Source: an uncultured delta proteobacterium (GTDB lineage: Bacteria > Desulfobacterota > Binatia > Binatales > Binataceae). Taken from it: a stretch of 64,000 bases of DNA. The notes beneath the pieces are model-generated. The model saw only the letters and a list, made by a program, of their open reading frames with translations. It had not been told where the DNA came from and did no database searches. The DNA lies in assembly GCA_963814035.1 (NCBI GenBank), contig CAWFBH010000005.1, forward strand, positions 86,019-150,018, given 5' to 3'. Made by a program: the position numbers and the translations under genes. Positions 1 to 64,000 of this stretch are shown here, piece after piece. How positions within the stretch are numbered: position 1 is the first letter of the stretch; each line of letters opens with the position of its first letter.

Positions 1-17
1 GTGATTCGCTGCCCCTC

Positions 18-839
18 ATGCTCCTTTGCGGAGCGATGTTGCTGGTGTCCATCGTGGGTTTCCCAGGCGCAGAAAAGAATGACCTCATCACGATGCTGAA
101 CTATGCGGCTTTCGCGGGAGCCGCCGCGTTACTCATAACGAGGACCGGCATCGCCAGAGTGATCGCGTTCGCTTTGATCATGGGATCGTTCCTCATCGTC
201 CGGCAGTCCGATTTGTCGATGATCTTTTTCGGTGTGTTTCTTCCAACCATCGTGCACGTCTTCATCTTCACCGGCGCGTTCATCGTGCTGGGAGCATTGC
301 GAGGACGAAGCAAATCCGGCGTCCTCTCGGCGGTGGTTTTCGCGGTTTGTGCGGCGAGTCTACTTTCGCTGCCGGCGTGGTCGTTGCATCGAGTATCGAG
401 TTATGTCCGCGGGGCATATGCCCCGTTCGAGCATCTAAACCAAGCGATATTCAGGGTTTTTCATCCGGCGACCGATGCATCGCGCGATCCGATTTTCCAA
501 TCGCCGCAGGGGATCGCGGTGATGCGCTTCATCGCGTTCGCGTACCTGTACCACTACCTGAACTGGTTCTCGAAAACCTCGATCATCAAATGGAATCGGA
601 TCACGATGCCGCGCGCGATCGTCATCTTTGCGACGTGGATGGTTCTGCTGGCGATGTACGCCAACGACAGTCGCACCGGCGTGGTCATCCTGATGGTGCT
701 CAGCTTCGCGCATGGCTTCCTGGAGCTGCCGCTCGATTACCTCACTTTCTTCAACATCTTCAAGGAGATGCGCGCGCTCGCGGGTGAACGCTTTGGCCGA
801 TCTCGCGAATCAACCGAAGTACAAACTGAGTTCGCCTGA
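18..839 (+). CDS. polytopic membrane protein, unknown function (possibly 5'-partial at window edge)
   Basis: 273-aa ORF with repeated hydrophobic helices. The frame is open back to base 3, so the true start may lie upstream of the window. No family recognised. Confidence 0.5.
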   Translation: MLLCGAMLLVSIVGFPGAEKNDLITMLNYAAFAGAAALLITRTGIARVIAFALIMGSFLIVRQSDLSMIFFGVFLPTIVHVFIFTGAFIVLGALRGRSKSGVLSAVVFAVCAASLLSLPAWSLHRVSSYVRGAYAPFEHLNQAIFRVFHPATDASRDPIFQSPQGIAVMRFIAFAYLYHYLNWFSKTSIIKWNRITMPRAIVIFATWMVLLAMYANDSRTGVVILMVLSFAHGFLELPLDYLTFFNIFKEMRALAGERFGRSRESTEVQTEFA

Positions 840-846
840 GGCGATC

Positions 847-2130
847 TTACGATGAACTCGTGACGGCGGCAGGGGTGCCGTCGATTTCCGAGATTGCTTG
901 CAGGAATTTCCCTGACTTGGTCCGCGCGAATTCGGAAACCCGCTCGAAGATTACCGTCGCAGGAGTGCCCAAAATGGTTTCGAACTCCGCCCGTATCGCC
1001 TCCTGAGCGACGTTCTCGATTTCGTGATCGGCGAGGTAGCGGACGCGAAAAATCTCGGGCGCCATCTGGGCGATTTGGTACTGCTTGATTTTTATGCCTT
1101 CCGCGAGCCGCAGCGAATCGACCAGCACATAGGGGAAATACAGCCGCCCATCCGCATGTCGAAAGAGACTGCGCTTGCGGCCCACCACACCGCCGAGCAG
1201 CGGCAGCGTTCGACCGCATCGGCAAGTCCCTTCGGCCGCGAGCGCATAGTCGGTCAGATCGTATCGAACCAGCGGCATCAGAAAATTTTCCAGCGTCGTG
1301 ATGATGACCCGCCCCATCTCGCCCGGCGCGACCTGACGCCCATCCTCATCGACCAACTCGACGAAGACATGCTCGGCATTGATATGATAGCTGCCCTCTG
1401 GGCATTGCCATGCGATGAAACCCTCGGTGGTGCCGTAGTTGTCCGCGATTTCCACCCCGAGTATGCGCCGGGTCCGCTCGCGGAGGGCTTCGTCGACCGT
1501 CTCCGCAATGGTGAAGATTCGTCGGATCGAGCGCAGCTTGCGGTTGGTCTCCTCGAGGACTTGTAGCATCCCGTCGATGTTTGAAGGGTAGGTATAGAGG
1601 TAGAGCGGATCGAACTCGATGACGCGCTCGACTTGCGCGGCGAGGTCATTGCTCACGCCCATGAAGCCCGGCAGGAAGCGATGGCGCACCCAATCGGAAT
1701 CCTCAGGATGCACCACCTGATGGAACATCGTGCGCCGCATCGGGTTCCATCCATGCGCGCGCAGATAGCGCATCCGCGCCGCATAACGGCCGCGCACCCG
1801 GGAACGGTCGAAAAGGAACTCGGCCTCGATAGCAGTCGAACCCGACGATGCGCCCCACAGAAACTGGTGACCTGCCGGATACATCGATCGCACCGAGGCA
1901 TTGAGTGCCGCGATGTCGGTGCGCTCGAGAATTGGCAACCGCGTGAAGTCCCGGAGCTTCGCAGTTGCACCGAAGTGAGCCGTATAGAAGGGGATCTTCG
2001 CGGCCGCCTTCAAGGTGCGGTCGAGTTGACGCCTGGTGTAGGCGCGAAGCTGTTCCGCCGACCAGTATTGCGATCGCAACAAAGAGGCGTAGCGCGGAAG
2101 CGCATCGAGAGCCTTGCCGACAGCGGACAT
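847..2130 (-). CDS. phenylacetate-CoA ligase-like adenylate-forming enzyme (PaaK/CapK/coenzyme F390 synthetase family)
   Basis: 427 aa with GASSGSTAIEAEF and NYGTTEG motifs and a C-terminal KSGKF. GGAG-type RBS upstream. Starts 7 nt after the stop of its paralog. Confidence 0.8.
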   Translation of the reverse strand: MSAVGKALDALPRYASLLRSQYWSAEQLRAYTRRQLDRTLKAAAKIPFYTAHFGATAKLRDFTRLPILERTDIAALNASVRSMYPAGHQFLWGASSGSTAIEAEFLFDRSRVRGRYAARMRYLRAHGWNPMRRTMFHQVVHPEDSDWVRHRFLPGFMGVSNDLAAQVERVIEFDPLYLYTYPSNIDGMLQVLEETNRKLRSIRRIFTIAETVDEALRERTRRILGVEIADNYGTTEGFIAWQCPEGSYHINAEHVFVELVDEDGRQVAPGEMGRVIITTLENFLMPLVRYDLTDYALAAEGTCRCGRTLPLLGGVVGRKRSLFRHADGRLYFPYVLVDSLRLAEGIKIKQYQIAQMAPEIFRVRYLADHEIENVAQEAIRAEFETILGTPATVIFERVSEFARTKSGKFLQAISEIDGTPAAVTSSS

Positions 2131-2137
2131 GTTGGCG

Positions 2138-3409
2138 TCACTCCTGCAATTCCGACAGCGCGGTCATGTATTTTCCGCCCCCGGTGCGAGGGATTTCGCG
2201 CACTTTCTGAAAGTCTAAAGATATCGCGTCGCCGAGGACCTTTCGAAAACGCAACCGAATCGTTTCTTCCGCTTCGGGTGTCAGGGCGGCATCCGCTATG
2301 TAGCGCAATGTGAAGCGGCTAAGCGAGTTCTGCACGATTTGGAATTGCCGCACCTCCTCGCGAGTTCTGACCGCGCTGGAAAGATGCCATGGCGAGATCA
2401 GTTCGCCCTCGCCGCGGCGAAAAAGATTCATTCCGCGGCCAACGATCTTGCCGATGAGTGGCAGAGTGCGGCCGCATTCGCATCGACCTTCCGCGGCTAT
2501 CGCATAGTCGCCGATCTCATAGCGCACCAGCGGCGCCAATCGATTTTCGAGGGTGGTGACGACGACTTTACCAATCTGCCCCGGCGCAACCGCGCAGCCG
2601 ACCTCGTCGACGATCTCGATCAGTACGTGCTCCGCGTTGATGTGACGATTTCCCGCTGGGCATTCCCACGCCATGAACGCTTCGGTCGATCCGTAATTCT
2701 CCGCGATCTCGACCCCCAGTTCGGTCTTTGCGCGTTGGCGTAGCGAGTCTTCCAGCACTTCCGCCCCGGTGAAAATTTTCTTGAGCGACGGCATGCGAAA
2801 GCCGCCATCGGCGAGCCGGTTGAGCAGGATTTCCAGATAGGAAGGAAAAGTGTAGAGGAAAGCCGGATCCAGCTTCGAGAGCTCCTGAGCCTTACCGTCG
2901 AGTTCGGGTGACGCCGCAATGAAATGATTAGCCATGCGGATCCGGCTGCGCATCAACCGCTCATCCTCGTTGCGCTCGGTCCGAAACACGAAGTAAAGCA
3001 GCCATGCGGTTCGTTTTAAGGGATTCCAGCCGTGTGCGCGCAGGTACCTCATCCGTCCCGCAAGGCGACCCATCTGATGGCGATCATCGAAGAAAAACTC
3101 GGTCGGCATCCCGGTCGATCCCGAGGAAGAATGGGAAGAGAAATCCCCGCCATTCGGATGGGCCGTCAGCATCGATCGGTTCAGTTCGCCGATTTCGCAT
3201 CGACGCATCGTCGGCAGCTTCGACAGGTCGTTGGCCGCAGGGGAACCACCCCATCGCGCCGCATAGAATGGGATCTGCGCCGCCGCTCGCAAGGTCTCAT
3301 CGAGCGCGCCCCTGGTGTAGAAGCGAAGTTCCTCGGCGCTCCAGTACTGAGAGCGGAGGAGGGCGCGGTATCGATTCGTCGCGCGCAGAATGGTCGAAAA
3401 ATTTGACAT
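2138..3409 (-). CDS. phenylacetate-CoA ligase-like adenylate-forming enzyme, paralog of 847..2130
   Basis: 423 aa, colinear with its neighbour (SSSGSTGMPTEFFF, NYGSTEA, GGGKY). Shared N-terminal LLRSQYWSAEELR signature. Confidence 0.8.
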   Translation of the reverse strand: MSNFSTILRATNRYRALLRSQYWSAEELRFYTRGALDETLRAAAQIPFYAARWGGSPAANDLSKLPTMRRCEIGELNRSMLTAHPNGGDFSSHSSSGSTGMPTEFFFDDRHQMGRLAGRMRYLRAHGWNPLKRTAWLLYFVFRTERNEDERLMRSRIRMANHFIAASPELDGKAQELSKLDPAFLYTFPSYLEILLNRLADGGFRMPSLKKIFTGAEVLEDSLRQRAKTELGVEIAENYGSTEAFMAWECPAGNRHINAEHVLIEIVDEVGCAVAPGQIGKVVVTTLENRLAPLVRYEIGDYAIAAEGRCECGRTLPLIGKIVGRGMNLFRRGEGELISPWHLSSAVRTREEVRQFQIVQNSLSRFTLRYIADAALTPEAEETIRLRFRKVLGDAISLDFQKVREIPRTGGGKYMTALSELQE

Positions 3410-3553
3410 TACACCTCAAGCCGAATGCTCCGAATTATCAGAAATCGGACCGCCAGACGACCAAGCTATCGCCGCCTTCAGATTGGAAATTGCACGTAGC
3501 CAGACTCCGTGATACTAATCGGTCAAGCTGAACCATTGTTCACGAGGCGTCTT

Positions 3554-4114
3554 ATGAAAACCGGTGTTCATCACCTGGGGCTCGCGACTCTCGACCTCGA
3601 TCGCACGGTCGACTTCTGGACCAAGAAACTGGACTGCAAGGTTGCCTGGGCCAACGTCATCGAGCCTCCTGAGGGCGGCAAAATCGAGCACGTTTTTATG
3701 GATACCGGCGACGGCACGCTGGTCGCCTTCATGTGCCCGAAGAACGTCCCCGGCATTCCCACCGAATGGGCGACCGACATCAACAGCGCGCAGAATCTCC
3801 CGGGTGCGTTTTATCATTTCGCGTTTCACTGCGACGACGCGACTCAACTGGAAGCCAAGCGTGCATTGCTGGTCGAGCGCGGCGTCGATGTGACTCCGGT
3901 GGTCGACCATGAGTGGTGCCGCTCGATTTACTTCCGCGATCCCAACGGGCTGTTGCTCGAGTATTGCGCCACCTCGCGCGAATTCACCGAGGAAGACAAG
4001 CAGATGAAGCATCACGACCAGCCCGGCGTGGTGGTGAAGGATCCCGCGGATAGCAAAAAAGTTTTCAAAATGCTGATGGGCCCGGCGCCCAAAGCGAAAA
4101 ACGTTCCGGTCTGA
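3554..4114 (+). CDS. VOC (glyoxalase/bleomycin-resistance/dioxygenase) family protein
   Basis: MKTGVHHLGLATLDLDRTVDFW is a typical VOC N-terminus, with a second beta-alpha-beta module (YHFAFHC). ATG at 3554 chosen inside ORF 3509..4114. Confidence 0.75.
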   Translation: MKTGVHHLGLATLDLDRTVDFWTKKLDCKVAWANVIEPPEGGKIEHVFMDTGDGTLVAFMCPKNVPGIPTEWATDINSAQNLPGAFYHFAFHCDDATQLEAKRALLVERGVDVTPVVDHEWCRSIYFRDPNGLLLEYCATSREFTEEDKQMKHHDQPGVVVKDPADSKKVFKMLMGPAPKAKNVPV

Positions 4115-4141
4115 TTGAGGCGACGTTTCCTCCTCGCCTTG

Positions 4142-4178
4142 GGGCGGTGGGTCCTGCGACCTGCCGCCCTTTTATTTT
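4142..4178 (+). terminator. candidate Rho-independent terminator after the VOC gene
   Basis: GGGCGGTGGGTC-CTGC-GACCTGCCGCCC (12-bp stem with a 2-nt internal mismatch) followed by TTTTATTTT. Confidence 0.6.
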
Positions 4179-4235
4179 CCCGCGCCTGATCTGATATTCA
4201 TTCGATTCCACAATTAACTAGCGAGGTACCGACCG

Positions 4236-4919
4236 ATGGCGGAAATGAGTCTCTTCGATGCGATGTATTCGGCGCGCGCGCTGCGCCGCTACAAGTCCGA
4301 TCCGATCCCCGACGATGTCATGACCAAAATCCTCGACGCCGCCATCCGGGCGCCGTCGGGCAGCAACCAGCAGAACTGGGTTTTCATGGTGGTGAAGGAC
4401 GCCGCGAAGAAAAAGAAAATCAGCGACATCTACGCGCGCGGCGCGCAGATTCTATCGACGGTCTACGCGAATCGTCCGCGTCCGCCTCACATGAGCGAAA
4501 AGGATTTCCAGCTTCTCTTTAACTCCGCCAACTATCTCTTCGAGCATATGCACGAGGCGCCGGTGCTGCTCTTCGCATGTCTGCGGGCTGACACCGGCGG
4601 ACCCATTCCAAACCTGCCACCCGAAGTTGCCGCAGCGGCGGGCAAGATGGCTCGCATTGGCGGTTCGAGCATCTACCCTGCAGTGCAGAACATCATCCTG
4701 GCGTGCCGCGCCTTCGGCATCGGCACCGTGCTGACGACCTTGCACGTTTTCTTCGAAGATGAAGTAAAGGAGATCCTCGGACTGCCCAGGGAGATCCAGA
4801 CCTACGCGTTGCTGCCGATGGGATATCCGATCAACAAATTCGGCCCGCTGAAGCGCCGCCCCGTGAGCGAGGTCGCATTCCTCGATACCTACGGCAACAA
4901 CTGGAAAGGCCAAGCCTAG
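4236..4919 (+). CDS. nitroreductase family protein
   Basis: 227 aa. N-terminal RALRRYKSDPIPDDVMTKILDAAIRAPSGSNQQNWVF is the canonical FMN nitroreductase signature. Confidence 0.85.
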   Translation: MAEMSLFDAMYSARALRRYKSDPIPDDVMTKILDAAIRAPSGSNQQNWVFMVVKDAAKKKKISDIYARGAQILSTVYANRPRPPHMSEKDFQLLFNSANYLFEHMHEAPVLLFACLRADTGGPIPNLPPEVAAAAGKMARIGGSSIYPAVQNIILACRAFGIGTVLTTLHVFFEDEVKEILGLPREIQTYALLPMGYPINKFGPLKRRPVSEVAFLDTYGNNWKGQA

Positions 4920-4930
4920 TCGAGCTTTTT

Positions 4931-5040
4931 CTTTCTGGTCCCCCTTCCCCTACGAAGGTGTCCTCTTCCTTACACCCCTCTCCATTTTATGGAGAGGGCA
5001 CGGCGTCCGCGCCGGGGTGAGGCAGGGGAAGGGGTTAGGT
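4931..5040 (+). repeat. hairpin repeat family, copy A (composite: CCCCTTCCCC...GGGGAAGGGG outer stem with a nested CCCTCTCCA/TGGAGAGGG hairpin)
   Basis: Shares CTTTCTGGTCCCCCTTCC and GGGGAAGGGGTTAGGT ends with copies at 9552, 29296 and 35681. The stop codon of the 5035..5502 gene lies in the TTAGGT end. Confidence 0.7.
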
Positions 5041-5502
5041 TTCTGTCTCCAGCGCGCGCCGCACATCCTCCGCGCGCTGTTTCACGAGGTCGTGATCCTT
5101 CATCAACTGCTCCAGTTGCTCATGCGTATGTGACTGACTCAGGCGATACTGGTCGGCGTCGCGCACGAAGTTTTCATACGCCTCGACCAGCTGATTGAAC
5201 GCCTGCGCGGATGCGTCCGAGCCGCTGCGCTTGCCGGTCATCTGCTGGAACGCGCGCGCCTTTTTGAGGCCGTAGTAAAATTCGCCCATCTCCTCCGATG
5301 AGAGGGGATGGCGCTCCACAATAAAATCCGCGCGGCAATAATCCGCGAGCTTATCCGACAGACTCGACACCAGCGCGACCGAGGCGAGCGTTTCGCGCCG
5401 ATAGTTCGAGGAGTAGCAGGACGCCAGCAGCATCGCGCAGACGAGCATTACAAAATAAACGGGCCGGCGATGCGCGCCGGCCCGCTGCCAATTGCTGTTC
5501 AA
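5035..5502 (-). CDS. hypothetical lipoprotein
   Basis: 155 aa. Signal peptide with lipobox (VMLVCAMLLASC), helical mature part, no family recognised. Confidence 0.6.
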   Translation of the reverse strand: MNSNWQRAGAHRRPVYFVMLVCAMLLASCYSSNYRRETLASVALVSSLSDKLADYCRADFIVERHPLSSEEMGEFYYGLKKARAFQQMTGKRSGSDASAQAFNQLVEAYENFVRDADQYRLSQSHTHEQLEQLMKDHDLVKQRAEDVRRALETET

Positions 5503-5514
5503 GTTATGGATTGC

Positions 5515-6240
5515 TCAGCCCAGATGGGTCTTGAAAAACGCGATGGTTTTCGCCCACGCCTCTTTCGCATGAGTGGGATGATGCGAGGGGCGATCGTCGC
5601 ACATGAAGCCGTGGTCCGCGTCAGCGTAGAGCACGATCTCGGCGTGTTTTCCCGCCGCCTTTAGGGCATCGCGGAACTTGTCGACCTCGGTAATCGGAAT
5701 GAAGGCATCCTTACCGCCGAAGAACGCGAGCACTGGCGCTTTGAGGCCTTCGACATATGCGATTGGCGGCTTCGCGCTGGGATCTCGCGAGGTCACCATC
5801 CCGCCGCCGTAAAACGGCGCGGTCGCTTTCACGCGCTGATCGCGACATGCGGTCAAGAACGCGACGCGTCCACCCATGCAGAAGCCGGTGGTGCCGAAGT
5901 TCGGCTTCACTTCTTTGAGCGCTTTCAAATGATCGATGGTCGCGCCCATGTCCGCGACGACCTGGTCATCCTTCAACGAGCCCATCAGGCGAAACGCGCC
6001 CGGCAGATCGTTGTAGCCGACGACATTGTTGTCCGAGCGAAAATAGAGGTTGGGCGCGATCGCGACGAAACCCTCTTCCGCGAATCGATCGGTGATGCTC
6101 TTGATGTGCGTGTTGAGCCCGAACGCTTCCATCACGACCACCAGCGCCGGGTAGGGTCCACCGGTAGCAGGCCGCGCCAGATGGGCTGGCATGCTTTCGC
6201 TTCCGGTGCGAACGGTTACCTGTTGTGAGATTACTTCCAT
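5515..6240 (-). CDS. dienelactone hydrolase family protein
   Basis: Motifs PALVVVMEAFGLNTHIKSITDRFAEEGFVAIAPNLY, nucleophile elbow GFCMGG and C-terminal DHGF. ATG at 6240 is preceded by AGGAGGTG, so it is preferred over GTG at 6270. Confidence 0.85.
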   Translation of the reverse strand: MEVISQQVTVRTGSESMPAHLARPATGGPYPALVVVMEAFGLNTHIKSITDRFAEEGFVAIAPNLYFRSDNNVVGYNDLPGAFRLMGSLKDDQVVADMGATIDHLKALKEVKPNFGTTGFCMGGRVAFLTACRDQRVKATAPFYGGGMVTSRDPSAKPPIAYVEGLKAPVLAFFGGKDAFIPITEVDKFRDALKAAGKHAEIVLYADADHGFMCDDRPSHHPTHAKEAWAKTIAFFKTHLG

Positions 6241-6296
6241 TCGGATCCACCTCCTGCGAGCGATGCTCACGCCGAATGTTGCGAGTCAGGCGAATT

Positions 6297-6375
6297 TCTC
6301 GCACGAAACCCGCGTGCGCTCAAGTGCGATCGCATCGGCTCGACACTCGCACTCTCGCACGAAGTACCCGTGCGC
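6297..6375. promoter_or_regulatory. two direct copies of a 23-bp hairpin-forming motif in a divergent intergenic region
   Basis: TCTCGCACGAAACCCGCGTGCGC (6297..6319) and TCTCGCACGAAGTACCCGTGCGC (6353..6375). Each contains GCACG-N7-CGTGC. Confidence 0.35.
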
Positions 6376-6459
6376 CGCTAACATAGCGAACCATCTCTTT
6401 TGCGATGCGATCGTCGCGGCGAGCTTGACCTCACAACCTGCGAAATTTGCGAAGTCTGA

Positions 6460-7167
6460 ATGATTCCTTTCCGCGACAACCAGGCCAGCCGCCGCCTAAC
6501 CCTCATCAACGTGATGCTGATCGTGGCGAACATCGCGGTCTTCATTTATGAAGCCTCGCTCGGCGTGGGCATCGAAAACTTCATCTACCAGTACGCGATG
6601 ATCCCAGCGCATCTCACTTCGGCCCTGGAAGGCACGCGCGAACTGGTTCGCGTTCCGTACGGCATCGGCACGCCGCCCGTGCTGGAAACGATCGTCACCT
6701 CGATGTTTCTACACGGCGGCATTCTGCATCTGGCGGGCAACATGCTCTATCTCTTCATCTTCGGCGCGGCGGTCGAAGAAGCGATGGGGCATGTTCGATA
6801 CATGCTCTTCTACCTCATCTGCGGGATCGCCTCGGCGCTGGCGATGGCTGCCTTTACCCCGCATTCGACGGTGCCGGTGATCGGCGCGAGCGGCGCGATC
6901 GCCGGCATCCTTGGCGCATATTTCGTGCTCTATCCGCGTGCGAAAATCTCGACGATTTTGCCGATTTTCATCCTGATGTACTTCGTCGAGATTCCCGCCA
7001 TCGTGTACCTCCTCATCTGGTTTGTGGCGCAGCTTTATGCGGGCCTTTCGCAGAATCCAGAGGTCGCAGGAGGGGTCGCCTGGTGGGCCCACGTAGGAGG
7101 CTTTCTGGTCGGAATGTTGCTCGGTCCGCTGCTCGCAAATAAGGCATCGGGAAGGCGTCGCCGATGA
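6460..7167 (+). CDS. rhomboid family intramembrane serine protease
   Basis: 235 aa, 6-7 TM. HGGILHLAGNMLYLFIFG, catalytic GASGAIAGILGAYF and downstream AHVGGF. Confidence 0.9.
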   Translation: MIPFRDNQASRRLTLINVMLIVANIAVFIYEASLGVGIENFIYQYAMIPAHLTSALEGTRELVRVPYGIGTPPVLETIVTSMFLHGGILHLAGNMLYLFIFGAAVEEAMGHVRYMLFYLICGIASALAMAAFTPHSTVPVIGASGAIAGILGAYFVLYPRAKISTILPIFILMYFVEIPAIVYLLIWFVAQLYAGLSQNPEVAGGVAWWAHVGGFLVGMLLGPLLANKASGRRRR

Positions 7168-7201
7168 GGGCTAAAAGTTAGTAACAGGATGGCCTTTGGA
7201 G

Positions 7202-7210
7202 TGTGGATAA
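7202..7210. promoter_or_regulatory. perfect DnaA-box 9-mer (TGTGGATAA = complement of TTATCCACA)
   Basis: Exact match to the E. coli-type consensus, in an AT-rich stretch about 200 bp upstream of dnaB. Confidence 0.4.
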
Positions 7211-7278
7211 TTATATCGCGATTTGAAAAAGCCTCCATAAATCAAAGATTATTCGGCCGCAGTGTCTCGATCTGAACC

Positions 7279-7287
7279 TGTGGATAG
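7279..7287. promoter_or_regulatory. near-consensus DnaA box (TGTGGATAG, 8/9)
   Basis: Same orientation, 77 bp from the perfect box. Confidence 0.3.
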
Positions 7288-7402
7288 ATTGGGGACAACC
7301 ATCCAAAATCGATGTCTCCGTGGGCTTTCTCGCATGGGCACAACTGTCGGTGACTTGTCTGGTAGAATAGCCTCCGAAATGGAATACTCCGGCGCGTGAG
7401 TT

Positions 7403-8803
7403 GTGGAGTTGGAGGATGTGGTGGCCGCACAGACCGATGACGTCCTGAGACGAGTTCCCCCGCAGAATATCGAAGCCGAGCAGTCGGTGCTTGGCGCGAT
7501 TTTGCTCGAGAACGACGCGATCAACCTCGCGCTCGAAATTCTCGGCCCGGAGGAATTCTATCGCGAAACTCATCGCGAGATTTTCCGCGCGATGATGGAG
7601 CTGTCCGACCACAATCAGCCCGTCGACGCCATCACGCTGACCGACGCGCTGCGTACCAGGGGTGTCCTTGAGCAGATCGGCGGACCGAGCTACATCGCGG
7701 AACTGGCCGATTCGGTCCCGACCTCGGCCAACGTCGCGCACTATGCGCGCATCGTTCGCGAAAAGGCCGTGCTGCGCAGCCTCGCGACGATCGCGACCGA
7801 TATCGCCTCGAGCGCCTACGAAGCGAATGCCGACGTCGACGAGTTCCTCGATACCGCAGAGCATCGCATCTTCGAGATTTCCGAGCGCCGCATCAAGCCG
7901 TCCTTCCACACGATGCCGGAGCTGACGCGCGAATCCTTGCGCATCCTGGAACGGCTCTATGAGAATCGCGAGCTCGTCACCGGCGTTCCGACCGGCTTCA
8001 AGGATCTCGATACGCTCACTGCGGGTCTTCAGCCGTCGGATCTGATCGTCCTCGCGGCGCGGCCCAGTATGGGAAAAACCGCGCTGGCGTTGAACATCGC
8101 GGCGTATGCCGCGATGGATGCGGAACCCAAGCGCGGGGTCGCATTCTTCTCGCTCGAAATGTCGAAGGAGCAGCTCGTCCTGCGCATGCTCTGCTCAGAG
8201 GCCCGGGTCGATAGCGCGAAGGCCCGCGCCGGCTATCTGAGCGAGCGCGATTTTCCCAAGCTCGCTCAAGCGGCCGCGCGGCTTTCGGATGCGAATATCT
8301 TCATCGATGATTCGTCCGACACGACCGCCATCACACTGAAAGCCAAATGCCGCCGTCTCGCGAAAGATAAGAACAATAACCTCGGCTTGGTGCTGGTGGA
8401 TTACCTGCAACTGATGCGCTCGGCGCGGCCGGGCGAATCCCGTGAAAAAGAAATCGCGGAAATCTCGCGATCGCTGAAGGCGCTCGCCAAGGAATTAAAG
8501 GTTCCCGTCATCGCGCTGTCGCAGCTCAATCGGCAAGTCGAGACGCGGCCCGATCGGCGCCCGCTGCTGGCGGATCTTCGCGAGTCGGGCGCCATCGAGC
8601 AGGACGCCGACGTGATCGCGTTCATCTATCGCGAGGAAATGTACAAGGGCAAGGACAGCAAGGAAGCGGGCGTCGCGGAGATCATCGTCGCCAAGCAACG
8701 TAACGGCCCGACCGACACCGTGAAGCTCACGTATCTGAGCCAGTACACTCGCTTCGAGAATTACGCGCCCGCCGATTCCGCCTATGGCGACATGGACGGC
8801 TGA
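7403..8803 (+). CDS. dnaB: replicative DNA helicase DnaB
   Basis: 466 aa. PPQNIEAEQSVLGAILL N-terminal domain, Walker A ARPSMGKTA, LVLVDYLQL, SQLNR and the KQRNGPT arginine-finger region. No intein. Confidence 0.95.
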   Translation: MELEDVVAAQTDDVLRRVPPQNIEAEQSVLGAILLENDAINLALEILGPEEFYRETHREIFRAMMELSDHNQPVDAITLTDALRTRGVLEQIGGPSYIAELADSVPTSANVAHYARIVREKAVLRSLATIATDIASSAYEANADVDEFLDTAEHRIFEISERRIKPSFHTMPELTRESLRILERLYENRELVTGVPTGFKDLDTLTAGLQPSDLIVLAARPSMGKTALALNIAAYAAMDAEPKRGVAFFSLEMSKEQLVLRMLCSEARVDSAKARAGYLSERDFPKLAQAAARLSDANIFIDDSSDTTAITLKAKCRRLAKDKNNNLGLVLVDYLQLMRSARPGESREKEIAEISRSLKALAKELKVPVIALSQLNRQVETRPDRRPLLADLRESGAIEQDADVIAFIYREEMYKGKDSKEAGVAEIIVAKQRNGPTDTVKLTYLSQYTRFENYAPADSAYGDMDG

Positions 8804-8807
8804 CGTT

Positions 8808-9551
8808 CTAGGAGTTGCCCTCGCGAGTGCCGCCCTCGACCGGAGGTTCGGGAGGATCTTCCGCATCGATCAGAGGCTCGCTTGGCGAAGGGTCCGATGG
8901 CGGAGGCTCTGACGCTTCGGACGGCTCTTCGGGAGCGGATTCGGCGCCTTCGGCCTCCAATGCCGCGGCGAGGTCGCGCATCTCGGTAACAGTCTCGACG
9001 CCCTGCGATTCCGCTTCTTCCTGCGCCTTCTGAATCTCCTGGAACTCTTTGAGGTCGGGCAGGCTATCTAGATCCTTGAGCCCGAAGACTTCGAGAAATT
9101 CGGAGGTGGTTTCATAGAGCATCGGGCGGCCCGGCGCGTCCTTGCGGCCACCGATCTTCACCAGGCGCCGCTCCAGCAGGGTTTCCAATACGCCGCCACA
9201 ATCGACCCCGCGCACCTGTTCGATTTCCGGGCGTGTGACCGGCTGGCGATATGCGACGATGGCGAGCGTCTCGAGGAGCGAGCGGCTGAGCCGCGGAGGC
9301 TTGCCGGCGAGCAGCTTGCGAATCTGCGGCGCGAATTCCTTGCGCGTGCGAAGCTGATAGCCGCCCGCCACTTCCTCGACGGTCAGGCCGCGCCCCCCTT
9401 GAGCGTACTGCGAGCCCAACGCGATGAGCGCATTGCGGATCTCCTCCTTGGGCACGCTGTCGAGCACGGCAGCGAGCCGGTTCAACGAGACCGGTTCGCC
9501 CGCCGCGAAAAGAAGGCTTTCGAGAATTGCCTTGAGTCGTTCTTCGTCCAC
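8808..9551 (-). CDS. scpB: segregation and condensation protein B (ScpB)
   Basis: 247 aa. LESLLFAAGEPVS and PVTRPEIEQVRGVD winged-helix repeats, acidic/proline-rich tail, sits downstream of scpA. Confidence 0.9.
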   Translation of the reverse strand: MDEERLKAILESLLFAAGEPVSLNRLAAVLDSVPKEEIRNALIALGSQYAQGGRGLTVEEVAGGYQLRTRKEFAPQIRKLLAGKPPRLSRSLLETLAIVAYRQPVTRPEIEQVRGVDCGGVLETLLERRLVKIGGRKDAPGRPMLYETTSEFLEVFGLKDLDSLPDLKEFQEIQKAQEEAESQGVETVTEMRDLAAALEAEGAESAPEEPSEASEPPPSDPSPSEPLIDAEDPPEPPVEGGTREGNS

Positions 9552-9599
9552 CTAACCCCCGGCCCCTTCTTTTTAGGGAAGGGGAGAAGAAAAGAAAAT
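9552..9599 (-). repeat. hairpin repeat family, copy B (single half-element, reverse orientation) filling the scpA-scpB spacer
   Basis: CCTAACCCCCGGCCCCTTC-TTTTTAG-GGAAGGGGAGAAGAAAAG. Its reverse complement aligns with the unit at 29371..29419. Confidence 0.7.
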
Positions 9600-10382
9600 C
9601 TAGATTGGAAGCTCGCCGACTTCCTCGGGACCGCGCTCCAGAAAAATCGGGCCATAGCGCACTTCCTGAAATGCCCGAACCGCGCGCCGCCGCACCAGCT
9701 CCAGCAGCGCGATGAAAGTCGCGACCACCAGCGAGCGATCGTCCATGTCGTCGAAGAGCGAAATAAATTCGACGCGCGTGCGTGCGGCTATCGCTTCCAT
9801 GATGCGTGGAATGCAATGGGCGACCGGAATATCGCGCAATTGGATGTCGCGCGGCGCCTTGTCCGCCAGCCGCTTGAGCACCGCGCCCATCGCCTCGATG
9901 AGGTCGAAGAGCGATACCGTGAATTGCGGCGGTGCGCTGCCGTCATCGGGCGCTACGGGCTCGCCCGGCGCCACGAAGACGTCGCGCCCGACGATGTTGC
10001 GCTCGCCCAGTTTATCGGCAGCCTCGCGATAGCGTTGATATTCGAGCAGCCGCTCCACCAAATCGCGCCGCAGATCTTCGACCTCTGCCTGGTCGCCGCC
10101 ATTCGCATGCGGCAGGAGCGCGAATGATTTGATGAGGAGCAGCGTCGCCGCCATAACCAGGTACTCGCCAGCGATGTCGAGGTTGAGCTGGCCGAGCATT
10201 TCGACATAGCCGAGATACTGCTCGGTGATCTGGCTCGTCGTTACGTCCTGCGGGTCGAGCTCGGCCTTTTTGATGAGATGGAGCAGGAGGTCGAGCGGGC
10301 CTTCATAGATCGGCAGGCGGAAGCGCGCGTTGCCGTCGCTCGGAATTTTCATCGCGCCTGGGATGATTGCGCCGTCACTCAC
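9600..10382 (-). CDS. scpA: segregation and condensation protein A (ScpA)
   Basis: 260 aa. Kleisin signature FEGPLDLLLHLIKK-like (YEGPLDLLLHLIKKAELDP), adjacent to scpB. Confidence 0.9.
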   Translation of the reverse strand: MSDGAIIPGAMKIPSDGNARFRLPIYEGPLDLLLHLIKKAELDPQDVTTSQITEQYLGYVEMLGQLNLDIAGEYLVMAATLLLIKSFALLPHANGGDQAEVEDLRRDLVERLLEYQRYREAADKLGERNIVGRDVFVAPGEPVAPDDGSAPPQFTVSLFDLIEAMGAVLKRLADKAPRDIQLRDIPVAHCIPRIMEAIAARTRVEFISLFDDMDDRSLVVATFIALLELVRRRAVRAFQEVRYGPIFLERGPEEVGELPI

Positions 10383-11056
10383 AGCATCCTCGCGATTCCC
10401 AAAATCAACATCACCAAGCCGTTTTCCACCGCGCCTATGATTTGCCCGAGCGCCAGATTGAATCCTCGAAAATAGAGCAGCGCAAACAATAGCAAAAATC
10501 CGACGCCTTCGAACCTGGCCAGCACGCGCGCCGCACTATAAGGCAGGAATCCAACCAGCACGCGGCCCCCGTCGAGCGGCAATATCGGAATCAGATTGAA
10601 GATTCCCAGCCCTACATTCACTGATAAGGATATTTGGAGCATCCGATACAGTGGCACCCAGAGGGAGGGCGCCCATGGTCCTTCAAGGTAGGGCCGCAGT
10701 ATCAGCAAAATGATGATGCTGATCGCCGCAAGCACCAGGTTGGTTAAGGGACCGGCCGCCGCGACGATCATCATGCCTGAGCGCGGATTGTGCAGGTTCC
10801 GGTAGTCGACCGGGACCGGCTTCGCATAGCCAAACACCGGCGCACCCGCGAGCAACAGGATGGCGGGCAAGATGATAGTGCCGAACGGATCGACGTGCGC
10901 GATCGGATTAAGTGTGAGGCGTCCCGCGCGCGACGCGGTATCGTCACCAAGAATCTTCGCGACGACGCCATGCATTACCTCATGGAGGATGATCGCGAAC
11001 ATCACCGGCAGTGCGGCGATCGAAATCTCGGCAATGTATTGAGGAAGATTATTCAA
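10379..11056 (-). CDS. site-2 protease (M50) family membrane metalloprotease
   Basis: 225 aa, multi-TM. HEVMHG zinc motif and downstream LPLDGG. Confidence 0.85.
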   Translation of the reverse strand: MNNLPQYIAEISIAALPVMFAIILHEVMHGVVAKILGDDTASRAGRLTLNPIAHVDPFGTIILPAILLLAGAPVFGYAKPVPVDYRNLHNPRSGMMIVAAAGPLTNLVLAAISIIILLILRPYLEGPWAPSLWVPLYRMLQISLSVNVGLGIFNLIPILPLDGGRVLVGFLPYSAARVLARFEGVGFLLLFALLYFRGFNLALGQIIGAVENGLVMLILGIARML

Positions 11057-11069
11057 GCGAGGATGGTTC

Positions 11070-12014
11070 TCACGTGCTTTGCTCGCGGCTGGCGCGCGGA
11101 TGGAAGGTGCGATGGACCTTGCGCAGATGGCTCTTCGACAGATGCGTGTAGATCTGCGTCGTCGAGATATCGCTGTGCCCGAGCATCTCCTGCACCGCGC
11201 GCAAATCGGCGCCGCCCTCCAGCAGATGCGTCGCGAAGCAATGCCGCAGCGTATGCGGACTCACCCACGATAGTCGCGGGTCGAGCGCGGCCCATGCTTT
11301 GAGGTTTTTGAAAAATCCCTGCCGCGTCATCGGCTTATGCAGCCGGGTGAGAAAAACATACGGCGACGGCTTCGACGGCGGCTTAACCTTGCGCGTCCCA
11401 TTCTCCGATTCGTCGATGCGGTCGCGCTGCCCGAGATATTCCTTGAGCGCGCGCGCCGCCGCGCCGCCAACCGGCACCATCCGCTCTTTGCTGCCCTTGC
11501 CGAAGACCACCACCACGCCGGCTTTGAGGTTCACCTGATGCAGCTTCAGTGACACCAGCTCCGACACGCGCAAGCCGCATCCGTATGCGATTTCGAGCAT
11601 CGCGCGGTCGCGCAGTCCGCGCACTGTTGAAGTATCGATGGCCTCGATCAGCATCGCGAGATTTTTGCGGCCGAGCGTGCGGGGCAAGGCGCGCGAATGA
11701 GCGCGCAGCTTCACCGCGGGCGCCGGATCCTGCTCGATGATGTGCTGGTCAACCAGTTCGCGAATCAGGCCACGCAGGCTGGAAAGCTTGCGACGCTGGC
11801 TCGAAATGGCCATCGTGCCGAGGCTTTCGAGATAGGCGGTCATCGCGCGTGCATCGAAGTCAGCGGGCGCGAGTTTTTGCTCCTCGCAGAAATCCAGGAA
11901 GTCGCGCAGGTCCAGCGCATACGCCTCGATGGTATGCGCACTGAGCCCGCGCTCGACCGCTTGACGGTCGAGGAAGCGATTCACCAGTTCATGCCACGCC
12001 GCCGCGCCCATCAT
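11070..12014 (-). CDS. xerD: site-specific tyrosine recombinase XerD/XerC type
   Basis: 314 aa. SAM-like N-terminal domain, catalytic region GLRVSELV...HTLRHCFATHLLEGGADLRAVQEMLGHSDISTTQIYTH. Confidence 0.85.
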   Translation of the reverse strand: MMGAAAWHELVNRFLDRQAVERGLSAHTIEAYALDLRDFLDFCEEQKLAPADFDARAMTAYLESLGTMAISSQRRKLSSLRGLIRELVDQHIIEQDPAPAVKLRAHSRALPRTLGRKNLAMLIEAIDTSTVRGLRDRAMLEIAYGCGLRVSELVSLKLHQVNLKAGVVVVFGKGSKERMVPVGGAAARALKEYLGQRDRIDESENGTRKVKPPSKPSPYVFLTRLHKPMTRQGFFKNLKAWAALDPRLSWVSPHTLRHCFATHLLEGGADLRAVQEMLGHSDISTTQIYTHLSKSHLRKVHRTFHPRASREQST

Positions 12015-12017
12015 TAT

Positions 12018-14779
12018 TCAGGGCTGCGCGGCGACGACAGTCTCGGGTGGCGGCCGGTCTTCCAGTCGCTCGACGAGCTTTTCGCGAAGCTCGCGCTGCA
12101 ACGCGATGTCGGTGATTTTGTTGCCTTCGCGATCGCTGATGTAGAACACGTCGAGCGCCTGGTCGGCATTGGTGGTGATACGCGCGAGATGAATCCGCAT
12201 ATCCAGCTTGAATAGTGTGTAGCGTGATCGCGAACAGCAAACCGACGCGATCCTGCGTGAACACATCGATGACCGTGTACTCCTCCGAGGTGCGATTATC
12301 GATGGTCACCTCGGTGGCGACGCGGCGCAGGAATTTCTTGTCCGCGTACCTGACGTGATGCGCCGAGGCCACCAGCTCCGCGATGTCCTGCTCGCCGGTC
12401 AGCACGCGTTCAAGGTCGCGCTCGACCAGCAGCCAGCGATCTTCCTCCAGCGCAACCGCCCCGGTCGGCCCCGAATGCGAAACACGGAAAACATCGAGCG
12501 CGATGCCGGTGTTGCGGGTGGTGATGCGCGCGGAAAGGATGTTGAGATTGTTCGCCGTCAGCGCGCCCGCGATCATCGAGAACAACCCGGGACGATCGTG
12601 CGTTACCACGATGAATTCGCTGAATTCGAGGTCGGTAAAATGCCGATGGCGGGTGACCAACGGAAGCTCGCCGAGCGCGCGCATCAGCTCGAAATGCAGC
12701 GGGACATCACCGTCAGGCAAGGTTAGGAAATAGCGATCGGGCATCTCGTCGAGGAATTTCTGGAGCTCGTCCGCGGGCGCTTTGGCCTTTGCGAGTTCCT
12801 TTCGGATGTCTTCCTTAACCGCCGCCAGTCGGCGCGCGGGATCGACCGCCTCGCGATGGCCATGTTCAAGAATCTTCAGCGCGCGCATGTACAGTTCCGA
12901 GAGCAACATGTCGCGCCAGTTGTTGTAGACGTTGGGGGCGACCGCGCGCATATCGGCGAAGGTCAGCAGGTAGAGCGCCTTGAGGCGATCGATGGAGCCG
13001 ACCTCGCGCACGAATTCGCCGACTGTGGTTTCGTCGTCGATGTCGCCTTTCTGCGCGACCTGCGACATCGCCAGGTGCTCGCGCACCAGGATCACCACCA
13101 GATCGATTTCCTCGTTGTTGAGGCCGAGCCGGCGGCATACTTCGGCGGTCAGCAGCGCACCGCGTTCATGATGGTCATGGCCGTGGCCCTTGCCGATGTC
13201 ATGCAGCAGCAGCGCAAGGAACACCAGCGGTAGCGAATCGAGATCGCGAGCCACTTCGGTCAGCAGCGGATTGACTTTCTTGTATTCGCCCGCACGGAGC
13301 TTCTCGAGCTCGCGCACCGCGACCAGCGAATGACGATCGACGGTATAGATGTGGTAGAGGTCGTGGAGCACGCGCGCGTAGAGATTTCCGAATTCGGGAA
13401 TTATCGCGCCGAGCACGCCCGACCGATGCATCGCTTCCAGCGTCTCAGCGACGCGCGCGCGATTGCCGGAAAGAATCGTCATCAGCGTCTGACCGACCCG
13501 CGGGTCATTGCGCATCGTGTCGTTGTCGATCAGCGGAAGATTGTCGCGCACGGCCTGATACGCCGCGCCGGAAAGGCCGACGCCATGCGCCTGGCAATCC
13601 GCATAAATCGTCATCAGATTGAGCGGATCGCGCTTGAACAAATCCGGATCGGAAATCGCGAGCAGGTTCTGCTGAATGATGACGCCGGGGCGAATCTGCC
13701 GCGTCAGGAGGCGTCGCCCGAAACGGCCGTTGCCGCCTTCGACCACGCGCGCAATCAGCCCTTCGGAAAACCGCAGGATGGTGCTCGCGTGCTGATAGTA
13801 CGTGCGCATCAGGATCGCGCTGGCGGAAAGCGAACCTTCCGGCTTGAAGCCGAGCATCGGTGCGATGCGCTCCTGGTACTCGAAGGTGAGCTGATCAAAA
13901 TGGCGCTTGCTGAGGAAATGGAGCGAATTGCGCACCCGGAAAAGAAAGTCGCGCGCCTCCAGGACCTCATTCAGTTCCGGCGCGGTGATAATCGCGCGCT
14001 GGACCAGTTCCTCGACCGAATGGATTTTGTATTTGACCTTCGCCAGCCACAGCGCGGTGTGCAGATCGCGCAGTCCGCCTTCGCCTTCCTTCAGTTGCGG
14101 CTCCAGCAGATAAATCGAATCGCCATACTTGGCGTGGCGCTCGCGAGTTTCTTCGAGCTTGATCTGGAAAAACTTATGCTGATTGCGATTGAGAACATCG
14201 GCCACCAGCAGCGCCTGCAACTCCTCGAAGATCGCGCCGTCGCCGGCAAGGAATCGCGCATCGAGGATCGCGGTCTTCTCCTTCAGGTCGGTCGCCCGCC
14301 ATCCGGACGCATTCGCGCGCGTTGCGGATTCCATGCCCCACGATCAGGCCCGCATCCCATAGCGCATGCAGCATGATCTCGGTCACGATTTCCGCGTAGG
14401 GTCCGCGCTTGTAATCGTGGATGAAGAGCAAATCGATGTCGGAGTAGGGGTTCAACTCGGCGCGGCCATAACCACCCCGCGCCACGACGCAAAGCTTCTG
14501 ATGCAGCTTGGCGTAATGGCGGGTGTGCTCGGCGTCGGCGTAGCGGAACAGCGCACGCATCATGTCGTCGATGGCGGCGGTGTATTCGCGCACCACTTCG
14601 GTGCCCGACGCGCCGGCGAAGTGATGCTCCGCGACTTCCTCGCGAATCACTTCGAGATAGACGCGCGCGATCTTTCCGGGCGCGCGGGTAGCTTCGAACT
14701 CCAGGTAGAGTGCTTCCTCGCCGCGAGGAATGGTGTCACGGGCGGCGTGGGTCGGCGGGGTCGGGACGGCAGCGCTCAC
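12018..14779 (-). pseudogene. glnD: [protein-PII] uridylyltransferase/uridylyl-removing enzyme GlnD; reading frame broken twice (about 14295 and about 12226)
   Basis: Three colinear ORF pieces: the NTase domain (GGYGRAELNPYSDIDLLFIH) in 14174..14779, the HD domain (LLLHDIGKGHGHDHHERG) plus first ACT in 11989..14334, and the last ACT (RIHLARITTNADQALDVFYI) in 12018..12266. Both junctions are phase-consistent with a +1 base. The 14295 junction lies in a GGG run. Confidence 0.9.
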
Positions 14780-15988
14780 AGATTTCCCGCTGCCGCGTCA
14801 GAGCTCAAATAGTGAACGACCGCGGTCGCGATTCCTTGCGCGAGGATGCGTTGATACTGCGGCGACGAGAGCCGCTGCGCTTCGGAGGCGTTGGACAGGA
14901 AGCCGCATTCGACCAGCACCGCCGGCATATGCGCACCGACCAGCACGTAAAATGGTCCCATCTTCGCTCCCAGCGGATTAACTTCCAGCCCCAATTGTGT
15001 GTCCAAGTCGGTTACAGTTTGCGTGTCGATCATCCGCGCCAGCGAGGCGGCTTCATTCGCCTTATAGTTCTGGCGGAGATCGGCAAGGATGTAGTTTAAG
15101 TTGCCATCCCGCGGCGCGCTAGCTCCCGTGATGCCCGCATTCTCCATCCTCGCGAGCCGAATCGTCGCGCGATCGGTCGTGTTGTTGAGGTAGTACACCT
15201 CGATGCCGGTGGTTTCAGGGTTGGGACTCGAATTGAGATGGATGGACACGAACAGATCCGCATTCGCGAGATTCGCGCGTCGCGTCCGCTCCGGCAGCGA
15301 AATGAAGTCATCGCTATCGCGCGTCAGTTGCGTGCGCACGCCGCGTACCTTCAGCGCATCGGCGAGCCTGGCGCGAGATTTCCAGAGCGACATCTTTTTC
15401 GAGGATGCCGCTGTCCGACTGAGTCCCGGGATCATAGCCGCCATGTCCGGGATCGATCATCACGAGCTGATTGCCAGGCGGCAGCAGGGTGACCGAATTC
15501 GCAACCTCGGGCGCCGGGGCATGAATCACGACCGGCTGCACTGCCGTGGTAGTTACGCTGGAGTAGGTAGTCGTCCGGTGATGCTGCGGACGGAGCGGGG
15601 CGCTCAGGTTCGCGACCTGTCCGGAGGGCGCGAGGCGAAGGAGGATCTCGTCCTGCCGCTGCACGATTGCATAGTCACACTTGCCGATGACCTCGACCAT
15701 GATGCGCGTATGCGTCCCGTCGGGGCTGAAGACTCTCACCACACCGATCGGCGCGACCTCGCGGCCGAGCAGCGGGCGTGGCGGAATTTGCAGCGCGGTG
15801 CGATCGAGATCGATCCATAAATCGTTGCCATGCGCGCTCAGATGCATCTTCGGAGCGGGATGGTCGAGGGTCAGAGTCAGTTCGGTGACGAGGCCCGCGC
15901 GATTGAGGCTCACGGAAGTTATCGCCGCATCGGCATAGGAGGCGAGGAGCAGCAGCGCCGCGACGATAGCTGGCAAGCGCCTCATCAT
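14776..15988 (-). pseudogene. N-acetylmuramoyl-L-alanine amidase (AmiC-like, N-terminal AMIN domain); one frame break near 15370
   Basis: ORF 15314..15988 carries the signal peptide, AMIN domain and IDPGHGGYDPG. ORF 14776..15444 carries LTRDSDDFISLPERTRRANLANADLFVSIHLNS. Deleting one C in CGCC restores EISRRLADALK. Confidence 0.85.
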
Positions 15989-16008
15989 GATCGATACGCG
16001 CGCGGGCG

Positions 16009-18588
16009 CTATTCGTTACCGCCGCTCAGGCGCGATTTCAGTTTCGCCAGCATCGTGAGCGCGTCAACCGGCGCGAGTCGATCGATATCGATGGTACGCA
16101 ACTCCTCCAGTGCGCGGCTTTCGATAGGTGTGAAGAGTCCGAGCTGTGCGCCGCGGTTGGAGCGATCGGCCTTGCGCGCGAGGCGCGCCTTGCCGGCATC
16201 ATCGAGTTCGCCTTGTTCGAGGTTCGACAGTATCTGCCGTGCCCGCGTGATGATGCCGGCGGGCAAACCCGCCAGCTTCGCGACCTCGATACCGTAGCTG
16301 CGCGAGGCCGGCTGTTCGACCACGCGCCTCAGGAAGAGAACTTCCCCGCCCCATTCCCGCACCGCCATGGAAAGATTTTTTACCCTAAGCTTCTCGCGCG
16401 CAAGGTCGGTCAGCTCATGAAAATGAGTCGCGAAGAGCACCTTCGCGCGGGTCGAGTCGTGCAGATGCTCGGCGACCGCCCATGCGATCGCGAGCCCGTC
16501 GAAGGTGCTGGTGCCGCGCCCGACCTCATCGAGGAGGAGGAGGCTGCGCTCGGTGAGGCCTTCGAGCAGCCGTGCCGTCTCGCGCATTTCCACCATGAAG
16601 GTGGATTCCCCGCGCCGCAGCTCGTCGCGCGCACCGATCCTGGTCAGCACGCGATCCGTGAGTCCCAACTTCGCTTCCGTCGCGGGAACGAAGCTGCCCA
16701 TCTGCGCCATGATAGCGATCAGCGCGACCTGGCGCAGGTACGTGGACTTGCCCGCCATGTTGGGGCCGGTGATGAGCAGCAGTTGACGCGCATCGGGATC
16801 GACGTCGAGGTCATTGGGCACGAACTCGCCTGACTTCATCCCGGTTTCCAGCACCGGATGACGTCCGTCGCGAATCGCGAGGCGCAAGTCGGTGCTCATC
16901 TGCGGGCGGATGTAACCGCGACGGCGCGCGGCCTTGGCTAGCGACATGATGGCATCGAACTCACCGACTGCGCGCGCCGTTTCCAGTATCGATGCGCTAT
17001 GGGCCTGCAGGTCGGCCTGCAGCTTCGCGAAAATCTGCAGCTCAAGTTCCTTCAGTCCCGACTCGGCCGAAAGAATTTTGCGCTCGAGTTCCTTCAGACC
17101 GGGAGTCGTGAAGCGCTCGGCGCTGACCAGCGTCTGTTTGCGCTCATAGTCGGCCGGGACGCGATCGAGATGCGCCTTGGTAATCTCAATGTAGTATCCG
17201 AATACCTGATTGTAGCGGACCTTCAGCGAGGGAATTTTGCTGCGCTCACGTTCGGTCGCTTCGAGCTGCGCCATCACGCCGCGCGCGCCCGATGCGAGCG
17301 AGCGAAGCTCATCGACTTCGGGATTCAGTCCCGCCCTGATGAGGTTGCCGTCGCGAGGATTGACCGGCGCGTCTTCGGACAGGGTTTCCAGGATGCGCGC
17401 AGTCAGTTCGGGCTCGGGTCGCATGCGTTGCGCGATCGCGTGGATGAGCGCGCTCTTGCGTTCTTCGAGGGCTCCCTTCAACTCGCCGACGGCCGCGATC
17501 GCATCCGCGAGCCGCAGGCAATCGCGCGGTGATGCGCGCAGGCTTCCAATCCGTCCCGCAAGGCGCTCCAGGTCGCCGATGCGCTTGAGTTCATCGGCGC
17601 CGCGCCCGCCGAGGTCGCCCTCGAACAGCTCCTCGACCGCATCGTGCCGATCGCGAATCATCTCGAGGCTGAGCAGCGGATAGATGATCCAGTTGCATAG
17701 CGTGCGCGCGCCGACCGCGGTCAGCGTCTCATCGAGGACTGAAAGCAGCGAGCCGCGCCGGGCGCCATCGGAAGAGGAAATCAGTTCGAGGTGCCGGCGC
17801 GTGACCTCATCGACCATCATGTATTCGGTGGCTCGATAGGCGCGCGGCGAAGCGACATGCGCGAGGTCGCGGCCGAAGGTTTCTTCGACATAGGCGAGCG
17901 CCGCTCCGGCGGCGATTCCTACTCCAGTATCGAGCTCGCCGAGGTCCGCATCGGCGAAGCGCCGCGTCAGAGTTTCATGCGTGACGGCATTGTCGAATGC
18001 GGCGGGATCGAGTTCCGTCAGCGAGCATTCGAGGTCGGCGACGAGGGCGCGAAGTTTTTCGTCGCCGCGCGCCGCGATGATCTCGCGCGGAGCGAGGCGC
18101 GCGATCTCCTCGTGCAGGCTGGCGGCGCTGAGCGTCTCGGTGACGAGGAACTCGCCGGTCGTGACATCGATAGCGGCGAGCGCGAAGCTGTTTTCGCCGC
18201 GTGCGACCGCCACCAGGAAGCTTTTTTCCGCCGCCGTCAGCACCATCTCCTCGCCGACGGTGCCGGGCGTGATGACGCGCACGATCTGGCGCGGCACCAG
18301 CCCTTTCGCATTCGGCTCGACCTGCGCTTGCTCGCAGATGGCGACCTTGTATCCGGCCTTGACCAGCTTCGCGAGGTAGGGCTGCACCGAATGATAGGGG
18401 ACACCGCATAGGGGCACGCCGTCTTTTGATCGCGAGGTTAGCTGGATATCGAGAACGCGCGCGCCAATTTCGGCATCCTCGAAAAACATCTCGTAGAAGT
18501 CGCCGAGCCGGAAAAACAGGATCGCGTCGGGGACCTTCTGTTTGACGCTCAGATATTGCGCGACGAGAGGTGTGTGTTTAACCGCCAC
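16009..18588 (-). CDS. mutS: DNA mismatch repair protein MutS
   Basis: 859 aa. N-terminal TPLVAQYLSVK...FFRLGDFYEMF, Walker A TGPNMAGKST, and DEVGRGTSTFDG. Confidence 0.95.
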   Translation of the reverse strand: MAVKHTPLVAQYLSVKQKVPDAILFFRLGDFYEMFFEDAEIGARVLDIQLTSRSKDGVPLCGVPYHSVQPYLAKLVKAGYKVAICEQAQVEPNAKGLVPRQIVRVITPGTVGEEMVLTAAEKSFLVAVARGENSFALAAIDVTTGEFLVTETLSAASLHEEIARLAPREIIAARGDEKLRALVADLECSLTELDPAAFDNAVTHETLTRRFADADLGELDTGVGIAAGAALAYVEETFGRDLAHVASPRAYRATEYMMVDEVTRRHLELISSSDGARRGSLLSVLDETLTAVGARTLCNWIIYPLLSLEMIRDRHDAVEELFEGDLGGRGADELKRIGDLERLAGRIGSLRASPRDCLRLADAIAAVGELKGALEERKSALIHAIAQRMRPEPELTARILETLSEDAPVNPRDGNLIRAGLNPEVDELRSLASGARGVMAQLEATERERSKIPSLKVRYNQVFGYYIEITKAHLDRVPADYERKQTLVSAERFTTPGLKELERKILSAESGLKELELQIFAKLQADLQAHSASILETARAVGEFDAIMSLAKAARRRGYIRPQMSTDLRLAIRDGRHPVLETGMKSGEFVPNDLDVDPDARQLLLITGPNMAGKSTYLRQVALIAIMAQMGSFVPATEAKLGLTDRVLTRIGARDELRRGESTFMVEMRETARLLEGLTERSLLLLDEVGRGTSTFDGLAIAWAVAEHLHDSTRAKVLFATHFHELTDLAREKLRVKNLSMAVREWGGEVLFLRRVVEQPASRSYGIEVAKLAGLPAGIITRARQILSNLEQGELDDAGKARLARKADRSNRGAQLGLFTPIESRALEELRTIDIDRLAPVDALTMLAKLKSRLSGGNE

Positions 18589-18750
18589 TTGCGCGGCTCA
18601 GGATATCCGCCATCGATCGTCATCGCAAAACGCCCTCCAGGATCTGGCACGCCGTCGGAGCCGGCTTTGAACAGGCTGGCCGAACACTTGTACGCCTGGG
18701 CCATCAGTAGTGTAATCTGCGCGATCAAATTCGCTGCGAGGGGAAACATC

Positions 18751-19131
18751 ATGCCGGTTGTCGATAACAGCAAAAAGCAGGAACACGCGCTGCCCGGCCT
18801 CCGTCATCGGACCGTCGGTGGCAAGGACGAAGGCGTGAAGTCGATGGAAGTATGGCAGCAGACTATCGCGCCCGGCGCCGCGACCCCGGTGCATCGCCAC
18901 GCGTGCGAGGAAGTCATCGTGATCCTCAGCGGCTCGGGCACGCTGATGGTGGAGGGCGAGACTACCTCATTCGGTCCCAACAGCACGCTCATCCTGCCCT
19001 ATGACGCGGTGCATCAGATCACCAACACCAGCGCCGAGGAGATGCACATCGTGGCGACGCTTTCGATGTCGCCGGTGCGAGTGCGCACCGGTGAGGGCGC
19101 GCCGATGCCACTGCCGTGGGACGCAGCCTAG
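18751..19131 (+). CDS. cupin domain protein
   Basis: 126 aa from the ATG at 18751 (GAGGGG upstream). Cupin motifs PVHRHACEEVIVILSG and HQITN. Confidence 0.7.
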   Translation: MPVVDNSKKQEHALPGLRHRTVGGKDEGVKSMEVWQQTIAPGAATPVHRHACEEVIVILSGSGTLMVEGETTSFGPNSTLILPYDAVHQITNTSAEEMHIVATLSMSPVRVRTGEGAPMPLPWDAA

Positions 19132-19155
19132 AGCCAACCGCGACCTATCAATAGG

Positions 19156-20905
19156 TTGATTTCCTATTCTCTCTTCCCGCTGGGGGTTCTGCTCGTCGTT
19201 TTACCCGGCATCTGCTGGTGGACAGCCTTGTTCCCTGACGATTTCGCTGCGGAAAAAGTGGCGTGGGGGAGCGTGCTCGGTTTCGGCGCCGCAGTGTACG
19301 TCGCCTATGTCTGTGCGTTTGCCTATTTGAGCTGGTTCTATCTGGTGTGGGCCGCGATCCTGATTGTCAGCGCCCGCAGCTTCATGCAGCGGTGGGCGCG
19401 ACTAAGGCTTCAATGGCGCGAGGTCGTGGGGCGAGCGGTAACCCTCACGAACCTTGCGATGGTTCTGGTGCTGCTGCTGGTCGTCGGGTTACAGACCGAC
19501 AGCCTGAGGAGCCAGATAGTTCCGCCGGGATGGGACTCCTCATTCCATCTTCTGCTCGCGAAAAAGATCGCGTTGAGCGGGCGCCTCATCCGCGACTGGC
19601 AGCCGTTCCAGAACGCGACGCTCAACTATCCAACCGGAAGTCATCTGCTGATCGCACTGTTCGCGCGATTCTCCGGGGTGTCCCTGCCGCGCACCTTCCA
19701 ATTGCTGATGGTGACCTTCAGCTTGCTTAGCACGCTCGCGATATATGCGCTCGCGGCGGAATATTTTGCCGCACAAATAGCCGGCTTGTACGCAGCAATC
19801 GCCTACAGCTTTTGGGCCTTTATCGGCAGCACCGACTACCTTCGCTGGGGCGGATTGCCCAATCAGCTCGGTATGCTGCTGGGGCTGGGAATATTTGGTC
19901 TGCTGATTCGCCAGGGCGAGCAGCGGAAGCGCGCGGCGCTGATGGCCGTGCTGTTCGCCTCGGTCTGTCTGACTCACCATCATGTCATGCTCACTACCGG
20001 TCTCATTTTGATCGCGCTGACAGGATTCTTCTGGGCCGCCCAGGATCCCGAAAAACGTTATCGAACTACCTTCGCCGCGCTCGCCGGAGGATCTCTAGCG
20101 GCGTCATTTTACCTGATTCCTTACGCCTTGAAGGCAAGCTCGCTAGCCAAAACCGAAGTCTTTCGCGTCTCCGACAGTTGGCCCGTCCTCGGTCCGCTGC
20201 TGGTTGGTTTTGCGCTTTTCGGAGCGACGCTCGATTACTTTCGCAAACCAGTCAGGCCGCATGTATTCCACTTTATTTCGATAACGCTGCTACTGCTGTA
20301 TGCCCTCTTCGGGTGGGTGTATTACTTTTACGAATTCGAGACGCGGGGGGTCGGCTTCGCCGCGTTCACTCCCTCGCGCTTTATCACCGATCTGGTCTAT
20401 TTCCTCAGCCTCTTTGCCGGATACGCCTTTTACCGCATCCAGCAGTATCTCGGCTGGAGGACGCCGATTATGGTCGCAATCGCTTTGTCGCTCGGGTACG
20501 TGAACTATCCGCTATGGGAACAGGTGTTCCTGCCTACCGAAGATCCCGGACGCTTCGCGGCATACGACTGGATCGAAAAAAATACGCCCGCCAACAGCAT
20601 CGTGTTGACTGGCGAATCATGGGCTTGTTACGGCACCTGGCGCCGGACGCTGGGCACCCCGATGCCGGTGTTCGGAGCCGCGCGTGCCGCCGCGCTTCAG
20701 CGTAAAGGTGAATCCGGAGTCGATGACGGACCTTGCGCGCGAGGAACTTCGCGGCACGCAATTGCTGGAGGTGTTCGGGCCTGGTGAGCATTACCCTCAA
20801 CATTATAAAGGGAGACTGCTGTGGACCAATTCGGATGGGCTGGGGAGTGACCGAAGTCTATTCGGGCCGGCCCTAATCCGCGGATTATTTGGCGGAGTTG
20901 AGTAG
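19156..20905 (+). pseudogene. large polytopic membrane protein (possibly ArnT/PMT-like glycosyltransferase fold) with soluble C-terminal domain; one frame break near 20670
   Basis: ORF 19156..20787 has more than 12 TM helices. Its tail turns Arg/Ala-rich nonsense, while ORF 20684..20905 (+1 frame) continues as protein-like VPPRFSVKVNPESMTDLAREEL. The family assignment is tentative. Confidence 0.5.
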
Positions 20906-20924
20906 CGCTTCAAGCTTGGAGGTA

Positions 20925-21362
20925 TCACCGCGGGTGCTGCGCGGTTTCGCCGGCGCGGTTGTAGATCACTTCGCCCTTGCGATCGATCACGGTGATGGTC
21001 GGGATGTAGCCGCGGTAGTATTTTGCGATCAGCGGCTGTTGCGAAGCCGAGGGATGGTTGACGTCGACGATTACGAAATCGATCTTGTCGCGATACTTCG
21101 GATAGAGCGCCACCAGCCGTTCCGCCTCGCGATTGGTATTCCAGCAATGCGCGGTGCCGAAAAACATGATGGTCGCACGGTCGCCCGCGACGGTGGCATC
21201 GCCGATGGAGTTGCCGGCAATCGGGAAATTTGAGCTGGAATCATCGGTGAATGAGAGGTCCGGCGCGAGCTTCAGATCACTCGCCGCCCGCGCTGAATGA
21301 AGCACCAAGGGGCATATGGTGAACGCGACAAGCAAAATGGCGATCTTATTTCGCATAAGCAT
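20925..21362 (-). CDS. secreted thioredoxin-fold protein (atypical CWNT in place of CxxC)
   Basis: Signal peptide MRNKIAILLVAFTICPLVLHSARA, TlpA/thioredoxin-like layout (IMFFGTAHCWNT...IPTITVIDRKGEV). Start uncertain (21362 or 21356). The C-terminus may continue to 20885 if a +1 base near 20926 is an error. Confidence 0.5.
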   Translation of the reverse strand: MLMRNKIAILLVAFTICPLVLHSARAASDLKLAPDLSFTDDSSSNFPIAGNSIGDATVAGDRATIMFFGTAHCWNTNREAERLVALYPKYRDKIDFVIVDVNHPSASQQPLIAKYYRGYIPTITVIDRKGEVIYNRAGETAQHPR

Positions 21363-21385
21363 AAGTGCTTTCTTGATTCTTGTTT

Positions 21386-21433
21386 CACAGACTTTGGTCT
21401 GTGGTTTTTCGAGGACACAGGCCAAAGCCTGTG
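21386..21433. promoter_or_regulatory. two 18-bp palindromes (CACAGAC-TTTG-GTCTGTG and CACAGGC-CAAA-GCCTGTG), operator-like
   Basis: Perfect 7+4+7 inverted repeats at 21386..21403 and 21416..21433, centres 30 bp apart, in the 88-bp divergent spacer between the thioredoxin-fold gene and the peroxiredoxin-like gene. Confidence 0.45.
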
Positions 21434-21450
21434 CTATCAATCAAAATATT

Positions 21451-22512
21451 ATGTCTCAGCCTGAATCCAGCAAAGCCAACATTTTTCACGATGTGGTGCG
21501 CAAGATGTTCGGGGGCGAGAAGGTATCGCCCGCGGAATTCCAGGAGTTCGTGAAGGCCCAGAACGATGGCGCCACCAGCGGCCTCAACGTAGGCGAGAAG
21601 ATCCCCGACTTCACGCTGCCTGACCAAAACGGCAAGCAAAAAAGCTTTCGCGACCTCGCCGGCGCCGATGGTTTGCTGCTGGTCTTCACCCGCAGCGCCG
21701 ATTGGTGACCCTATTGCCGCAGCCAGCTCGTGGAGCTGGAACAATCGCGCCAGGGTTTCGAGGCTCATGGGGTGAAGGTCGCTGCCGTGAGTTACGATTC
21801 GCAGGAGATCCTGCATCGCTTTGCCGACGCGCAGCACCTCGGCTATCCGTGCCTCTCCGATAAGGGCAGCGCCGTCATCAAGGCCTTCGGCATCCTCAAC
21901 ACCAACGTTCCCGCCAATCATCCGTTTTATGGGATTCCATTTCCGACCAACTACCTGGTCGGTCCCGATGGTGTCATTCGCGCGAAGTATTTTCTGCCCG
22001 ACTACCAGACTCGGGTCGCATCGTCGGAAATTTTGCTTGATCAGTTCGGCGCGACCGGAGCGAAATCGGTTTCGATCACCGAGGATGATTTGCGCGTAGT
22101 GATTGCACCGACCGCCGATCACACCGTGCCGGGCCGCGAATTGGGCATCGCCGTGGATTTTTCCCTCGCGCCCGGATGGCATGTCTATGGCCAGCCGCTG
22201 CCATCGAATTACACGCCAACCGCGATCGAATTCGAAGGCGATCTCGTTGCGAGCCAGGCGTTCGAATTTCCCACTCCCGAAAAAGTAGAGTTCGCGAATC
22301 TCGGCGAAACGCTGCCGGTTTACCATGGCGACTTTCGCGCCAAGGGTAAAATTCTGGTGCGCTCGGGGCTCAAACCGGGCGACTATCAGTTGAAGGGCAA
22401 GCTGAAGTTCCAGGAGTGCAGCACCGAGATTTGCAAGATTCCACAGTCCGTCGCATTCGAGATTCCATTGAAGATCGAGGCGATGGCGCCGCCCGCGCCG
22501 AAGCCGAAATGA
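21451..22512 (+). CDS. peroxiredoxin-like (AhpC/TSA-redoxin) protein fused to a DsbD-N-terminal-like domain; in-frame TGA at 21706..21708 read as candidate selenocysteine (W-U-P-Y-C)
   Basis: ORFs 21316..21708 and 21730..22512 share one frame. Read-through gives IPDFTLPDQNGK...LLLVFTRSADW-[TGA]-PYCRSQLVELEQ...VAAVSYDS, the redoxin WCPxC context. The C-terminal part (APGWHVYGQPLP...KFQECSTEICKIP) resembles the DsbD alpha domain. Confidence 0.7.
21713..21745 (+). promoter_or_regulatory. candidate bacterial SECIS hairpin
   Basis: The perfect 7-bp stem CCAGCTC-GTG-GAGCTGG (21723..21739) starts 14 nt after the TGA. Possible lower stem ATTG/CAAT (21713-16 / 21742-45). G and U in the apical loop. 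Confidence 0.5.
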
Positions 22513-22516
22513 TAGG

Positions 22517-23464
22517 CTAGGGCTCGAGGCCGCGAATTTTCCGCCACTGCGTGACCGTCCATCCGGGCGGGAGCGGGTAGGGTTCTTGTGGCATTCCGGG
22601 GACGCGAAATGGCACGCCCAAGGCCGCATCGGCTTTGATCGCGCGCCATTCGTTTTTCATGAAATCCGGCTCGGTTTGGATGCGCCGGATATACTCCGCC
22701 TGCTCATGACTGGGTTTCTCGCGATATGAGTTCGGTCGCAGCGCGGAGTTGAATTTGAACACGGTCAAGGCATTGATCGCCTTGAACCGCTTGCCGGCGC
22801 GAAATGCACGCCGCACGAACTCGATATCCGGCGGAAGTTCGATTTCCCGATAGTCGCGCCATCCGCCGATTTCGGCGCCCATCTCGCGCAGATGCATGAT
22901 TGAGGACGGCAGGATGCCTCGGCCATCGCGATACCGCGAGATAACCGTCAGTACGCGAATGTGACTTCCCGGCGGTCCCAGCATCACGCTGCGGGTGTAG
23001 GCGAGGTCCACGCTGCCGCGGCGCATCGTCTTCAGCAGCGTCGCAAGATGAGTCGGATACCAAACATCGTCGTGGCCGAGATATGCGACGTAGCGCCCGC
23101 GCGCCATCGCGAGCCCGGCATTGTTGGGCGCCGATTGATTGCCGGAGTTGCTCGGCAAGTTATGCCATCGGATGCGCGGGTCCCCGAACGATTGCACGAC
23201 CTCGGCGGAATCATCGGTGCATCCGTCGCCGATGACCAGCAGCTCGAAGTCCGGCATCGTTTGCCATAGCGCGGTCTGGATCGCCAGGCGCAAAACGCTG
23301 CTCCAGTTGTAGGTCGGGATGATGATGCTGACCAACGGCTCCGAGCCGCGCGGCTCTTCGCTGCGGTTTCTGCCGAAGAGCCGCCTCAGCCATCCGCCGC
23401 CAGGCCGTTCGTTCACGTTCACCATGTGTACGAAATCAGTGACTTCGCCGCCTCGCCGTCCCAT
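22517..23464 (-). CDS. glycosyltransferase family 2
   Basis: VSIIIPTYNWSSVLRLAIQTALWQTMPDFELLVIGDGCTDDS and a DxD-like region. Start ambiguous (23464 or ATG at 23425). Confidence 0.8.
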   Translation of the reverse strand: MGRRGGEVTDFVHMVNVNERPGGGWLRRLFGRNRSEEPRGSEPLVSIIIPTYNWSSVLRLAIQTALWQTMPDFELLVIGDGCTDDSAEVVQSFGDPRIRWHNLPSNSGNQSAPNNAGLAMARGRYVAYLGHDDVWYPTHLATLLKTMRRGSVDLAYTRSVMLGPPGSHIRVLTVISRYRDGRGILPSSIMHLREMGAEIGGWRDYREIELPPDIEFVRRAFRAGKRFKAINALTVFKFNSALRPNSYREKPSHEQAEYIRRIQTEPDFMKNEWRAIKADAALGVPFRVPGMPQEPYPLPPGWTVTQWRKIRGLEP

Positions 23465-23967
23465 GGCAGATCGAGTGAATCAGGCTTCTCATAGTTGTAG
23501 ATGTTGGTCGGCATGTTGATCACGATCGATTCGGTGACCCCGATGTTCTTCCACCCGTGGTAGATGTTGGGTGGAATCAGAACGAGGCCGGGACTGCGAT
23601 CGCTGAGCATGACCTCGTTGATGCGGCCGTAGGTGGGCGAGCCCTCGCGTCCATCGAAGCATACGATGCGCACCAGTCCGCTGGCGACAAACAGGCGGTC
23701 CGAGGTCCGCGTGTGCAGTCCCCACGCGCGCACGCGGCCCGGCAGCGTGGTCGTCATGTGAACCTGCGTGATGGGCAGATCGATGACATCCCAATCAGCG
23801 CGTGCGATTTCGATCAGATGGCCATCCTCGTGCGGGACCGGCTTGGTCATGCGGATGCGCACGCCCTCAATGGGTTCGGCGCGCAATTCACCTCGCGCGT
23901 TGACGGCCGATTGTTTGGCGATGAGCAACTCGCGCCCAATCGGCTCGTGATGCTTCTTCTTCTCCAA
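23419..23967 (-). CDS. dTDP-4-dehydrorhamnose 3,5-epimerase (RmlC)-like cupin protein
   Basis: 182 aa. WGLHTR...LFVASGLVRIVCFDGREGSPTYG...LIPPNIYHGWKN...YNYEKPD follows the RmlC family pattern. Confidence 0.7.
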   Translation of the reverse strand: MEKKKHHEPIGRELLIAKQSAVNARGELRAEPIEGVRIRMTKPVPHEDGHLIEIARADWDVIDLPITQVHMTTTLPGRVRAWGLHTRTSDRLFVASGLVRIVCFDGREGSPTYGRINEVMLSDRSPGLVLIPPNIYHGWKNIGVTESIVINMPTNIYNYEKPDSLDLPWDGEAAKSLISYTW

Positions 23968-24049
23968 TGAGTGCTTGCCTCTCGAAGGCGGATGTTACAA
24001 CGTGCCGCTGCGGCGATGACAGCGCAACCGTACTCGAACTCCGGGTCCA

Positions 24050-24541
24050 ATGACGAAGCCAGAACGCAAATCCTATCCGAAACCCGCTTTGCTCGACTCC
24101 GCAATCATTCGTCGGGCTCGCTTCGCGGATTCCGCGATGCTGATGAAGCAGATTCGCGAATACTATCGCTACGACGGTCTCCGCTTCGATGCGAAAAGGA
24201 TTGCTCCTGCATTACGCAAGTTGCTGCGCGATGAATCGTTGGGATGTGTCTGGATGATTCATCAGAGTTCCGAGGTCGCCGGCTACGTCATTTTGAGTTT
24301 CAACTATGACCTCGAGTTCGGCGGCATGCAGGGCATCATCACCGATCTTTTCATTCGCGAGAAATACCGCGGCGGCGGCCTCGGCAAGCGCGCGCTCGAA
24401 TGCGTGGGAGATTATTGCCGCCGTGTCGGAATCACCGCGATTGAGCTTCAGGTCGAGCATGACAACAAAGCCGCGCAGGCCTTCTATCGAAAGCTCGGAT
24501 TCAAACGATTGACCCGCCTGGTGATGGGCAAGGATTTGTGA
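24050..24541 (+). CDS. GNAT family N-acetyltransferase
   Basis: 163 aa. Acetyl-CoA motif A region IREKYRGGGLGKRALE and C-terminal AQAFYRKLGF. Confidence 0.85.
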   Translation: MTKPERKSYPKPALLDSAIIRRARFADSAMLMKQIREYYRYDGLRFDAKRIAPALRKLLRDESLGCVWMIHQSSEVAGYVILSFNYDLEFGGMQGIITDLFIREKYRGGGLGKRALECVGDYCRRVGITAIELQVEHDNKAAQAFYRKLGFKRLTRLVMGKDL

Positions 24542-24544
24542 GTG

Positions 24545-25817
24545 CTAGTCGGGTAACTCATCGTCGGGCCGCAGCGCGCGAAACTGAAGCAGCAGCAACA
24601 GGTCGTATGCGATCTTGAGTACGCCGCAGCAGATGAGCGGCCATCCGAATGAGGTGACATCGAGCAGCATGCCGGCCGGAACGGGTGCCGCCGCGCTTGC
24701 GAGGCTCCGCGGCACATTGGTCACGCTCGCCGCCGCTGTGCGCTCCTCGGGCGGCACCACCGCCATCACATAGGACTGGCGGGCGGGCACGTCCATCGAC
24801 GAGAGCGCCGAGCGCAGCAACAGGAAGAGGATCGCGAGCGATGCCGTCGGCATCAGCGCGGCGAGGATAAGAAACACGCTCGCCGGGATGTGCGTATAAA
24901 CCATCGTGTTGATGCGCCCGATGCGAGCCGCCAGCCGCGCCGACACGAATTGCGAGAACGAGCCGAGCAAGCCCGCGACGAAAAAGAAGGTCCCTGCCGC
25001 CTGCACCGACAGGTTGAAGCGGCGGAACATCCATAGCGCGAGGAGCGACTGAATCGCGAAACCGCCCGCGAATGCGTCGATGCTGAACAGCGCCGACAGC
25101 CGCATCACGGTCGCGCGCGATTTCGCCAGCGGCGCGACTTTTACTGGAGTTGGCGGGGCTTCGACCGCGCGCGACAAGGGACCAATAGATTGATGCGGCG
25201 ATGAGTCCGAGGATCGCGTATACCGCGAAGCCGGAGCGCTGTGCCGCGAGCAGGTTCCATCCGAAGCGCGGCGCAAGGATCGAGGGCAGTCCGCTGGCGA
25301 GCGCGCCGAATGCGCCTCCCAACGCGCCCGCGACATTGTAGATCGCAAACATGCTGGTGAGCCCGGTCGTCGCAGTGGTCTGCGCGATCGCGGTCTGCTC
25401 CAGCGGCAGAAAAAGACTGACGTTGCCGGCGGAGGGATTCATCGTGCCCACGAATGCAACGATGGCGAGTGCCCAGAAGCTTCGCACGTAAATGAAACCG
25501 AGCCCGGTGGCGACCATCAGCACTGATGCGCCGAGCAGCATCCTGCCGGTGCCGATACGTCTGGTCGCGAATCCCGCCCATAGCGTCACCAGCGCCGAGC
25601 CGAACAACGTCGCGAACACGATCACGCCGATTTTCGCGGGGCTGAGGCCGACCGCGCTCAGATAGCTCGGCAACAGGACGCTGACGATACCGTCGCCGAT
25701 ACCCCGCAACGCGCGGGTGACGATGAGCCTGCGGCTGTCGGCGGTCGCGGTGGCGGGGAACAGGGATGGCATCGCGATTCGATTGAATGCGAGTTCTTCA
25801 AGGAGCGCCAGAGCCAT
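24545..25817 (-). pseudogene. MFS transporter; one frame break near 25178
   Basis: N-terminal 6-TM half in ORF 24558..25817 and C-terminal 6-TM half in ORF 24545..25348. The junction (IYWSL | SRAVEAPPTP) is phase-consistent with a +1 base. Confidence 0.8.
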
Positions 25818-26228
25818 CGCGATTCGAGCGGTAAGTCAGGCGGCCTTGCTATTTCCGGTCAAGGAGAAAATCCTCAAGGGGAGAGCAATCGGGTTGTCAT
25901 CAGGATTCATCAAGATGATACGTCGGGAGGCGCAGAGGAAATGACAAAACAAAGCCATTTAAGCCTTATGCTTCAACGGTTTCCTCGAAGCATGTCCTCC
26001 TCGTAAGGATAGCGCGCAGTTGCGCGGATGCGGATTTCAGTTCGGGACTCACAGGTGGAAGCGAGGATTGAACGCGAAAGCCAGCATTCGCTAAATTACC
26101 AAACGAAGCCAAATAACCTAGTATTCACAAGGATTCCTCATTTTCGAGAAGCCAAAAAAAGCCAAAAAAGAGTGCTTTTCGATGATTTTCGACGAGATCC
26201 GACACATTCGCCGTTGGGACACGAGTTT

Positions 26229-26250
26229 GTCGCGTCATGTCGCGCGACAG
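26229..26250. promoter_or_regulatory. GTCGCGTCATGTCGCGCGACAG block containing the 12-bp palindrome TGTCGCGCGACA, upstream of the activator gene
   Basis: Near-identical block (GTCGCGTTCGTCGCGCGACAG) recurs at 28460..28480 in front of a sigma-54 promoter. Confidence 0.4.
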
Positions 26251-26483
26251 CGAGTTGACCGGGTGATAATGGCTCCCGGGCGACGGTCGTCTTTTTGACA
26301 AAACTTCAAGGATTTTCGATGGTTTTTAGAGCGCAGTCAGCACTGGAAAACATTAGAAATCGAGTTACTATGGGTCTTCGCGACATCGATGCGACAAAAT
26401 CGCGAAGATTTAATCTTGCCGCATCCGCGCCGCTTTTCTAAATTGGTTGATGCTCCATCTCCATTGTCAAATTTGAGGCTTCC

Positions 26484-28448
26484 TTGTCGGAACTAATCCA
26501 AGTCGAAACCTCGCGCATCGCCAGCGTATGGGAACGATTCGTCGCCGGTGACGAGGTTGACCTTAGTTGCCTGAGGCCTGAAATCGCCGAGTCCTGGCGC
26601 CGATGCCGCGATGAGTTCCACGTTGCCCTCGATACCACCCGCGTGCCCAGTCGCGCCGAGGAGATCTCGACCCTGGATGCTGACCTGAAAGAGGCGAGCA
26701 TCCAGGTTATCGATTTGCTCCAGGCGGCGATTCGCGGAATCAGCGCGCTAATCGGCATCAGCAATCGCGACGGCGAACTTCTCCATGTGCTACCCAGCGA
26801 TGCTCAGGTTCATACGATGGCCGAGCGGATCAATGCGGTTCCAGGCGGCATCTGGAAGGAGGCGACCGGCGGCACCAACAACATCGGTACCAGCCTGGCT
26901 CACGGCCAGCCGATCCAAATCCGCCTCGATGAGCACTATCTTCCGCTTATCAAGGAATGGAACACTTGCGCGGCGCCGATTCTCCATCCGATTAATGGAT
27001 TGTTGACCGGCTCCTTTGGGATCTCCGGCCTTAGCGAAGTGGGCCATCCGAAGATGCTGGAATTCGCGGTGCGTGGCGCCGAGTTGGTCAGCAAGCTGCT
27101 CGGCTCGGTCCAGGCCATCGATCGTCTAACGCTGGTGCGCAGTTTCGATGACTTCTCGCGCCGCTACCAGGATGCGGCTCTGCTCGCGGTCGATGCCTAC
27201 GGCTTCATTATGCAGACCACGCCGCAAAGTTCTGAGGCGGTCGCGGCCGCAGGCGAGGACGGCGCGGCGCGCGGAAGTCGTATCTCGGAACTCATCGGCA
27301 CCGAGGCGATCAAGCGGCTGCAAGGGCAGGATCGCGCATGCGAGCTGAACCTGCCGTTGCCGAGCGGCGCCAAGGCGCTGGCGAACCCGGTCCATCGTGG
27401 AAATCGTTTGGTCGGCGCGATCGTGGTTTTCACGCCATCCAAGCGGCCACCGATCCAGCGCACGCCGAAACCCGAGAAAACCTGGAGCAGCCATTTCACC
27501 TTTGCCGATATCGTCGGCGACAGTCCCGCGTTGGCGAATTCAGTACGCCTCGCGACCCGCGCCGCGCGCACCGAGCATCCAGTGCTGGTGCTGGGCGAAT
27601 CGGGAACAGGCAAGGAAATGTTCGCGCATGCGATTCATGACCTGAGCGTGCGCCGCGCCGGCCCCTTCGTTGCCTTCAACTTCGGCGCGATGTCCGAAGA
27701 GCTGACGATTTCCGAAATGTGCGGCCATGAACCGGGCGCATTCACCGGCGCGACGGCGAGCGGGACCAAGAGCGGCATCTTCGATAGCGCGCAGGGCGGC
27801 ACGCTCTTCATCGATGAGTTGCAGGACGCCGGTCCGAAAGCGCAGAGCCTGCTGCTGCGCTTTGTCGAGACGCATACGTTCGTGCGCGTCGGTGGCACCG
27901 CGCCGGTTCAGAGCGATGTGCGCGTCATCGCGGCCTCGAACAATGCCGACGTGCGCCTGGCCGAGCGGGTCCGACCCGACCTCCTATATCGCCTCAATTC
28001 GATCACGGTACGCATCCCGCCGCTGCGCGAACGCCTGGAAGATATCCAGCCTATCGCCGAGCGCCATCTCCGCACGCTCGGGTTCCGCGGGATGGTCGAT
28101 CCGGAAGTATGGGAGAAGTTGAAGCGCTATAACTGGCCCGGTAACGTCCGCGAGCTTCAGAATGCCCTGCTGCGCGCGACACTGAACTCCTCGGGGATGC
28201 GGCTCACGGTCGACGATTTTCCCCCGATGGCGAATAACGAAAACAAACCCACCGAGCGCGCAGTCCCGAGCACGGTAAAGGAGATCGCCAAGGACCTAAT
28301 CCTTAGCGACAATGCCGAAAGCTCCGAGGAAGTGGTGCGAATCCTGCGCGAATGTCGTGGGAACGTGGGAAAAGCCGCGAAAATGCTGGGGATTCATCGC
28401 TCGACGCTATATCGGCGGCTGGAAAAACTCGGCATCCAAGTCGAGTAG
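26484..28448 (+). CDS. sigma-54-dependent transcriptional activator (bEBP) with N-terminal GAF-type sensory region (AcoR-like architecture)
   Basis: 654 aa. AAA+ core with GESGTGKE, GAFTGA (EPGAFTGA), GGTLFIDEL, and C-terminal Fis-type HTH AAKMLGIHRSTLYRRLEKLGI. TTG start with GAGG RBS. Confidence 0.9.
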   Translation: MSELIQVETSRIASVWERFVAGDEVDLSCLRPEIAESWRRCRDEFHVALDTTRVPSRAEEISTLDADLKEASIQVIDLLQAAIRGISALIGISNRDGELLHVLPSDAQVHTMAERINAVPGGIWKEATGGTNNIGTSLAHGQPIQIRLDEHYLPLIKEWNTCAAPILHPINGLLTGSFGISGLSEVGHPKMLEFAVRGAELVSKLLGSVQAIDRLTLVRSFDDFSRRYQDAALLAVDAYGFIMQTTPQSSEAVAAAGEDGAARGSRISELIGTEAIKRLQGQDRACELNLPLPSGAKALANPVHRGNRLVGAIVVFTPSKRPPIQRTPKPEKTWSSHFTFADIVGDSPALANSVRLATRAARTEHPVLVLGESGTGKEMFAHAIHDLSVRRAGPFVAFNFGAMSEELTISEMCGHEPGAFTGATASGTKSGIFDSAQGGTLFIDELQDAGPKAQSLLLRFVETHTFVRVGGTAPVQSDVRVIAASNNADVRLAERVRPDLLYRLNSITVRIPPLRERLEDIQPIAERHLRTLGFRGMVDPEVWEKLKRYNWPGNVRELQNALLRATLNSSGMRLTVDDFPPMANNENKPTERAVPSTVKEIAKDLILSDNAESSEEVVRILRECRGNVGKAAKMLGIHRSTLYRRLEKLGIQVE

Positions 28449-28466
28449 TCGCGCTAGTCGTCGCGT

Positions 28467-28491
28467 TCGTCGCGCGACAGTCGCGCGACGA
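28467..28491. promoter_or_regulatory. 25-bp perfect palindrome (two tandem GTCGCGCGAC units); candidate enhancer/UAS for the adjacent activator
   Basis: TCGTCGCGCGAC-A-GTCGCGCGACGA. Centre is about 83 bp upstream of the GG of the -24 element at 28562. Extra GTCGCG half-sites flank it. Confidence 0.5.
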
Positions 28492-28560
28492 CGACAAACG
28501 TCGCGCATCCGTTAGCATCAATAAACATCATAAGACATAGCTCTGTTGGCGCCGGGCCTG

Positions 28561-28576
28561 TGGCATCAGGGTTGCT
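28561..28576 (+). promoter_or_regulatory. sigma-54 (-24/-12) promoter
   Basis: TGGCAT-CAGGG-TTGCT matches TGGCAC-N5-TTGCW with correct GG/GC spacing. About 85-90 nt upstream of the 28662 start. Confidence 0.7.
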
Positions 28577-28661
28577 CTAAGCTACTTCCTGTCGAAACAA
28601 GGCAGCAACGCTCTGTCAGACCAAACCTGGGTGAACCGAACACCAAGCTGAACGCGAGCGA

Positions 28662-29102
28662 GTGAAAATGAAAGCTAACAAGAAATCTCTGATAATAGGA
28701 GCAACGACTGCGGTAGCCGTCGGACTCGCCGGCGGCATCTTCGGCGCATTTCTCTCGGTAGCTCATCCGACTCTGGGTTCTTCGACCACCCCCGTCGCCT
28801 CAGAGCCGGTGACTATAAAGCCGGGCACACCGATCCTCCTCTTCAACAAGGGCGAAGCGCACGCCTCGGTCAAGGTCGACCGGAACGGACTTATCCTGTT
28901 GAACCTCACGACCAAGACCGGCCAGAACCAGATTGCGCTCGGTGTGCTCGGCGATTCCAAACTCGAAGTCGGCGTGTTTGATTCCGCCGGCAAGGCACGG
29001 GCAGGCCTCGAGGTGCCGATGAAGACCTCCGGCCAGGTCCACATGCTGCTGCTCGATAAACATGATATCCAGCCGGGCGCCAGCGTCCCGGCACGGAGTT
29101 AA
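28662..29102 (+). CDS. small membrane-anchored/secreted protein, unknown function (sigma-54 promoter target)
   Basis: 146 aa. N-terminal K-rich plus TM segment (IIGATTAVAVGLAGGIFGAFL), beta-rich remainder. Alternative ATG at 28668. Confidence 0.6.
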   Translation: MKMKANKKSLIIGATTAVAVGLAGGIFGAFLSVAHPTLGSSTTPVASEPVTIKPGTPILLFNKGEAHASVKVDRNGLILLNLTTKTGQNQIALGVLGDSKLEVGVFDSAGKARAGLEVPMKTSGQVHMLLLDKHDIQPGASVPARS

Positions 29103-29295
29103 CCAGCTTCCAAACCCCCAGTCACCGGGCTCTTCCACACACACACCCCCACTCCTCCAAAAGGGCCCGGTGACACTTCCCCTAAAACAGCCACTTCCCG
29201 ATTCCGGCGTGGGCGGCACAGCGTTGAATGACGCTATGGCGCCGACGGCGGAACGATTCATTATTTGAAGACGTACCGATAGCCCTCGGCATTCA

Positions 29296-29419
29296 GACCC
29301 AACCCCCAGCTCCCTTCCCCTGAAGTGGAAGGGGAGTCAAAAAGGGGAAGAGACAAAGATTACGCTGTTTGCTTTCTGGTCCCCCTTCCACTTTAGGGGA
29401 AGGGGCCAGGGGTTAGGTC
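29296..29419. mobile_element. MITE-like hairpin repeat, copy C (two half-elements in inverted orientation, near-perfect 10-bp terminal inverted repeats)
   Basis: Starts GACCCAACCC and ends GGGGTTAGGTC. Internal hairpins CTCCCCTTCC/GGAAGGGGAG and CCCCCTTCC/GGGGAAGGGG. Abuts the stop codon of the CBS gene. Confidence 0.65.
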
Positions 29420-29905
29420 TCACGCCGCGTGCGAGGCGCTTCCGTTTCCATTCGCGGTGGAAATCGCTCCCAACGTCTCGATGAGCTCGCCGTCCTTGAT
29501 GGGACGCTTTCTGGACTTCGAGGCGCGCAGGCGATCGGTTTCGCGCGCGATGTCACTAACCGACAAAATTCCGATCAGGCGTTGATCCGCATCGACCACC
29601 GGCAGGCGGCGGATCTGCCGGTCGCGCATCCGCTCGGCAGCCGCCGAAATATTGTCACTTGGATTACAAACGCTGACATTGCGTGACATTACGCTGGCGA
29701 CCGAGCCGTCCTTGAGCGCGATGCCCTTGGTATAGGCGGCCATGCAGATGTCGCGGTCGGTCAACATCCCGATCACCCTGGAATCCGAATCGACGACCGG
29801 CACCGAGCCGCAATCATTCTCCCACATGAGCTGGGCCGCCCGATTGAGCGAATCATACTGGAAGCATGCTTTAACGTCCTTGGTCATCAGATCACCGACT
29901 TTCAT
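29420..29905 (-). CDS. CBS domain pair protein
   Basis: MKVGDLMTKDVKAC...VPVVDSDSRVIGMLTDRDI and RRLPVVDADQRLIGILSVSDI form two CBS motifs. ATG at 29905 follows GGAGAGGAG. Confidence 0.85.
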   Translation of the reverse strand: MKVGDLMTKDVKACFQYDSLNRAAQLMWENDCGSVPVVDSDSRVIGMLTDRDICMAAYTKGIALKDGSVASVMSRNVSVCNPSDNISAAAERMRDRQIRRLPVVDADQRLIGILSVSDIARETDRLRASKSRKRPIKDGELIETLGAISTANGNGSASHAA

Positions 29906-30260
29906 CACCACTACTCCTCTCCAGGCACGACACTATCCGCGTCGCGCCGCGTCTTAATCGAAGATCGCCAGCCGCCGTATGGGAAAAGAACCGCGACGTT
30001 GCATTGGGCGCGACACCAAATGCGCCGTCAGAATTCGGACGAAGTGCTGACACATAAGCATCAGGCACGACCGCTGCCCAACTGGCGACACCCACGCGGT
30101 TGAGCACATTTCTACCCCAACGAAAAAGTTGAGTTAAGTACGGCAAGGAAAAAACCAATCGTCTTTCCACATCGACGCGCTGCGCCTGTTACTAGATGGT
30201 GGCACACCATGGAGCCCTCGCCCGCGGATTGCATCGCGCGTCCACAACTCGATCGCAGCT

Positions 30261-30276
30261 TGGCATGCTCGATGCT
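30261..30276 (+). promoter_or_regulatory. candidate second sigma-54 promoter
   Basis: TGGCAT-GCTCG-ATGCT. GG and GC are correctly spaced, with one mismatch in the -12 TTGC. About 40 nt upstream of the ATG at 30317. Confidence 0.4.
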
Positions 30277-30316
30277 CATTGCCTCGCGTTCGAAATTTTC
30301 CCAGGGGGCGATTCTG

Positions 30317-30757
30317 ATGCGTCGAGAAGCTGAGCGAGAACCTGAAATGATTTCCACCGCGAGCACCCGCCACGCGGCCAATCCTAAACCGCAACGCGCC
30401 GAGGTGGATGGCGTATTTCCATTGATGCCGCAGCAGTACTACGACCTCATCTCGCGTCGCCGAATCATCGACGGCGAACGGCGTCTGATGTTCGCGGTCT
30501 TCGAAGACGCGATCCGATGCTACGTGATGTGCATGAGCTCGAAATCACAAGCGCGGCGCAGAGAATTCGAAGAGGTGCGGAGCTGGATGGAGCTGCGTGG
30601 CCACCACAGCGTCTTTTCGTTCGACAGTCTGTGCGATCTCTTCGAGATCGACGCCGACCTGCTGCGGAGACAACTTGCGACGCTGCATTCATCCGATCTG
30701 CCGCGCCGCCGCATCGGATCGATCGGCCGTCGCGTTCCGATGAGCGCCACGATGTGA
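30317..30757 (+). CDS. hypothetical protein (Arg-rich, helical)
   Basis: ORF 30209..30757. Start at 30317 (GGGGG 8 nt upstream) or 30347. No family recognised. Confidence 0.45.
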   Translation: MRREAEREPEMISTASTRHAANPKPQRAEVDGVFPLMPQQYYDLISRRRIIDGERRLMFAVFEDAIRCYVMCMSSKSQARRREFEEVRSWMELRGHHSVFSFDSLCDLFEIDADLLRRQLATLHSSDLPRRRIGSIGRRVPMSATM

Positions 30758-30798
30758 CCTGCGGGCGCTGCCGAGTGGCGAAGTTGGTCCTCTCTCGA

Positions 30799-32397
30799 AT
30801 GTGCCCTACAGGGTCGTCTGGCGCCAATGGCTACAGGTCTCAGAATCGAGGCCGAGGTTATCGCGGCGTCGGCGTTTATGGAGCTTGGCCGGCGCGTAAA
30901 GTCAGTCTTGCATGGTCGCTGGCCCTGCTTCTGACTTTACCGCTGCTCGGCGGATGTGGCGGCTCCTCGAGCCCCAATACCACTGCGGGCGCGCCCCTGA
31001 GTGCGCGCAACCTCAACTTGGTTTTCGTGGTGAGCGAGGACCTGGCTTTCCAGGCTTCCGGCGATATCAACCCGAACACCGCCAACCTGACCAATCAGGG
31101 ACTGCAACGGTCGCTCCGCATGGCGACCTGTCTCAAGCACCGCGTGTTGGGCGGCAAGAATGTCACCGGGGTCTATGCGCTCGAGCCGATGAGCCATTTG
31201 CAGACTGTCGGCAACTATCCTGATATGGCCGCGCTCGAGACCATCGAGCAGTTTGCGTTGCTCAACCAAATCGCCCTTTCAGATGCGCAGCCGCTTATCG
31301 CGAGCAGCGACGGTCCCAGCTCTGCACCCCCGTTTACCGGCAATAGTAATCCGCTCAATTCATCGTATGGCTCGGCACTTCCGAGCAGCGTTGCCACGCC
31401 CTCGATAGCCTGCCCGACTTGCCAGGGCCTCGATTTCGCCGATCAGGGTAGCGATAACGAAAATCTCGTAACCGGCATCATTACGGCAGATCTGCCAGGT
31501 TTCTATGTCTTCTCGGCGCCGTGGGAAACCACCAGCGCGCTGCTGACAAAAGTCAATCAACTCGAAAGCTATCAACTAAGTCTTCCAGTCAGCTATGCGG
31601 GCCCCGACGTCATATATGCGATCTCGATCGCGCCGTCGGGGCGCGCGCGGCTGGTGACCTTCAATGACCACCTCGATCCCGCCTCGACCTATCCTGTGTT
31701 GCCCGCGCCGGCCCCCGTCAGCACCCCATGTACGGCGCAAGCACATTTCAACCTCGAGGTGATTGGCGGCAGCGGCGGTGCCACGACTCCGATGGGAATC
31801 AACGTCAACGAAACTCTGTACATGATTCGCCACGCCGAGGCGCATCCGGAGACCTGGTGGGACGACGGCAACTACATATGCGCGGGGCAGTGGCGCGCGC
31901 TCGATCTTCCGAATGCGCTGGCCGGCAGGATCATTCCCGCCCCGCAGCAAGTCTATTCGATCGATCCCGCGCAGGTCATTCCCGGCGCCGCGAATACATC
32001 GGGGAGTTCGCTCTGGTCATATGTGAGGCCGTCTTTGACCGCCGAACCATACGCAATCGCCAACGGCCTGCCATATGGTCTGGCGGCGAGCTTCGAGCTC
32101 ATCGACATGAACTCGCCGCAGCGCGCCAGTAATTTTTTCTTTACCGGCGGCCAATTCAGCAATCAGGCGGTGCTGATGGCGTGGGAGCACGATCACATTC
32201 CTCCAACGGTTAACGCGCTGCTCGCCAGCTATTTTCCCGGAGGAGGCGGTCCGACTCCGGCGCCCGGTTGGCCGGATGACGATTACGATACGATTTGGAC
32301 CGTCACGCTGGATGGCTTCGGCAACTTGTCGGTGAACAACTCGACCTGCGAGGGCATCAGCTCGGCTGCGCTGCCGGCCACCTGCCCGGAGTTCTGA
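30799..32397 (+). CDS. lipoprotein with histidine-phosphatase (phosphoglycerate-mutase-like) domain
   Basis: Lipobox LTLPLLGGC. LYMIRHAEAHPE (RHxE catalytic motif) and WEHDHIP (second His). The N-terminal half looks like a degenerate copy (LVFVVSEDLA). Start uncertain: ATG 30878 in another frame gives an ideal MELGRRVKS signal n-region, implying a possible 1-nt deletion. Confidence 0.6.
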   Translation: MCPTGSSGANGYRSQNRGRGYRGVGVYGAWPARKVSLAWSLALLLTLPLLGGCGGSSSPNTTAGAPLSARNLNLVFVVSEDLAFQASGDINPNTANLTNQGLQRSLRMATCLKHRVLGGKNVTGVYALEPMSHLQTVGNYPDMAALETIEQFALLNQIALSDAQPLIASSDGPSSAPPFTGNSNPLNSSYGSALPSSVATPSIACPTCQGLDFADQGSDNENLVTGIITADLPGFYVFSAPWETTSALLTKVNQLESYQLSLPVSYAGPDVIYAISIAPSGRARLVTFNDHLDPASTYPVLPAPAPVSTPCTAQAHFNLEVIGGSGGATTPMGINVNETLYMIRHAEAHPETWWDDGNYICAGQWRALDLPNALAGRIIPAPQQVYSIDPAQVIPGAANTSGSSLWSYVRPSLTAEPYAIANGLPYGLAASFELIDMNSPQRASNFFFTGGQFSNQAVLMAWEHDHIPPTVNALLASYFPGGGGPTPAPGWPDDDYDTIWTVTLDGFGNLSVNNSTCEGISSAALPATCPEF

Positions 32398-32403
32398 CCG
32401 GGT

Positions 32404-32863
32404 TCACTGCGGCGGCTTCCATTGATAGCGCACGTCGGGCGTGCGCTCCTCGTTGCGGGAGCCATTGGTAAATTCGACGGCTACGAAACCGCGTCGTTCG
32501 TAGAACTTCCGCGCGCGAAGGTTTCCCTCGAAGGTCCATAGCTTCAGGCCGTCAGGGCGCAGCTCTTTCGCCATCTTCAACAGGGTATCGCCGAGGCCGA
32601 TCTTTTGCTGCGCGGGCGCGATGTAGAGATGCTCGACCCATTCGCCATAGATGGCGATGAAGCCGACCACGCCTTCCTCGAGCTCCGCAACGAAGACAAG
32701 TTGATTCGGAATCACAAAATCGCGAAAGAAGTCCGCCGTCTCTTCGAAGGTATGGACGACCGGGAGCCAGGGCATCGCCTCCCGCGCGCGCGTCGATATG
32801 CGCGGTGGCGATCGCGACGGCGTCATCGGCGCGCGCCGGTCGGATCTGAAACGGAGTTGCCAC
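32404..32863 (-). pseudogene. GNAT family N-acetyltransferase; one frame break near 32783
   Basis: N-terminal piece VATPFQIRPARADDAVAIATAHIDAR (frame of ORF 32552..32914) joins EAMPWLPVVHTF...QQKIGLGDTLL...ARKFYERRGF (ORF 32404..32826). The junction lies in a GGG run. Confidence 0.7.
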
Positions 32864-32867
32864 GACC

Positions 32868-34265
32868 TCAGCGGGTTTTGCGCGATTGCAGGAAGGCCAC
32901 CAGCGCATCGACATCGGCGGGGTTCAGCGCACCCGCGAAGGCCGGCATGTTGTGACCGCCGTTGAGAATTCGAATGACCATATCGGAATGGGTCAAGCGA
33001 TTGCCGACGTTACTCAGATTCGGTCCGCGATGTCCGCCGAAGCCTTCAACCTCGTGACAGAATTCGCAGCCTTTTTCGTGGAAGAGCGTGGCGCCCTGAT
33101 TCACATCCGGCGCCGTCGATGCGATCACATCGGTCGGCAGAACCTTCGCCGCAAAGTCTGGCGACCAGGGCGCGCGCTTCGCCTCGATCCACAGCGTGCC
33201 GATCATCATGACGATGGTGATGACGGCGGCAACTGCCCACGGGCGCCGCGTCGCATGCCGTTCGCCCTTGTTGAACAGCGGCACGACGAACAACGTTCCC
33301 AGGCCGAGTGCGGGCGCGAGGATGATGAACGGATTGGTGAGGCCGCGCGGAATCAGCGCCAGCGCGCCGTAGTACCAGAGCAGGTACCAATCGGGCGCGG
33401 GATCTTTCGCGAGCATGCTCGGATCGGGCGGCGCGCCGAGCTTTGGAGGACCGAAGATCGCAGCAAGAGCAACGATCGCGACCACCACGATCGCGCATGC
33501 GACCGCATCGCGCCACGCCGCATCGGGCCAGAACGGCACGCCTTCCTTCTCGACCAGCGCTTCGTAGCGCGCATGATAGGTCTCTGGATCGACCGGCACG
33601 CCCGGCTTGGGCGGCTCAGAAATGCCGTCATGAAAAACCAGGTACAGATGAACGCCGACGAACGCGAAGATGATCGCGGGAATGAAAAAAACGTGGAACG
33701 CGAAGAAGCGGCTGAGCGTCGCGCCACCGAGAGTTTTTCCCGCGAGAATGAAATGCGCGATCAGCGGCCCGATTACCGGCATGCGCGCGGATTGCTCCGC
33801 CGCGACCACCACCGACCACACCGCGTTCTGATCCCAGCGCAGGAGCTGGCCGGTGAAGCCCATGCCGATGGTGAGGATGAGCAGCACCGCGCCGGTCAGC
33901 CAGTTGAACTCGCGCGGATACTTGTAGCATCCCATCAGGAAAACCTGGCCCATGTGGATGCCGACCAGGAGCACCATCGCGGATGCGCCGAAGTAATGCA
34001 TCCCGCGCAGCAGATTGCCGAACAGCGCGCGCGTGGTGATGAAATTGAGCGCGTCGTACGCCTCGCCAGTCGAGGAGATATACGATGTCGCCAGCGCCAT
34101 CCCGGTCACCACCTGGATCATGAAGGCGACCACGGTGGCGCTGCCGAACACATACCACCATCCGGTGTCGGGCGGCACCGGATGCTTCGCGAGCGCCTCG
34201 AAGAATGCGATCAGTCCGGTGCGATCTTCAAAGGCGTCGATGAGTTGTTTGAGTAGTTTCGGCAT
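32868..34265 (-). CDS. cytochrome b (bc-complex) fused to a C-terminal mono-haem cytochrome c domain
   Basis: From MPKLLKQLIDAFEDRTGL. Cytochrome b signatures WWYVFGSATVVAFMIQVVTG and RGMHYFGASAMVLLVGIHM, and C-terminal CEFCHEV haem-c motif. Start at 34265 chosen because it sits 7 nt after the Rieske stop. Confidence 0.85.
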   Translation of the reverse strand: MPKLLKQLIDAFEDRTGLIAFFEALAKHPVPPDTGWWYVFGSATVVAFMIQVVTGMALATSYISSTGEAYDALNFITTRALFGNLLRGMHYFGASAMVLLVGIHMGQVFLMGCYKYPREFNWLTGAVLLILTIGMGFTGQLLRWDQNAVWSVVVAAEQSARMPVIGPLIAHFILAGKTLGGATLSRFFAFHVFFIPAIIFAFVGVHLYLVFHDGISEPPKPGVPVDPETYHARYEALVEKEGVPFWPDAAWRDAVACAIVVVAIVALAAIFGPPKLGAPPDPSMLAKDPAPDWYLLWYYGALALIPRGLTNPFIILAPALGLGTLFVVPLFNKGERHATRRPWAVAAVITIVMMIGTLWIEAKRAPWSPDFAAKVLPTDVIASTAPDVNQGATLFHEKGCEFCHEVEGFGGHRGPNLSNVGNRLTHSDMVIRILNGGHNMPAFAGALNPADVDALVAFLQSRKTR

Positions 34266-34272
34266 CGGCGGA

Positions 34273-34770
34273 TTATCCGAGCGGGACGGCGCTGGTGAGG
34301 ATTTCGACTTCGCCATTGCGAATCCGCACCGGATACTTGAACAGCGCGTGCGGCGGCGGACCCGCGGCGACTTGGCCATCGGAGTAGTAGACGCCGCCAT
34401 GACATGGGCACATGAAGAGGCCGGCATCCTGAAGCCAATGCACGGGGCATCCGAGATGCGTGCAGTTCATCGCGAAGGCGACGAAGTCCTCCTCGCCATT
34501 GCGGCGCAGCCACGCGGCGGTCTTCGCGGTCACGCCCGCCCATTTGAGCGGCGATGGATCGACGAAGGTGACGCGCACGGTGGTGCCGATTTGGAAGCCG
34601 TCGATTTTTCCTACCGTGCGCCAGGTTTCCGCGGTCGATCGCAGCAGCGGCCCGAGCAGAAACCCAACGACCGGGATTCCCACCAGCGCGCCGGCCAGCG
34701 CCGACACCGCGATGCTGACCTTGCCCAAAAAGGCGCGCCGCTCCGGGCTCAGTGGCGCTTCAGTCGCCAT
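34273..34770 (-). CDS. Rieske [2Fe-2S] subunit of the bc-type complex
   Basis: Tat-like ERRAFLGK, and cluster ligand boxes CTHLGCPV and CPCHGGVY. ATG at 34770 preceded by GGAGG. Confidence 0.9.
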   Translation of the reverse strand: MATEAPLSPERRAFLGKVSIAVSALAGALVGIPVVGFLLGPLLRSTAETWRTVGKIDGFQIGTTVRVTFVDPSPLKWAGVTAKTAAWLRRNGEEDFVAFAMNCTHLGCPVHWLQDAGLFMCPCHGGVYYSDGQVAAGPPPHALFKYPVRIRNGEVEILTSAVPLG

Positions 34771-34966
34771 CGACCATGCCTCCAATCCAGCTTTTCAGCG
34801 CGATCGCCATCAGCACCGCGCCTGCCGCGCAAAACAGGTACGACGTCACCAGGCCGAACAACACGAACGCGACGCCGAGGGAGAATCCCGCCGGCGCATA
34901 GGTCGGATGCGGAATCGTCTGCTCGGGCGGCAACACCCAGTCATCGCGCGATGGTTCAGATGCCAT
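34760..34966 (-). CDS. small two-TM membrane protein within the bc/caa3 cluster
   Basis: 68 aa with two hydrophobic helices, translationally coupled overlaps on both sides. No family recognised. Confidence 0.4.
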   Translation of the reverse strand: MASEPSRDDWVLPPEQTIPHPTYAPAGFSLGVAFVLFGLVTSYLFCAAGAVLMAIALKSWIGGMVDGD

Positions 34967-35905
34967 GCGTAACCCCTGCTTGAGGATGCGTTAACGGTTC
35001 GGCCTCCGGCGCGCGGTACCATCGCGCGAGGACGGCCATGATCGCGCCGAGGTAAACCAGGCCGCCGGGAACCCACATCAGCAGGCCGCCGAGCTCCTGG
35101 TCCGCTTCCGTCGTCAGGCCCCATGAATGGCGCAGCGCGTCGAGAATCCCGAGCTCATCCTGCGGATGCAGATACGCGGCGTAAGTGCCGATGGGCGCGA
35201 AGGTGATGAGGATTCCGAGCACGCCAGTTACCAGCATCGCCGCCCCGAGGTACGCGAACGCCGCGCCGTGGCTCATCCGCGAATCCTCCAGCGGGGCGAG
35301 AATCGGCCACCAAAAAATCGTCGCGGTAACAAGGAACGTCAGATGCTCGAAGATGTGCAGCGGCTCGCTCGCCAGGGTCGCATCGTAGAGGCGTGGCATA
35401 TGCCAGATCCATAGCGCGGCCATCCCGAGCGCCCACGCGAGGAGCGGATTGCGCAGCGCGCGCTCGATGGTTCCCAACACCGGAATCCGCACGATCGATA
35501 TCGCAAGCTCGCGGGGAATGCCGAAAATCAGCAGCGGCGGTACCGCGAGCACAAGCAGCATGTGTTGCAGCATGTGCGCGCTGAAGAGGTAGTCGTCGGC
35601 GAGAACATCGAGGGGTGAGATCAGCGCCAGGAGCATCACGAGGTCGCCGAGGAGGAAGAGCCCTAATTCCCAACCCCATAGACCTAACCCCCGACCCCTT
35701 CCCTTTTGGGAAGGGGTGTCAGAAGAGGAAAGCCTTCTCTTCTTTGCCTGATTCCCCTTCCCTAAAGGGAAGGGGTTAAGGGTTAGGTCGTTGGAAGGGC
35801 TGGGTTGAGGCTTCTTGCAATCACATACGCGATCGCCAACGCCACGCACCCGACGATCACCGACGGATCGAAATCCCACGCGGTTGCGAGGCGCGACGCG
35901 ATCAT
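34956..35905 (-). pseudogene. ctaG: cytochrome c oxidase assembly factor CtaG (caa3-type), interrupted by a 109-bp MITE-like repeat
   Basis: The ATGA overlap with the ctaE stop at 35902..35905 gives MIASRLATAWDFDPSVIVGCVALAIAYVIA, which runs into a TAA inside the repeat. The rest (WELGLFLLGDLVMLLALISPLDV...HMLQHMLL...) continues in another frame after the repeat. Confidence 0.7.
35681..35789. mobile_element. MITE-like hairpin repeat, copy D (perfect 10-bp terminal inverted repeats GACCTAACCC/GGGTTAGGTC), inside ctaG
   Basis: Two half-elements in inverted orientation, each with a CCCCTTCCC-N-GGGAAGGGG hairpin. Same family as 4931, 9552 and 29296. Confidence 0.7.
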
Positions 35906-36471
35906 GACGCGCCCGCTCCCCATAGATAGACGACACTGAACACCACCACCCAGACCACGTCGACGAAATGCCAGTACCATTCGACCGCGCCGAAGCCGTC
36001 GGTGGTGTGCTCGTGCAGTTTTCCCGCGCGCGCGAGGCCGAGCGTGACGCATAGCGCGACCAGCCCGATCATCACGTGCAGGCCATGGAAGCCGGTCAGC
36101 GTGAAAAATGTCGTTGCGAAGAGATTGCGACTGACAGTCACGCCGCTGGTGAGGAGGTCGTAGTACTCGCGCGCCTGGCCCAACATAAACAGCACGCCGA
36201 GCGCGATGGTGATCGATAACCACATCACCAGGCCGCGGCTGTCGGTGCGTCGCGCCGCGCGCGAAGCCATCCAGATCGTGGCGCTGCTGGAAAACAGCGC
36301 GAGGCTGAACATCCCGGTGCGCATTGGATTGAGTGCGGTCGCCGCGGTCGGTCCCGGCCCCGGGTACGCGTGGTAGTAGACGAACGCAATTATCAGCAGC
36401 AGGAAAAAATTCGTCTCCGACAGGATGAACAATCCGACGGCGATCTTGCCGCGCTCGCGAATGCTGATCAT
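35902..36471 (-). CDS. ctaE: cytochrome c oxidase subunit III
   Basis: 189 aa. FFLLLIIAFVYY, TGFHGLHVMIGL and WYWHFVDVVWVVVF. Confidence 0.9.
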   Translation of the reverse strand: MISIRERGKIAVGLFILSETNFFLLLIIAFVYYHAYPGPGPTAATALNPMRTGMFSLALFSSSATIWMASRAARRTDSRGLVMWLSITIALGVLFMLGQAREYYDLLTSGVTVSRNLFATTFFTLTGFHGLHVMIGLVALCVTLGLARAGKLHEHTTDGFGAVEWYWHFVDVVWVVVFSVVYLWGAGAS

Positions 36472-38123
36472 GCGCCGGCCACCTTTTCATCCGCGCGGTC
36501 CGGATGCGCGAGGTCCCATAGCGGGCGGCGTCCATGCACGGGCGGCACGCGATCGAAGTTGTCCGCCGGTGGCGGCGAGGTCGTCGCCCATTCCAGCGTC
36601 CATGCGTCCCACGGATTGTCGCCGGCCACCTCGCCATCGGCGAGGCTCACGTAGATGTTCCATGTGAACACGACCACCGCGACACCAAGCATGAACGCGC
36701 CGAGCGTGGAAATCAGATTCATCGCGGCCCATCCGGGCAAATCGGGATAGGTGAAAACTCGGCGCGGCATGCCCGCGATTCCGAGCACGTGCTGGATGAG
36801 GAAGGTCATGTTGAAGCCGATGAAGACGAGCCAAAAGTTCCATACCCCGAGGCGCTCGGACAGCATGCGGCCGGAGAATTTCGGGAACCAGTAATAAAAT
36901 CCCGCGAAGATCCCGAACACGCTGCCGCCAAACAGTACGTAATGGAAATGCGCCACCAGGTAGTAGGTGTCGGTTAGCTGCCAATCGAGCGGAAACACCG
37001 CGAAGCTGATGCCCGAGAGGCCACCGATCGTGAAGGTGATGAGAAACGCGACCGCGAACATCATCGAGGTGGTGAAGCGGATGCGGCCGCCATACATCGT
37101 CGCGGTCCAATTGAAGATTTTGATCCCGGTCGGGACCGCGATCAGCATGCTGGCGAAACCGAACGCGAGGTTGGCGATGTGGCTCATGCCGACCGTGAAC
37201 ATATGATGCGCCCATACTGTGAAGCTGAGAAACGCGATCGCCACGCTCGAGGCCGCGACGAATTCGTAACCAAAAATCGGCTTGCGCGAGAACACTGGAA
37301 TCACTTCTGAGATGATCCCGAACGCCGGCAGGATCATGATGTAGACCTCGGGATGCCCGAAGGACCAGAAATAGTGCTGCCACAGCAGCGCCGAACCGCC
37401 CCATGCGGGATCGAAAACATGCGCGTTGAAAAAGCGATCGATGAGCAGCATTGCCAGCGCGGCGTTGATGAGCGGCAGCGCGCCGATCATGAGAAATGAG
37501 TTGACCAACGTCATCCACACGAACAGTGGAAGGCGGCGGATGGTCAAGCCGGGCACGCGCAGGCAGATGATAGTGACCGCGAAGTTGATGGCGGCGGCCA
37601 GCGTGCCGATGCCGATACAGGCGAGCCCGATGATCCAGTAATCGACGCCCGCCAGCGAGGAGTAGGCTTTCTCGCTCAGTGGGGTGTAAGCAAACCATCC
37701 CGCGTTGGGCGCGCCGCCCGCGAGAAAGCTGAAGTACAAAATCACGCCGCCGAAAAGCTGGATCCAGAAACTCACCGCATTGAGACGCGGGAACGCCATG
37801 TCGCGCGCGCCGATCATCAGAGGGATCACGTAGGTGGAAAATCCGGTCAGCATCGGCATCACGAAGAGAAAGATCATCGTGGTGCCGTGCATGGTGAACA
37901 TCTGATCGAAGGTCTCGGGCGAGACCAGGTGCAGCCCCGGCGCGATGAGCTGAAGTCGAATCACGAGCGCCTCGATGCCACCTACCAGGAAGAAGAACAT
38001 CGAGGAGATCATGTAGAGGATGCCAATCTGCTTGTGGTCGACCGAGGCGACCCACGCCAGCAGGCCCTCGCGTTCCGAGGTGACCAGGCTCGGCGCGACC
38101 CCCGCCTCTACAATCTGGCTCAT
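36468..38123 (-). CDS. ctaD: cytochrome c oxidase subunit I
   Basis: 551 aa. HKQIGILYM, GHPEVYIMILPAFG and WAHHMFTVGM haem-copper oxidase signatures. Confidence 0.95.
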   Translation of the reverse strand: MSQIVEAGVAPSLVTSEREGLLAWVASVDHKQIGILYMISSMFFFLVGGIEALVIRLQLIAPGLHLVSPETFDQMFTMHGTTMIFLFVMPMLTGFSTYVIPLMIGARDMAFPRLNAVSFWIQLFGGVILYFSFLAGGAPNAGWFAYTPLSEKAYSSLAGVDYWIIGLACIGIGTLAAAINFAVTIICLRVPGLTIRRLPLFVWMTLVNSFLMIGALPLINAALAMLLIDRFFNAHVFDPAWGGSALLWQHYFWSFGHPEVYIMILPAFGIISEVIPVFSRKPIFGYEFVAASSVAIAFLSFTVWAHHMFTVGMSHIANLAFGFASMLIAVPTGIKIFNWTATMYGGRIRFTTSMMFAVAFLITFTIGGLSGISFAVFPLDWQLTDTYYLVAHFHYVLFGGSVFGIFAGFYYWFPKFSGRMLSERLGVWNFWLVFIGFNMTFLIQHVLGIAGMPRRVFTYPDLPGWAAMNLISTLGAFMLGVAVVVFTWNIYVSLADGEVAGDNPWDAWTLEWATTSPPPADNFDRVPPVHGRRPLWDLAHPDRADEKVAGA

Positions 38124-39055
38124 TTCAGGCCCTCCAGGTATGCGACCAGTTGGTGCGCCTCGTCGTCGGTGAGTTTGAAATCCGGCATGTGGCTGTCAGG
38201 TTTTATCGAATTCGGGTCCTTCAGCCATTTGTAGAGATCGTCAGGAGTATTGGGCGCCGCCTCGCCCGCGAGCATTTCCCGGCTCGCGAGATGGGTGAGG
38301 TCGGGGCCGACGGTCTGATTGCCGGCCGTGCCCGCGATGGCATGGCAATTCACGCAAGTCTTGGCGGCGAAAATATGCGCCCCAGCGACGGCCTCGGGCG
38401 CCGCCGGCATCGAAGGCACCACGAGCTGTGCTTTCTGCCATGCCTCGAAGTCGCCCTGGTTCTGCGCGATGACGCGAAACCGCATCCAGGCATGCTCGAC
38501 GCCGCAAAATTCCGCGCATTCGCCCATGTAGGTGCCCGGCTGGTCGGCCTCGATCCATAGCGTATTCGGATGACCGGGGACGGCGTCGATTTTACGCCCC
38601 AGCTGCGGCGCCCAAAAATCGTGGACGACGTCGGCGGATTGCAGGTCGATAAGAATCGGTTTGCCGATCGGGATGTGAATCTCGTTGGCTGCGACCACTC
38701 CCGAGGCGGGGTAATTGATCTCCCACCACCATTGATGGCCGATGACCTGGAGGTCGGGCTTGCGCCCGTCGGGAATCGGCGGGTCGGCGGCATGGTCCGC
38801 ATACATCATGAAGAACGACATCGCGGCGAGGATGCCGAAGGGGATCAGCGTCCACGCGACTTCGAGCGCATTCCATCCGAAAATCTGCCGCGCCTCGGGC
38901 GCCCCGGGGCGATCGCGGAAGCGCACGATCATGAAAGTGACCAGCCCGCTCACGAGCACGAAGATCGCGGCCAGCACGATCAGCACGCCGATGAACAACG
39001 CCGTAAGCGCGTGCGCTTGAGGTGAGACGGGAGCGAATGTCGGAATCGCGTTCAT
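38120..39055 (-). CDS. ctaC: cytochrome c oxidase subunit II with C-terminal cytochrome c domain (caa3 type)
   Basis: 311 aa. CuA site CAEFCGVEHAWM and haem-c motif CVNCHAI. Confidence 0.9.
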   Translation of the reverse strand: MNAIPTFAPVSPQAHALTALFIGVLIVLAAIFVLVSGLVTFMIVRFRDRPGAPEARQIFGWNALEVAWTLIPFGILAAMSFFMMYADHAADPPIPDGRKPDLQVIGHQWWWEINYPASGVVAANEIHIPIGKPILIDLQSADVVHDFWAPQLGRKIDAVPGHPNTLWIEADQPGTYMGECAEFCGVEHAWMRFRVIAQNQGDFEAWQKAQLVVPSMPAAPEAVAGAHIFAAKTCVNCHAIAGTAGNQTVGPDLTHLASREMLAGEAAPNTPDDLYKWLKDPNSIKPDSHMPDFKLTDDEAHQLVAYLEGLK

Positions 39056-39199
39056 GCCAAATCAGGATCAGGTTAGTCCGTGTGTCAAATCAGTTGGCGC
39101 AAAGTTGAAACGTCCAAAACGTATCGCGCGTGTCGCACTCTTCGCAAGACATGCACCGATGAAAGTGGACGGAGGTTACGGCGGGGTTAATTTGGCGCG

Positions 39200-40093
39200 A
39201 TGAAAATCGGAATCCATTTGCCTCAAATGGGCGGCGGTACCGCGGAAGAAATCGCACGCGTCGCCATCCGCGCCGAACAGACCGGCTATCACACGATTTG
39301 GGTGAGCGATCATCTGCTGGTGCCCGAAACGACCGCCGGTACCATTCCGCCCATCGAAATCATGGATCCGATTCCGACCCTCGCGTATGCGGCCGCGCTC
39401 ACCAAGACGATTCGCCTTGCCACCAGCGTGCTGGTGGTGCCGTATCGCAACGCGATCCATCTCGGCAAGGAACTCGCGACGCTCGATCGCCTCTCCAGCG
39501 GACGCCTCATCGTGGGCGCGGCCAGCGGATGGCTGGAGGCCGAGTTCGCGGCGCTCGGCGCTCCGTATCAGAAACGCGGCGCATATACAGATGAAGCGAT
39601 TCGCCTATGGCGCGAGCTGTGGCGCAATCCGACGCCCAACTTCAGCGGCGAGTTCACCCAGCTTTCAGGCATGCGCTTTGGCCCGCGTCCGGCGGCAGGC
39701 AACATTCCGGTCTGGATCGGCGGTATCAGCAAGCGCGCATGCCGAAGGGCCGTCGAGCTCGGCGACGGATGGCATGGCACCCGGATGAAGCCCGAAGAGG
39801 TCGCGATCCGCCTCGCATGGATCAAGGAAATTGCCGCGCGGACCGGAAAATCGCTCGAGGGATTCGCCATCAGCCATCGCGTCTACATCGGATTCGCCGA
39901 GAAATGGACGGAGACTGGTGGCTATGTTCAGGGCATCATGGCGCCTCCGCGCGCGCTCGCGGATTACCTGTCCCGTTTTGAGACACTCGGCGTTGGCGAG
40001 ATCATGGTGACGCCGATTGGCGCGGATCGCGGACTGGATAAATTCCTCGATCGCTTCGACTCCGAAGTGAAACCCTATGTGAACATCCGGTAG
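39200..40093 (+). CDS. LLM-class (luciferase-like) flavin/F420-dependent oxidoreductase
   Basis: 297 aa. MKIGIHLPQ..., GYHTIWVSDHL, and SGGRLIVGAASGWLEAEF, typical of the LLM family. Confidence 0.8.
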   Translation: MKIGIHLPQMGGGTAEEIARVAIRAEQTGYHTIWVSDHLLVPETTAGTIPPIEIMDPIPTLAYAAALTKTIRLATSVLVVPYRNAIHLGKELATLDRLSSGRLIVGAASGWLEAEFAALGAPYQKRGAYTDEAIRLWRELWRNPTPNFSGEFTQLSGMRFGPRPAAGNIPVWIGGISKRACRRAVELGDGWHGTRMKPEEVAIRLAWIKEIAARTGKSLEGFAISHRVYIGFAEKWTETGGYVQGIMAPPRALADYLSRFETLGVGEIMVTPIGADRGLDKFLDRFDSEVKPYVNIR

Positions 40094-40194
40094 CATTAAG
40101 TCGTGCTATAGTGTAGGGTTGTTGCACAATCGACACTACAGCCCATCAGAGACGAGCGAATCCGCGAGGGGCTTAGAGTGCGTCAAGGGGTGCG

Positions 40195-42860
40195 ATGCAC
40201 GATTTACGCCGCGAAGGCATTCGAGGCCGCCGGCTGCCGTTTCTCGTTGTTTCCGTAATTGCTGCTCTTGCCGGATGGATCTACGCAGTTGGCGATCCTG
40301 CAACCAGGCCGCCGCGTATCGCGAGACAATCTTCGCCAGGCAATGCCTACGCTCGCCTGCCATTAAGCTTCGAGGAGAACCGGGGCCAGACCGATCCGAA
40401 GGTGAAGTTCGTCGCTCGGGGGAGCGGTTATTCGCTCTTTCTTACCGCGACCGAAACCGTGCTGAAGCTGCGCGAGGGATCGCCGCATAGGCATTTTTCC
40501 GCCGTCGGAATTCGGCTTAAGAATTCCAATCCAAACCCAAAATTTACCGGCATCGATCGGCTCCCGGGCAAAAGCAGCTACTTTATCGGGCGTGACTCCA
40601 AAAAATGGCACACCAACATCCCCAGTTTTGCTGCGGTGCGAGTTACCGAGATCTATCCGGGTGTCAGCCTGGTGTTCCGCGGCGGACAGGGACGCCTCGA
40701 ATACGACCTCGAGGTCGCTCCGAATGCTGACCCGTCGCGAATTAAGCTCGAAATAGATGGGGCGCGAAAACTCGCCCTCGACGGGTCGCGGAACCTGCTG
40801 ATACATACCGGGACAGGTCATGTCATTCAGCAGGCACCACTCATTTATCAGGTTATCGACGGTAATAGGCGCGCGGTTAAAGGGGGATACGTTCTCGAGG
40901 GGGAGAAAACCGTTGGGTTCGAGCTGGGCGCCTATGATGCCCGTCGTCCGCTTATCATCGATCCGCTGCTGACTTATGCATCGTATCTCGGGGGAACCGG
41001 CGGCGACTCCGGCGTATCGATCGCGGTCGATCAGAGCGATGGCTCGGCGTGGGTGACAGGCACCACCACCTCGATCGATTTCCCGGTCGACGGCATCGGG
41101 ATTCCAGCAGACCAACTTCGGAGATTCCGACATCTTCATGACCAAGGTCAGTCCGGATGGCAGCACGCTACTCTATTCCACCTATGCGGGAGGTCAGAGC
41201 TTCGAGCAGGCAACCGGCATCACAATCGATCCGATGGGGAATGCATACGCGACCGGACTGACTCAATCCACGGATTTTCCGGTAACCGATGGCGCGTTTC
41301 AGCTCGGCGCTTCAGGGCACCCAGGATGCTTTCGTGCTCGCGCTCGACCGCGACGGCGGGCTCATTTACTCGACTCATCTCGGTACCGACGCGGGGGCCA
41401 CTCAGATCGCGGTCGACTCGGCGAGCGAAGTGGTCGTCGTCGGTACCACGCGCTCGGCGAATTTCCCGACTACGCGGGGAGCATTTCAATCTGACTATCC
41501 AGGCAGCAACGGCGCTCCGCGGGTCGGCTTCGTAACCAAGTTGAATGGACAAGGCACCGGGCTGGTCTTCTCGACCTTCATGGGTCTGACCGATGGAGGA
41601 TGGCCCAACGCGGTCGCGCTGGATTCGTTCGGCAATGTTTTTATCAGCGGCGGGACATCGACCGGGGTCAACTTCAATACCCTTACCTGTGCGCCCCTGT
41701 TATGTGGTCTGGTCGTCGAGCTCGATAGCACCGGCTCGGCGCTCGAGTTTTCGGATACCTTTCCCTTCGCGACGCTCTATGGGATCGCTGTCGACGGCAA
41801 CGGTAACGCCCACGTGGTTGGCACACGCGGAGGTCCATTGCTGATCAATCTTGATTCGGCGGGCAATCCGACCTTCGTAATGCTCACCCAAGGCGGCAAT
41901 CCCACGCGGATCGCGATTGGTCAGTCCGGCAATATTTTTCTCAGTGGAGTTACTGCCAACTCTGCGTTGGCGGTTACGCCGGGAGCGTATCAATCGACCT
42001 ACGGTGGGGGCGGTGACGCGTTTATTTCCGTGCTCGATCCCAGCGGCATCTTCAATCTCTACACGAGCTATCTGGGAGGAAGCGGGCTGGATTCTGCGCA
42101 GGGCGTGGCGGTCGATCCGTCGGAGAACGCTTATGTCACGGGGAACACGCAATCGACGGACTTTCCGGTCACTGCGGGAGTCTTCGAGGGGCAATATCCG
42201 GGTGGCAACAATGGGTTGGCCTTCGTGGCACGGATCGTTCCGGTCCTGCAGTCCCCGACCCCGACGATGACATTGACCCCAACTATTATCCCGACGCCGG
42301 TCCAGACTTCGTTTTTTCCGCCGACGCCGGTGGCCACGCGAACCCCGTTGCCGACGCGCTCGACTAACGCAACGCCGATTCAGACCTCGGTCGACATAGG
42401 AACTCCGACACCCTCGGCCACCGCAACCTCGACGCTCAGTCCAACTCCTACGGCCACGATGACGGCGACGTTGACGCCGACCGCGACTCCAACGCCGTCA
42501 GAGTCGGTGAGGATCCTTCCCTCGGGGTTAAACTTCCGCAACGTCAGGGTTGGTAGAACAAGCGGGGTTTTATCGGCGCGGGTCGTCAATCCTCGCACCA
42601 AGACCAACAAAGGAACGGTGATGATAACGGCGGTTCAGCTTCAATCGCAGATCAGCCAGTTTCCACCAACCGGCTTTGCGATTCAGGCCAAGAATACCAC
42701 TTGCGTTAGCGGCGCTTCGCTTCCGGCCGGAAAGATTTGCTACGTCCGGGTGAGATTCACGCCGTTGGCCACCGGCAAGTCGCTCGACGCCTTGATAATT
42801 ACCGGCACCTTCATCGAGAGCGGGCAGTTGCCGGTAGCATTGACGGGTATCGGCAAGTAA
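40195..42860 (+). pseudogene. large secreted SBBP (beta-propeller) repeat protein with Thr/Pro linker and C-terminal choice-of-anchor-D-like domain; two frame breaks (about 41100, about 41301)
   Basis: Recurrent xAYVTGxTxSxDFPVTxGAFQ units across ORFs 40195..41535, 41138..41494 and 41289..42860. Both junctions are phase-consistent with +1 bases. Confidence 0.8.
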
Positions 42861-42866
42861 TGCGGC

Positions 42867-43400
42867 CTACTGCGCGAAGTCCGCGCTAACGTAGTAGTCG
42901 CCATCGGGTGCGTGCGCTACTCCGATGCCGGTCTTGGTGAAAATGTTCGACAGGATGTTCTTGCGATTTGCCGCCGCACTCATCCAGATCGATACGGTAT
43001 CGTCCGCAACCCGATCGGGACGCGTCTTCAACCTGCCCACATCTTCGCCCAGCTTTAGCGTCTTCACCCCATGCGAGGTGATCCTCGTAACCGCATCGGC
43101 TTCGTCGGGGCCGCGGGTGCTCAGGAAGGTGCCGGACACCATCTTGTCGGAATGCTCCTGCGCGCTCTGAGTCAGCTCGGGCGAGGATTCGAACGGTGGA
43201 AGGCCTTTGGACGCGCGCTGTTTGTTGAGCGCATCGAGGAGTTGCCTGGCGATTTCATCGTTGCTCAGCTGAGGTCCCTGGTCAGGAGTTTGGACCGTCG
43301 GTGGAACCATCGGCCCCCCCGCGGGAGGCGGTGGATTTTTGCTCGCGCACGATGCGAAGGTGATCGAGGTCAGGATGAGAAGGGTGCTGGAAAGCCGCAT
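42867..43400 (-). CDS. CAP (SCP/PR-1, YkwD-like) domain lipoprotein
   Basis: Lipobox ITFASC. CAP-like LNKQRASKGLPP...HSDKM...IWMSAAANRKNILSNIFTKTGIGV. Confidence 0.8.
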   Translation of the reverse strand: MRLSSTLLILTSITFASCASKNPPPPAGGPMVPPTVQTPDQGPQLSNDEIARQLLDALNKQRASKGLPPFESSPELTQSAQEHSDKMVSGTFLSTRGPDEADAVTRITSHGVKTLKLGEDVGRLKTRPDRVADDTVSIWMSAAANRKNILSNIFTKTGIGVAHAPDGDYYVSADFAQ

Positions 43401-43454
43401 AAAAGTTTTCGCGCGCCGACGATTGATCTCCGGCGCGCTCCTTTTGCCGAGGGA

Positions 43455-44330
43455 TTAGAGTCCGGGGATGCTGAAGGTCTTATACAGGTTTAATTCGCCG
43501 TAAACCCCAGGACTCCCATAGCCAAACTGCAAGTCGGCACCGAGCTGATAGACCCGGTTGTAGACGCCCACGATGGGCCCGCCTTCGCCGTCGATGCCGT
43601 TAATGAAGCCGCCGCCAAACACCTGGCCACCCGCGCCGAGCATCAGGATCCAGTCGGGGGTCTGCATCGCGACCACGCGAAAATCGATCTCACTGGAGGT
43701 CACATCGTTTTGGAAGTTATGGACCGGCGCGATGAAAACGTTGACCGGATGCGCGCTGTTGAGCAGGAACCACATCGAGATGTCGGACTCGATCGTCCAC
43801 GCATCGCTGTCGCCGACATCATGGCCGCCGAGGAACACGAAGTTGAAACCCGGCAGCGGACTGAGATCGAATCCGGCCTGGAAGCGCCCGAAGTTCAGAC
43901 GGTTCGCGGTGTTATTTGACGGCTCCAGCGGGCTGGTCGAGTTCTTCTCAATCCAGAGCTGGTAGCCGGTCGCGCGGCCGACGATGCCGAGGCCCTCGGT
44001 GATGCTTTGCTCGAGCTGGATGCCCTCGTCGGTCAGATAATAATCCTGCGAAGCGAGCCCGCCGCCGAAGAGCGTGACGTCCAGATGCGGCTGTGCCGGC
44101 GTGGTGAGGCGCGAGAGCTGATACAGATCCCGGAGAGGTTCATCATCAGCGCTGGTCGGATTCGTCAGGCCGAGCGCCTTTATCGAGGGCATGAAGGACA
44201 GCTCCTCCGGCGCATTTATGGTTGAGGCCGCGGATGCCGAAGTTGGCGAGAACCTTCCGCCGCAGACCGGATTGCAGATCGCGGCGAAAATCAAAGTCGC
44301 AGTGGCGCCTCGCAAGTACTTGTTTGTCAT
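43455..44330 (-). CDS. hypothetical secreted protein (beta-rich, possibly outer-membrane barrel)
   Basis: 291 aa. Signal peptide, alternating hydrophobic pattern, aromatic-rich C-terminus. No family recognised. Confidence 0.5.
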   Translation of the reverse strand: MTNKYLRGATATLIFAAICNPVCGGRFSPTSASAASTINAPEELSFMPSIKALGLTNPTSADDEPLRDLYQLSRLTTPAQPHLDVTLFGGGLASQDYYLTDEGIQLEQSITEGLGIVGRATGYQLWIEKNSTSPLEPSNNTANRLNFGRFQAGFDLSPLPGFNFVFLGGHDVGDSDAWTIESDISMWFLLNSAHPVNVFIAPVHNFQNDVTSSEIDFRVVAMQTPDWILMLGAGGQVFGGGFINGIDGEGGPIVGVYNRVYQLGADLQFGYGSPGVYGELNLYKTFSIPGL

Positions 44331-44410
44331 CTAGTCACTTTCCCCTTAAGAGGTTGGGTCCGGTCCAAGACCTTCGCGCGCCGAGGTCTAATGGGTCCTG
44401 GCAGTGGAGA

Positions 44411-44842
44411 CTACTTGTTAACCGATTTCTCGAAGTTGTCGAGCGCCTTGTTCACCGCCTTGTTGGCGCGATTGACGGAATTTTCGGCGTCCACCGCCGC
44501 ATCCATGGCATCGGCGGCGGCATGCTGCGCCTGGTTGGCCGCGGTCTCAGCCTGATTCGCCGCCGTCTCCGCGACGACCGCGGAATGCTCGGCGCGGCTG
44601 ACAATCGGCGTGATCGGAACCGGCGGCGGAGGGACCACATTGGGCGGAGGTCCATTGAATGGAGGCGGCGGCAGGATCGGAGGCGGTGGCGGCGGAGTGA
44701 CGCCATGGACACATGCGCCCGCGATGCCAAGGTTGAGCGCCATCGCGGCGACGATCACTGCGCCTATCGAGAGGATGCGACCGCAAACTTTTACTGAACT
44801 ACTCACAACGATTGCCTCCTGGAGGTTCTTGCTCTTTTGCAT
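44411..44842 (-). CDS. hypothetical membrane-anchored protein with polyproline stretch and Ala/Asn-rich coiled coil
   Basis: 143 aa. TM/signal anchor, PPPPPPILPPPPFNGPPPNVVPPPPVP, then AETAANQAETAANQAQHAAADAMDAAVDAENS. Confidence 0.5.
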   Translation of the reverse strand: MQKSKNLQEAIVVSSSVKVCGRILSIGAVIVAAMALNLGIAGACVHGVTPPPPPPILPPPPFNGPPPNVVPPPPVPITPIVSRAEHSAVVAETAANQAETAANQAQHAAADAMDAAVDAENSVNRANKAVNKALDNFEKSVNK

Positions 44843-44847
44843 CGCGC

Positions 44848-46251
44848 CTACTTGCCCGGCCGGATATCGACGAAGCGGACAATCCCCTCGGTCACCAGCT
44901 GCACCGAGCTGCTGAGGGTATGCATCGTGCCGTTTTGTCGCGGCGCCGCCAGCAACGCCGCGATATCGATCACCGCGGCATAGGTGCGGCTTCGATTAAT
45001 GATGACGCCCGTCCCCTTGCCGCTGTTGGGGCTCACATAGGCGGTCAGACCATTCGGCTCGTATGACATCGCCCACGGTTTTCCCGATGGATCACTGGGC
45101 ATTTGCGCCTGCACCCAATCCTGCATCGCGGGAATGCCGCTGCCCGAGGTCGTCGGAAGGCTGAGCGCTCCGAAGCCGCCTCCGCCGCCGGAAAGCTCGA
45201 ACCAATCCGCCACCAGCGCGAGATGTTGGCCGGGCACTATCGCGATACCGGTGATGCCATTTTCGAGATTGGTCATCTCGGTGAGGGTCTGTATCTGTTT
45301 GCCGGGCGTCGACCAGGTGCCGTCCGTATTGTAGGTCGCCTGGCTGAGGTCGAGCATCGCAATGTCCTCGACCACATCGGGCACGCAATCGGAGGGACTG
45401 CGAAAAGTCCCGTATGCGATTTGAGTGGTGGTGTCGTAGGCGCCGGAATCCGGAAGCGCATCGCGCTGGGTGGTTCCGCCAGTGCTCTTGGTGCACGTGC
45501 CTTTGTCATTGAAGAAGTCGCCCGCGTCGGAGAGAGTGAACGCCGCGCCGTCGCTCAACCGGAGAATTTGGTAGTCGGGATTCTCGCTCTCAAAGGTCTT
45601 GAAATTCAGCAGCCGATAGTTGGGCGACAAGATTAGATGATCGACGGGGTCGTAGCCGAAGTTGCCGGAAATTACGTCGTTACCAGTGGAGATGATTGAC
45701 TGCAACTTCAACGGTGATAACTGCACCGGCAAGTATCCCTTGCTGGTCGCAATGATCGCGGTGGGAATTCCGGTTCCGGGAGTGCCGCCATTTTCGGCAG
45801 TAGGTGCGGAGCCGAGATTGTCATCGATCGCGACGCCGCAGGTTGCGCACGATCCGCCGGTAAAGTGAATGAGCTTGGTCGCGCCGGTTTTGAAGCCCAT
45901 CACCTTGTTGTTCGGTGGCTTGATGAGGTTGGAGCTTCCGAATGCCGTCGAACATACCGCGATGCCGGTGGCCGCGCTCGCGGCGCACGCGTTCGCATAG
46001 CCGGTACTTAGTCTCACCGTCTTGGTTGCAGGAGCACCGGGCGCCGATTCGATAATCTTCAGCGCCGTGCCCATCTTAAGGGAGTTATCGGTGGAGTAGG
46101 GGACGTAGAGACTTACGTTGGTTCCGCTCACCAGCACCCCAGGCGCATTGGAGGTTGTCGAGGTAGTACTGAAGGGTGCCGCGGATGAAGTCCCGCCCAT
46201 GACGAGAATCGCCGTCATCACGGCGCAAATCGAACTTAATGCTCTGTTCAC
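44848..46251 (-). CDS. hypothetical secreted protein (beta-propeller-like)
   Basis: GTG at 46251 preceded by GGGGGA, giving the signal peptide VNRALSSICAVMTAILVMGGTSSAAP. 467 aa, Gly/Thr/Ser-rich. No family recognised. Confidence 0.55.
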   Translation of the reverse strand: MNRALSSICAVMTAILVMGGTSSAAPFSTTSTTSNAPGVLVSGTNVSLYVPYSTDNSLKMGTALKIIESAPGAPATKTVRLSTGYANACAASAATGIAVCSTAFGSSNLIKPPNNKVMGFKTGATKLIHFTGGSCATCGVAIDDNLGSAPTAENGGTPGTGIPTAIIATSKGYLPVQLSPLKLQSIISTGNDVISGNFGYDPVDHLILSPNYRLLNFKTFESENPDYQILRLSDGAAFTLSDAGDFFNDKGTCTKSTGGTTQRDALPDSGAYDTTTQIAYGTFRSPSDCVPDVVEDIAMLDLSQATYNTDGTWSTPGKQIQTLTEMTNLENGITGIAIVPGQHLALVADWFELSGGGGGFGALSLPTTSGSGIPAMQDWVQAQMPSDPSGKPWAMSYEPNGLTAYVSPNSGKGTGVIINRSRTYAAVIDIAALLAAPRQNGTMHTLSSSVQLVTEGIVRFVDIRPGK

Positions 46252-46773
46252 GATCCCCCATTCACAGGAGCTCACAGTAGGTCTTGTAGCATGATCTAAC
46301 GATATGAGCGAAGCCCTTGGAACCGCGTAGAAGCTGTCCCGCGCATCAGGATTCGCTTTAGAATCGTTCGACTTTATGAACCGTACCAAAACATCAACCT
46401 TGATACAACAAACCAGCGCGAATGCATGTTTATGCTAGCTCAAGCAATTTAAAACACTTTTAATCCTAAAATAATTCAAGCCGATGGATGCTAATGCCAA
46501 GGCCATCCCCATAGTGACGACCCGAGCCAGTCGCAAATTCGACATTCATAGGGGTGGGCTGCCGGTCGGGATGCTCCATGTCTCAGCCACAGTCCCATGG
46601 TTAGACGCTTTGTCGCGGGAGCGAAGATCGCAATTGCCGCCTGACGGGTCCTGTGCCGGACGCGTTACATCTGACTTAAGGCCGCACAATATCGCATCGG
46701 TGCGGTTTCAAGCCTGATACAAAGGTGATATCGCATCCTACAAATTGAAGTATTTTCTGTCAGATAAACGAGG

Positions 46774-46812
46774 AACGCTTTTTGCTGCTTGGACCTTGCA
46801 GCAAGGAGCGTT
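46774..46812 (+). other. 15-bp-stem hairpin in the leader of the CAP gene
   Basis: AACGCTTTTTGCTGC-(9 nt)-GCAGCAAGGAGCGTT with two G-U pairs. Ends 30 nt before the ATG at 46842. Confidence 0.35.
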
Positions 46813-46841
46813 TCCGATTAGCCACCTGAGCCGGACATACA

Positions 46842-47396
46842 ATGTGCAGACTTCTAATGGTGGTCATGGCGATCGCGGTGGCTTCGTGCGCCTCGCTGCG
46901 CCCGTCGGATCGGCAGACGGGCGTGGATGGTGATGCGTTGATGGCTCGGTACGATGCCCGCGACGAAACCATTGAGGTGGTCGGCGAGCGGCGGGCTTCG
47001 CAACCTCAGCTCGAGGATCGCATCCTCGCGCTGGTGAATCGGGAACGCGAAAGCGCGGGCGTAAAGCCATTATTCTTCTCGCCTGAACTTGCTAAGGCCG
47101 CACGCCAGCATAGTTTCGCGATGGCGCGGGCGGGATTTTTTGAGCATCGCGGCGCAGGCGAGCCGGAATTGTTCGAGCGCGTGAATGCACTGGGTATCGA
47201 GGCGGACCGGGTCGGAGAGAATATCTTTCGGACCAGTGAGGCCGCGGGCGGGCTGGCTGACGAATGTGTGCGGATGTGGATGCAGAGCGACGGGCACCGA
47301 TTGAACATGCTGTCGCCGGAATTTGATAAGACTGGAATCGCAGTGGGAGTTTCGAATAGCGGGGAGAACTACATCACGGAAGATTTCGCCCACTGA
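46842..47396 (+). CDS. CAP (SCP/PR-1, YkwD-like) domain lipoprotein, paralog of 42867..43400
   Basis: Lipobox AVASC. LVNRERESAGVKPL...HSFAMARAGFFEH...MWMQSDGHRLNMLSPEFDKTGIAV. Confidence 0.8.
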   Translation: MCRLLMVVMAIAVASCASLRPSDRQTGVDGDALMARYDARDETIEVVGERRASQPQLEDRILALVNRERESAGVKPLFFSPELAKAARQHSFAMARAGFFEHRGAGEPELFERVNALGIEADRVGENIFRTSEAAGGLADECVRMWMQSDGHRLNMLSPEFDKTGIAVGVSNSGENYITEDFAH

Positions 47397-47415
47397 TCGA
47401 ATTGACTGCCAAAAC

Positions 47416-47504
47416 CGCCGTGTTCCCCCACGCGGCGTAGGTCGCCATGTTCCCCCACATGGCGAAGGTCGGGATGAAGGTGCGGTTGATGCACCTTCAT
47501 CCCG
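47416..47504 (+). other. three consecutive hairpins downstream of the CAP gene
   Basis: CGCCGTG-TTCCCC-CACG(CG)GCG, then CGCCATG-TTCCCCCA-CATGGCG (47443..47464), then a perfect 14-bp stem CGGGATGAAGGTGC-GGTTGAT-GCACCTTCATCCCG (47470..47504). No U-tract follows. Confidence 0.4.
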
Positions 47505-47679
47505 GCCACCCTCCAACGCAAAAATCCTTTCTTAAGCGGCCCAAGCTTGAGCCTGCGTTTTCTTCGTTAGCCAGAGTCAGATTGGTTGACACCTGCGTCG
47601 TCAGTAGTTTGACAACTCGACTAGCCCATCGGTAACGTCTCATTTACCACCGCCGCTACGAATCAAATTGGAGGACATC

Positions 47680-48318
47680 ATGAATAAGAATTTTGAATTC
47701 AAACAGCTCCTGCGCGCGTTCCGCACCGGGATCATCGATGAAGCGACTTTCGAGCAGGAAATGAAATCGCTGGAGAACGGCGCGCATACCAATGGCAACG
47801 GCGCGTGCAAGTTCATGGCTTTCGGCAAGGCCTACAACTCCGAGCGCGCCGCAGTGATGGCTTTCCTCGAGGCGGTCAGCGCGGCCGAGACCAACGGTGG
47901 CGATACCGTCCGCGCATGGCTGGGCGTATGCACCACAGATTGCATTCGCGGCGGTCTCAAAATGGTGGCCGAGCGCGAGTCGTATCATGGGCGCACGTTC
48001 ACTCAGCGTCTCAATGAACTCGGCGGCACAATGCCGGATCGTATGACCGACGAATTCAAGAAGCAGCTCGCGCATCAGGGCGATGCGAAGATCTCCGACC
48101 TCGCGAAACTGAAGCGCGGCGCCGAGCGCTTCCCGAATCCCGAGGAGACCATCCGCCCCATCTTCGAGTTCGCGGCCGCATTGAAAGAAGACCTGCAGAC
48201 CAAAGAGATGGTGCAGCTCTTTGCCGAAGACGAGCTGTCAACCCTCAAGTGGCAAAAGGCCGCCTGGGAAGGGCTGAAGTCGGGCTACACGGAAGCGCGG
48301 GCATCGGCGATGGCGTAA
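47680..48318 (+). CDS. hypothetical all-helical protein (weak ferritin-like ExxH feature)
   Basis: 212 aa from the ATG at 47680 (GGAGGA 4 nt upstream). AERESYHGRTF contains E-x-x-H. No family confidently recognised. Confidence 0.5.
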   Translation: MNKNFEFKQLLRAFRTGIIDEATFEQEMKSLENGAHTNGNGACKFMAFGKAYNSERAAVMAFLEAVSAAETNGGDTVRAWLGVCTTDCIRGGLKMVAERESYHGRTFTQRLNELGGTMPDRMTDEFKKQLAHQGDAKISDLAKLKRGAERFPNPEETIRPIFEFAAALKEDLQTKEMVQLFAEDELSTLKWQKAAWEGLKSGYTEARASAMA

Positions 48319-48343
48319 CGAAATTACGAAATGGAATAGCGCA

Positions 48344-48374
48344 GGGCGGGACTATCAGTCCCGCCCCTTTTTTT
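48344..48374 (+). terminator. Rho-independent terminator
   Basis: GGGCGGGACT-ATC-AGTCCCGCCC perfect 10-bp stem followed by CTTTTTTT. Confidence 0.85.
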
Positions 48375-48555
48375 GTGCATCGCTACCAACCCGGTCGCCT
48401 TTTGGGCCGATATCCCAGCCGTGACCTAAAAACCCGAAAATTATCGACAGCGATAAGTTGAGCCAGGGCGGTTCGTGGGGACTATTTCCCCGATTCGCGC
48501 GGGCTTTCGTGGGGCGAGCCGCCCGCATTCTGCAGCTTTCCCGCAGTTGGCGCTT

Positions 48556-51500
48556 ATGCAAGTCTTACCCGACTTTCACAGCGCAAACCTTAGCCGATGG
48601 TTTGCCCCCTTTAACTTTAGGGAGGAGAGATTGCGTCCAAGCCGTTGGAGCTTCTTTGATCGATGGAGCTGTCAGTCCTGTCTCCGACTCGCGGTTAGTT
48701 TTCTATTCCTATGCCTGGGTTCCATCGCGCATGCCACCGCGCAGCCCAGACTAGTTCGCTTCTCTCCTAAAGGGACAGTCAAGAATGTTCGCCAGGTGAC
48801 CGCGCAGTTCTCCGAGCCGATGGTACCGCTTGGCAGGGCCTTCGGCGTCACGATGCCGTTCATAGTTGACTGTCCGCAAAAAGGCTCCGCGCGATCGATC
48901 GATACCGCCAGGTGGGCCTACGACTTCGACCATGACCTGCCGGCCGGGATTCGATGCACTTTCCGCCTCCGTCCTGACCTCCGCACGCTGGCCGGGACCC
49001 CGTTCACCTCGCAACCCGAATTTCACTTCGATACCGGCGGCCCCGCTGTCATCGAATCGATGCCGTGGCAAGGTAGCGAGGACGTCGATGAACGACAGGC
49101 GTTCGTGCTGGTGCTCGACGCCGAGCCTGACGTCGCGTCGGTTGTTGCCAATGCGGGATTTTCCGTCGAGGGGATGCCGGAACGTATCGGGGTCAACGTC
49201 CTGACCGGCGCTGACCGTGAAATATTGCTCAAACATTTCAAGTACTTCATCTCCAAGCGGCCGGCGATCGTCCTTCAGGCCAAGCAGAGTTTTCCCAACG
49301 CCGCCGCCGTCAGCCTGATTTGGGGCAAGGGCATCAAGACCGCATCCGGCGTCGGAACCACCCAGGATCAGACCCTCAACTTCAAGACGCGCAAACCTTT
49401 CGAGGCTACCCTCCGATGCGAGCGTGAAAACGCGCATGCCGCATGCATCCCGGTCACGCCGATGTCCATCTGGTTCAGCGAGCCGATTGCGACAGCGCTC
49501 GCGAAACAGATGGCTCTGGTCGCACCCGATGGCTCCCGCATCGCGCCGGCCATCGCGACCGACGATCAAGGGAGCTCGACGATCTCTCAAGTGACCTTTA
49601 GCGCTCCGTTCAAGGAATCGGCGCAGTATAAAATCGAGCTGCCGCCCAATATCGTCGATGATTCCGGACACCCGCTATCAAATGCCTCGCGCTTTCCGAT
49701 GACCGTCGCGACCGGGGAATTTCCACCGCTCGCGAAGTTCTCCTCGCGCTTCGGCATCATCGAGGCGGTCGATCCGGTGCTGCCGGTCACGGTGCGCAAC
49801 CTCGAACCGGACATCCACGGCCATCAGTTGCGCCTGGACGCCGGCGGCTCCGCGAACCAGGACCTGATGACCCGCATCGAGGCGACGCTCTATCGCATGC
49901 CCGACCCTGATGCGGCCTCGGCGCTCGACTGGATGCGCAAGGTTGCCGGCGCGCATCGCTCCGATTCGGTTTTCGCGGGCGGCTCGAACTCCGGCGCCCG
50001 CGAGTTCACCATGCCAAAGCCCAACGGAGCCAAGGCTTTCGAAGTGATGGGCATCCCCCTAAAGAGCACGGGATTTTACATCGTCGAGCTGGAAAGCAAG
50101 CGCCTCGGGCAGGATCTCCTCGATAAAGATGCGCTGATGTACGTGCCGACCATCGCGCTCGTTACCGACCTCGCGGTGCATTTCAAAAAGGGCAATCAGA
50201 ATTCGCTCATCTGGGTGACCGAGCTGGAGAGCGCGCAGCCGGTGCCTGATGCGACGGTCGCGATCGCCGACTGCAACGGCAAGGAGCTGTGGTACGGCAC
50301 GACCGATGGGCGCGGTCTTGCTATGGTGTCGGGCGTCGCGGCATTGAACAGCCTGCCTCGATGCGATCGTCCCAACGATGAGCACCCCGACCCCGATGCG
50401 TTTTCCGACCAAACCACGCCCATCAGCGATCTCAGCAGCGGAGTGATCGTGACGGCGCGCAAGGGGACGGATTTCAGCTTCGTTCATTCCAGTTGGCAGC
50501 AGGGCATCGAGGCGTGGCGGTTTCATCTTCCCAACGATGACCAGTCGCCCAATGTCGCGGCGCATACGGTGCTCGATCGTCCGTTGTTCCGCGCCGGCGA
50601 AACCGTCCACATGAAGCATTTCATTCGCGCGAAAACCCTGGCCGGGTTTTCCATTCCGGTCGCCGGTGATCTGCCGAACTCGCTGTCGATCCGCCACCTG
50701 GGCAGCGACGAACACTATGATCTGGATTTGAGTTGGCAGCCGGACGGCACTGCGGATCTGGAGTGGGAAATTCCCAAAAGCGCCAAGCTCGGCCAGTATC
50801 AGATCGTCATGACCCGGACCCGGGCAGCGACGACCTCGGCGGCGGACGATTCCGCCGACAGTGGAACCTCGACGCAATTCACCAGTGGAAGTTTTCGAGT
50901 CGAGGAATTTCGCGTCCCGCTGATGAGGCGGCGCCATCCGCATGCCGGCGCAGCCGCAAGTTGCGGTGACGCAGCGTGCCCCTCGATGTCAGCGCGGAAT
51001 ATCTCTCGGGCGGCGCGGCGAAGGGGCTGCCGATCACGATTCGCAGCCAGATCAACCCCAACGCGTTTCCGAATTTTCCCGACTTCGAGGATTTCACCTT
51101 CGCCAACGGAGCCGTGAACGAGGGCGTGGTGCGCAAGGCGAGGACACGGAGGGCGCCACACTCCGCGCAGCAACATGAGGGAGTGCATCAGCGCGTCGAT
51201 TTGACCCTTGATGCGGCGGGCGGCGCGCGCACCGAGATCACCGGCATCAAGACCGCGGCGACGCCGCAGGAGCTGCACGCGGAAATGGAATTTCGCGATC
51301 CCAACGGCGAGACGCAAACGGTCTCCAACACAGACCACGATTTGGCCCTCGAAGCGGCTGGTGGGCAATTCGATTCACGATTGGATCGCCGCGAGCCGAC
51401 AAGCCCAAGGCCACATCGCGGTGGTGGATGATAACGGCAAGCCGCTGGTGGGCACGCCGGTGCAGCGATCACGCTCTCAGCCGCAATTGTTACAGCTATC

Positions 51501-54460
51501 GCAAGCGCCTGATCGGCGGGTTTTACGCCTATGAGAATACCGAGGAGGTCAGGCGCGTCGGGGCGCTTTGCAGCGGGTAACACTGACAGTCGCGGCTTGT
51601 TCCTGTGCGAGGGCAAAACCGGGATTACCGGCGAGGCGGTTGCTCAGGTCGCGGTGACCGACGACGCCGGCACATTCGTCTGTCAGCGTACCTCGGAATT
51701 TTATGTGCCCGGCGACATGCGGATGTGGTCTTCCGCGGGCGCGACGATGATCGCATGGACGTGTGTCGCGGAGCAGCCGGAATACCAGCCGGGTGGCGAC
51801 CGCGCGCTTCCAGGTGCGGATGCCGTTTAGCGAGGCGACTGCGCTGGTGACCGTCGAGCGCGAGGGGATTATCGCGGCCGAGCGTGTTCATCTCAGCGGC
51901 AAGAATCCGGTGCGTCACGCTGCCGGTGCGCGACTACGCGCCCAACGTGTTCGTCTCGGTGCTGGCGGTGCGAGGAAGGGTCGGCTCGGATTCAGCCGAC
52001 CGCGATGGTCGATCTGGGCAAGCCGGCGTTCAAACTCGGCATCGCGGCGATCCGCGTCGGCTGGCAGCGAACATCAATTGAAGGTCGGCGTCGACGCCGG
52101 TCGAGCATGGTCTATCACGTGCGCGAAAAAGCCCACGTGAAAATTTCGGCGCGGACCCCGATCCGGAGCGGCGCCGCCCGCCGGGCAGTAGCGTCGCGCG
52201 TCGCGGCGGTCGATGAAGGCGTTGCTCGAACTGAAGCATAACGAGAGTTGGAAGCTGCTCGAAGCGATGATGGACCAGCGGCCGTATCAGGTCGAAACTT
52301 CGACCGCGGAGATGCAGGTCGTCGGCCGGCGACATTACGGGCTGAAGGCGATTCCGCCTGGCGGTGGCGGCGGGCGGCAAATCACGCGCGAACTGTTCGA
52401 TACGCTGCTGTTATGGAAGGCGAACGTCGCTGCTCGATGCGAACGGCGATGCGCGAAGTCGAGGTGCCGCTCAATGATTCGCTGACCAGCTTCAGGATCG
52501 TCGCGATCGCCGGCGCCGAGGCGGGTGTATTCGGCACCGGCGCGGCGACGATCCGATCGACGCAGGATTTGCAGCTATTCTCCGGGGATGTCGCCAATCG
52601 TGCGCCGGGCGACTCGTTCGCCGCCGAATTTACTATGCGCAACGCGTCGGAGCGTCCATTCGAGGCGGCCGTCGCGGGGACGGTTGAGGGCCTCGCAACT
52701 CAGCCGCTCGCCGCAAAAGATCAGCCTCGGCCCGGCGACGGCAAGACGTCAGCTGGAATATCGCGGTGCCGCCGACAACGTCGAGCGACTGAAGTATCGC
52801 GTCGATGCGGTGGTGCCGAGCGGGCCGTCGGACCATCTCGCGAGTCTCGCAGCAGGTCATCGCGGCGGTGCCGGTGCGCACCTGGCAGGCGACGCTGGTG
52901 CAACTCGACAAGCCGGTTTCGCAGCCGGTCGCGATTCCAGCGGACGCGATCGCGGGATCAGGGCGGCGTCGCGGTGCGGCTGAGTCCGTCGCTGACGGCG
53001 GGGCTCGGCGGCATCGAAGCGTGGATGCGCGCGTATCCATACGTGTGTCTGGAGCAGCGCGTGTCGCGGGCAGTGGCGCTGAAGGACCCGGCGTTGTGGA
53101 GAGGCAATCGTCGCCGACTGCCGTCGTACACCGACGCGGACGGGTTGCTGAAGTACTTTCCCGTCGATGCAGAGGGCAGCGACGTGCTGACCTCATATGT
53201 GCTCGCGATCGCGAACGAAGCGGGACTGACAATTCCGGACCGATGCGCAGAGCCACGATGGAAGCGGCGCTGACGGATTTTATCGGGGGCAAGCTCATCC
53301 GCGACGAACCGTTCCCGTCGTCGATCTGCCGTTGCGCAAACTCGCCGCGATCGAAGCGCTCTCGCGCTACGGCAAAGGTCGACGCCGTCGATGCTCGGCA
53401 GCCTCAGGATCGAGCCGAACCTGTGGCCGGACTCCGCGGTGATCGACTGGATGAGCACGCTCGAGCGCACGCCGTCGCTGCCGCGACGCGGCGAATCGGC
53501 TCGACGAGGCGCGAGCAGTCATGCGCGCGCGGCTGAATGCGCAGGGCACCGCGATGCATTTGGCGAGCGACCCGCGCAGTACTCTGGTGGCTGATGGTCT
53601 CGCCCGCGAGCAACATGGTGCGGCTGACGCTGGCGCTGATCGATGACAAGCTGTGGCATGACGACGTGCCGAAGATCATGCAGGGCGCGATTGGCGATGC
53701 AGCAGCGCGGCGCCTGGGAGGAGCACGATCACGAAACGCGTGGGGCACGCTGGCGATCGAGAAATTCGCGGCGGCCTTCGAATCGTCGCCGGTGACGGGA
53801 GTGACGATCGGCGAGGCTCGGCGCGACCAAGCAAGTCCTCGATTGGGCGAAAAATCCTGACGGCGGCTACACTCGATTTTGCGTGGCCGCCGGCGCAGAG
53901 CGATCTGCGATCTCGCACGCAGGCTCTGGAAGCCCATGGGCGGATTATCCGGGCCAGCGCGGCGATTCCGTATCAAGCCGCCATTTTCCAGCGGCTACAC
54001 GATTAGAAAACGCTCACGCCGGTTGACAGCACGCATCAGCGGCGGATGGAGGCAGGGCGACCTGGTGCGCGTGCATCTCAAGATTGACGCGCAGACGCGA
54101 CATGACGTGGGTGGTGGTGGACGATCCGATTCCGGCGGGCGCGTCGCATCTTGGGGCGGCCTCGCGCGCGAATCGCAAATCGCGGTTTCCGGCGAGCAGA
54201 ATCCGAAGCGTTCCTGATGGGCACCCGCGGCGGACTCACCGCGGTGTTCAACAGCGATCTGTCTGGCCCGATTTCGTGGAGCGCCCGTTCAACGCCTTTC
54301 GCGCCTACTACGATACGTGCCGAAGGGTGCGTTCGAGATCGAGTACACGATTCGGCTCAATCAGGTCGGTCACGTTTCAGCTTCCGCCGACGCAAGTCGA
54401 GGCGCTCTATTCGAACCGGAGATGCTCGGCGAGATTCCGAACGCTCCGTTTACGATGTAG
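48556..54460 (+). pseudogene. bacterial alpha-2-macroglobulin (YfhM-type, thioester-containing); intact to about 50920, then many frame changes
   Basis: The 880-aa ORF 48475..51117 carries the N-terminal MG domains (FSPKGTVKNVRQVTAQFSEPMVPLG). Downstream homology continues through at least 15 short ORFs in rotating frames. Thioester motif CLEQ is at 53056..53067, and the C-terminal PEMLGEIPNAPFTM ends at 54460. Confidence 0.85.
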
Positions 54461-54464
54461 CGCC

Positions 54465-56671
54465 ATGAAGATTTTTCGACCGCGCGTCATCATGGCTGGG
54501 AGCCATCGTCATCGCCGCGATTTGCGCGGTGACGTGGCTCTCATCGCGCCGAAGCGCTGCCGGCATCGTTCGCGAAGTGCGGGCGCAATGGCGACCGTCG
54601 GACGCGCAATTGCTCGATCGCAACGGCGAGCCGATTTACGAAAGGCGCATCGATCTCCACGGACGGCGACTCGCATGGACGCCACTGGATGAGATTTCGC
54701 CGGCGTGGAGCGAGCGGTGATCGCGTCCGGAGGATCACCGGTTTCTGACGCATCATGGTGTGGATCTGCGCGCGATTGCCGGGCGATACTGGCGAAAAGC
54801 GTCTTCGGCGGACGTCCGCGCGGCGCGAGCACGATTACGATGCAGGTGGCGGCGATGATCGATCCGTCGATCGCGGCGCAACGCGCGTCATCGGCGAGCG
54901 ATCGCGCAGAAGTTCGCGCAGATGCGCGCGGCGATCGCGCTCGAGCGGCGAGTGGTCGAAGCGCGCAGATTCTCGAATGCTATCTGAACATGGTCACCTG
55001 GCGCGGCGAACTGCAGGGAGTCGCTGCCGCGACGCGCGTGATGTTCGGCAAGGCGCCGCAGGGAGTGATCGCCGGCGAGGCGTCGGTGATGGCGGCGTTG
55101 TGCGCGCGCCGAATGCGAATCGCGATGCGGTCGAGCATCGCGCGCTCAAACTGCGGCAAGGAATTCCCGACGCTGCCGAGCCGGCGATGTCGGAGCGCGC
55201 GATTGATGTGCGCATTCGCTCATCAGGCTCAGCGGCTTCGCGAGGCTGCGAATCTCGCGCCTCATCTGGCGGAGCGGATGCTCACGAAGGAAGTACGCGG
55301 TGCGATGCACGCTGGATCGCGATCTTCAGCGCGTTGCGGCTGAGTGCTCGCGAGCAGGTGGCGGAGGTGCGCGATCGCGGCGTCAACGATGGCGCAGTGC
55401 TGGTGGTCGAGAATGCGACCGGCGAAGTGTGGGCATACGTGGGCGGCGCGGGAGAAATTTCCGGCGCGCGCCGTGGGTCGATGCGGTTCGCGCCTCGCGG
55501 CAGCCCGGCTCGGCGCTCAAGCCGTTTCTCTATGCGCTTGCGGTCGAGCGTCAGCTTGCTCACGGCCGCGTCGATCGTCGAGGACACGCCGCTGGAAGTG
55601 CCGGAGGAGCGCGGGCTCTATCGCCCGCTCGATTACGATCGGCAATTTCGCGGCCTGGTTTCGATGCGCACCGCGCTCGCCTCGTCGCTCAACGTGCCCG
55701 CGGTGCGCACGGCGGAATGGTCGGAGTGGAAGCGTTCGCGACACATCTGCGCGCGCTCGGATTCAACAGCGTCGTACGAGGATGGCGATTTTTACGGGGC
55801 GGCGATCGCGCTGGGTTCGGCGGACGTCACGCTGTGGAGACCTGGTCAAGGCGCTATCGCACGTTCGCCACGGCGGTGTAGTGGTCGCCGCTGCGCGTCC
55901 AGCCCGGCGCTGATGAGGAGGCGCGCATCGCGCGCATCTATCAGCGAGGACACGGCGTACATGATTTCCGATGTTCTCGCCGATCGCGCCAGCCGCAGCG
56001 CAACGTTCGGTCTTGAGAACAGCCTCGCGACGCCGTTCTGGAGCGCGGTGAAAACCGGCACCAGCAAGGACATGCGCGACAACTGGTGCGTCGGCTATAC
56101 GCGGCGTTTCACGGTCGGGGTGTGGGTGGGAAATTCGTACGGGTGCGCCGATGCGCGACATCACCGGGATGACCGGCGCGGCGCCGGTGTGGCTCGAACT
56201 CGTCAGTTACCTTCATCAGCATTTTGGCGAATCCGATGAAGTTACGAGGCCTCCGGGCTGGTCGCGAGCCGCATCGAGTTTCCAAATTCGATCGAGCCGG
56301 CACGGGAGGAGATTTTTCTCGCGGGCACCGAGCCGAATGCCGTTGCGATGCGGCTCGATTCCAGCCGCGCGCGCATCACCGCACCGGTCGACGGCAGCAT
56401 CATCGCGTTCGATCCCGACATTCCATTCGAGCAACAGAAGATCTCGTTCGAGGGGTCGCAGTGTACATCATCGATGCGCTGGAAACTTGACGGCGTGGAT
56501 CTCGGCTCTGCGCAAGGGTCGCAGTTGTGGACGCCGAGAGCCGGCTCGCATCGCCTTGTTTTGGTCGATCGCTCGAACCGCGCGATAGACTCCGTGACAT
56601 TTCAGGTTCGCGGCGCGCTCCGGGCAGACTACGAGACGGCGGTTGATTTCGCCCGTCCGATCGGCGACTAA
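54465..56671 (+). pseudogene. pbpC: penicillin-binding protein 1C (PbpC), multiply frame-shifted
   Basis: All motifs are recognisable but in different frames: EDHRF and RGASTITMQ (transglycosylase), GSALKPF (SxxK), KTGTSKDMRDNW, and a C-terminal PbpC domain ending VTFQVRG. Starts 4 nt after the macroglobulin stop. Confidence 0.85.
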
Positions 56672-56677
56672 CTCAGG

Positions 56678-57971
56678 ATGGATTCCAATCAGAAGCTCTC
56701 GGGCAGGCTGGCCGCCGCGGTGCCGCGCGGAATTTCGATCGCCACTCCAATGTTCGCCGAGCGCGCCGAGGGCGCGGAGATCTGGGACGTCGAGGGCCGC
56801 CGCTACATCGATTTCGCGGGCGGCATTGCGGTGCAGAACATCGGGCATCGCCACCCGCGCGTGCTCGCGGCGGTGCGCGATCAACTCGAGGCGTTCACGC
56901 ACACCTGCTTCCAGGTAACGCCGTATGAGGTTTACGTGCGGCTCGCTGAGCGGCTAAACCATCTCGCGCCCGGACCCGCGCCGAAAAAGACCATCATCCT
57001 TTCGACCGGCGCCGAGGCGATCGAGAACGCGGTGAAGATTGCGCGCGCCGCCACTGGACGCCCCGCCATCATCTCATTCAGCGGCGGTTTTCATGGACGC
57101 ACGATGATGGCGCTGGCCCTGACCGGCAAAGTCAATCCATACAAGGTCGGGCTTCGGTCCGTTCTCCCCCGATGTTTTTCACGCGACGTTCCCCGATGCC
57201 TATCGCGGCGTGTCGATCGAGCAAAGCCTCGCGAGTATCGAGCGGATTTTCCGCGCTGATGTGGAAGCCTCGCGGGTCGCAGCGATCATCATCGAGCCGG
57301 TGCAGGGTGAAGGTGGTTTCAACGTCGCGCCGTTCGAATTTATGCGCGCGCTCCGCACTCTATGCGATCGCTACGGCATCCTGCTCATCGCGGATGAGAT
57401 CCAAACCGGGTTCGGCCGCACCGGCAAGATGTTCGCCGTAGAGCACGCGGGGGTCGCGCCCGATCTCATCGCTATCGCGAAAGCGATCGGCGGAGGATTC
57501 CCAATTTCCGCTGTGATCGGGCGCGCCGACGTGATGGATGCGCCGAATCCCGGCGGCCTCGGCAGCACCTTCGCGGGCAATGCGGTGTCATGCGCGGCGG
57601 GACTGGCGGTGCTTGACGTGATGGAAGAAGAGGGCATCATCGCGCGCGCGCAGAAGCTCGGCACGCATGTGGCGCAGCGGCTTGGTGCGATGCAGCAGGA
57701 CAGCCGTTTCGCGTGCATCGGCGATGTGCGCGGGCTCGGTCCGATGCTCGCGGTCGAGTTCGTCAAGCATCGCGAAAGCAAGGAGCCGGCGCCGGAGCTT
57801 GCCAAGAGCATCACCGCGCGGGCGGCAGAGCGCGGGCTCATCGTGATAAGCTGCGGCATCTATGCGAACGTGATTAGAGTCTTGATGCCGCTTACCATGT
57901 CCTTGGAACTGGCGGACGAAGGTCTGGAAATCCTCGAAGCATCGATGCTCGATGCGCTCGCAAAACTATAA
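56678..57971 (+). pseudogene. gabT: 4-aminobutyrate--2-oxoglutarate aminotransferase; one frame break near 57150
   Basis: ORF 56678..57259 (DVEGRRYIDFAGGIAVQNIGHRHP, SGGFHGRT) joins ORF 57210..57971 (IIEPVQGEGGF, LLIADEIQTGFGRTGKMFA). Removing one G from GTCGGGC restores YKVGFGPFSPDVFH. Confidence 0.85.
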
Positions 57972-57986
57972 CCGCGAGGATCTTAC

Positions 57987-58976
<990 letters not shown>

Positions 58977-58991
58977 CCGGTTTCGCATCGA

Positions 58992-59951
58992 GTGCGCGTG
59001 CCGCGAGTCTCGGTAATAACGCCGGTTTACAACGGCGCGCGCACCATCGCGCGGGCAATCGACAGCGTGCTCGCGCAGAGCTTTGCCGATTTCGAGATCC
59101 TCGTCGTCGATGACGGCTCGAGCGATGAAACCCTCGCGGTCCTCGAAGGCTACGGCGATCGCATTACGGTCCTGAAGCAAGCGCATAAGCAGCAGGCGAT
59201 CGCGCGCAACCTTGCGGCGAAAAACGCCCGCGGTGAATTCATCGCGTTCCTCGACGCTGACGATTCATGGCTAGCGGAAAAGCTCGCGCGATGCGTTGAG
59301 GTCCTCGAGCGCGATCCTCGATGCGTGCTGGTCTATTCGAACTTGATCGCGGTCAGCGTCGATGGCGCTGAGCTTCCCATCGAAATGACACCGGCACCGG
59401 TTGCGCATGCGCCTTCGATGGACGAGCTGCTGACGCGTTTATGGCCGATCGTTCCCAGTTCCGTGGTCATGCGCCGCGAGGTGTTCGATCGCATCGGCGG
59501 ATTCTCACCCGCGATCGCGGGGTGCGAGGACATCTATTTCTGGCTGATTGCGCGCGAGCAGGGCGAGTTTCGCTATCTTCCGGAAAAGCTGACGCGCTTC
59601 GCCTACGACACTTATCCGGAACTCCTGCGGGTGTTGCGACGCGATATCGAAGGCGGCACGCAAAACCTCATCCCGATGCTCCATCAGCGCTATGGTCATC
59701 GGGCCGACCCGCTTAAGGCGTATTATCAACGTCACAAGGTGAGCATGCTCAGTCGCGCCGGGCTGCTCGCCCTCGCACATGGTGACGCGCGCGAGGCCCG
59801 CCAATGTTTTCTCCGCGCGCTGCGATGGAATCCGGCAGAGCCCAAAACGTATTTGCGGCTCGCGCGCACATTCATGCCGGCCAGACTCGCGGCGTTGCTT
59901 AGCGGAAAGGACCCGCGTCGAAAAAGCGCGGATGGGATTACACTCGGATAG
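58992..59951 (+). CDS. glycosyltransferase family 2 (copy 1 of duplicated module)
   Basis: VSVITPVYNGARTIARAIDSVLAQSFADFEILVVDDGSSDET and FLDADD. C-terminal helical ALAHGD...YLRLARTF tail shared with 60900..61826. Confidence 0.85.
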   Translation: MRVPRVSVITPVYNGARTIARAIDSVLAQSFADFEILVVDDGSSDETLAVLEGYGDRITVLKQAHKQQAIARNLAAKNARGEFIAFLDADDSWLAEKLARCVEVLERDPRCVLVYSNLIAVSVDGAELPIEMTPAPVAHAPSMDELLTRLWPIVPSSVVMRREVFDRIGGFSPAIAGCEDIYFWLIAREQGEFRYLPEKLTRFAYDTYPELLRVLRRDIEGGTQNLIPMLHQRYGHRADPLKAYYQRHKVSMLSRAGLLALAHGDAREARQCFLRALRWNPAEPKTYLRLARTFMPARLAALLSGKDPRRKSADGITLG

Positions 59952-60002
59952 GCGAGGCCGCGGCATATTGGAGCGCCGCGACGGTGCTGATAGCTTCCTC
60001 GC

Positions 60003-60893
60003 ATGACTGAGTCATTGCGATGGCCCGACTTTATTGCGGTGGGGCCGCAGCGCACCGGGACGACCTGGCTCCACGAAGTAATGAAGCCGCATTTGGGGCT
60101 CCCGCGCGGGATAAAGGAGACAGATTTTTTTCTGAAGAACTACTCGCGAGGCGTCGCTTGGTATCTGGAATACTTTCGGGGCTACCCCGCCGATTTGCCG
60201 ATCGGAGAAGTTGATCCCAACTATTTCGGCGAGGACATCGCGCGTGAGCGGATCGAGAAAGACATTCCACGCGCGAAAATTATCGTCACACTGCGCGATC
60301 CCGTCGAACGCGCATATTCTTCCTATCGAGTCATGCGCCGCGATGCGTGGACGCGGGTCAGCTTTGAGGAAACGGTGGCGAAAAATCACATCATCCGAGA
60401 ATCGAGCCGGTATGCGCATCATCTGGAAAGCTGGCAACGCAGCTTCGGCAAGGATCGCGTGCTGGTGTGTTTCTACGATGACCTCGAGCAGTCAGCGCAG
60501 GGTTTCCTCGATCCGATTTGCGATTTCATCGGAGCGAAGCGAATCAAGGTGGAGGGCTCCCCGCTGGCGTCGGAGCGCGTCAACACCGTCACTCGCGCAC
60601 CGCGCAGCCGAAAACTCGCGCAAAACGCCCGCAACGCGCGCGATTGGATGCGCTTGCATAGATGGCATCGGGCGGTGGACCTCCTCGAATCGGCAGGGCT
60701 GTGGCGATTCTGCTTCGGAGGTGGCGAAGAGTTCGGTCCCTTGGATACGGAGACAGATGCGCGCTTGCGTGAGCATTTCCGACCCGAAGTGGAGGCGCTC
60801 GAGCGCCTCACCGGACGCGATCTATCCCAATGGAAGAAAAACCGTGGCGTGACGGCCTCAGCGCCAGCGCCGAACCTAAGCCTCAGCGCGTAA
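60003..60893 (+). CDS. sulfotransferase family protein (copy 1)
   Basis: PAPS 5'-phosphosulfate loop PDFIAVGPQRTGTTWLHE and 3'-phosphate motif LRDPVERAYSSY. Confidence 0.8.
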   Translation: MTESLRWPDFIAVGPQRTGTTWLHEVMKPHLGLPRGIKETDFFLKNYSRGVAWYLEYFRGYPADLPIGEVDPNYFGEDIARERIEKDIPRAKIIVTLRDPVERAYSSYRVMRRDAWTRVSFEETVAKNHIIRESSRYAHHLESWQRSFGKDRVLVCFYDDLEQSAQGFLDPICDFIGAKRIKVEGSPLASERVNTVTRAPRSRKLAQNARNARDWMRLHRWHRAVDLLESAGLWRFCFGGGEEFGPLDTETDARLREHFRPEVEALERLTGRDLSQWKKNRGVTASAPAPNLSLSA

Positions 60894-60899
60894 GCTTGT

Positions 60900-61826
60900 A
60901 TGCCGCGCGTTTCAGTCATAGTCCCGGTTTTCAACGCCATCCGCACGATCGAGCGAGCGCTCGCCAGCGTGCGTGCGCAAACTTTCGCCGACTACGAAAT
61001 TTTCGTGGTGGACGACGGCTCGACTGATGGGAGCCTCGAACTGCTTCAAGGTTATGGCGACGCCGTCAAGGTTCTTCAGCAGAACAATCGTGGACCCTCG
61101 GCGGCGCGAAATCTCGGCATCGCCAACTCGACCGGCGAACTTCTGGGTTTTCTGGATGCCGATGACTGGTGGAAACCCGAGTTGCTGACCAGCCTGGGCG
61201 CCGCGCTCGATCGCGATCCACAAGCAGTCATGGCTTACTGCGATCTGCAGTTGGTCGATAGCCTCGGCAAACCGTTTCAGACCTCATTGATGGCGGTGCG
61301 CGAGGCGCGTCCGCCTTTGCTGCGGGATATGCTCGACTCGCTGTGGCCGATAATGCCTAGTGGAACGCTGATCCGGCGCGGTGCGCTTGAAGCGGTCGGT
61401 GGCTTTCCCGAGAGACTGCGGGCTTTTGAAGATGTCTACCTATGGCTCCTGCTTCGTGAGAAAGGCCCTTTCGCCTACGTGCCGGAAAAACTCGCGGTCT
61501 GGAGATTTGCGCATTTTCCGGCCGCACTGAAAGCCCCCGGAGGCCAGGAAGCAGCGGGGCGCATTTTTCGCCAGATGGTTACTGCGCGCTACGGCATCGA
61601 CCCGGTCAAACACGTGCGCGCACGCGAGCGAGCCCCCCGTAGCATCCTGGGCTATATCGGGTTGGACGCACTCGCGCATGGCGATCGAGCGACCGCGCGC
61701 AACGCCTTCACGCGAGCGATTGCGCTCGATCGGTTCCGGGTTCGCAGTTATCTGCGGCTGGCGCGCACCTTTCTGCCCAATGGCATGGTGCGAGCGCTCA
61801 GCGGCAAATCGGGTAAAGCGGCGTGA
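60900..61826 (+). CDS. glycosyltransferase family 2 (copy 2)
   Basis: VSVIVPVFNAIRTIERALASVRAQTFADYEIFVVDDGSTDGS and FLDADD. Colinear with 58992..59951 over its full length. Confidence 0.85.
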   Translation: MPRVSVIVPVFNAIRTIERALASVRAQTFADYEIFVVDDGSTDGSLELLQGYGDAVKVLQQNNRGPSAARNLGIANSTGELLGFLDADDWWKPELLTSLGAALDRDPQAVMAYCDLQLVDSLGKPFQTSLMAVREARPPLLRDMLDSLWPIMPSGTLIRRGALEAVGGFPERLRAFEDVYLWLLLREKGPFAYVPEKLAVWRFAHFPAALKAPGGQEAAGRIFRQMVTARYGIDPVKHVRARERAPRSILGYIGLDALAHGDRATARNAFTRAIALDRFRVRSYLRLARTFLPNGMVRALSGKSGKAA

Positions 61827-62725
61827 GCGAGAACCGCGCAGGCCGAATTTCCCGGCTGCCTGATTTTATCGCGGTCGGACCGCCGCGTACCGCGACGACC
61901 TGGCTCCATGAGGTGCTGCGAGGGCACGTATGCCTGCCCGCCGACCGCAAGGAGACGGATTTTTTCACCCGCTTTTATGATCGCGGCATCGATTGGTACG
62001 CCGACTATTTTCGCCATTGCGGCAGTGCGACAACGATCGGCGAGTTGAGTCCGATGTATTTCGCCTCGCGCGACGCGTTGGAGCGCATCGCGAAGGATCT
62101 TCCGGATTGTAAAATCATCTGCTCCTTTCGTGATCCGGTCGAACGGGCATACTCGAATTACCGGCTTTTGCGCCGTAACGTGTTCACCAAAGCGGACTTC
62201 GAACGGGCGGCGACCACGCGTGGCGATTTGATGGAATCGAGCCGCTACGGAACCCATCTGGCTGAGTGGCTCGAACGCTTCGGCCGCGAGCGTGTGCTGG
62301 CACTCATTTATGATGATCTGAAGTTGAGCCCGCAGATTTTCCTCGATGCGGTGTGCGATTTCATCGGGGTAAATCGTTTTCCAGTAGCGACAACGCGGCT
62401 GGGTAGCGAGCGCGTGCATACCGTGGACACGCAGCCGCCCAACGAGCGGATGGCGAAAATCGCACGCGATCTGGTCGGATGGTTCGTCAATCGTCGCTAT
62501 CATCGCGCAGCCAACGTTGTGCGCGAGAGCCGCATCGTGAAGTTTATGCTGGAAGGTGGGGATCCTTTTCCGCCGCTCACCGAGGAGACAACTCGAAGGA
62601 TGCGCGAATACTATCGGCCCGAGATTGAAAAGCTGGAAGGACTTATCGGGCGCGATCTCTCAGCCTGGAAACTCGGCCGCCAGGATGCGGTTCTCGAGGC
62701 GGGTCCATCGCCGATCGACCGCTAG
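61823..62725 (+). CDS. sulfotransferase family protein (copy 2)
   Basis: PDFIAVGPPRTATTWLHE and FRDPVERAYSNY. Colinear with 60003..60893. 4-bp overlap with the upstream GT2. Confidence 0.8.
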   Translation: MSENRAGRISRLPDFIAVGPPRTATTWLHEVLRGHVCLPADRKETDFFTRFYDRGIDWYADYFRHCGSATTIGELSPMYFASRDALERIAKDLPDCKIICSFRDPVERAYSNYRLLRRNVFTKADFERAATTRGDLMESSRYGTHLAEWLERFGRERVLALIYDDLKLSPQIFLDAVCDFIGVNRFPVATTRLGSERVHTVDTQPPNERMAKIARDLVGWFVNRRYHRAANVVRESRIVKFMLEGGDPFPPLTEETTRRMREYYRPEIEKLEGLIGRDLSAWKLGRQDAVLEAGPSPIDR

Positions 62726-62747
62726 TGTATAATTGTCTGTCGGGCAG

Positions 62748-63947
62748 TTAGACGGTGGTCTTGCGCCAGCTTCGATAGCCGCGCGATTCGGTCAGCCCAT
62801 AGCGCGCAAGCATTCGGTAAACCGTATAGCGCGAGACTCCCAGCAGGTCGGCCGCGCGATGGCAATTGCCATGGGTGGCGTTGAGCGCACGAACCAGCGC
62901 GTCCTTCGACGCCTCGCGAATGGCAGCATCGAGGGAGAATTTTGATTCGGCGCTGGCCTCGGCGCCGATGACCGGAGCAGTCGGCGCGCCCGCTTCGGGC
63001 AGATCCATCGGAATCGCGGCGGCAGTGGATGTTTCGGTAATTGGCTCCGTCGATGCTTCGCGGCCTTCGAGCACGTTGCTTGGCAACTCGTTCAACGTGA
63101 TGCAGTCCCCATCCGCCATCAGGACCGCGCTTTCGACCGCATGGGCCAGTTCGCGCACGTTGCCCGGCCATGAATAGGCGCACAGCGCCTCGATCGCCTG
63201 GCGCGAAATGCGCCGGATGTCCTTGGCGAAAAGGCGACAATATTGTTCGACGAAATGTCCGACGAAAGCGGGAATCGCATCGCGCCGATCGCGCAGCGGC
63301 GGGATAATCAGGGCCGCGGCGTTGAGGCGATAATACAAATCGTCGCGAAATTCGCCTCCCTTGACCATCGCGCGCAGGTCGCGATTGGTCGCCGCGACCA
63401 GCCGGATATCGACCTTATAACTGTGCGAGGAGCCGACCGGCTGAACCTCGTGCATCTCGACCGCGCGTAGCAGCTTCGGTTGCAATTTCAGTGGAAGCTC
63501 GCCGATCTCGTCGAGGAACAGGGTGCCTCCGTTAGCGGAGCGGAAGTAGCCCAGGGAATCCTCGCGCGCATCGGTGAAGGCTCCCTTCACATGGCCGAAG
63601 AGCTGCGATTCCGCCAGCGAATCGACCAGGTTCGAGCAATTGAAAGTGACGAAAGGCCCGTTGGGAACTGCGCCGAGGCTGTGCAGCGACCTAGCCACCA
63701 ACTCCTTGCCGGTGCCCGATTCGCCTTGGATCAGCACGGTGGCCTTGTGCGGGGCGAAGCGGATAATGCTGGCGAACAGACGCTTGAACTGGGCCGATCG
63801 AATCAGCATCCCGCCGACTCGCTCGGAGCCTTCGACCAGGCGCTCGATGGCTATCCAGTCCTGTGCGGTGCCGAGTGATCCGGGATGGCGCACCGGTGCA
63901 ACCGGCGCCGTAGACGACTGCGCAATCGTTTCCTCGCTGAGACTCAT
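62748..63947 (-). CDS. sigma-54-dependent transcriptional activator lacking a large N-terminal sensory domain
   Basis: 399 aa. AAA+ core GESGTGKE, GAFTDA variant of GAFTGA, GGTLFLDEI, and C-terminal HTH AADLLGVSRYTVYRMLARYGL. Only about 60 aa precede the AAA+ domain. Confidence 0.9.
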   Translation of the reverse strand: MSLSEETIAQSSTAPVAPVRHPGSLGTAQDWIAIERLVEGSERVGGMLIRSAQFKRLFASIIRFAPHKATVLIQGESGTGKELVARSLHSLGAVPNGPFVTFNCSNLVDSLAESQLFGHVKGAFTDAREDSLGYFRSANGGTLFLDEIGELPLKLQPKLLRAVEMHEVQPVGSSHSYKVDIRLVAATNRDLRAMVKGGEFRDDLYYRLNAAALIIPPLRDRRDAIPAFVGHFVEQYCRLFAKDIRRISRQAIEALCAYSWPGNVRELAHAVESAVLMADGDCITLNELPSNVLEGREASTEPITETSTAAAIPMDLPEAGAPTAPVIGAEASAESKFSLDAAIREASKDALVRALNATHGNCHRAADLLGVSRYTVYRMLARYGLTESRGYRSWRKTTV

Positions 63948-64000
63948 GGTTCCCCCTCCCCAGGTGGCACCGTAACTACAATCAGTACAGAAACTATGCC

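Follow-up and report, generated by a model that had tools for sequence, protein, structure and literature searches.

Gene structure of the locus

On the forward strand of the window (the whole 64-kb stretch of DNA that was analysed), two open reading frames, 21316/21451..21708 and 21730..22512, share a single frame and are separated by only the TGA at 21706-21708 and seven sense codons (21709-21729), exactly as the original prediction had placed them. Translation from the ATG at 21451 across this UGA gives a protein of 353 residues (...LLLVFTRSADW-[UGA]-PYCRSQLVELEQ...), encoded by 353 codons plus stop (21451..22512), the stop being a TGA (22510-22512) followed by a TAG. The internal UGA corresponds to residue 86 and occupies the first position of a U-P-Y-C redox motif, so that read-through yields W-U-P-Y-C where a W-C-P-x-C centre had been anticipated. 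The resolving Cys of this UxxC motif (Cys89, TGC at 21715..21717) is present in every genomic copy recovered by the UGA-motif search, an invariance that is built in, since the search pattern demanded Cys at this column; a single full-length database homolog of the Cys form (P0096) has Arg at this position.

The protein may be longer at its N-terminus. A possible extension resembling a signal peptide (21316..21450, forward strand) could be read from ATG 21316 or ATG 21337 (MAILFRISISAFLILVSQTLVCGFSRTQAKA...), and in orthologs L001, L003 and L004 this frame stays open, with no indels and with the hydrophobic stretch retained. Sister clades carry clear signal peptides at the matching place. Substitutions in the extension show no third-position bias (9/12/8), and it would overlap the divergent gene, which begins at 21362. 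The start codon may lie upstream of 21451, at either of these two positions.

The same three orthologs are 92-93% identical to the window protein over residues 1-353. Relative to L004, dN/dS was 0.036/0.453 upstream of the UGA and 0.024/0.613 downstream of it, and relative to L010 it was 0.257/1.81 and 0.149/1.94, respectively. These ratios, far below 1 on either side of the UGA, indicate that both halves are coding and point to purifying selection acting on each of them (dN/dS about 0.04-0.14).

Conservation of the in-frame UGA and its Cys counterparts

Homologs were compared in 77 gene copies from about 70 genomes, drawn from the window and 79 loci, with pairwise protein identities down to 36%. 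The codon aligned with the UGA is TGA in 74 of the 77, mostly from Binataceae, but also from Bryobacteraceae, Bryobacterales and Terriglobia, so that the recurrent TGA spans two phyla, and it is found in short- and long-read assemblies alike. The three other copies (L022, L040 and L069) have TGC or TGT. A Cys at this column is also found in 25 full-length database homologs (RSADW-C-PYC), in agreement with the expectation that homologs would align a Cys here. The locus therefore presents an in-frame UGA that lies within a conserved coding region and aligns with Cys in homologs, one of the marks of a bacterial selenoprotein gene.

This distribution bears directly on whether the TGA might be a nonsense mutation or a miscalled base in an ordinary CxxC oxidoreductase gene. 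Damaged genes do occur in this material: the membrane-protein gene at 19156-20873 of the window has two frameshifts relative to L001, and a long-read MAG locus (L002/L037) carries a frameshift within the selenoprotein gene itself. At the TGA, by contrast, there is no indel and the frame is intact throughout, as had been pointed out when the candidate was proposed, both halves are under the constraint described above, and the TGA recurs in independent copies across assembly types and phyla. A pseudogene or assembly error is effectively refuted by this conservation, and we regard it as exceedingly improbable.

A second possibility is that the TGA is a genuine stop between two genes, one for an N-terminal protein of 85 aa and one for a separate protein of about 250 aa that carries the DsbD_N domain described below. 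This is how public annotations treat the locus: L001 and L002 are each called as one protein of 85 aa and one of 224-246 aa, and 91 of the best 120 database matches begin after the UGA, a split that had been foreseen from the sequence. Such a division, however, would interrupt the thioredoxin fold right at the CxxC motif, and the Cys forms are always single proteins of 353-414 aa, the two halves never occurring as separate genes. Moreover, there is no conserved downstream start, since different callers choose different ones (GTG at VELEQ, GTG at KVAAV, or an ATG further on), and the seven codons between the TGA and the first of these starts are as conserved as the rest of the gene. Two genes at this locus are accordingly hardly credible, and a single gene read through the UGA is the preferred reading.

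A conserved hairpin immediately downstream of the UGA

A SECIS-type hairpin (CCAGCUC-GUG-GAGCUGG, 21723..21739, forward strand) begins 14 nt past the UGA, with a perfect 7-bp stem (21723-21729 paired with 21733-21739), a GUG loop (21730-21732) and a folding energy of -10.0 kcal/mol, and it overlaps the codons S-Q-L-V-E-L-E. The distance from the UGA to the loop is 21 nt, as had been estimated. In the bacterial SECIS (bSECIS) model, the loop has 3-9 nt with a G among its first two positions, the stem has 4-16 bp, the UGA-to-loop distance is 16-37 nt and the minimum free energy is at most -7.5 kcal/mol (PMC13188914, Fig. 2). The window hairpin agrees with the model in every one of these respects, which bears out the original remark on its spacing. 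A shorter gap-free stem, of 6 bp and -6.7 kcal/mol, is seen in about half of the paralogs and narrowly misses the energy threshold of the model.

Comparison among homologs argues for selection on the RNA itself. Across 68 distinct sequences, 92.4% of the stem positions (cells of the alignment) are paired, against 18-36% in slid controls, and the covariation score was reached by none of 500 shuffles. Double, compensatory changes occur at three base pairs of the stem: G-C to A-U in Acidobacteriota (CAG/CUG to CAA/UUG), C-G to G-C in L081, and the closing pair, which appears as C-G, G-C or U-A; these changes come from few independent lineages, and the shuffle control ignores phylogeny. The lowest synonymous entropies of the gene fall on the stem codons for Q, L, E and L (0.39, 0.44, 0.00 and 0.39 bits), compared with 0.96-2.08 bits at other conserved Leu columns, 0.95-1.0 bits at Glu columns and a gene-wide mean of 1.28 bits, while the loop codon varies freely at its third position (1.06 bits). 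The frozen synonymous sites and the compensatory changes together point to RNA-level selection on the hairpin, and they give a positive answer to the proposed check of whether other orthologs with TGA keep it.

The Cys forms provide a further comparison. The peptide QLVEL, which the hairpin encodes, is altered in 10 of the 25 Cys forms (e.g. to QLADL) against 2 of the 74 Sec forms (Fisher p = 1e-5), and the hairpin decays in the Cys forms. Protein-level constraint accounts for some of the conservation, because QLVEL is kept in the remaining 15 of the 25.

Single-sequence folding of a 71-nt region was no better than that of shuffles (z = -0.06), and among the window's 1812 TGA trinucleotides 3.1% have an equally good hairpin of matching geometry. 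Taken alone, the window sequence places the hairpin weakly above chance, and the strong evidence for it is comparative. Rfam searches, at gathering thresholds over the whole window and permissively over 21600-21850, returned chance matches only (Xoo5, E 1.4), and no curated Rfam model of a bacterial SECIS matched the hairpin in either scan. An extended lower stem present in the minimum-free-energy structure (UGACCC with GGGUU) was rejected, as other clades do not conserve it.

Decoding of the UGA

The UGA could in principle be read through without insertion of Sec, either by a reassigned code (Trp or Gly) or by hairpin-stimulated read-through with a near-cognate tRNA or Cys-tRNA. Two observations would fit such a scenario. 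Among the best 120 database matches, four JGI calls show Trp at the UGA codon (P0045, P0054, P0063 and P0117), and genes of the Sec machinery were not found near the locus: ARAGORN detected no tRNA-Sec in the window and 60 related loci, and tblastn with E. coli SelA, SelB and SelD (from NC_000913.3) gave no match in the 64-kb window or in the ±10-kb flanks of 79 related loci. However, the Trp is a product of the gene caller, since the DNA behind P0054, the one such call whose DNA was read, has TGA at this codon. The absence of Sec machinery from the flanks is uninformative rather than negative, because the roughly 1.5 Mb searched in related genomes reached only ±10 kb to either side of each homolog.

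As for reassignment, UGA is the commonest stop among the long ORFs of the window, ending 20 of 39, and it also terminates the candidate gene, so the code is standard and UGA is not reassigned. Furthermore, the recoded site is the catalytic Cys of a CxxC centre and is exchanged only for Cys, which is the signature of Sec, and both the geometry of the hairpin and its G-U loop agree with the SelB-dependent bSECIS model. Read-through without Sec is therefore very unlikely, and on the combined evidence from conserved sequence features selenocysteine is almost certainly what the in-frame UGA specifies; of the checks first proposed for the candidate, all that were run favoured this reading. When the window was scanned for further selenoprotein candidates with in-frame TGA codons, only noise from spurious long ORFs came up, the DNA being GC-rich.

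Domain architecture of the encoded protein

With U replaced by C, residues 47-178 (21589..21984, forward strand) match the AhpC/TSA (Redoxin) thioredoxin-fold domain (Pfam PF00578, E 5.8e-31, 107.5 bits against a cut-off of 26; Redoxin, E 1.4e-19). When the Cys homolog P0007 was modelled with AlphaFold (pLDDT 89), the best PDB matches were BcpB, ResA and other thiol-disulfide oxidoreductases. Peroxidatic residues of peroxiredoxins have Thr or Ser at position -3 (TxxU/TxxC; PxxxT/SxxC). The window protein shares with PrxU and other Sec-containing peroxiredoxins (TxxU) the PF00578 family and the use of Sec, but its motif (S-A-D-W-U-P-Y-C) is of the CxxC type with Ala at -3, which rules out a true peroxiredoxin (Prx/BCP/AhpC). 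The curated peroxiredoxin models likewise score below their cut-offs (BCP 61 bits against 140, PrxQ 41 against 260, and the NCBIfam model peroxi_PrxU 28 against 270), and no NCBIfam model attains its cut-off on this protein. The early description of the gene as peroxiredoxin-like thus holds for its AhpC/TSA fold and fails for its catalytic type: the N-terminal domain is a CxxC-type (TlpA/ResA/Prx-like) oxidoreductase.

The C-terminal domain (residues 225-334, 22123..22452, forward strand) is an immunoglobulin-fold domain of the nDsbD/ScsB-alpha type, matching DsbD_N (PF11412, E 3e-9, 37.4 bits against a cut-off of 25) and confirming the proposed fusion to a DsbD-alpha-like domain. Searched alone against the PDB by sequence, it gave no match, and the likeness emerged from a fold search: the AlphaFold model of window residues 200-353 (pLDDT 93.5) best matches the N-terminal domain of ScsB (6c29, TMq 0.63) and nDsbD (6dps, 1l6p, 1jpe and 1vrs). 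Near the C-terminal end of this domain lies a Cys pair, C323 and C328 (FQE-C-STEI-C-KIP, 22417..22434), neither of which varies in alignments of 12, 56 and 48 homologs; their counterpart may be the C103/C109 pair of E. coli nDsbD. The 353-aa product consists of two soluble domains only, with no membrane (beta) domain, and no gene for DsbD-beta or CcdA was found among the recurrent neighbours of the family loci.

Genomic context and cellular location

Upstream of the selenoprotein gene and divergent from it lies a small thioredoxin-like gene (20925..21362, reverse strand), whose product matches Thioredoxin_8 and AhpC-TSA weakly (E about 7e-4, under the Pfam cut-offs) and has a signal-peptide-like N-terminus (MLMRNKIAILLVAFTICPLVLHSARAA). 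The original prediction drew attention to this divergent thioredoxin-fold neighbour, which is indeed present; it adjoins the gene only in L001, L003 and L004, is 2.3 kb away in L037 and is missing from the other loci. Being conserved solely in the closest relatives, it is not a family-wide partner. No neighbour qualified as a conserved partner gene: those in the window (thioredoxin-like protein, membrane protein, GT2, cupin and MutS) are common only to the closest relatives.

In a sister clade, the selenoprotein gene forms an operon with msrP and msrQ, the genes of the periplasmic methionine-sulfoxide repair system; the operon (msrP-msrQ-selenoprotein, with ATGA overlap) occurs in at least 15 genomes, where the selenoproteins have signal peptides. 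An envelope location is probable, because many orthologs bear signal peptides and because the gene is translationally coupled to msrP-msrQ in this sister clade. A periplasmic role cannot cover the whole family, since signal peptides are lacking altogether in one large clade (L035-L065).

Proposed mechanism and implications

We propose that 21451-22512 (or the same region from 21316 or 21337) is very probably one selenoprotein gene, with Sec at the UGA, whose product would act as a two-centre redox relay. By analogy with the known bacterial mechanism, SelB carrying Sec-tRNA(Sec) would bind the conserved mRNA hairpin, with its G-U loop 21 nt downstream, and deliver Sec to the ribosome at UGA 21706; when selenium is limiting, translation would probably halt at this codon. 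Sec would occupy the exposed, attacking position of the W-U-P-Y-C centre. The fused chain would most likely work as an electron relay in which the selenolate/selenenylsulfide centre and the DsbD-alpha-like dithiol trade electrons intramolecularly, much as in DsbD the gamma domain does with the separate alpha domain, or nDsbD/ScsB-alpha with CcmG/TlpA. Its substrates may be oxidised thiols (disulfides, sulfenic acids) or peroxides, and its site of action is probably the cell envelope. The data themselves show the conserved UGA, the Cys homologs, the constraint on the hairpin, the identity of the domains and, in relatives, the operon context; that Sec is inserted through SelB, where in the cell the window copy resides, which way electrons flow and what the substrate is are inferred.

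The family to which the protein belongs, in uncultured soil bacteria (Binataceae and some Acidobacteriota), is large and for the most part lacks annotation. More tentatively, and somewhat less likely than not, the locus may be the first member to be noticed of an extensive and practically unannotated group of selenoproteins that are exported, in which a Sec-containing TlpA/Prx-like domain and a DsbD-alpha/ScsB-alpha-like shuttle make up a self-contained envelope reductase. This group would have expanded to several paralogs in each genome of Binatota, an uncultured soil phylum, and in one clade would belong to an msrP-msrQ operon for repair of oxidative damage. In that case, redox repair of the envelope in abundant soil bacteria would depend substantially on selenium, a need so far overlooked. 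The MsrPQ operon of the sister clade points to a role in repairing oxidised envelope proteins. The uncultured carriers of the family very probably decode UGA as Sec, with several paralogs per genome, which would widen the map of selenium use in soil. Nearly all public calls for the family are wrong, so databases show neither the catalytic half nor the selenium dependence of these proteins in Binataceae and several Acidobacteriota, lineages that are common in soil. The fusion of a Sec-UxxC thioredoxin fold to an nDsbD-like domain would also offer a natural single-chain model of the hand-off between DsbD gamma and alpha or between ScsB-alpha and TlpA. The finding overturns nothing.

Relationship to known systems

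Selenoproteins with a UxxC motif in a thioredoxin fold are the commonest kind in bacteria. In combining a PF00578 domain with a UxxC motif at the Sec position (W-U-P-Y-C), the window protein falls among the Prx-like thiol:disulfide oxidoreductase selenoproteins (PF00578, UxxC/UxxU), an established class (PMC13188914 Table 1, PMC1794560, PMC2398784), as the original prediction had stated. This class was first predicted in Geobacter and other Deltaproteobacteria and corresponds to "Prx-like 1" of the GOS selenoproteome (PMC13188914, PMC1794560, PMC2398784). The likeness extends to the AhpC/TSA-family fold, Sec in the first position of UxxC, Cys homologs and a hairpin right after the UGA, the comparison with the Geobacter prototype (WP_010940744.1) being by class description only. 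Unlike the members of that class, which are listed with PF00578 and no DsbD_N, the window gene adds an nDsbD/ScsB-alpha-like domain with its Cys pair, and its family, found in Binataceae and Acidobacteriota, often has a signal peptide. Literature on selenoproteins of Binatota/Binatia, and on DsbD together with Prx-like selenoproteins, did not describe this architecture; the literature searched mentions neither the fusion to DsbD_N nor the family's expansion in Binataceae nor the link to an msrP-msrQ operon in a sister clade.

In the DsbD and ScsB relays, electrons pass from gamma to alpha to CcmG/DsbC/DsbG, and from ScsB-alpha to TlpA to the peroxiredoxin PprX (PMC3322552; PDB 1vrs, 1z5y, 6c29). 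The window protein resembles these systems in joining a CxxC thioredoxin-fold domain with an immunoglobulin-fold domain that carries a redox pair of Cys, but it has no membrane (beta) domain, its attacking residue is Sec, and its order, thioredoxin fold followed by the alpha-like domain, is the reverse of that of DsbD. TsoB (NF045694, UxxxxU), a selenoprotein resembling a rhodanese/DsbD fusion (PMC13188914 Table 1), has no NCBIfam match to the window protein. Both are selenoproteins with a DsbD-like part and an x4-spaced redox pair; in TsoB the Sec residues lie in the DsbD-like pair and the partner is a rhodanese, whereas in the window protein that pair is Cys-x4-Cys and the Sec lies in the thioredoxin-fold domain.

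An in-frame UGA conserved among relatives

The gene at 21451-22512 (+) very probably encodes a selenoprotein. As originally predicted, the TGA at 21706-21708 lies in the same frame as the upstream ORF ending there and as the ORF 21730-22512, with seven sense codons between; read-through from ATG 21451 gives 353 residues containing ...GLLLVFTRSADW-[UGA]-PYCRSQLVELEQSR..., with the UGA at position 86. Elsewhere in the window TGA is an ordinary stop, ending 20 of 39 long ORFs as well as the gene itself (TGATAG, 22510-22515), which rules out a reassigned UGA code.

A protein search returned 1067 relatives of the gene product. The nearest (54-93% identity) are nearly all 244-266 aa long and start downstream of the UGA, in line with the predicted mis-splitting by automated annotation, and remoter ones (45-59%) are full length (353-414 aa) with Cys at the UGA column (RSADW-C-PYC). 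For two short database hits, inspection of the DNA revealed the missing N-terminal 85 codons immediately 5', closed by the same in-frame TGA. Four JGI proteins (P0045, P0054, P0063 and P0117) have Trp at this position (SADW-W-PYC); in the one whose DNA was readable (L084, 133-1233) the codon is TGA, so we regard these residues as artefacts of a gene caller that used a UGA = Trp code on those contigs.

Scanning one representative genome per species yielded 79 homologous loci, the majority from Binataceae MAGs and the rest from Bryobacteraceae, Bryobacterales and Terriglobia. Genomic copies mostly carry TGA: among these loci and the window, the codon aligned to 21706-21708 is TGA in 74 copies, whose pairwise protein identity falls as low as 36%; only L022, L040 and L069 have TGC/TGT. 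Values of dN/dS are 0.036/0.453 upstream (85 codons) and 0.024/0.613 downstream (110 codons) of the UGA against locus L004, and 0.257/1.81 and 0.149/1.94 against L010, indicating coding-type evolution on both sides. As noted originally, the frame is preserved here (a stop, not an indel). The conserved TGA and the coding character of both halves rule out a sequencing error or a pseudogene, as well as two separate genes.

Two frameshifts were observed in the membrane-protein gene at 19156-20873 (+) relative to its intact 548-aa counterpart (L001, 7461-9107), the tblastn frame passing from 1 to 2 to 3 near 20670 and 20840; this is either indel noise from the assembly or a pseudogene, unlike the TGA at 21706, which is conserved in frame. 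On the 4.34-Mb long-read contig CAWKOR010000001.1 (L002/L037), TGA is kept and a frameshift, probably an assembly indel, occurs ~150 codons into the gene.

Genomes often hold two to four TGA-bearing paralogs, in tandem (L053, UGAs at 10238 and 12065; L071, 5487 and 11603) or dispersed (several MAGs with 2-3 loci, all TGA); one MAG carries L044, L058 and L073, and MAG SMAG_U15039 has a Sec form (L036) together with a Cys form (L040). From these dozens of conserved TGA-bearing paralogs we infer the presence of Sec machinery. No tRNA-Sec, selA, selB or selD was found in the window or in ~1.5 Mb of DNA flanking the homologs (±10 kb around each), a span uninformative either way. Sec use is documented in Acidobacteria (PMC1794560, Table 2), and the literature searched held no description of it in Binatota.

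A conserved hairpin downstream of the UGA

The hairpin CCAGCUC-GUG-GAGCUGG (21723-21739, +) has a 7-bp stem (-10.0 kcal/mol) and a loop starting 21 nt past the UGA. [quoted passage not shown] 2). The SECIS-like geometry originally claimed thus stands, but the hairpin is not distinctive in the single sequence: taken alone, the 71-nt region of the window is no more stable than its shuffled versions (z = -0.06), and an equally good hairpin of the same geometry follows 3.1% of the window's TGA trinucleotides. The weight must therefore come from comparison with relatives.

Every TGA copy keeps the same hairpin, 20-21 nt from the UGA; in about half of the paralogs the gap-free stem has 6 bp (-6.7 kcal/mol). 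Among 68 distinct sequences, pairing holds in 92.4% of cells, against 18-36% in slid controls, and at three of the seven stem pairs both bases have changed: the closing pair (C-G, 28; G-C, 7; U-A, 1), the third (G-C, 63; A-U, 5, through the synonymous changes CAG to CAA (Gln) and CUG to UUG (Leu) in Acidobacteriota) and the innermost (C-G, 63; G-C, 1). None of 500 shuffles reached the observed covariation score; the compensatory changes come from few independent lineages. Synonymous sites of the stem codons are also frozen: codon entropy at Q, L, E and L is 0.39, 0.44, 0.00 and 0.39 bits, versus 0.96-2.08 at other conserved Leu columns, 0.95-1.0 at other conserved Glu columns, a gene-wide mean of 1.28 and 1.06 for the third base of the loop codon (Val). 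The constraint is loosened where Cys replaces Sec, since the QLVEL motif is altered in 10 of 25 Cys forms (for example to QLADL or HLADL in Binataceae) versus 2 of 74 Sec forms (Fisher p = 1e-5, uncorrected for phylogeny), and in L022 and L040, with a Cys codon, the stem is broken at the DNA level. Rfam has no model for this element.

Domain architecture and relation to known selenoproteins

When the stop is replaced by Cys, the Pfam domains AhpC-TSA (residues 47-178, E 5.8e-31), Redoxin (E 1.4e-19) and DsbD_N (residues 225-334, E 3e-9) all score above gathering thresholds. The N-terminal domain is a CxxC-type thioredoxin fold; a confident model of a Cys homolog (P0007; pLDDT 89, pTM 0.83) matches best BcpB from M. 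tuberculosis, ResA from B. subtilis and related thiol-disulfide oxidoreductases. Sec occupies the first CxxC position, that of the attacking residue. The domain is not a true peroxiredoxin: Ala stands at -3 from the active site in place of Thr/Ser, and every curated Prx model scores far below cut-off. The proposed DsbD-N-like C-terminal domain is borne out by a model built on the window sequence (pLDDT 93.5): it forms an all-beta sandwich, closest in the PDB to the N-terminal domain of ScsB (6c29, TMq 0.63) and to nDsbD (6dps, 6dnv, 1l6p, 1jpe, 1vrs, 1jzd); its C323-x4-C328 pair is invariant in homolog alignments. The gene product lacks a membrane domain, and the genes that recur next to the loci include neither DsbD-beta nor CcdA.

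PF00578 and UxxC are the defining features of the Prx-like thiol:disulfide oxidoreductase selenoproteins, catalogued since 2004 and abundant in metagenomes (PMC13188914, Table 1; PMC1794560; PMC2398784), and the gene has both. Described fusions of Prx-like selenoproteins involve other partners than DsbD_N: PP2C; a distant Secretin_N domain and Unknown_2 (both with Prx-like 2); and a CxxC-bearing "Unknown_3" (Prx-like 3). In TsoB, the only DsbD-related selenoprotein listed (PMC13188914, Table 1), the DsbD-like pair contains Sec and the partner domain is a rhodanese. As these fusions differ and no NCBIfam model reaches cut-off on the gene product, we consider the gene a new fusion variant within a known class, of moderate specialist interest and clear practical value for annotation.

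SelB with Sec-tRNA(Sec) would bind the G-U loop hairpin and insert Sec at codon 86. The mature protein could then act as a fused two-centre relay between a selenol/selenenylsulfide (U86-C89) and a dithiol/disulfide (C323-C328), reducing oxidised envelope thiols or peroxides. Its closest parallels are the DsbD gamma-to-alpha transfer and the path from nDsbD/ScsB-alpha through CcmG/TlpA to peroxiredoxin (PMC3322552). Electron direction, donor and substrate are inferred, and an envelope relay is a tentative proposal, with a little under an even chance of being right.

N-terminus and genomic context

Many TGA-bearing orthologs have obvious signal peptides, as in the clade of 67-71% identity (L005-L021, L024), where the gene starts with MTPRSNFDIKRIMIAAILSAIAGLLAGAQWVSAQE, and the large clade L035-L065 (about 48% identity) has none; the family thus seems to include exported and cytoplasmic members. 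In the 67-71% clade the selenoprotein gene is the third of an msrP-msrQ operon, its ATG overlapping the msrQ stop (L010, 5036-8819, with ATGA at 7635-7638). At least 15 genomes share this gene order, in many cases with a DUF1223 gene close by (divergent and upstream in L010), and such linkage in a sister clade lends support to a function in repairing oxidative damage. The window clade (window, L001, L003, L004 and L037) is without msrPQ.

The choice of start decides whether the window copy is exported. A putative in-frame extension from ATG 21316 or ATG 21337 is open, has a hydrophobic core and is indel-free in L001, L003 and L004; against it stand substitutions without third-position bias and an overlap with the start, at 21362, of a divergent gene. 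This small thioredoxin-like gene (20925-21362, -), with a signal-peptide-like N-terminus and a single Cys in its putative active site (AH-C-WNT), is the thioredoxin-fold neighbour noted originally; it does adjoin, with Pfam matches below cut-offs (E about 7e-4), but is not conserved past the window clade. Between the divergent genes, inside the possible extension, lies a terminator-like hairpin, TCACAGAC-TTTG-GTCTGTGG followed by TTTTT (21385-21404, +). It may be due to chance: the scan gave 3 such sites where 2.4 would be expected, and in L003 and L004 the stem does not pair perfectly.

Within ±5 kb, subsets of loci (L035, L011, L047 and others) share recurrent neighbours, identified by eye from translations: a regulator of the TetR family in 19 loci, a glutathione transferase resembling the Nu class in 16 and an alpha/beta hydrolase in 15.

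Follow-up and report, generated by a model that had tools for sequence, protein, structure and literature searches.

Caa3_CtaG (PF09678) is an assembly factor of caa3-type cytochrome oxidase, known from Bacillus subtilis. The repeats with which the present locus is compared fall into families of short palindromes. The BoxC, PIT (potential intrastrand triplex) and TM_ECO motifs are described from E. coli and other bacteria, and in E. coli this triplex-motif class was reported to lie strictly between genes (Holder et al., 2015; PMC4666352). Rickettsia palindromic elements (RPEs) are palindromes of ∼100–150 nt that lie in frame in unrelated housekeeping genes and add, when translated, a surface or loop peptide that the fold can accommodate; the summary of Ogata et al. 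(2000) in PMC10969869 gives 44 integrations in genes of one genome. REP and REPIN sequences are short GC-rich palindromes, mobilized by RAYT transposases, that occur mostly outside genes, solo or as inverted doublets folding into a long hairpin. Here, the position, reading frame and relationships of a palindromic element within a ctaG gene are described.

The window analyzed is a stretch of 64,000 nt (G000:C5:86019–150018) from a genome of 29 contigs and 4.95 Mb that is scored as 75.6% complete (G000). On its reverse strand, ctaC, ctaD, ctaE, and ctaG follow one another with overlapping stops and starts, and relatives have the same order. The ctaE gene (35902..36471) encodes cytochrome c oxidase subunit III of 189 residues (Pfam COX3, 5.6e-28), and the protein shows 97% identity with the orthologue of the closest relative, G002. 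As noted in a preliminary description of this DNA, the TGA stop of ctaE overlaps the ATG of ctaG (35905–35903) as ATGA. The 5′ segment of ctaG (35783..35905) comprises this ATG, the conserved AWDFDPSVIVGC motif, and the first transmembrane helix (TM1), and its first 30 codons are intact and conserved in comparison with relatives. The frame reads MIASRLATAWDFDPSVIVGCVALAIAYVIARSLNPALPTT* and ends at a TAA (35785–35783) that indeed falls within the 109-nt element at 35681–35789, to which the earlier description had assigned it. The 3′ part (34956..35654), 92% identical to G002, is the Caa3_CtaG domain from TM2 (FLLGDLVMLLALISPLD) to the stop codon at 34956–34958, and lies in another frame, again as described. 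This second frame is open through the whole element: the ORF at 34956–35936 (326 residues) is free of stops across its entire length and matches PF09678 with 9e-53 and 179.5 bits, against a cut-off of 27.7, over profile positions 19–236 of 237. As assembled, ctaG is not a single uninterrupted ORF including TM1, which lies in the other frame; the earlier arithmetic, that deletion of 110 nt joins the two frames, is correct. Downstream, the operon continues intact with a conserved membrane ORF of 68 residues (34760..34966, reverse strand) that overlaps the ctaG stop and precedes a Rieske gene; it has no Pfam match, and a gene of 68 residues is called at the equivalent position in two relatives. 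The window gene thus resembles Caa3_CtaG in its Pfam match, its place after ctaE, and its multi-helix membrane fold, and departs from the usual form of the family in the TM1–TM2 loop, which in part of the genus is longer by 6–54 repeat-derived residues.

The same site in related genomes bears directly on whether the element breaks the gene. In all nine other genomes of the genus, ctaG directly follows ctaE. The site is empty in five of them (G003, G004, G006, G007, and G009), with the short loop AC-RRDFSRAGW-FLLGDLV, and the element is present in the other four, in three of which it is in frame. In G002, G001, and G005, it lies at the equivalent place and in the same orientation and is read without interruption as AC(R)(D/N)LTPNPFPLGKG...SPSLKGRG.GLGL-FLLGDLV, while G008 has a degenerate copy in a plainly error-laden assembly. 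Further clusters, mutually more than 10% different, came from JGI, ENA, NCBI, and Logan assemblies when a large protein collection was searched with the read-through protein. In at least 20 distinct alleles from Candidatus Binataceae, the element is read in frame as the TM1–TM2 loop (...DLTPNPFPLGKG...SPSLKGRGWGLGL-FLLGD...). These comprise 16 alleles with the full element and 4 with half of it, in 13 distinct loop lengths counted over proteins and genome loci, and the 21 empty alleles all share one loop length. At the locus L062, the gene is called short, yet it is open from a GTG start, and a second hairpin insertion nested in it also keeps the frame. That the many changes in loop length are all multiples of three indicates selection for read-through of the element. 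The element is read in the downstream frame of the window just as it is in the relatives (NDLTLNPFPLGKGNQ...SQKGRGRGLGL; NDLTLNPFPLGKGNQAKKRRLSSSDTPSQKGRGRGLGLWGWELGL-FLLGDLV), and the switch of frame occurs only within 35790–35825, just upstream of the element. Judged from these reading frames, the element is predicted to be translated, in frame and at the same site, in many relatives.

Alignment with the orthologues places the element in the TM1–TM2 loop, as had been proposed. Of the explanations offered earlier, a gene disrupted by the repeat fares worst, since in orthologues the loop is naturally long here and resembles that of the window in sequence. The insertion of a tolerated, in-frame loop, obscured by an indel error, fares best, given the 20 or more in-frame alleles, a break that lies outside the element, and six other frameshifts in the assembly, described below.

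The element contains two hairpins of the form CCCCTTCCC-N4-GGGAAGGGG, at 35695–35716 and 35754–35775, a pattern for which the chance expectation is 0.00 per shuffle. A G-rich tail lies outward of each hairpin, and the ends of the element are therefore the terminal repeats GACCTAACCC...GGGTTAGGTC, with arms of 47 nt that are 83% complementary. The unit nearer the 5′ end of the mRNA (35754..35789, reverse strand) consists of GACCTAACCCTTAA and the hairpin CCCCTTCCC-TTTA-GGGAAGGGG; read in the downstream frame it gives DLTLNPFPLGKG, and it is 94%–97% identical to the equivalent arm in four related species. The unit nearer the 3′ end (35681..35717, reverse strand) consists of the hairpin CCCCTTCCC-AAAA-GGGAAGGGG followed by TCG and GGGGTTAGGTC, which is the BoxC/PIT architecture of a hairpin plus a G-rich third segment. 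It codes for TPSQKGRGRGLGL and shows 89%–97% identity between species. The spacer between the units (35718..35753, reverse strand), coding for NQAKKRRLSSSD, differs in length and sequence from species to species. The palindrome extends beyond the 109 nt, with a degenerate second copy of the G-rich tail (35655..35680, reverse strand; coding for WGWELGL) pairing with a degenerate outer tail at 35790–35815 in the predicted fold. Over 181 nt, the mRNA is predicted to fold with −101.5 kcal/mol (z = −8.1). Duplicated tails like that at 35655–35680 are also present in P0002, P0004, P0006, P0011, P0012, and G002.

The explanation that accounts best for these observations, and that is probably correct as a whole, joins a translated element with an assembly artefact of one base upstream of it. 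The DNA for the TM1–TM2 loop of ctaG contains an inverted pair of BoxC/PIT-type units, each a hairpin plus a G-rich tail. One frame of the element is free of stops and, when translated, would give a basic, Gly/Pro-rich, disordered loop extension of ∼40–55 residues. CtaG would tolerate this extension in what is probably a cytoplasmic loop, and selection would keep the whole of ctaG open across the element. The apparent displacement of TM1 from the frame would come from one missing base close upstream of the element, left by an uncorrected indel error of long-read assembly rather than by a mutation.

A structural model of the CtaG orthologue of G002 (AlphaFold2, 61 aligned sequences; mean pLDDT 87.6) is consistent with such a loop. 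TM1 is formed by residues 14–32 and TM2 by residues 77–97, and the insert between them (residues 33–76, 44 residues coded by the element) is predicted as coil with pLDDT ∼50, while the part corresponding to the 3′ portion of ctaG is modeled confidently, with pLDDT >90. The inserts carry a net basic charge (K+R 5–14 versus D+E 1–5), and the ancestral loop, CRRDFSRAGW, is basic as well. By the positive-inside rule, the basic character of both suggests that the loop is cytoplasmic. The insert would then project into the cytoplasm, on the side opposite to that where copper is presumably handled.

The break itself lies in a degenerate outer copy of the repeat tail (35790..35825, reverse strand; coding for ...SLNP/PSPSN...), where the window is a net 1 nt short of an in-frame reading. 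It is 4 nt shorter here than G002, with one gap of 3 nt and one of 1 nt, and 1 nt shorter than the close relative GCA_009712145.1. The stretch is too diverged from both for the missing base to be placed exactly or for a single homopolymer slip to be pointed to. The error load of the assembly was measured over positions 1–48378 of the window, which are syntenic with G002:C2. Six other isolated 1-nt indels were found in these 48 kb, in four genes that are all long and intact in G002, with protein identity to G002 of ∼86%–99% on both sides of the indels. The gene for GlnD uridylyltransferase (glnD, 985 residues) is split twice, near 12222 and 14293, as is a 580-residue ORF, near 20670 and 20838; an Amidase_3 protein of 411 residues is split near 15366 and an MFS transporter of 434 residues near 25176. 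Three of the four, glnD, the amidase, and the MFS transporter, are named by Pfam. Together with ctaG, G000 thus has seven frameshifts in 48 kb, compared with at most one candidate in G002, a load that fits the low completeness of the 29-contig genome. The named close relatives are Microflora Danica MAGs of “Candidatus Binataceae.” These MAGs were assembled from Nanopore reads only, with a single round of Medaka polishing to reduce indel errors (PMC12313526). On this base rate, the ctaG frameshift is likely to be an indel artefact of long-read assembly. A counterpoint is that ctaG lacks a base, whereas most of the other frameshifts in G000 are extra bases. For an independent assembly of the strain, CtaE was looked up as an exact protein sequence and metagenome contigs were scanned with a gapped DNA pattern that spans the break; neither search found one.

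The frameshift could also be real, in which case ctaG would be a recent pseudogene or encode a product lacking TM1, and oxidase assembly would depend on residual activity or on a CtaG paralogue. The sequence as assembled is out of frame, and the conserved Cys codon after TM1 is absent from the window gene. In GCA_009712145.1 (92% identical), a TTA-to-TGA change places a stop inside the element-coded loop, which suggests that real disruptions of ctaG do occur in the clade, and repeats of the triplex-motif type are said to destabilize flanking DNA (PMC4666352). The second ctaG gene for which a search had been recommended also exists: a Caa3_CtaG gene (G000:C12:131135–131773) lies in a separate oxidase cluster. 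It is only 30% identical to the window gene, however, and it occurs in every genus member that also keeps a ctaG of the window type, so that its presence is not evidence of replacement. A Cox11-type assembly factor was not found in the 75.6%-complete G000. Further arguments stand against a real frameshift. Both parts of ctaG are fully conserved; its start codon, with the ATGA coupling to ctaE, is intact, as are the motif of TM1 and the remainder of the operon. The frame is kept in 20 related alleles across 13 loop lengths, and the assembly carries its six further frameshifts. A real lesion is on balance unlikely, although it is the strongest of the competing explanations.

A different reading concerns the history of the site rather than the frame. 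The deepest lineages have empty sites, and on a maximum-likelihood tree of the C-terminal core, from which the loop was excluded, the element-bearing alleles are scattered. At least four to five changes of occupancy are forced by well-supported branches and 12 are counted by parsimony. A single origin, with the element-bearing alleles as one clade, was rejected on the core tree (AU test, p = 7e-5). Either the element came to the site more than once, or loop alleles passed from lineage to lineage by recombination. The preliminary description had also considered a recent insertion, which does not hold as it was put, since the element is common to species that differ at 23%–38% of ctaG third codon positions; its occupancy has nevertheless changed repeatedly. 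The arms are 89%–100% identical between species in which the third codon positions of ctaG are only 62%–77% identical, and the differences that do occur sit mainly in the hairpin loops. If the loop were neutral and passively inherited, the arms would not be expected to be conserved so far above synonymous sites; such conservation could result from re-insertion, from gene conversion by other copies of the repeat, or from selection on the structure. The codons of the TM1–TM2 loop might accordingly be a homing hot spot for a still-active repeat of the BoxC/triplex type, possibly spread by a DUF559 protein, with the arms maintained by re-insertion or gene conversion or by selection on DNA or RNA structure, for instance to pace translation of the cta genes. 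This proposal fits the identity of the arms, the non-clade distribution of the element alleles, the duplicated tails, and the nested in-frame second insertion, and it is put forward here as a decidedly speculative one. For the arrival of the element, DUF559 is a candidate enzyme.

Less probable still are readings in which the two frames are genuine and are handled at translation. TM1 plus the loop and TM2–TM7 might be made as two polypeptides, by termination and re-initiation within the element, and assemble in the membrane. GCA_009712145.1 lends this some plausibility: its TGA is followed a few bases on by GTT TTG, with the purine-rich, Shine-Dalgarno-like GGGGGUGAGGUG of the arm ahead, and the gene caller placed the start of a 240-residue product there. 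In the window, however, no ATG, GTG, or TTG occurs in the downstream frame from the TAA until the GTG/ATG at 35639/35636, and these codons are six residues into TM2 and have no Shine-Dalgarno-like sequence upstream. If the shift were real, the window gene would thus appear to have no credible restart site. A conserved two-gene arrangement was found in none of the relatives, where 20 alleles are single ORFs, and a split gene is accordingly very improbable. Programmed ribosomal frameshifting stimulated by the very stable hairpin could in principle join the frames, since the shift needed is −1 and the predicted structure lies directly downstream of the break. A slippery heptamer of the form X XXY YYZ was not found in 35790–35830, however, the closest relatives with the same hairpin need no shift, and the break zone is not conserved, so that this mechanism is barely credible. 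That the element is an assembly chimera and does not truly lie within ctaG is all but excluded: repeats can misassemble, and a short-read contig of one relative (L061) stops exactly at the element, but independent short-read and long-read assemblies by several projects (NCBI, JGI, and ENA) place it in this position.

With the translated loop and the upstream indel error as the preferred explanation, the window ctaG should not be annotated from the present assembly as a pseudogene killed by a repeat, and equal caution applies to other “broken” genes of the G000 MAG, among them glnD and the genes for the amidase and the MFS transporter. The locus offers a clear genus-wide case of a repeat of the BoxC/triplex-motif type that would be translated within a respiratory membrane protein. 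With 21 alleles empty, 4 with half of the element, and 16 with all of it, in 13 loop lengths, the site provides a natural series for asking what length of foreign loop a polytopic membrane protein can accept, and also how a long-unexplained repeat moves and why its stems are conserved. The recurring adjacency to DUF559 genes provides a testable candidate for a partner enzyme.

The repeat family postulated in the preliminary description is real, with ∼58–74 hairpin units in G000, either solo at gene ends or in inverted pairs with varying spacers, and units of the family are found in all 10 genomes of the genus. The family consensus is GAGACCTAACCCCTnn-CCCCTTCC(C/CC)-loop-(G)GGGAAGGGG, or the complement ending in ...GGGGAAGGGG-TTA-GGGGTTAGGTCTC. 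The label MITE-like given to the element was appropriate for its terminal inverted repeats. It does not suit the BoxC/PIT architecture, and neither a target-site duplication nor a transposase partner was found. The flanks of the element, CCATA and GTTGG, contain no such duplication, and there is no clean empty site: compared with the empty alleles, the element replaces ∼18–27 nt of the loop (RRDFSRAGW) and is no simple interruption. No transposase was found between units, and the sole gene bracketed by them is DUF559, with the tails pointing inward, opposite to the ctaG pair. An interval between units at G000:C25:47045–48307 was considered as an autonomous insertion sequence and rejected; it holds ordinary host genes, and the units there are two solo copies. 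DUF559 genes at G000:C2:193221–193535 and, as a segmental duplicate, 195335–195649 are bracketed by inverted units of the same family, and from the coordinates the same adjacency recurs at G002:C1, G005:C11, and G001:C155. The link between these nucleases and the units is only a correlation. Against Rfam, the element gave only sub-threshold matches to generic hairpins (miRNA precursors).

The units share with REP and REPIN sequences the form of short GC-rich palindromes, solo or as inverted doublets forming a long hairpin, and a mostly extragenic location; they differ in having an extra G-rich third segment and in that no RAYT gene was found in G000. An assignment to the REP/REPIN–RAYT system was rejected on this ground: Y1_Tnp (PF01797) was not found in the 75.6%-complete G000, and in the genus there are six matches (20–34 bits) in 5 of 10 genomes, four of them short and slightly above the 23-bit cut-off and two that do not reach it, all to only part of the profile. 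With no RAYT in G000 and only short matches at or just above the cut-off elsewhere in the genus, the REPIN label does not apply.

The likeness to the BoxC/PIT/TM_ECO motifs is closer. The unit can be written as CCCCTTCC(C)-N4-(G)GGAAGGGG-TTA/TCG-GGGGTTAGG, and compared by eye with Table 1 of PMC4666352, it shows the triplex-motif architecture, with 8 of 10 triad positions of GGGGAAGGGG and GGGGTTAGG compatible as G.G or T.A. The comparison set consisted of 23 E. coli TM_ECO sequences (PMC4666352), and the folding computed here was that of the hairpins only. As in those motifs, a pyrimidine run of 9–10 nt is followed by a loop of 3–5 nt, the complementary purine run, a 3-nt loop, and a G-rich mirror segment; the 3-nt loop of that architecture is TTA or CCG/TCG, and the units have TTA or TCG, which agrees with TM_ECO types A and B. 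The units are likewise multicopy, have loops less conserved than stems, often form inverted tandem pairs with a shared variable spacer, and have unusually variable flanks. The core is CCCCTTCCC here and CCCTCTCCC there, and the present units also bracket DUF559 genes. By sequence architecture, the arms of the element are units of the BoxC/PIT/TM_ECO triplex-motif type, the triplex itself being putative. The location sets them apart: TM_ECO motifs are reported to be always intergenic (PMC4666352), whereas the ctaG pair lies inside an ORF and is predicted to be translated, and some ORFs of relatives begin or end in other copies.

In this respect, the locus comes closest to the RPEs. The window element is open in the downstream frame of its host gene, and in relatives the open frame of the repeat is fused in frame to host ORFs, as the tolerated loop of ctaG, as a C-terminal extension of a NuoM-like gene and of an amidohydrolase-like gene, and, in two species, as the N terminus before a twin-arginine signal. 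Like RPEs, the copies are shared and polymorphic between related species. The two have no sequence relation, however, and the host here is a free-living soil bacterium rather than an obligate intracellular one. In G000, ctaG contains the sole internal genic copy found, and the other members of the family lie between genes or at gene ends; no further candidate was convincing, as the remaining ORFs that run across units proved to be upstream regions or off-frame artefacts rich in Arg. By analogy, the ctaG case is in functional terms the situation known from RPEs, brought about by an unrelated repeat of the BoxC/triplex-motif type in the loop of a membrane protein.

Isolated single-base indels recur in the assembly of G000, the genome that holds the window. 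Within the window, glnD is split in this way at two sites (~12222 and ~14293), as is a 580-aa ORF (~20670 and ~20838), and an Amidase_3 gene (~15366) and an MFS transporter (~25176) are each split once; all four are unbroken in the closest relative, G002. Frameshift-prone gene calls should be assumed throughout this metagenome-assembled genome. Outside the window, a DnaE2-like gene carries a composite palindromic insertion (G000:C2:~161100-161340), with a stop codon immediately ahead of WFCTLE and a change of frame ahead of SLRLGL, and is a further example of a repeat combined with a frameshift in this assembly.

Two related ctaG alleles carry variant forms of the element. In L062:1300-1480 (JGI 3300014501, Ga0182024_10003665), an insertion of ~70 nt, a different hairpin repeat of the CCCTCTCC...GGAGAGGG type, is nested within the first hairpin. 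The frame is kept from a GTG start despite this insertion, and the gene caller placed the start downstream of the element. The other allele, L060:1262-1560 (GCA_009712145.1, VFSW01000194.1), is 92% identical and contains an in-frame TGA (TTA to TGA) in the arm on the 3′ side of the element, in mRNA orientation. Directly after this TGA comes a TTG start, behind the purine-rich arm, and it is therefore possible that this ctaG is genuinely split or truncated.

The open repeat frame of the ctaG element (...SPSLKGRG.GLGL) supplies three kinds of ORF piece in the relatives, and repeat-coded pieces are present at loci L111 (G002:C7:274232-274357), L112 (G003:C11:40218-40361), L114 (G002:C10:66021-66113) and L116 (G003:C2:1393226-1393288). 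A NuoM-like gene and an amidohydrolase-like gene each have a C-terminal tail read in this frame. In two species the frame forms an N-terminus ahead of a twin-arginine signal, with the start codon within the spacer.

A second oxidase cluster, at G000:C12:129635-133273 (L031), includes a long gene resembling subunit III, another resembling subunit IV and a second Caa3_CtaG paralogue (30% identical), and this cluster is present in every genome of the genus. Between ctaG and the Rieske gene in the window lies a conserved hydrophobic ORF of 68 aa (34760-34966) without a Pfam family. A 68-aa gene is called at the matching position in two relatives. The ORF may encode a small subunit that connects the genes for the oxidase with those for the bc-type complex.

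Inverted units of the repeat family to which the ctaG element belongs also lie on either side of two DUF559 (Vsr-like) nuclease genes outside the window (G000:C2:193179-193635 and 195293-195749), with their G-rich tails pointing toward the gene; both copies belong to one 2.1-kb segmental duplication. DUF559 likewise adjoins repeat units in three relatives (G002:C1:410913-411575, G005:C11:327273-328533 and G001:C155). At G000:C2:43160-43205 and in several ctaG alleles, the unit tails are telomere-like heptamer runs, (GGGGTTA)n, whose variable copy number suggests slippage and explains why some CtaG loops have duplicated WG.GL motifs.
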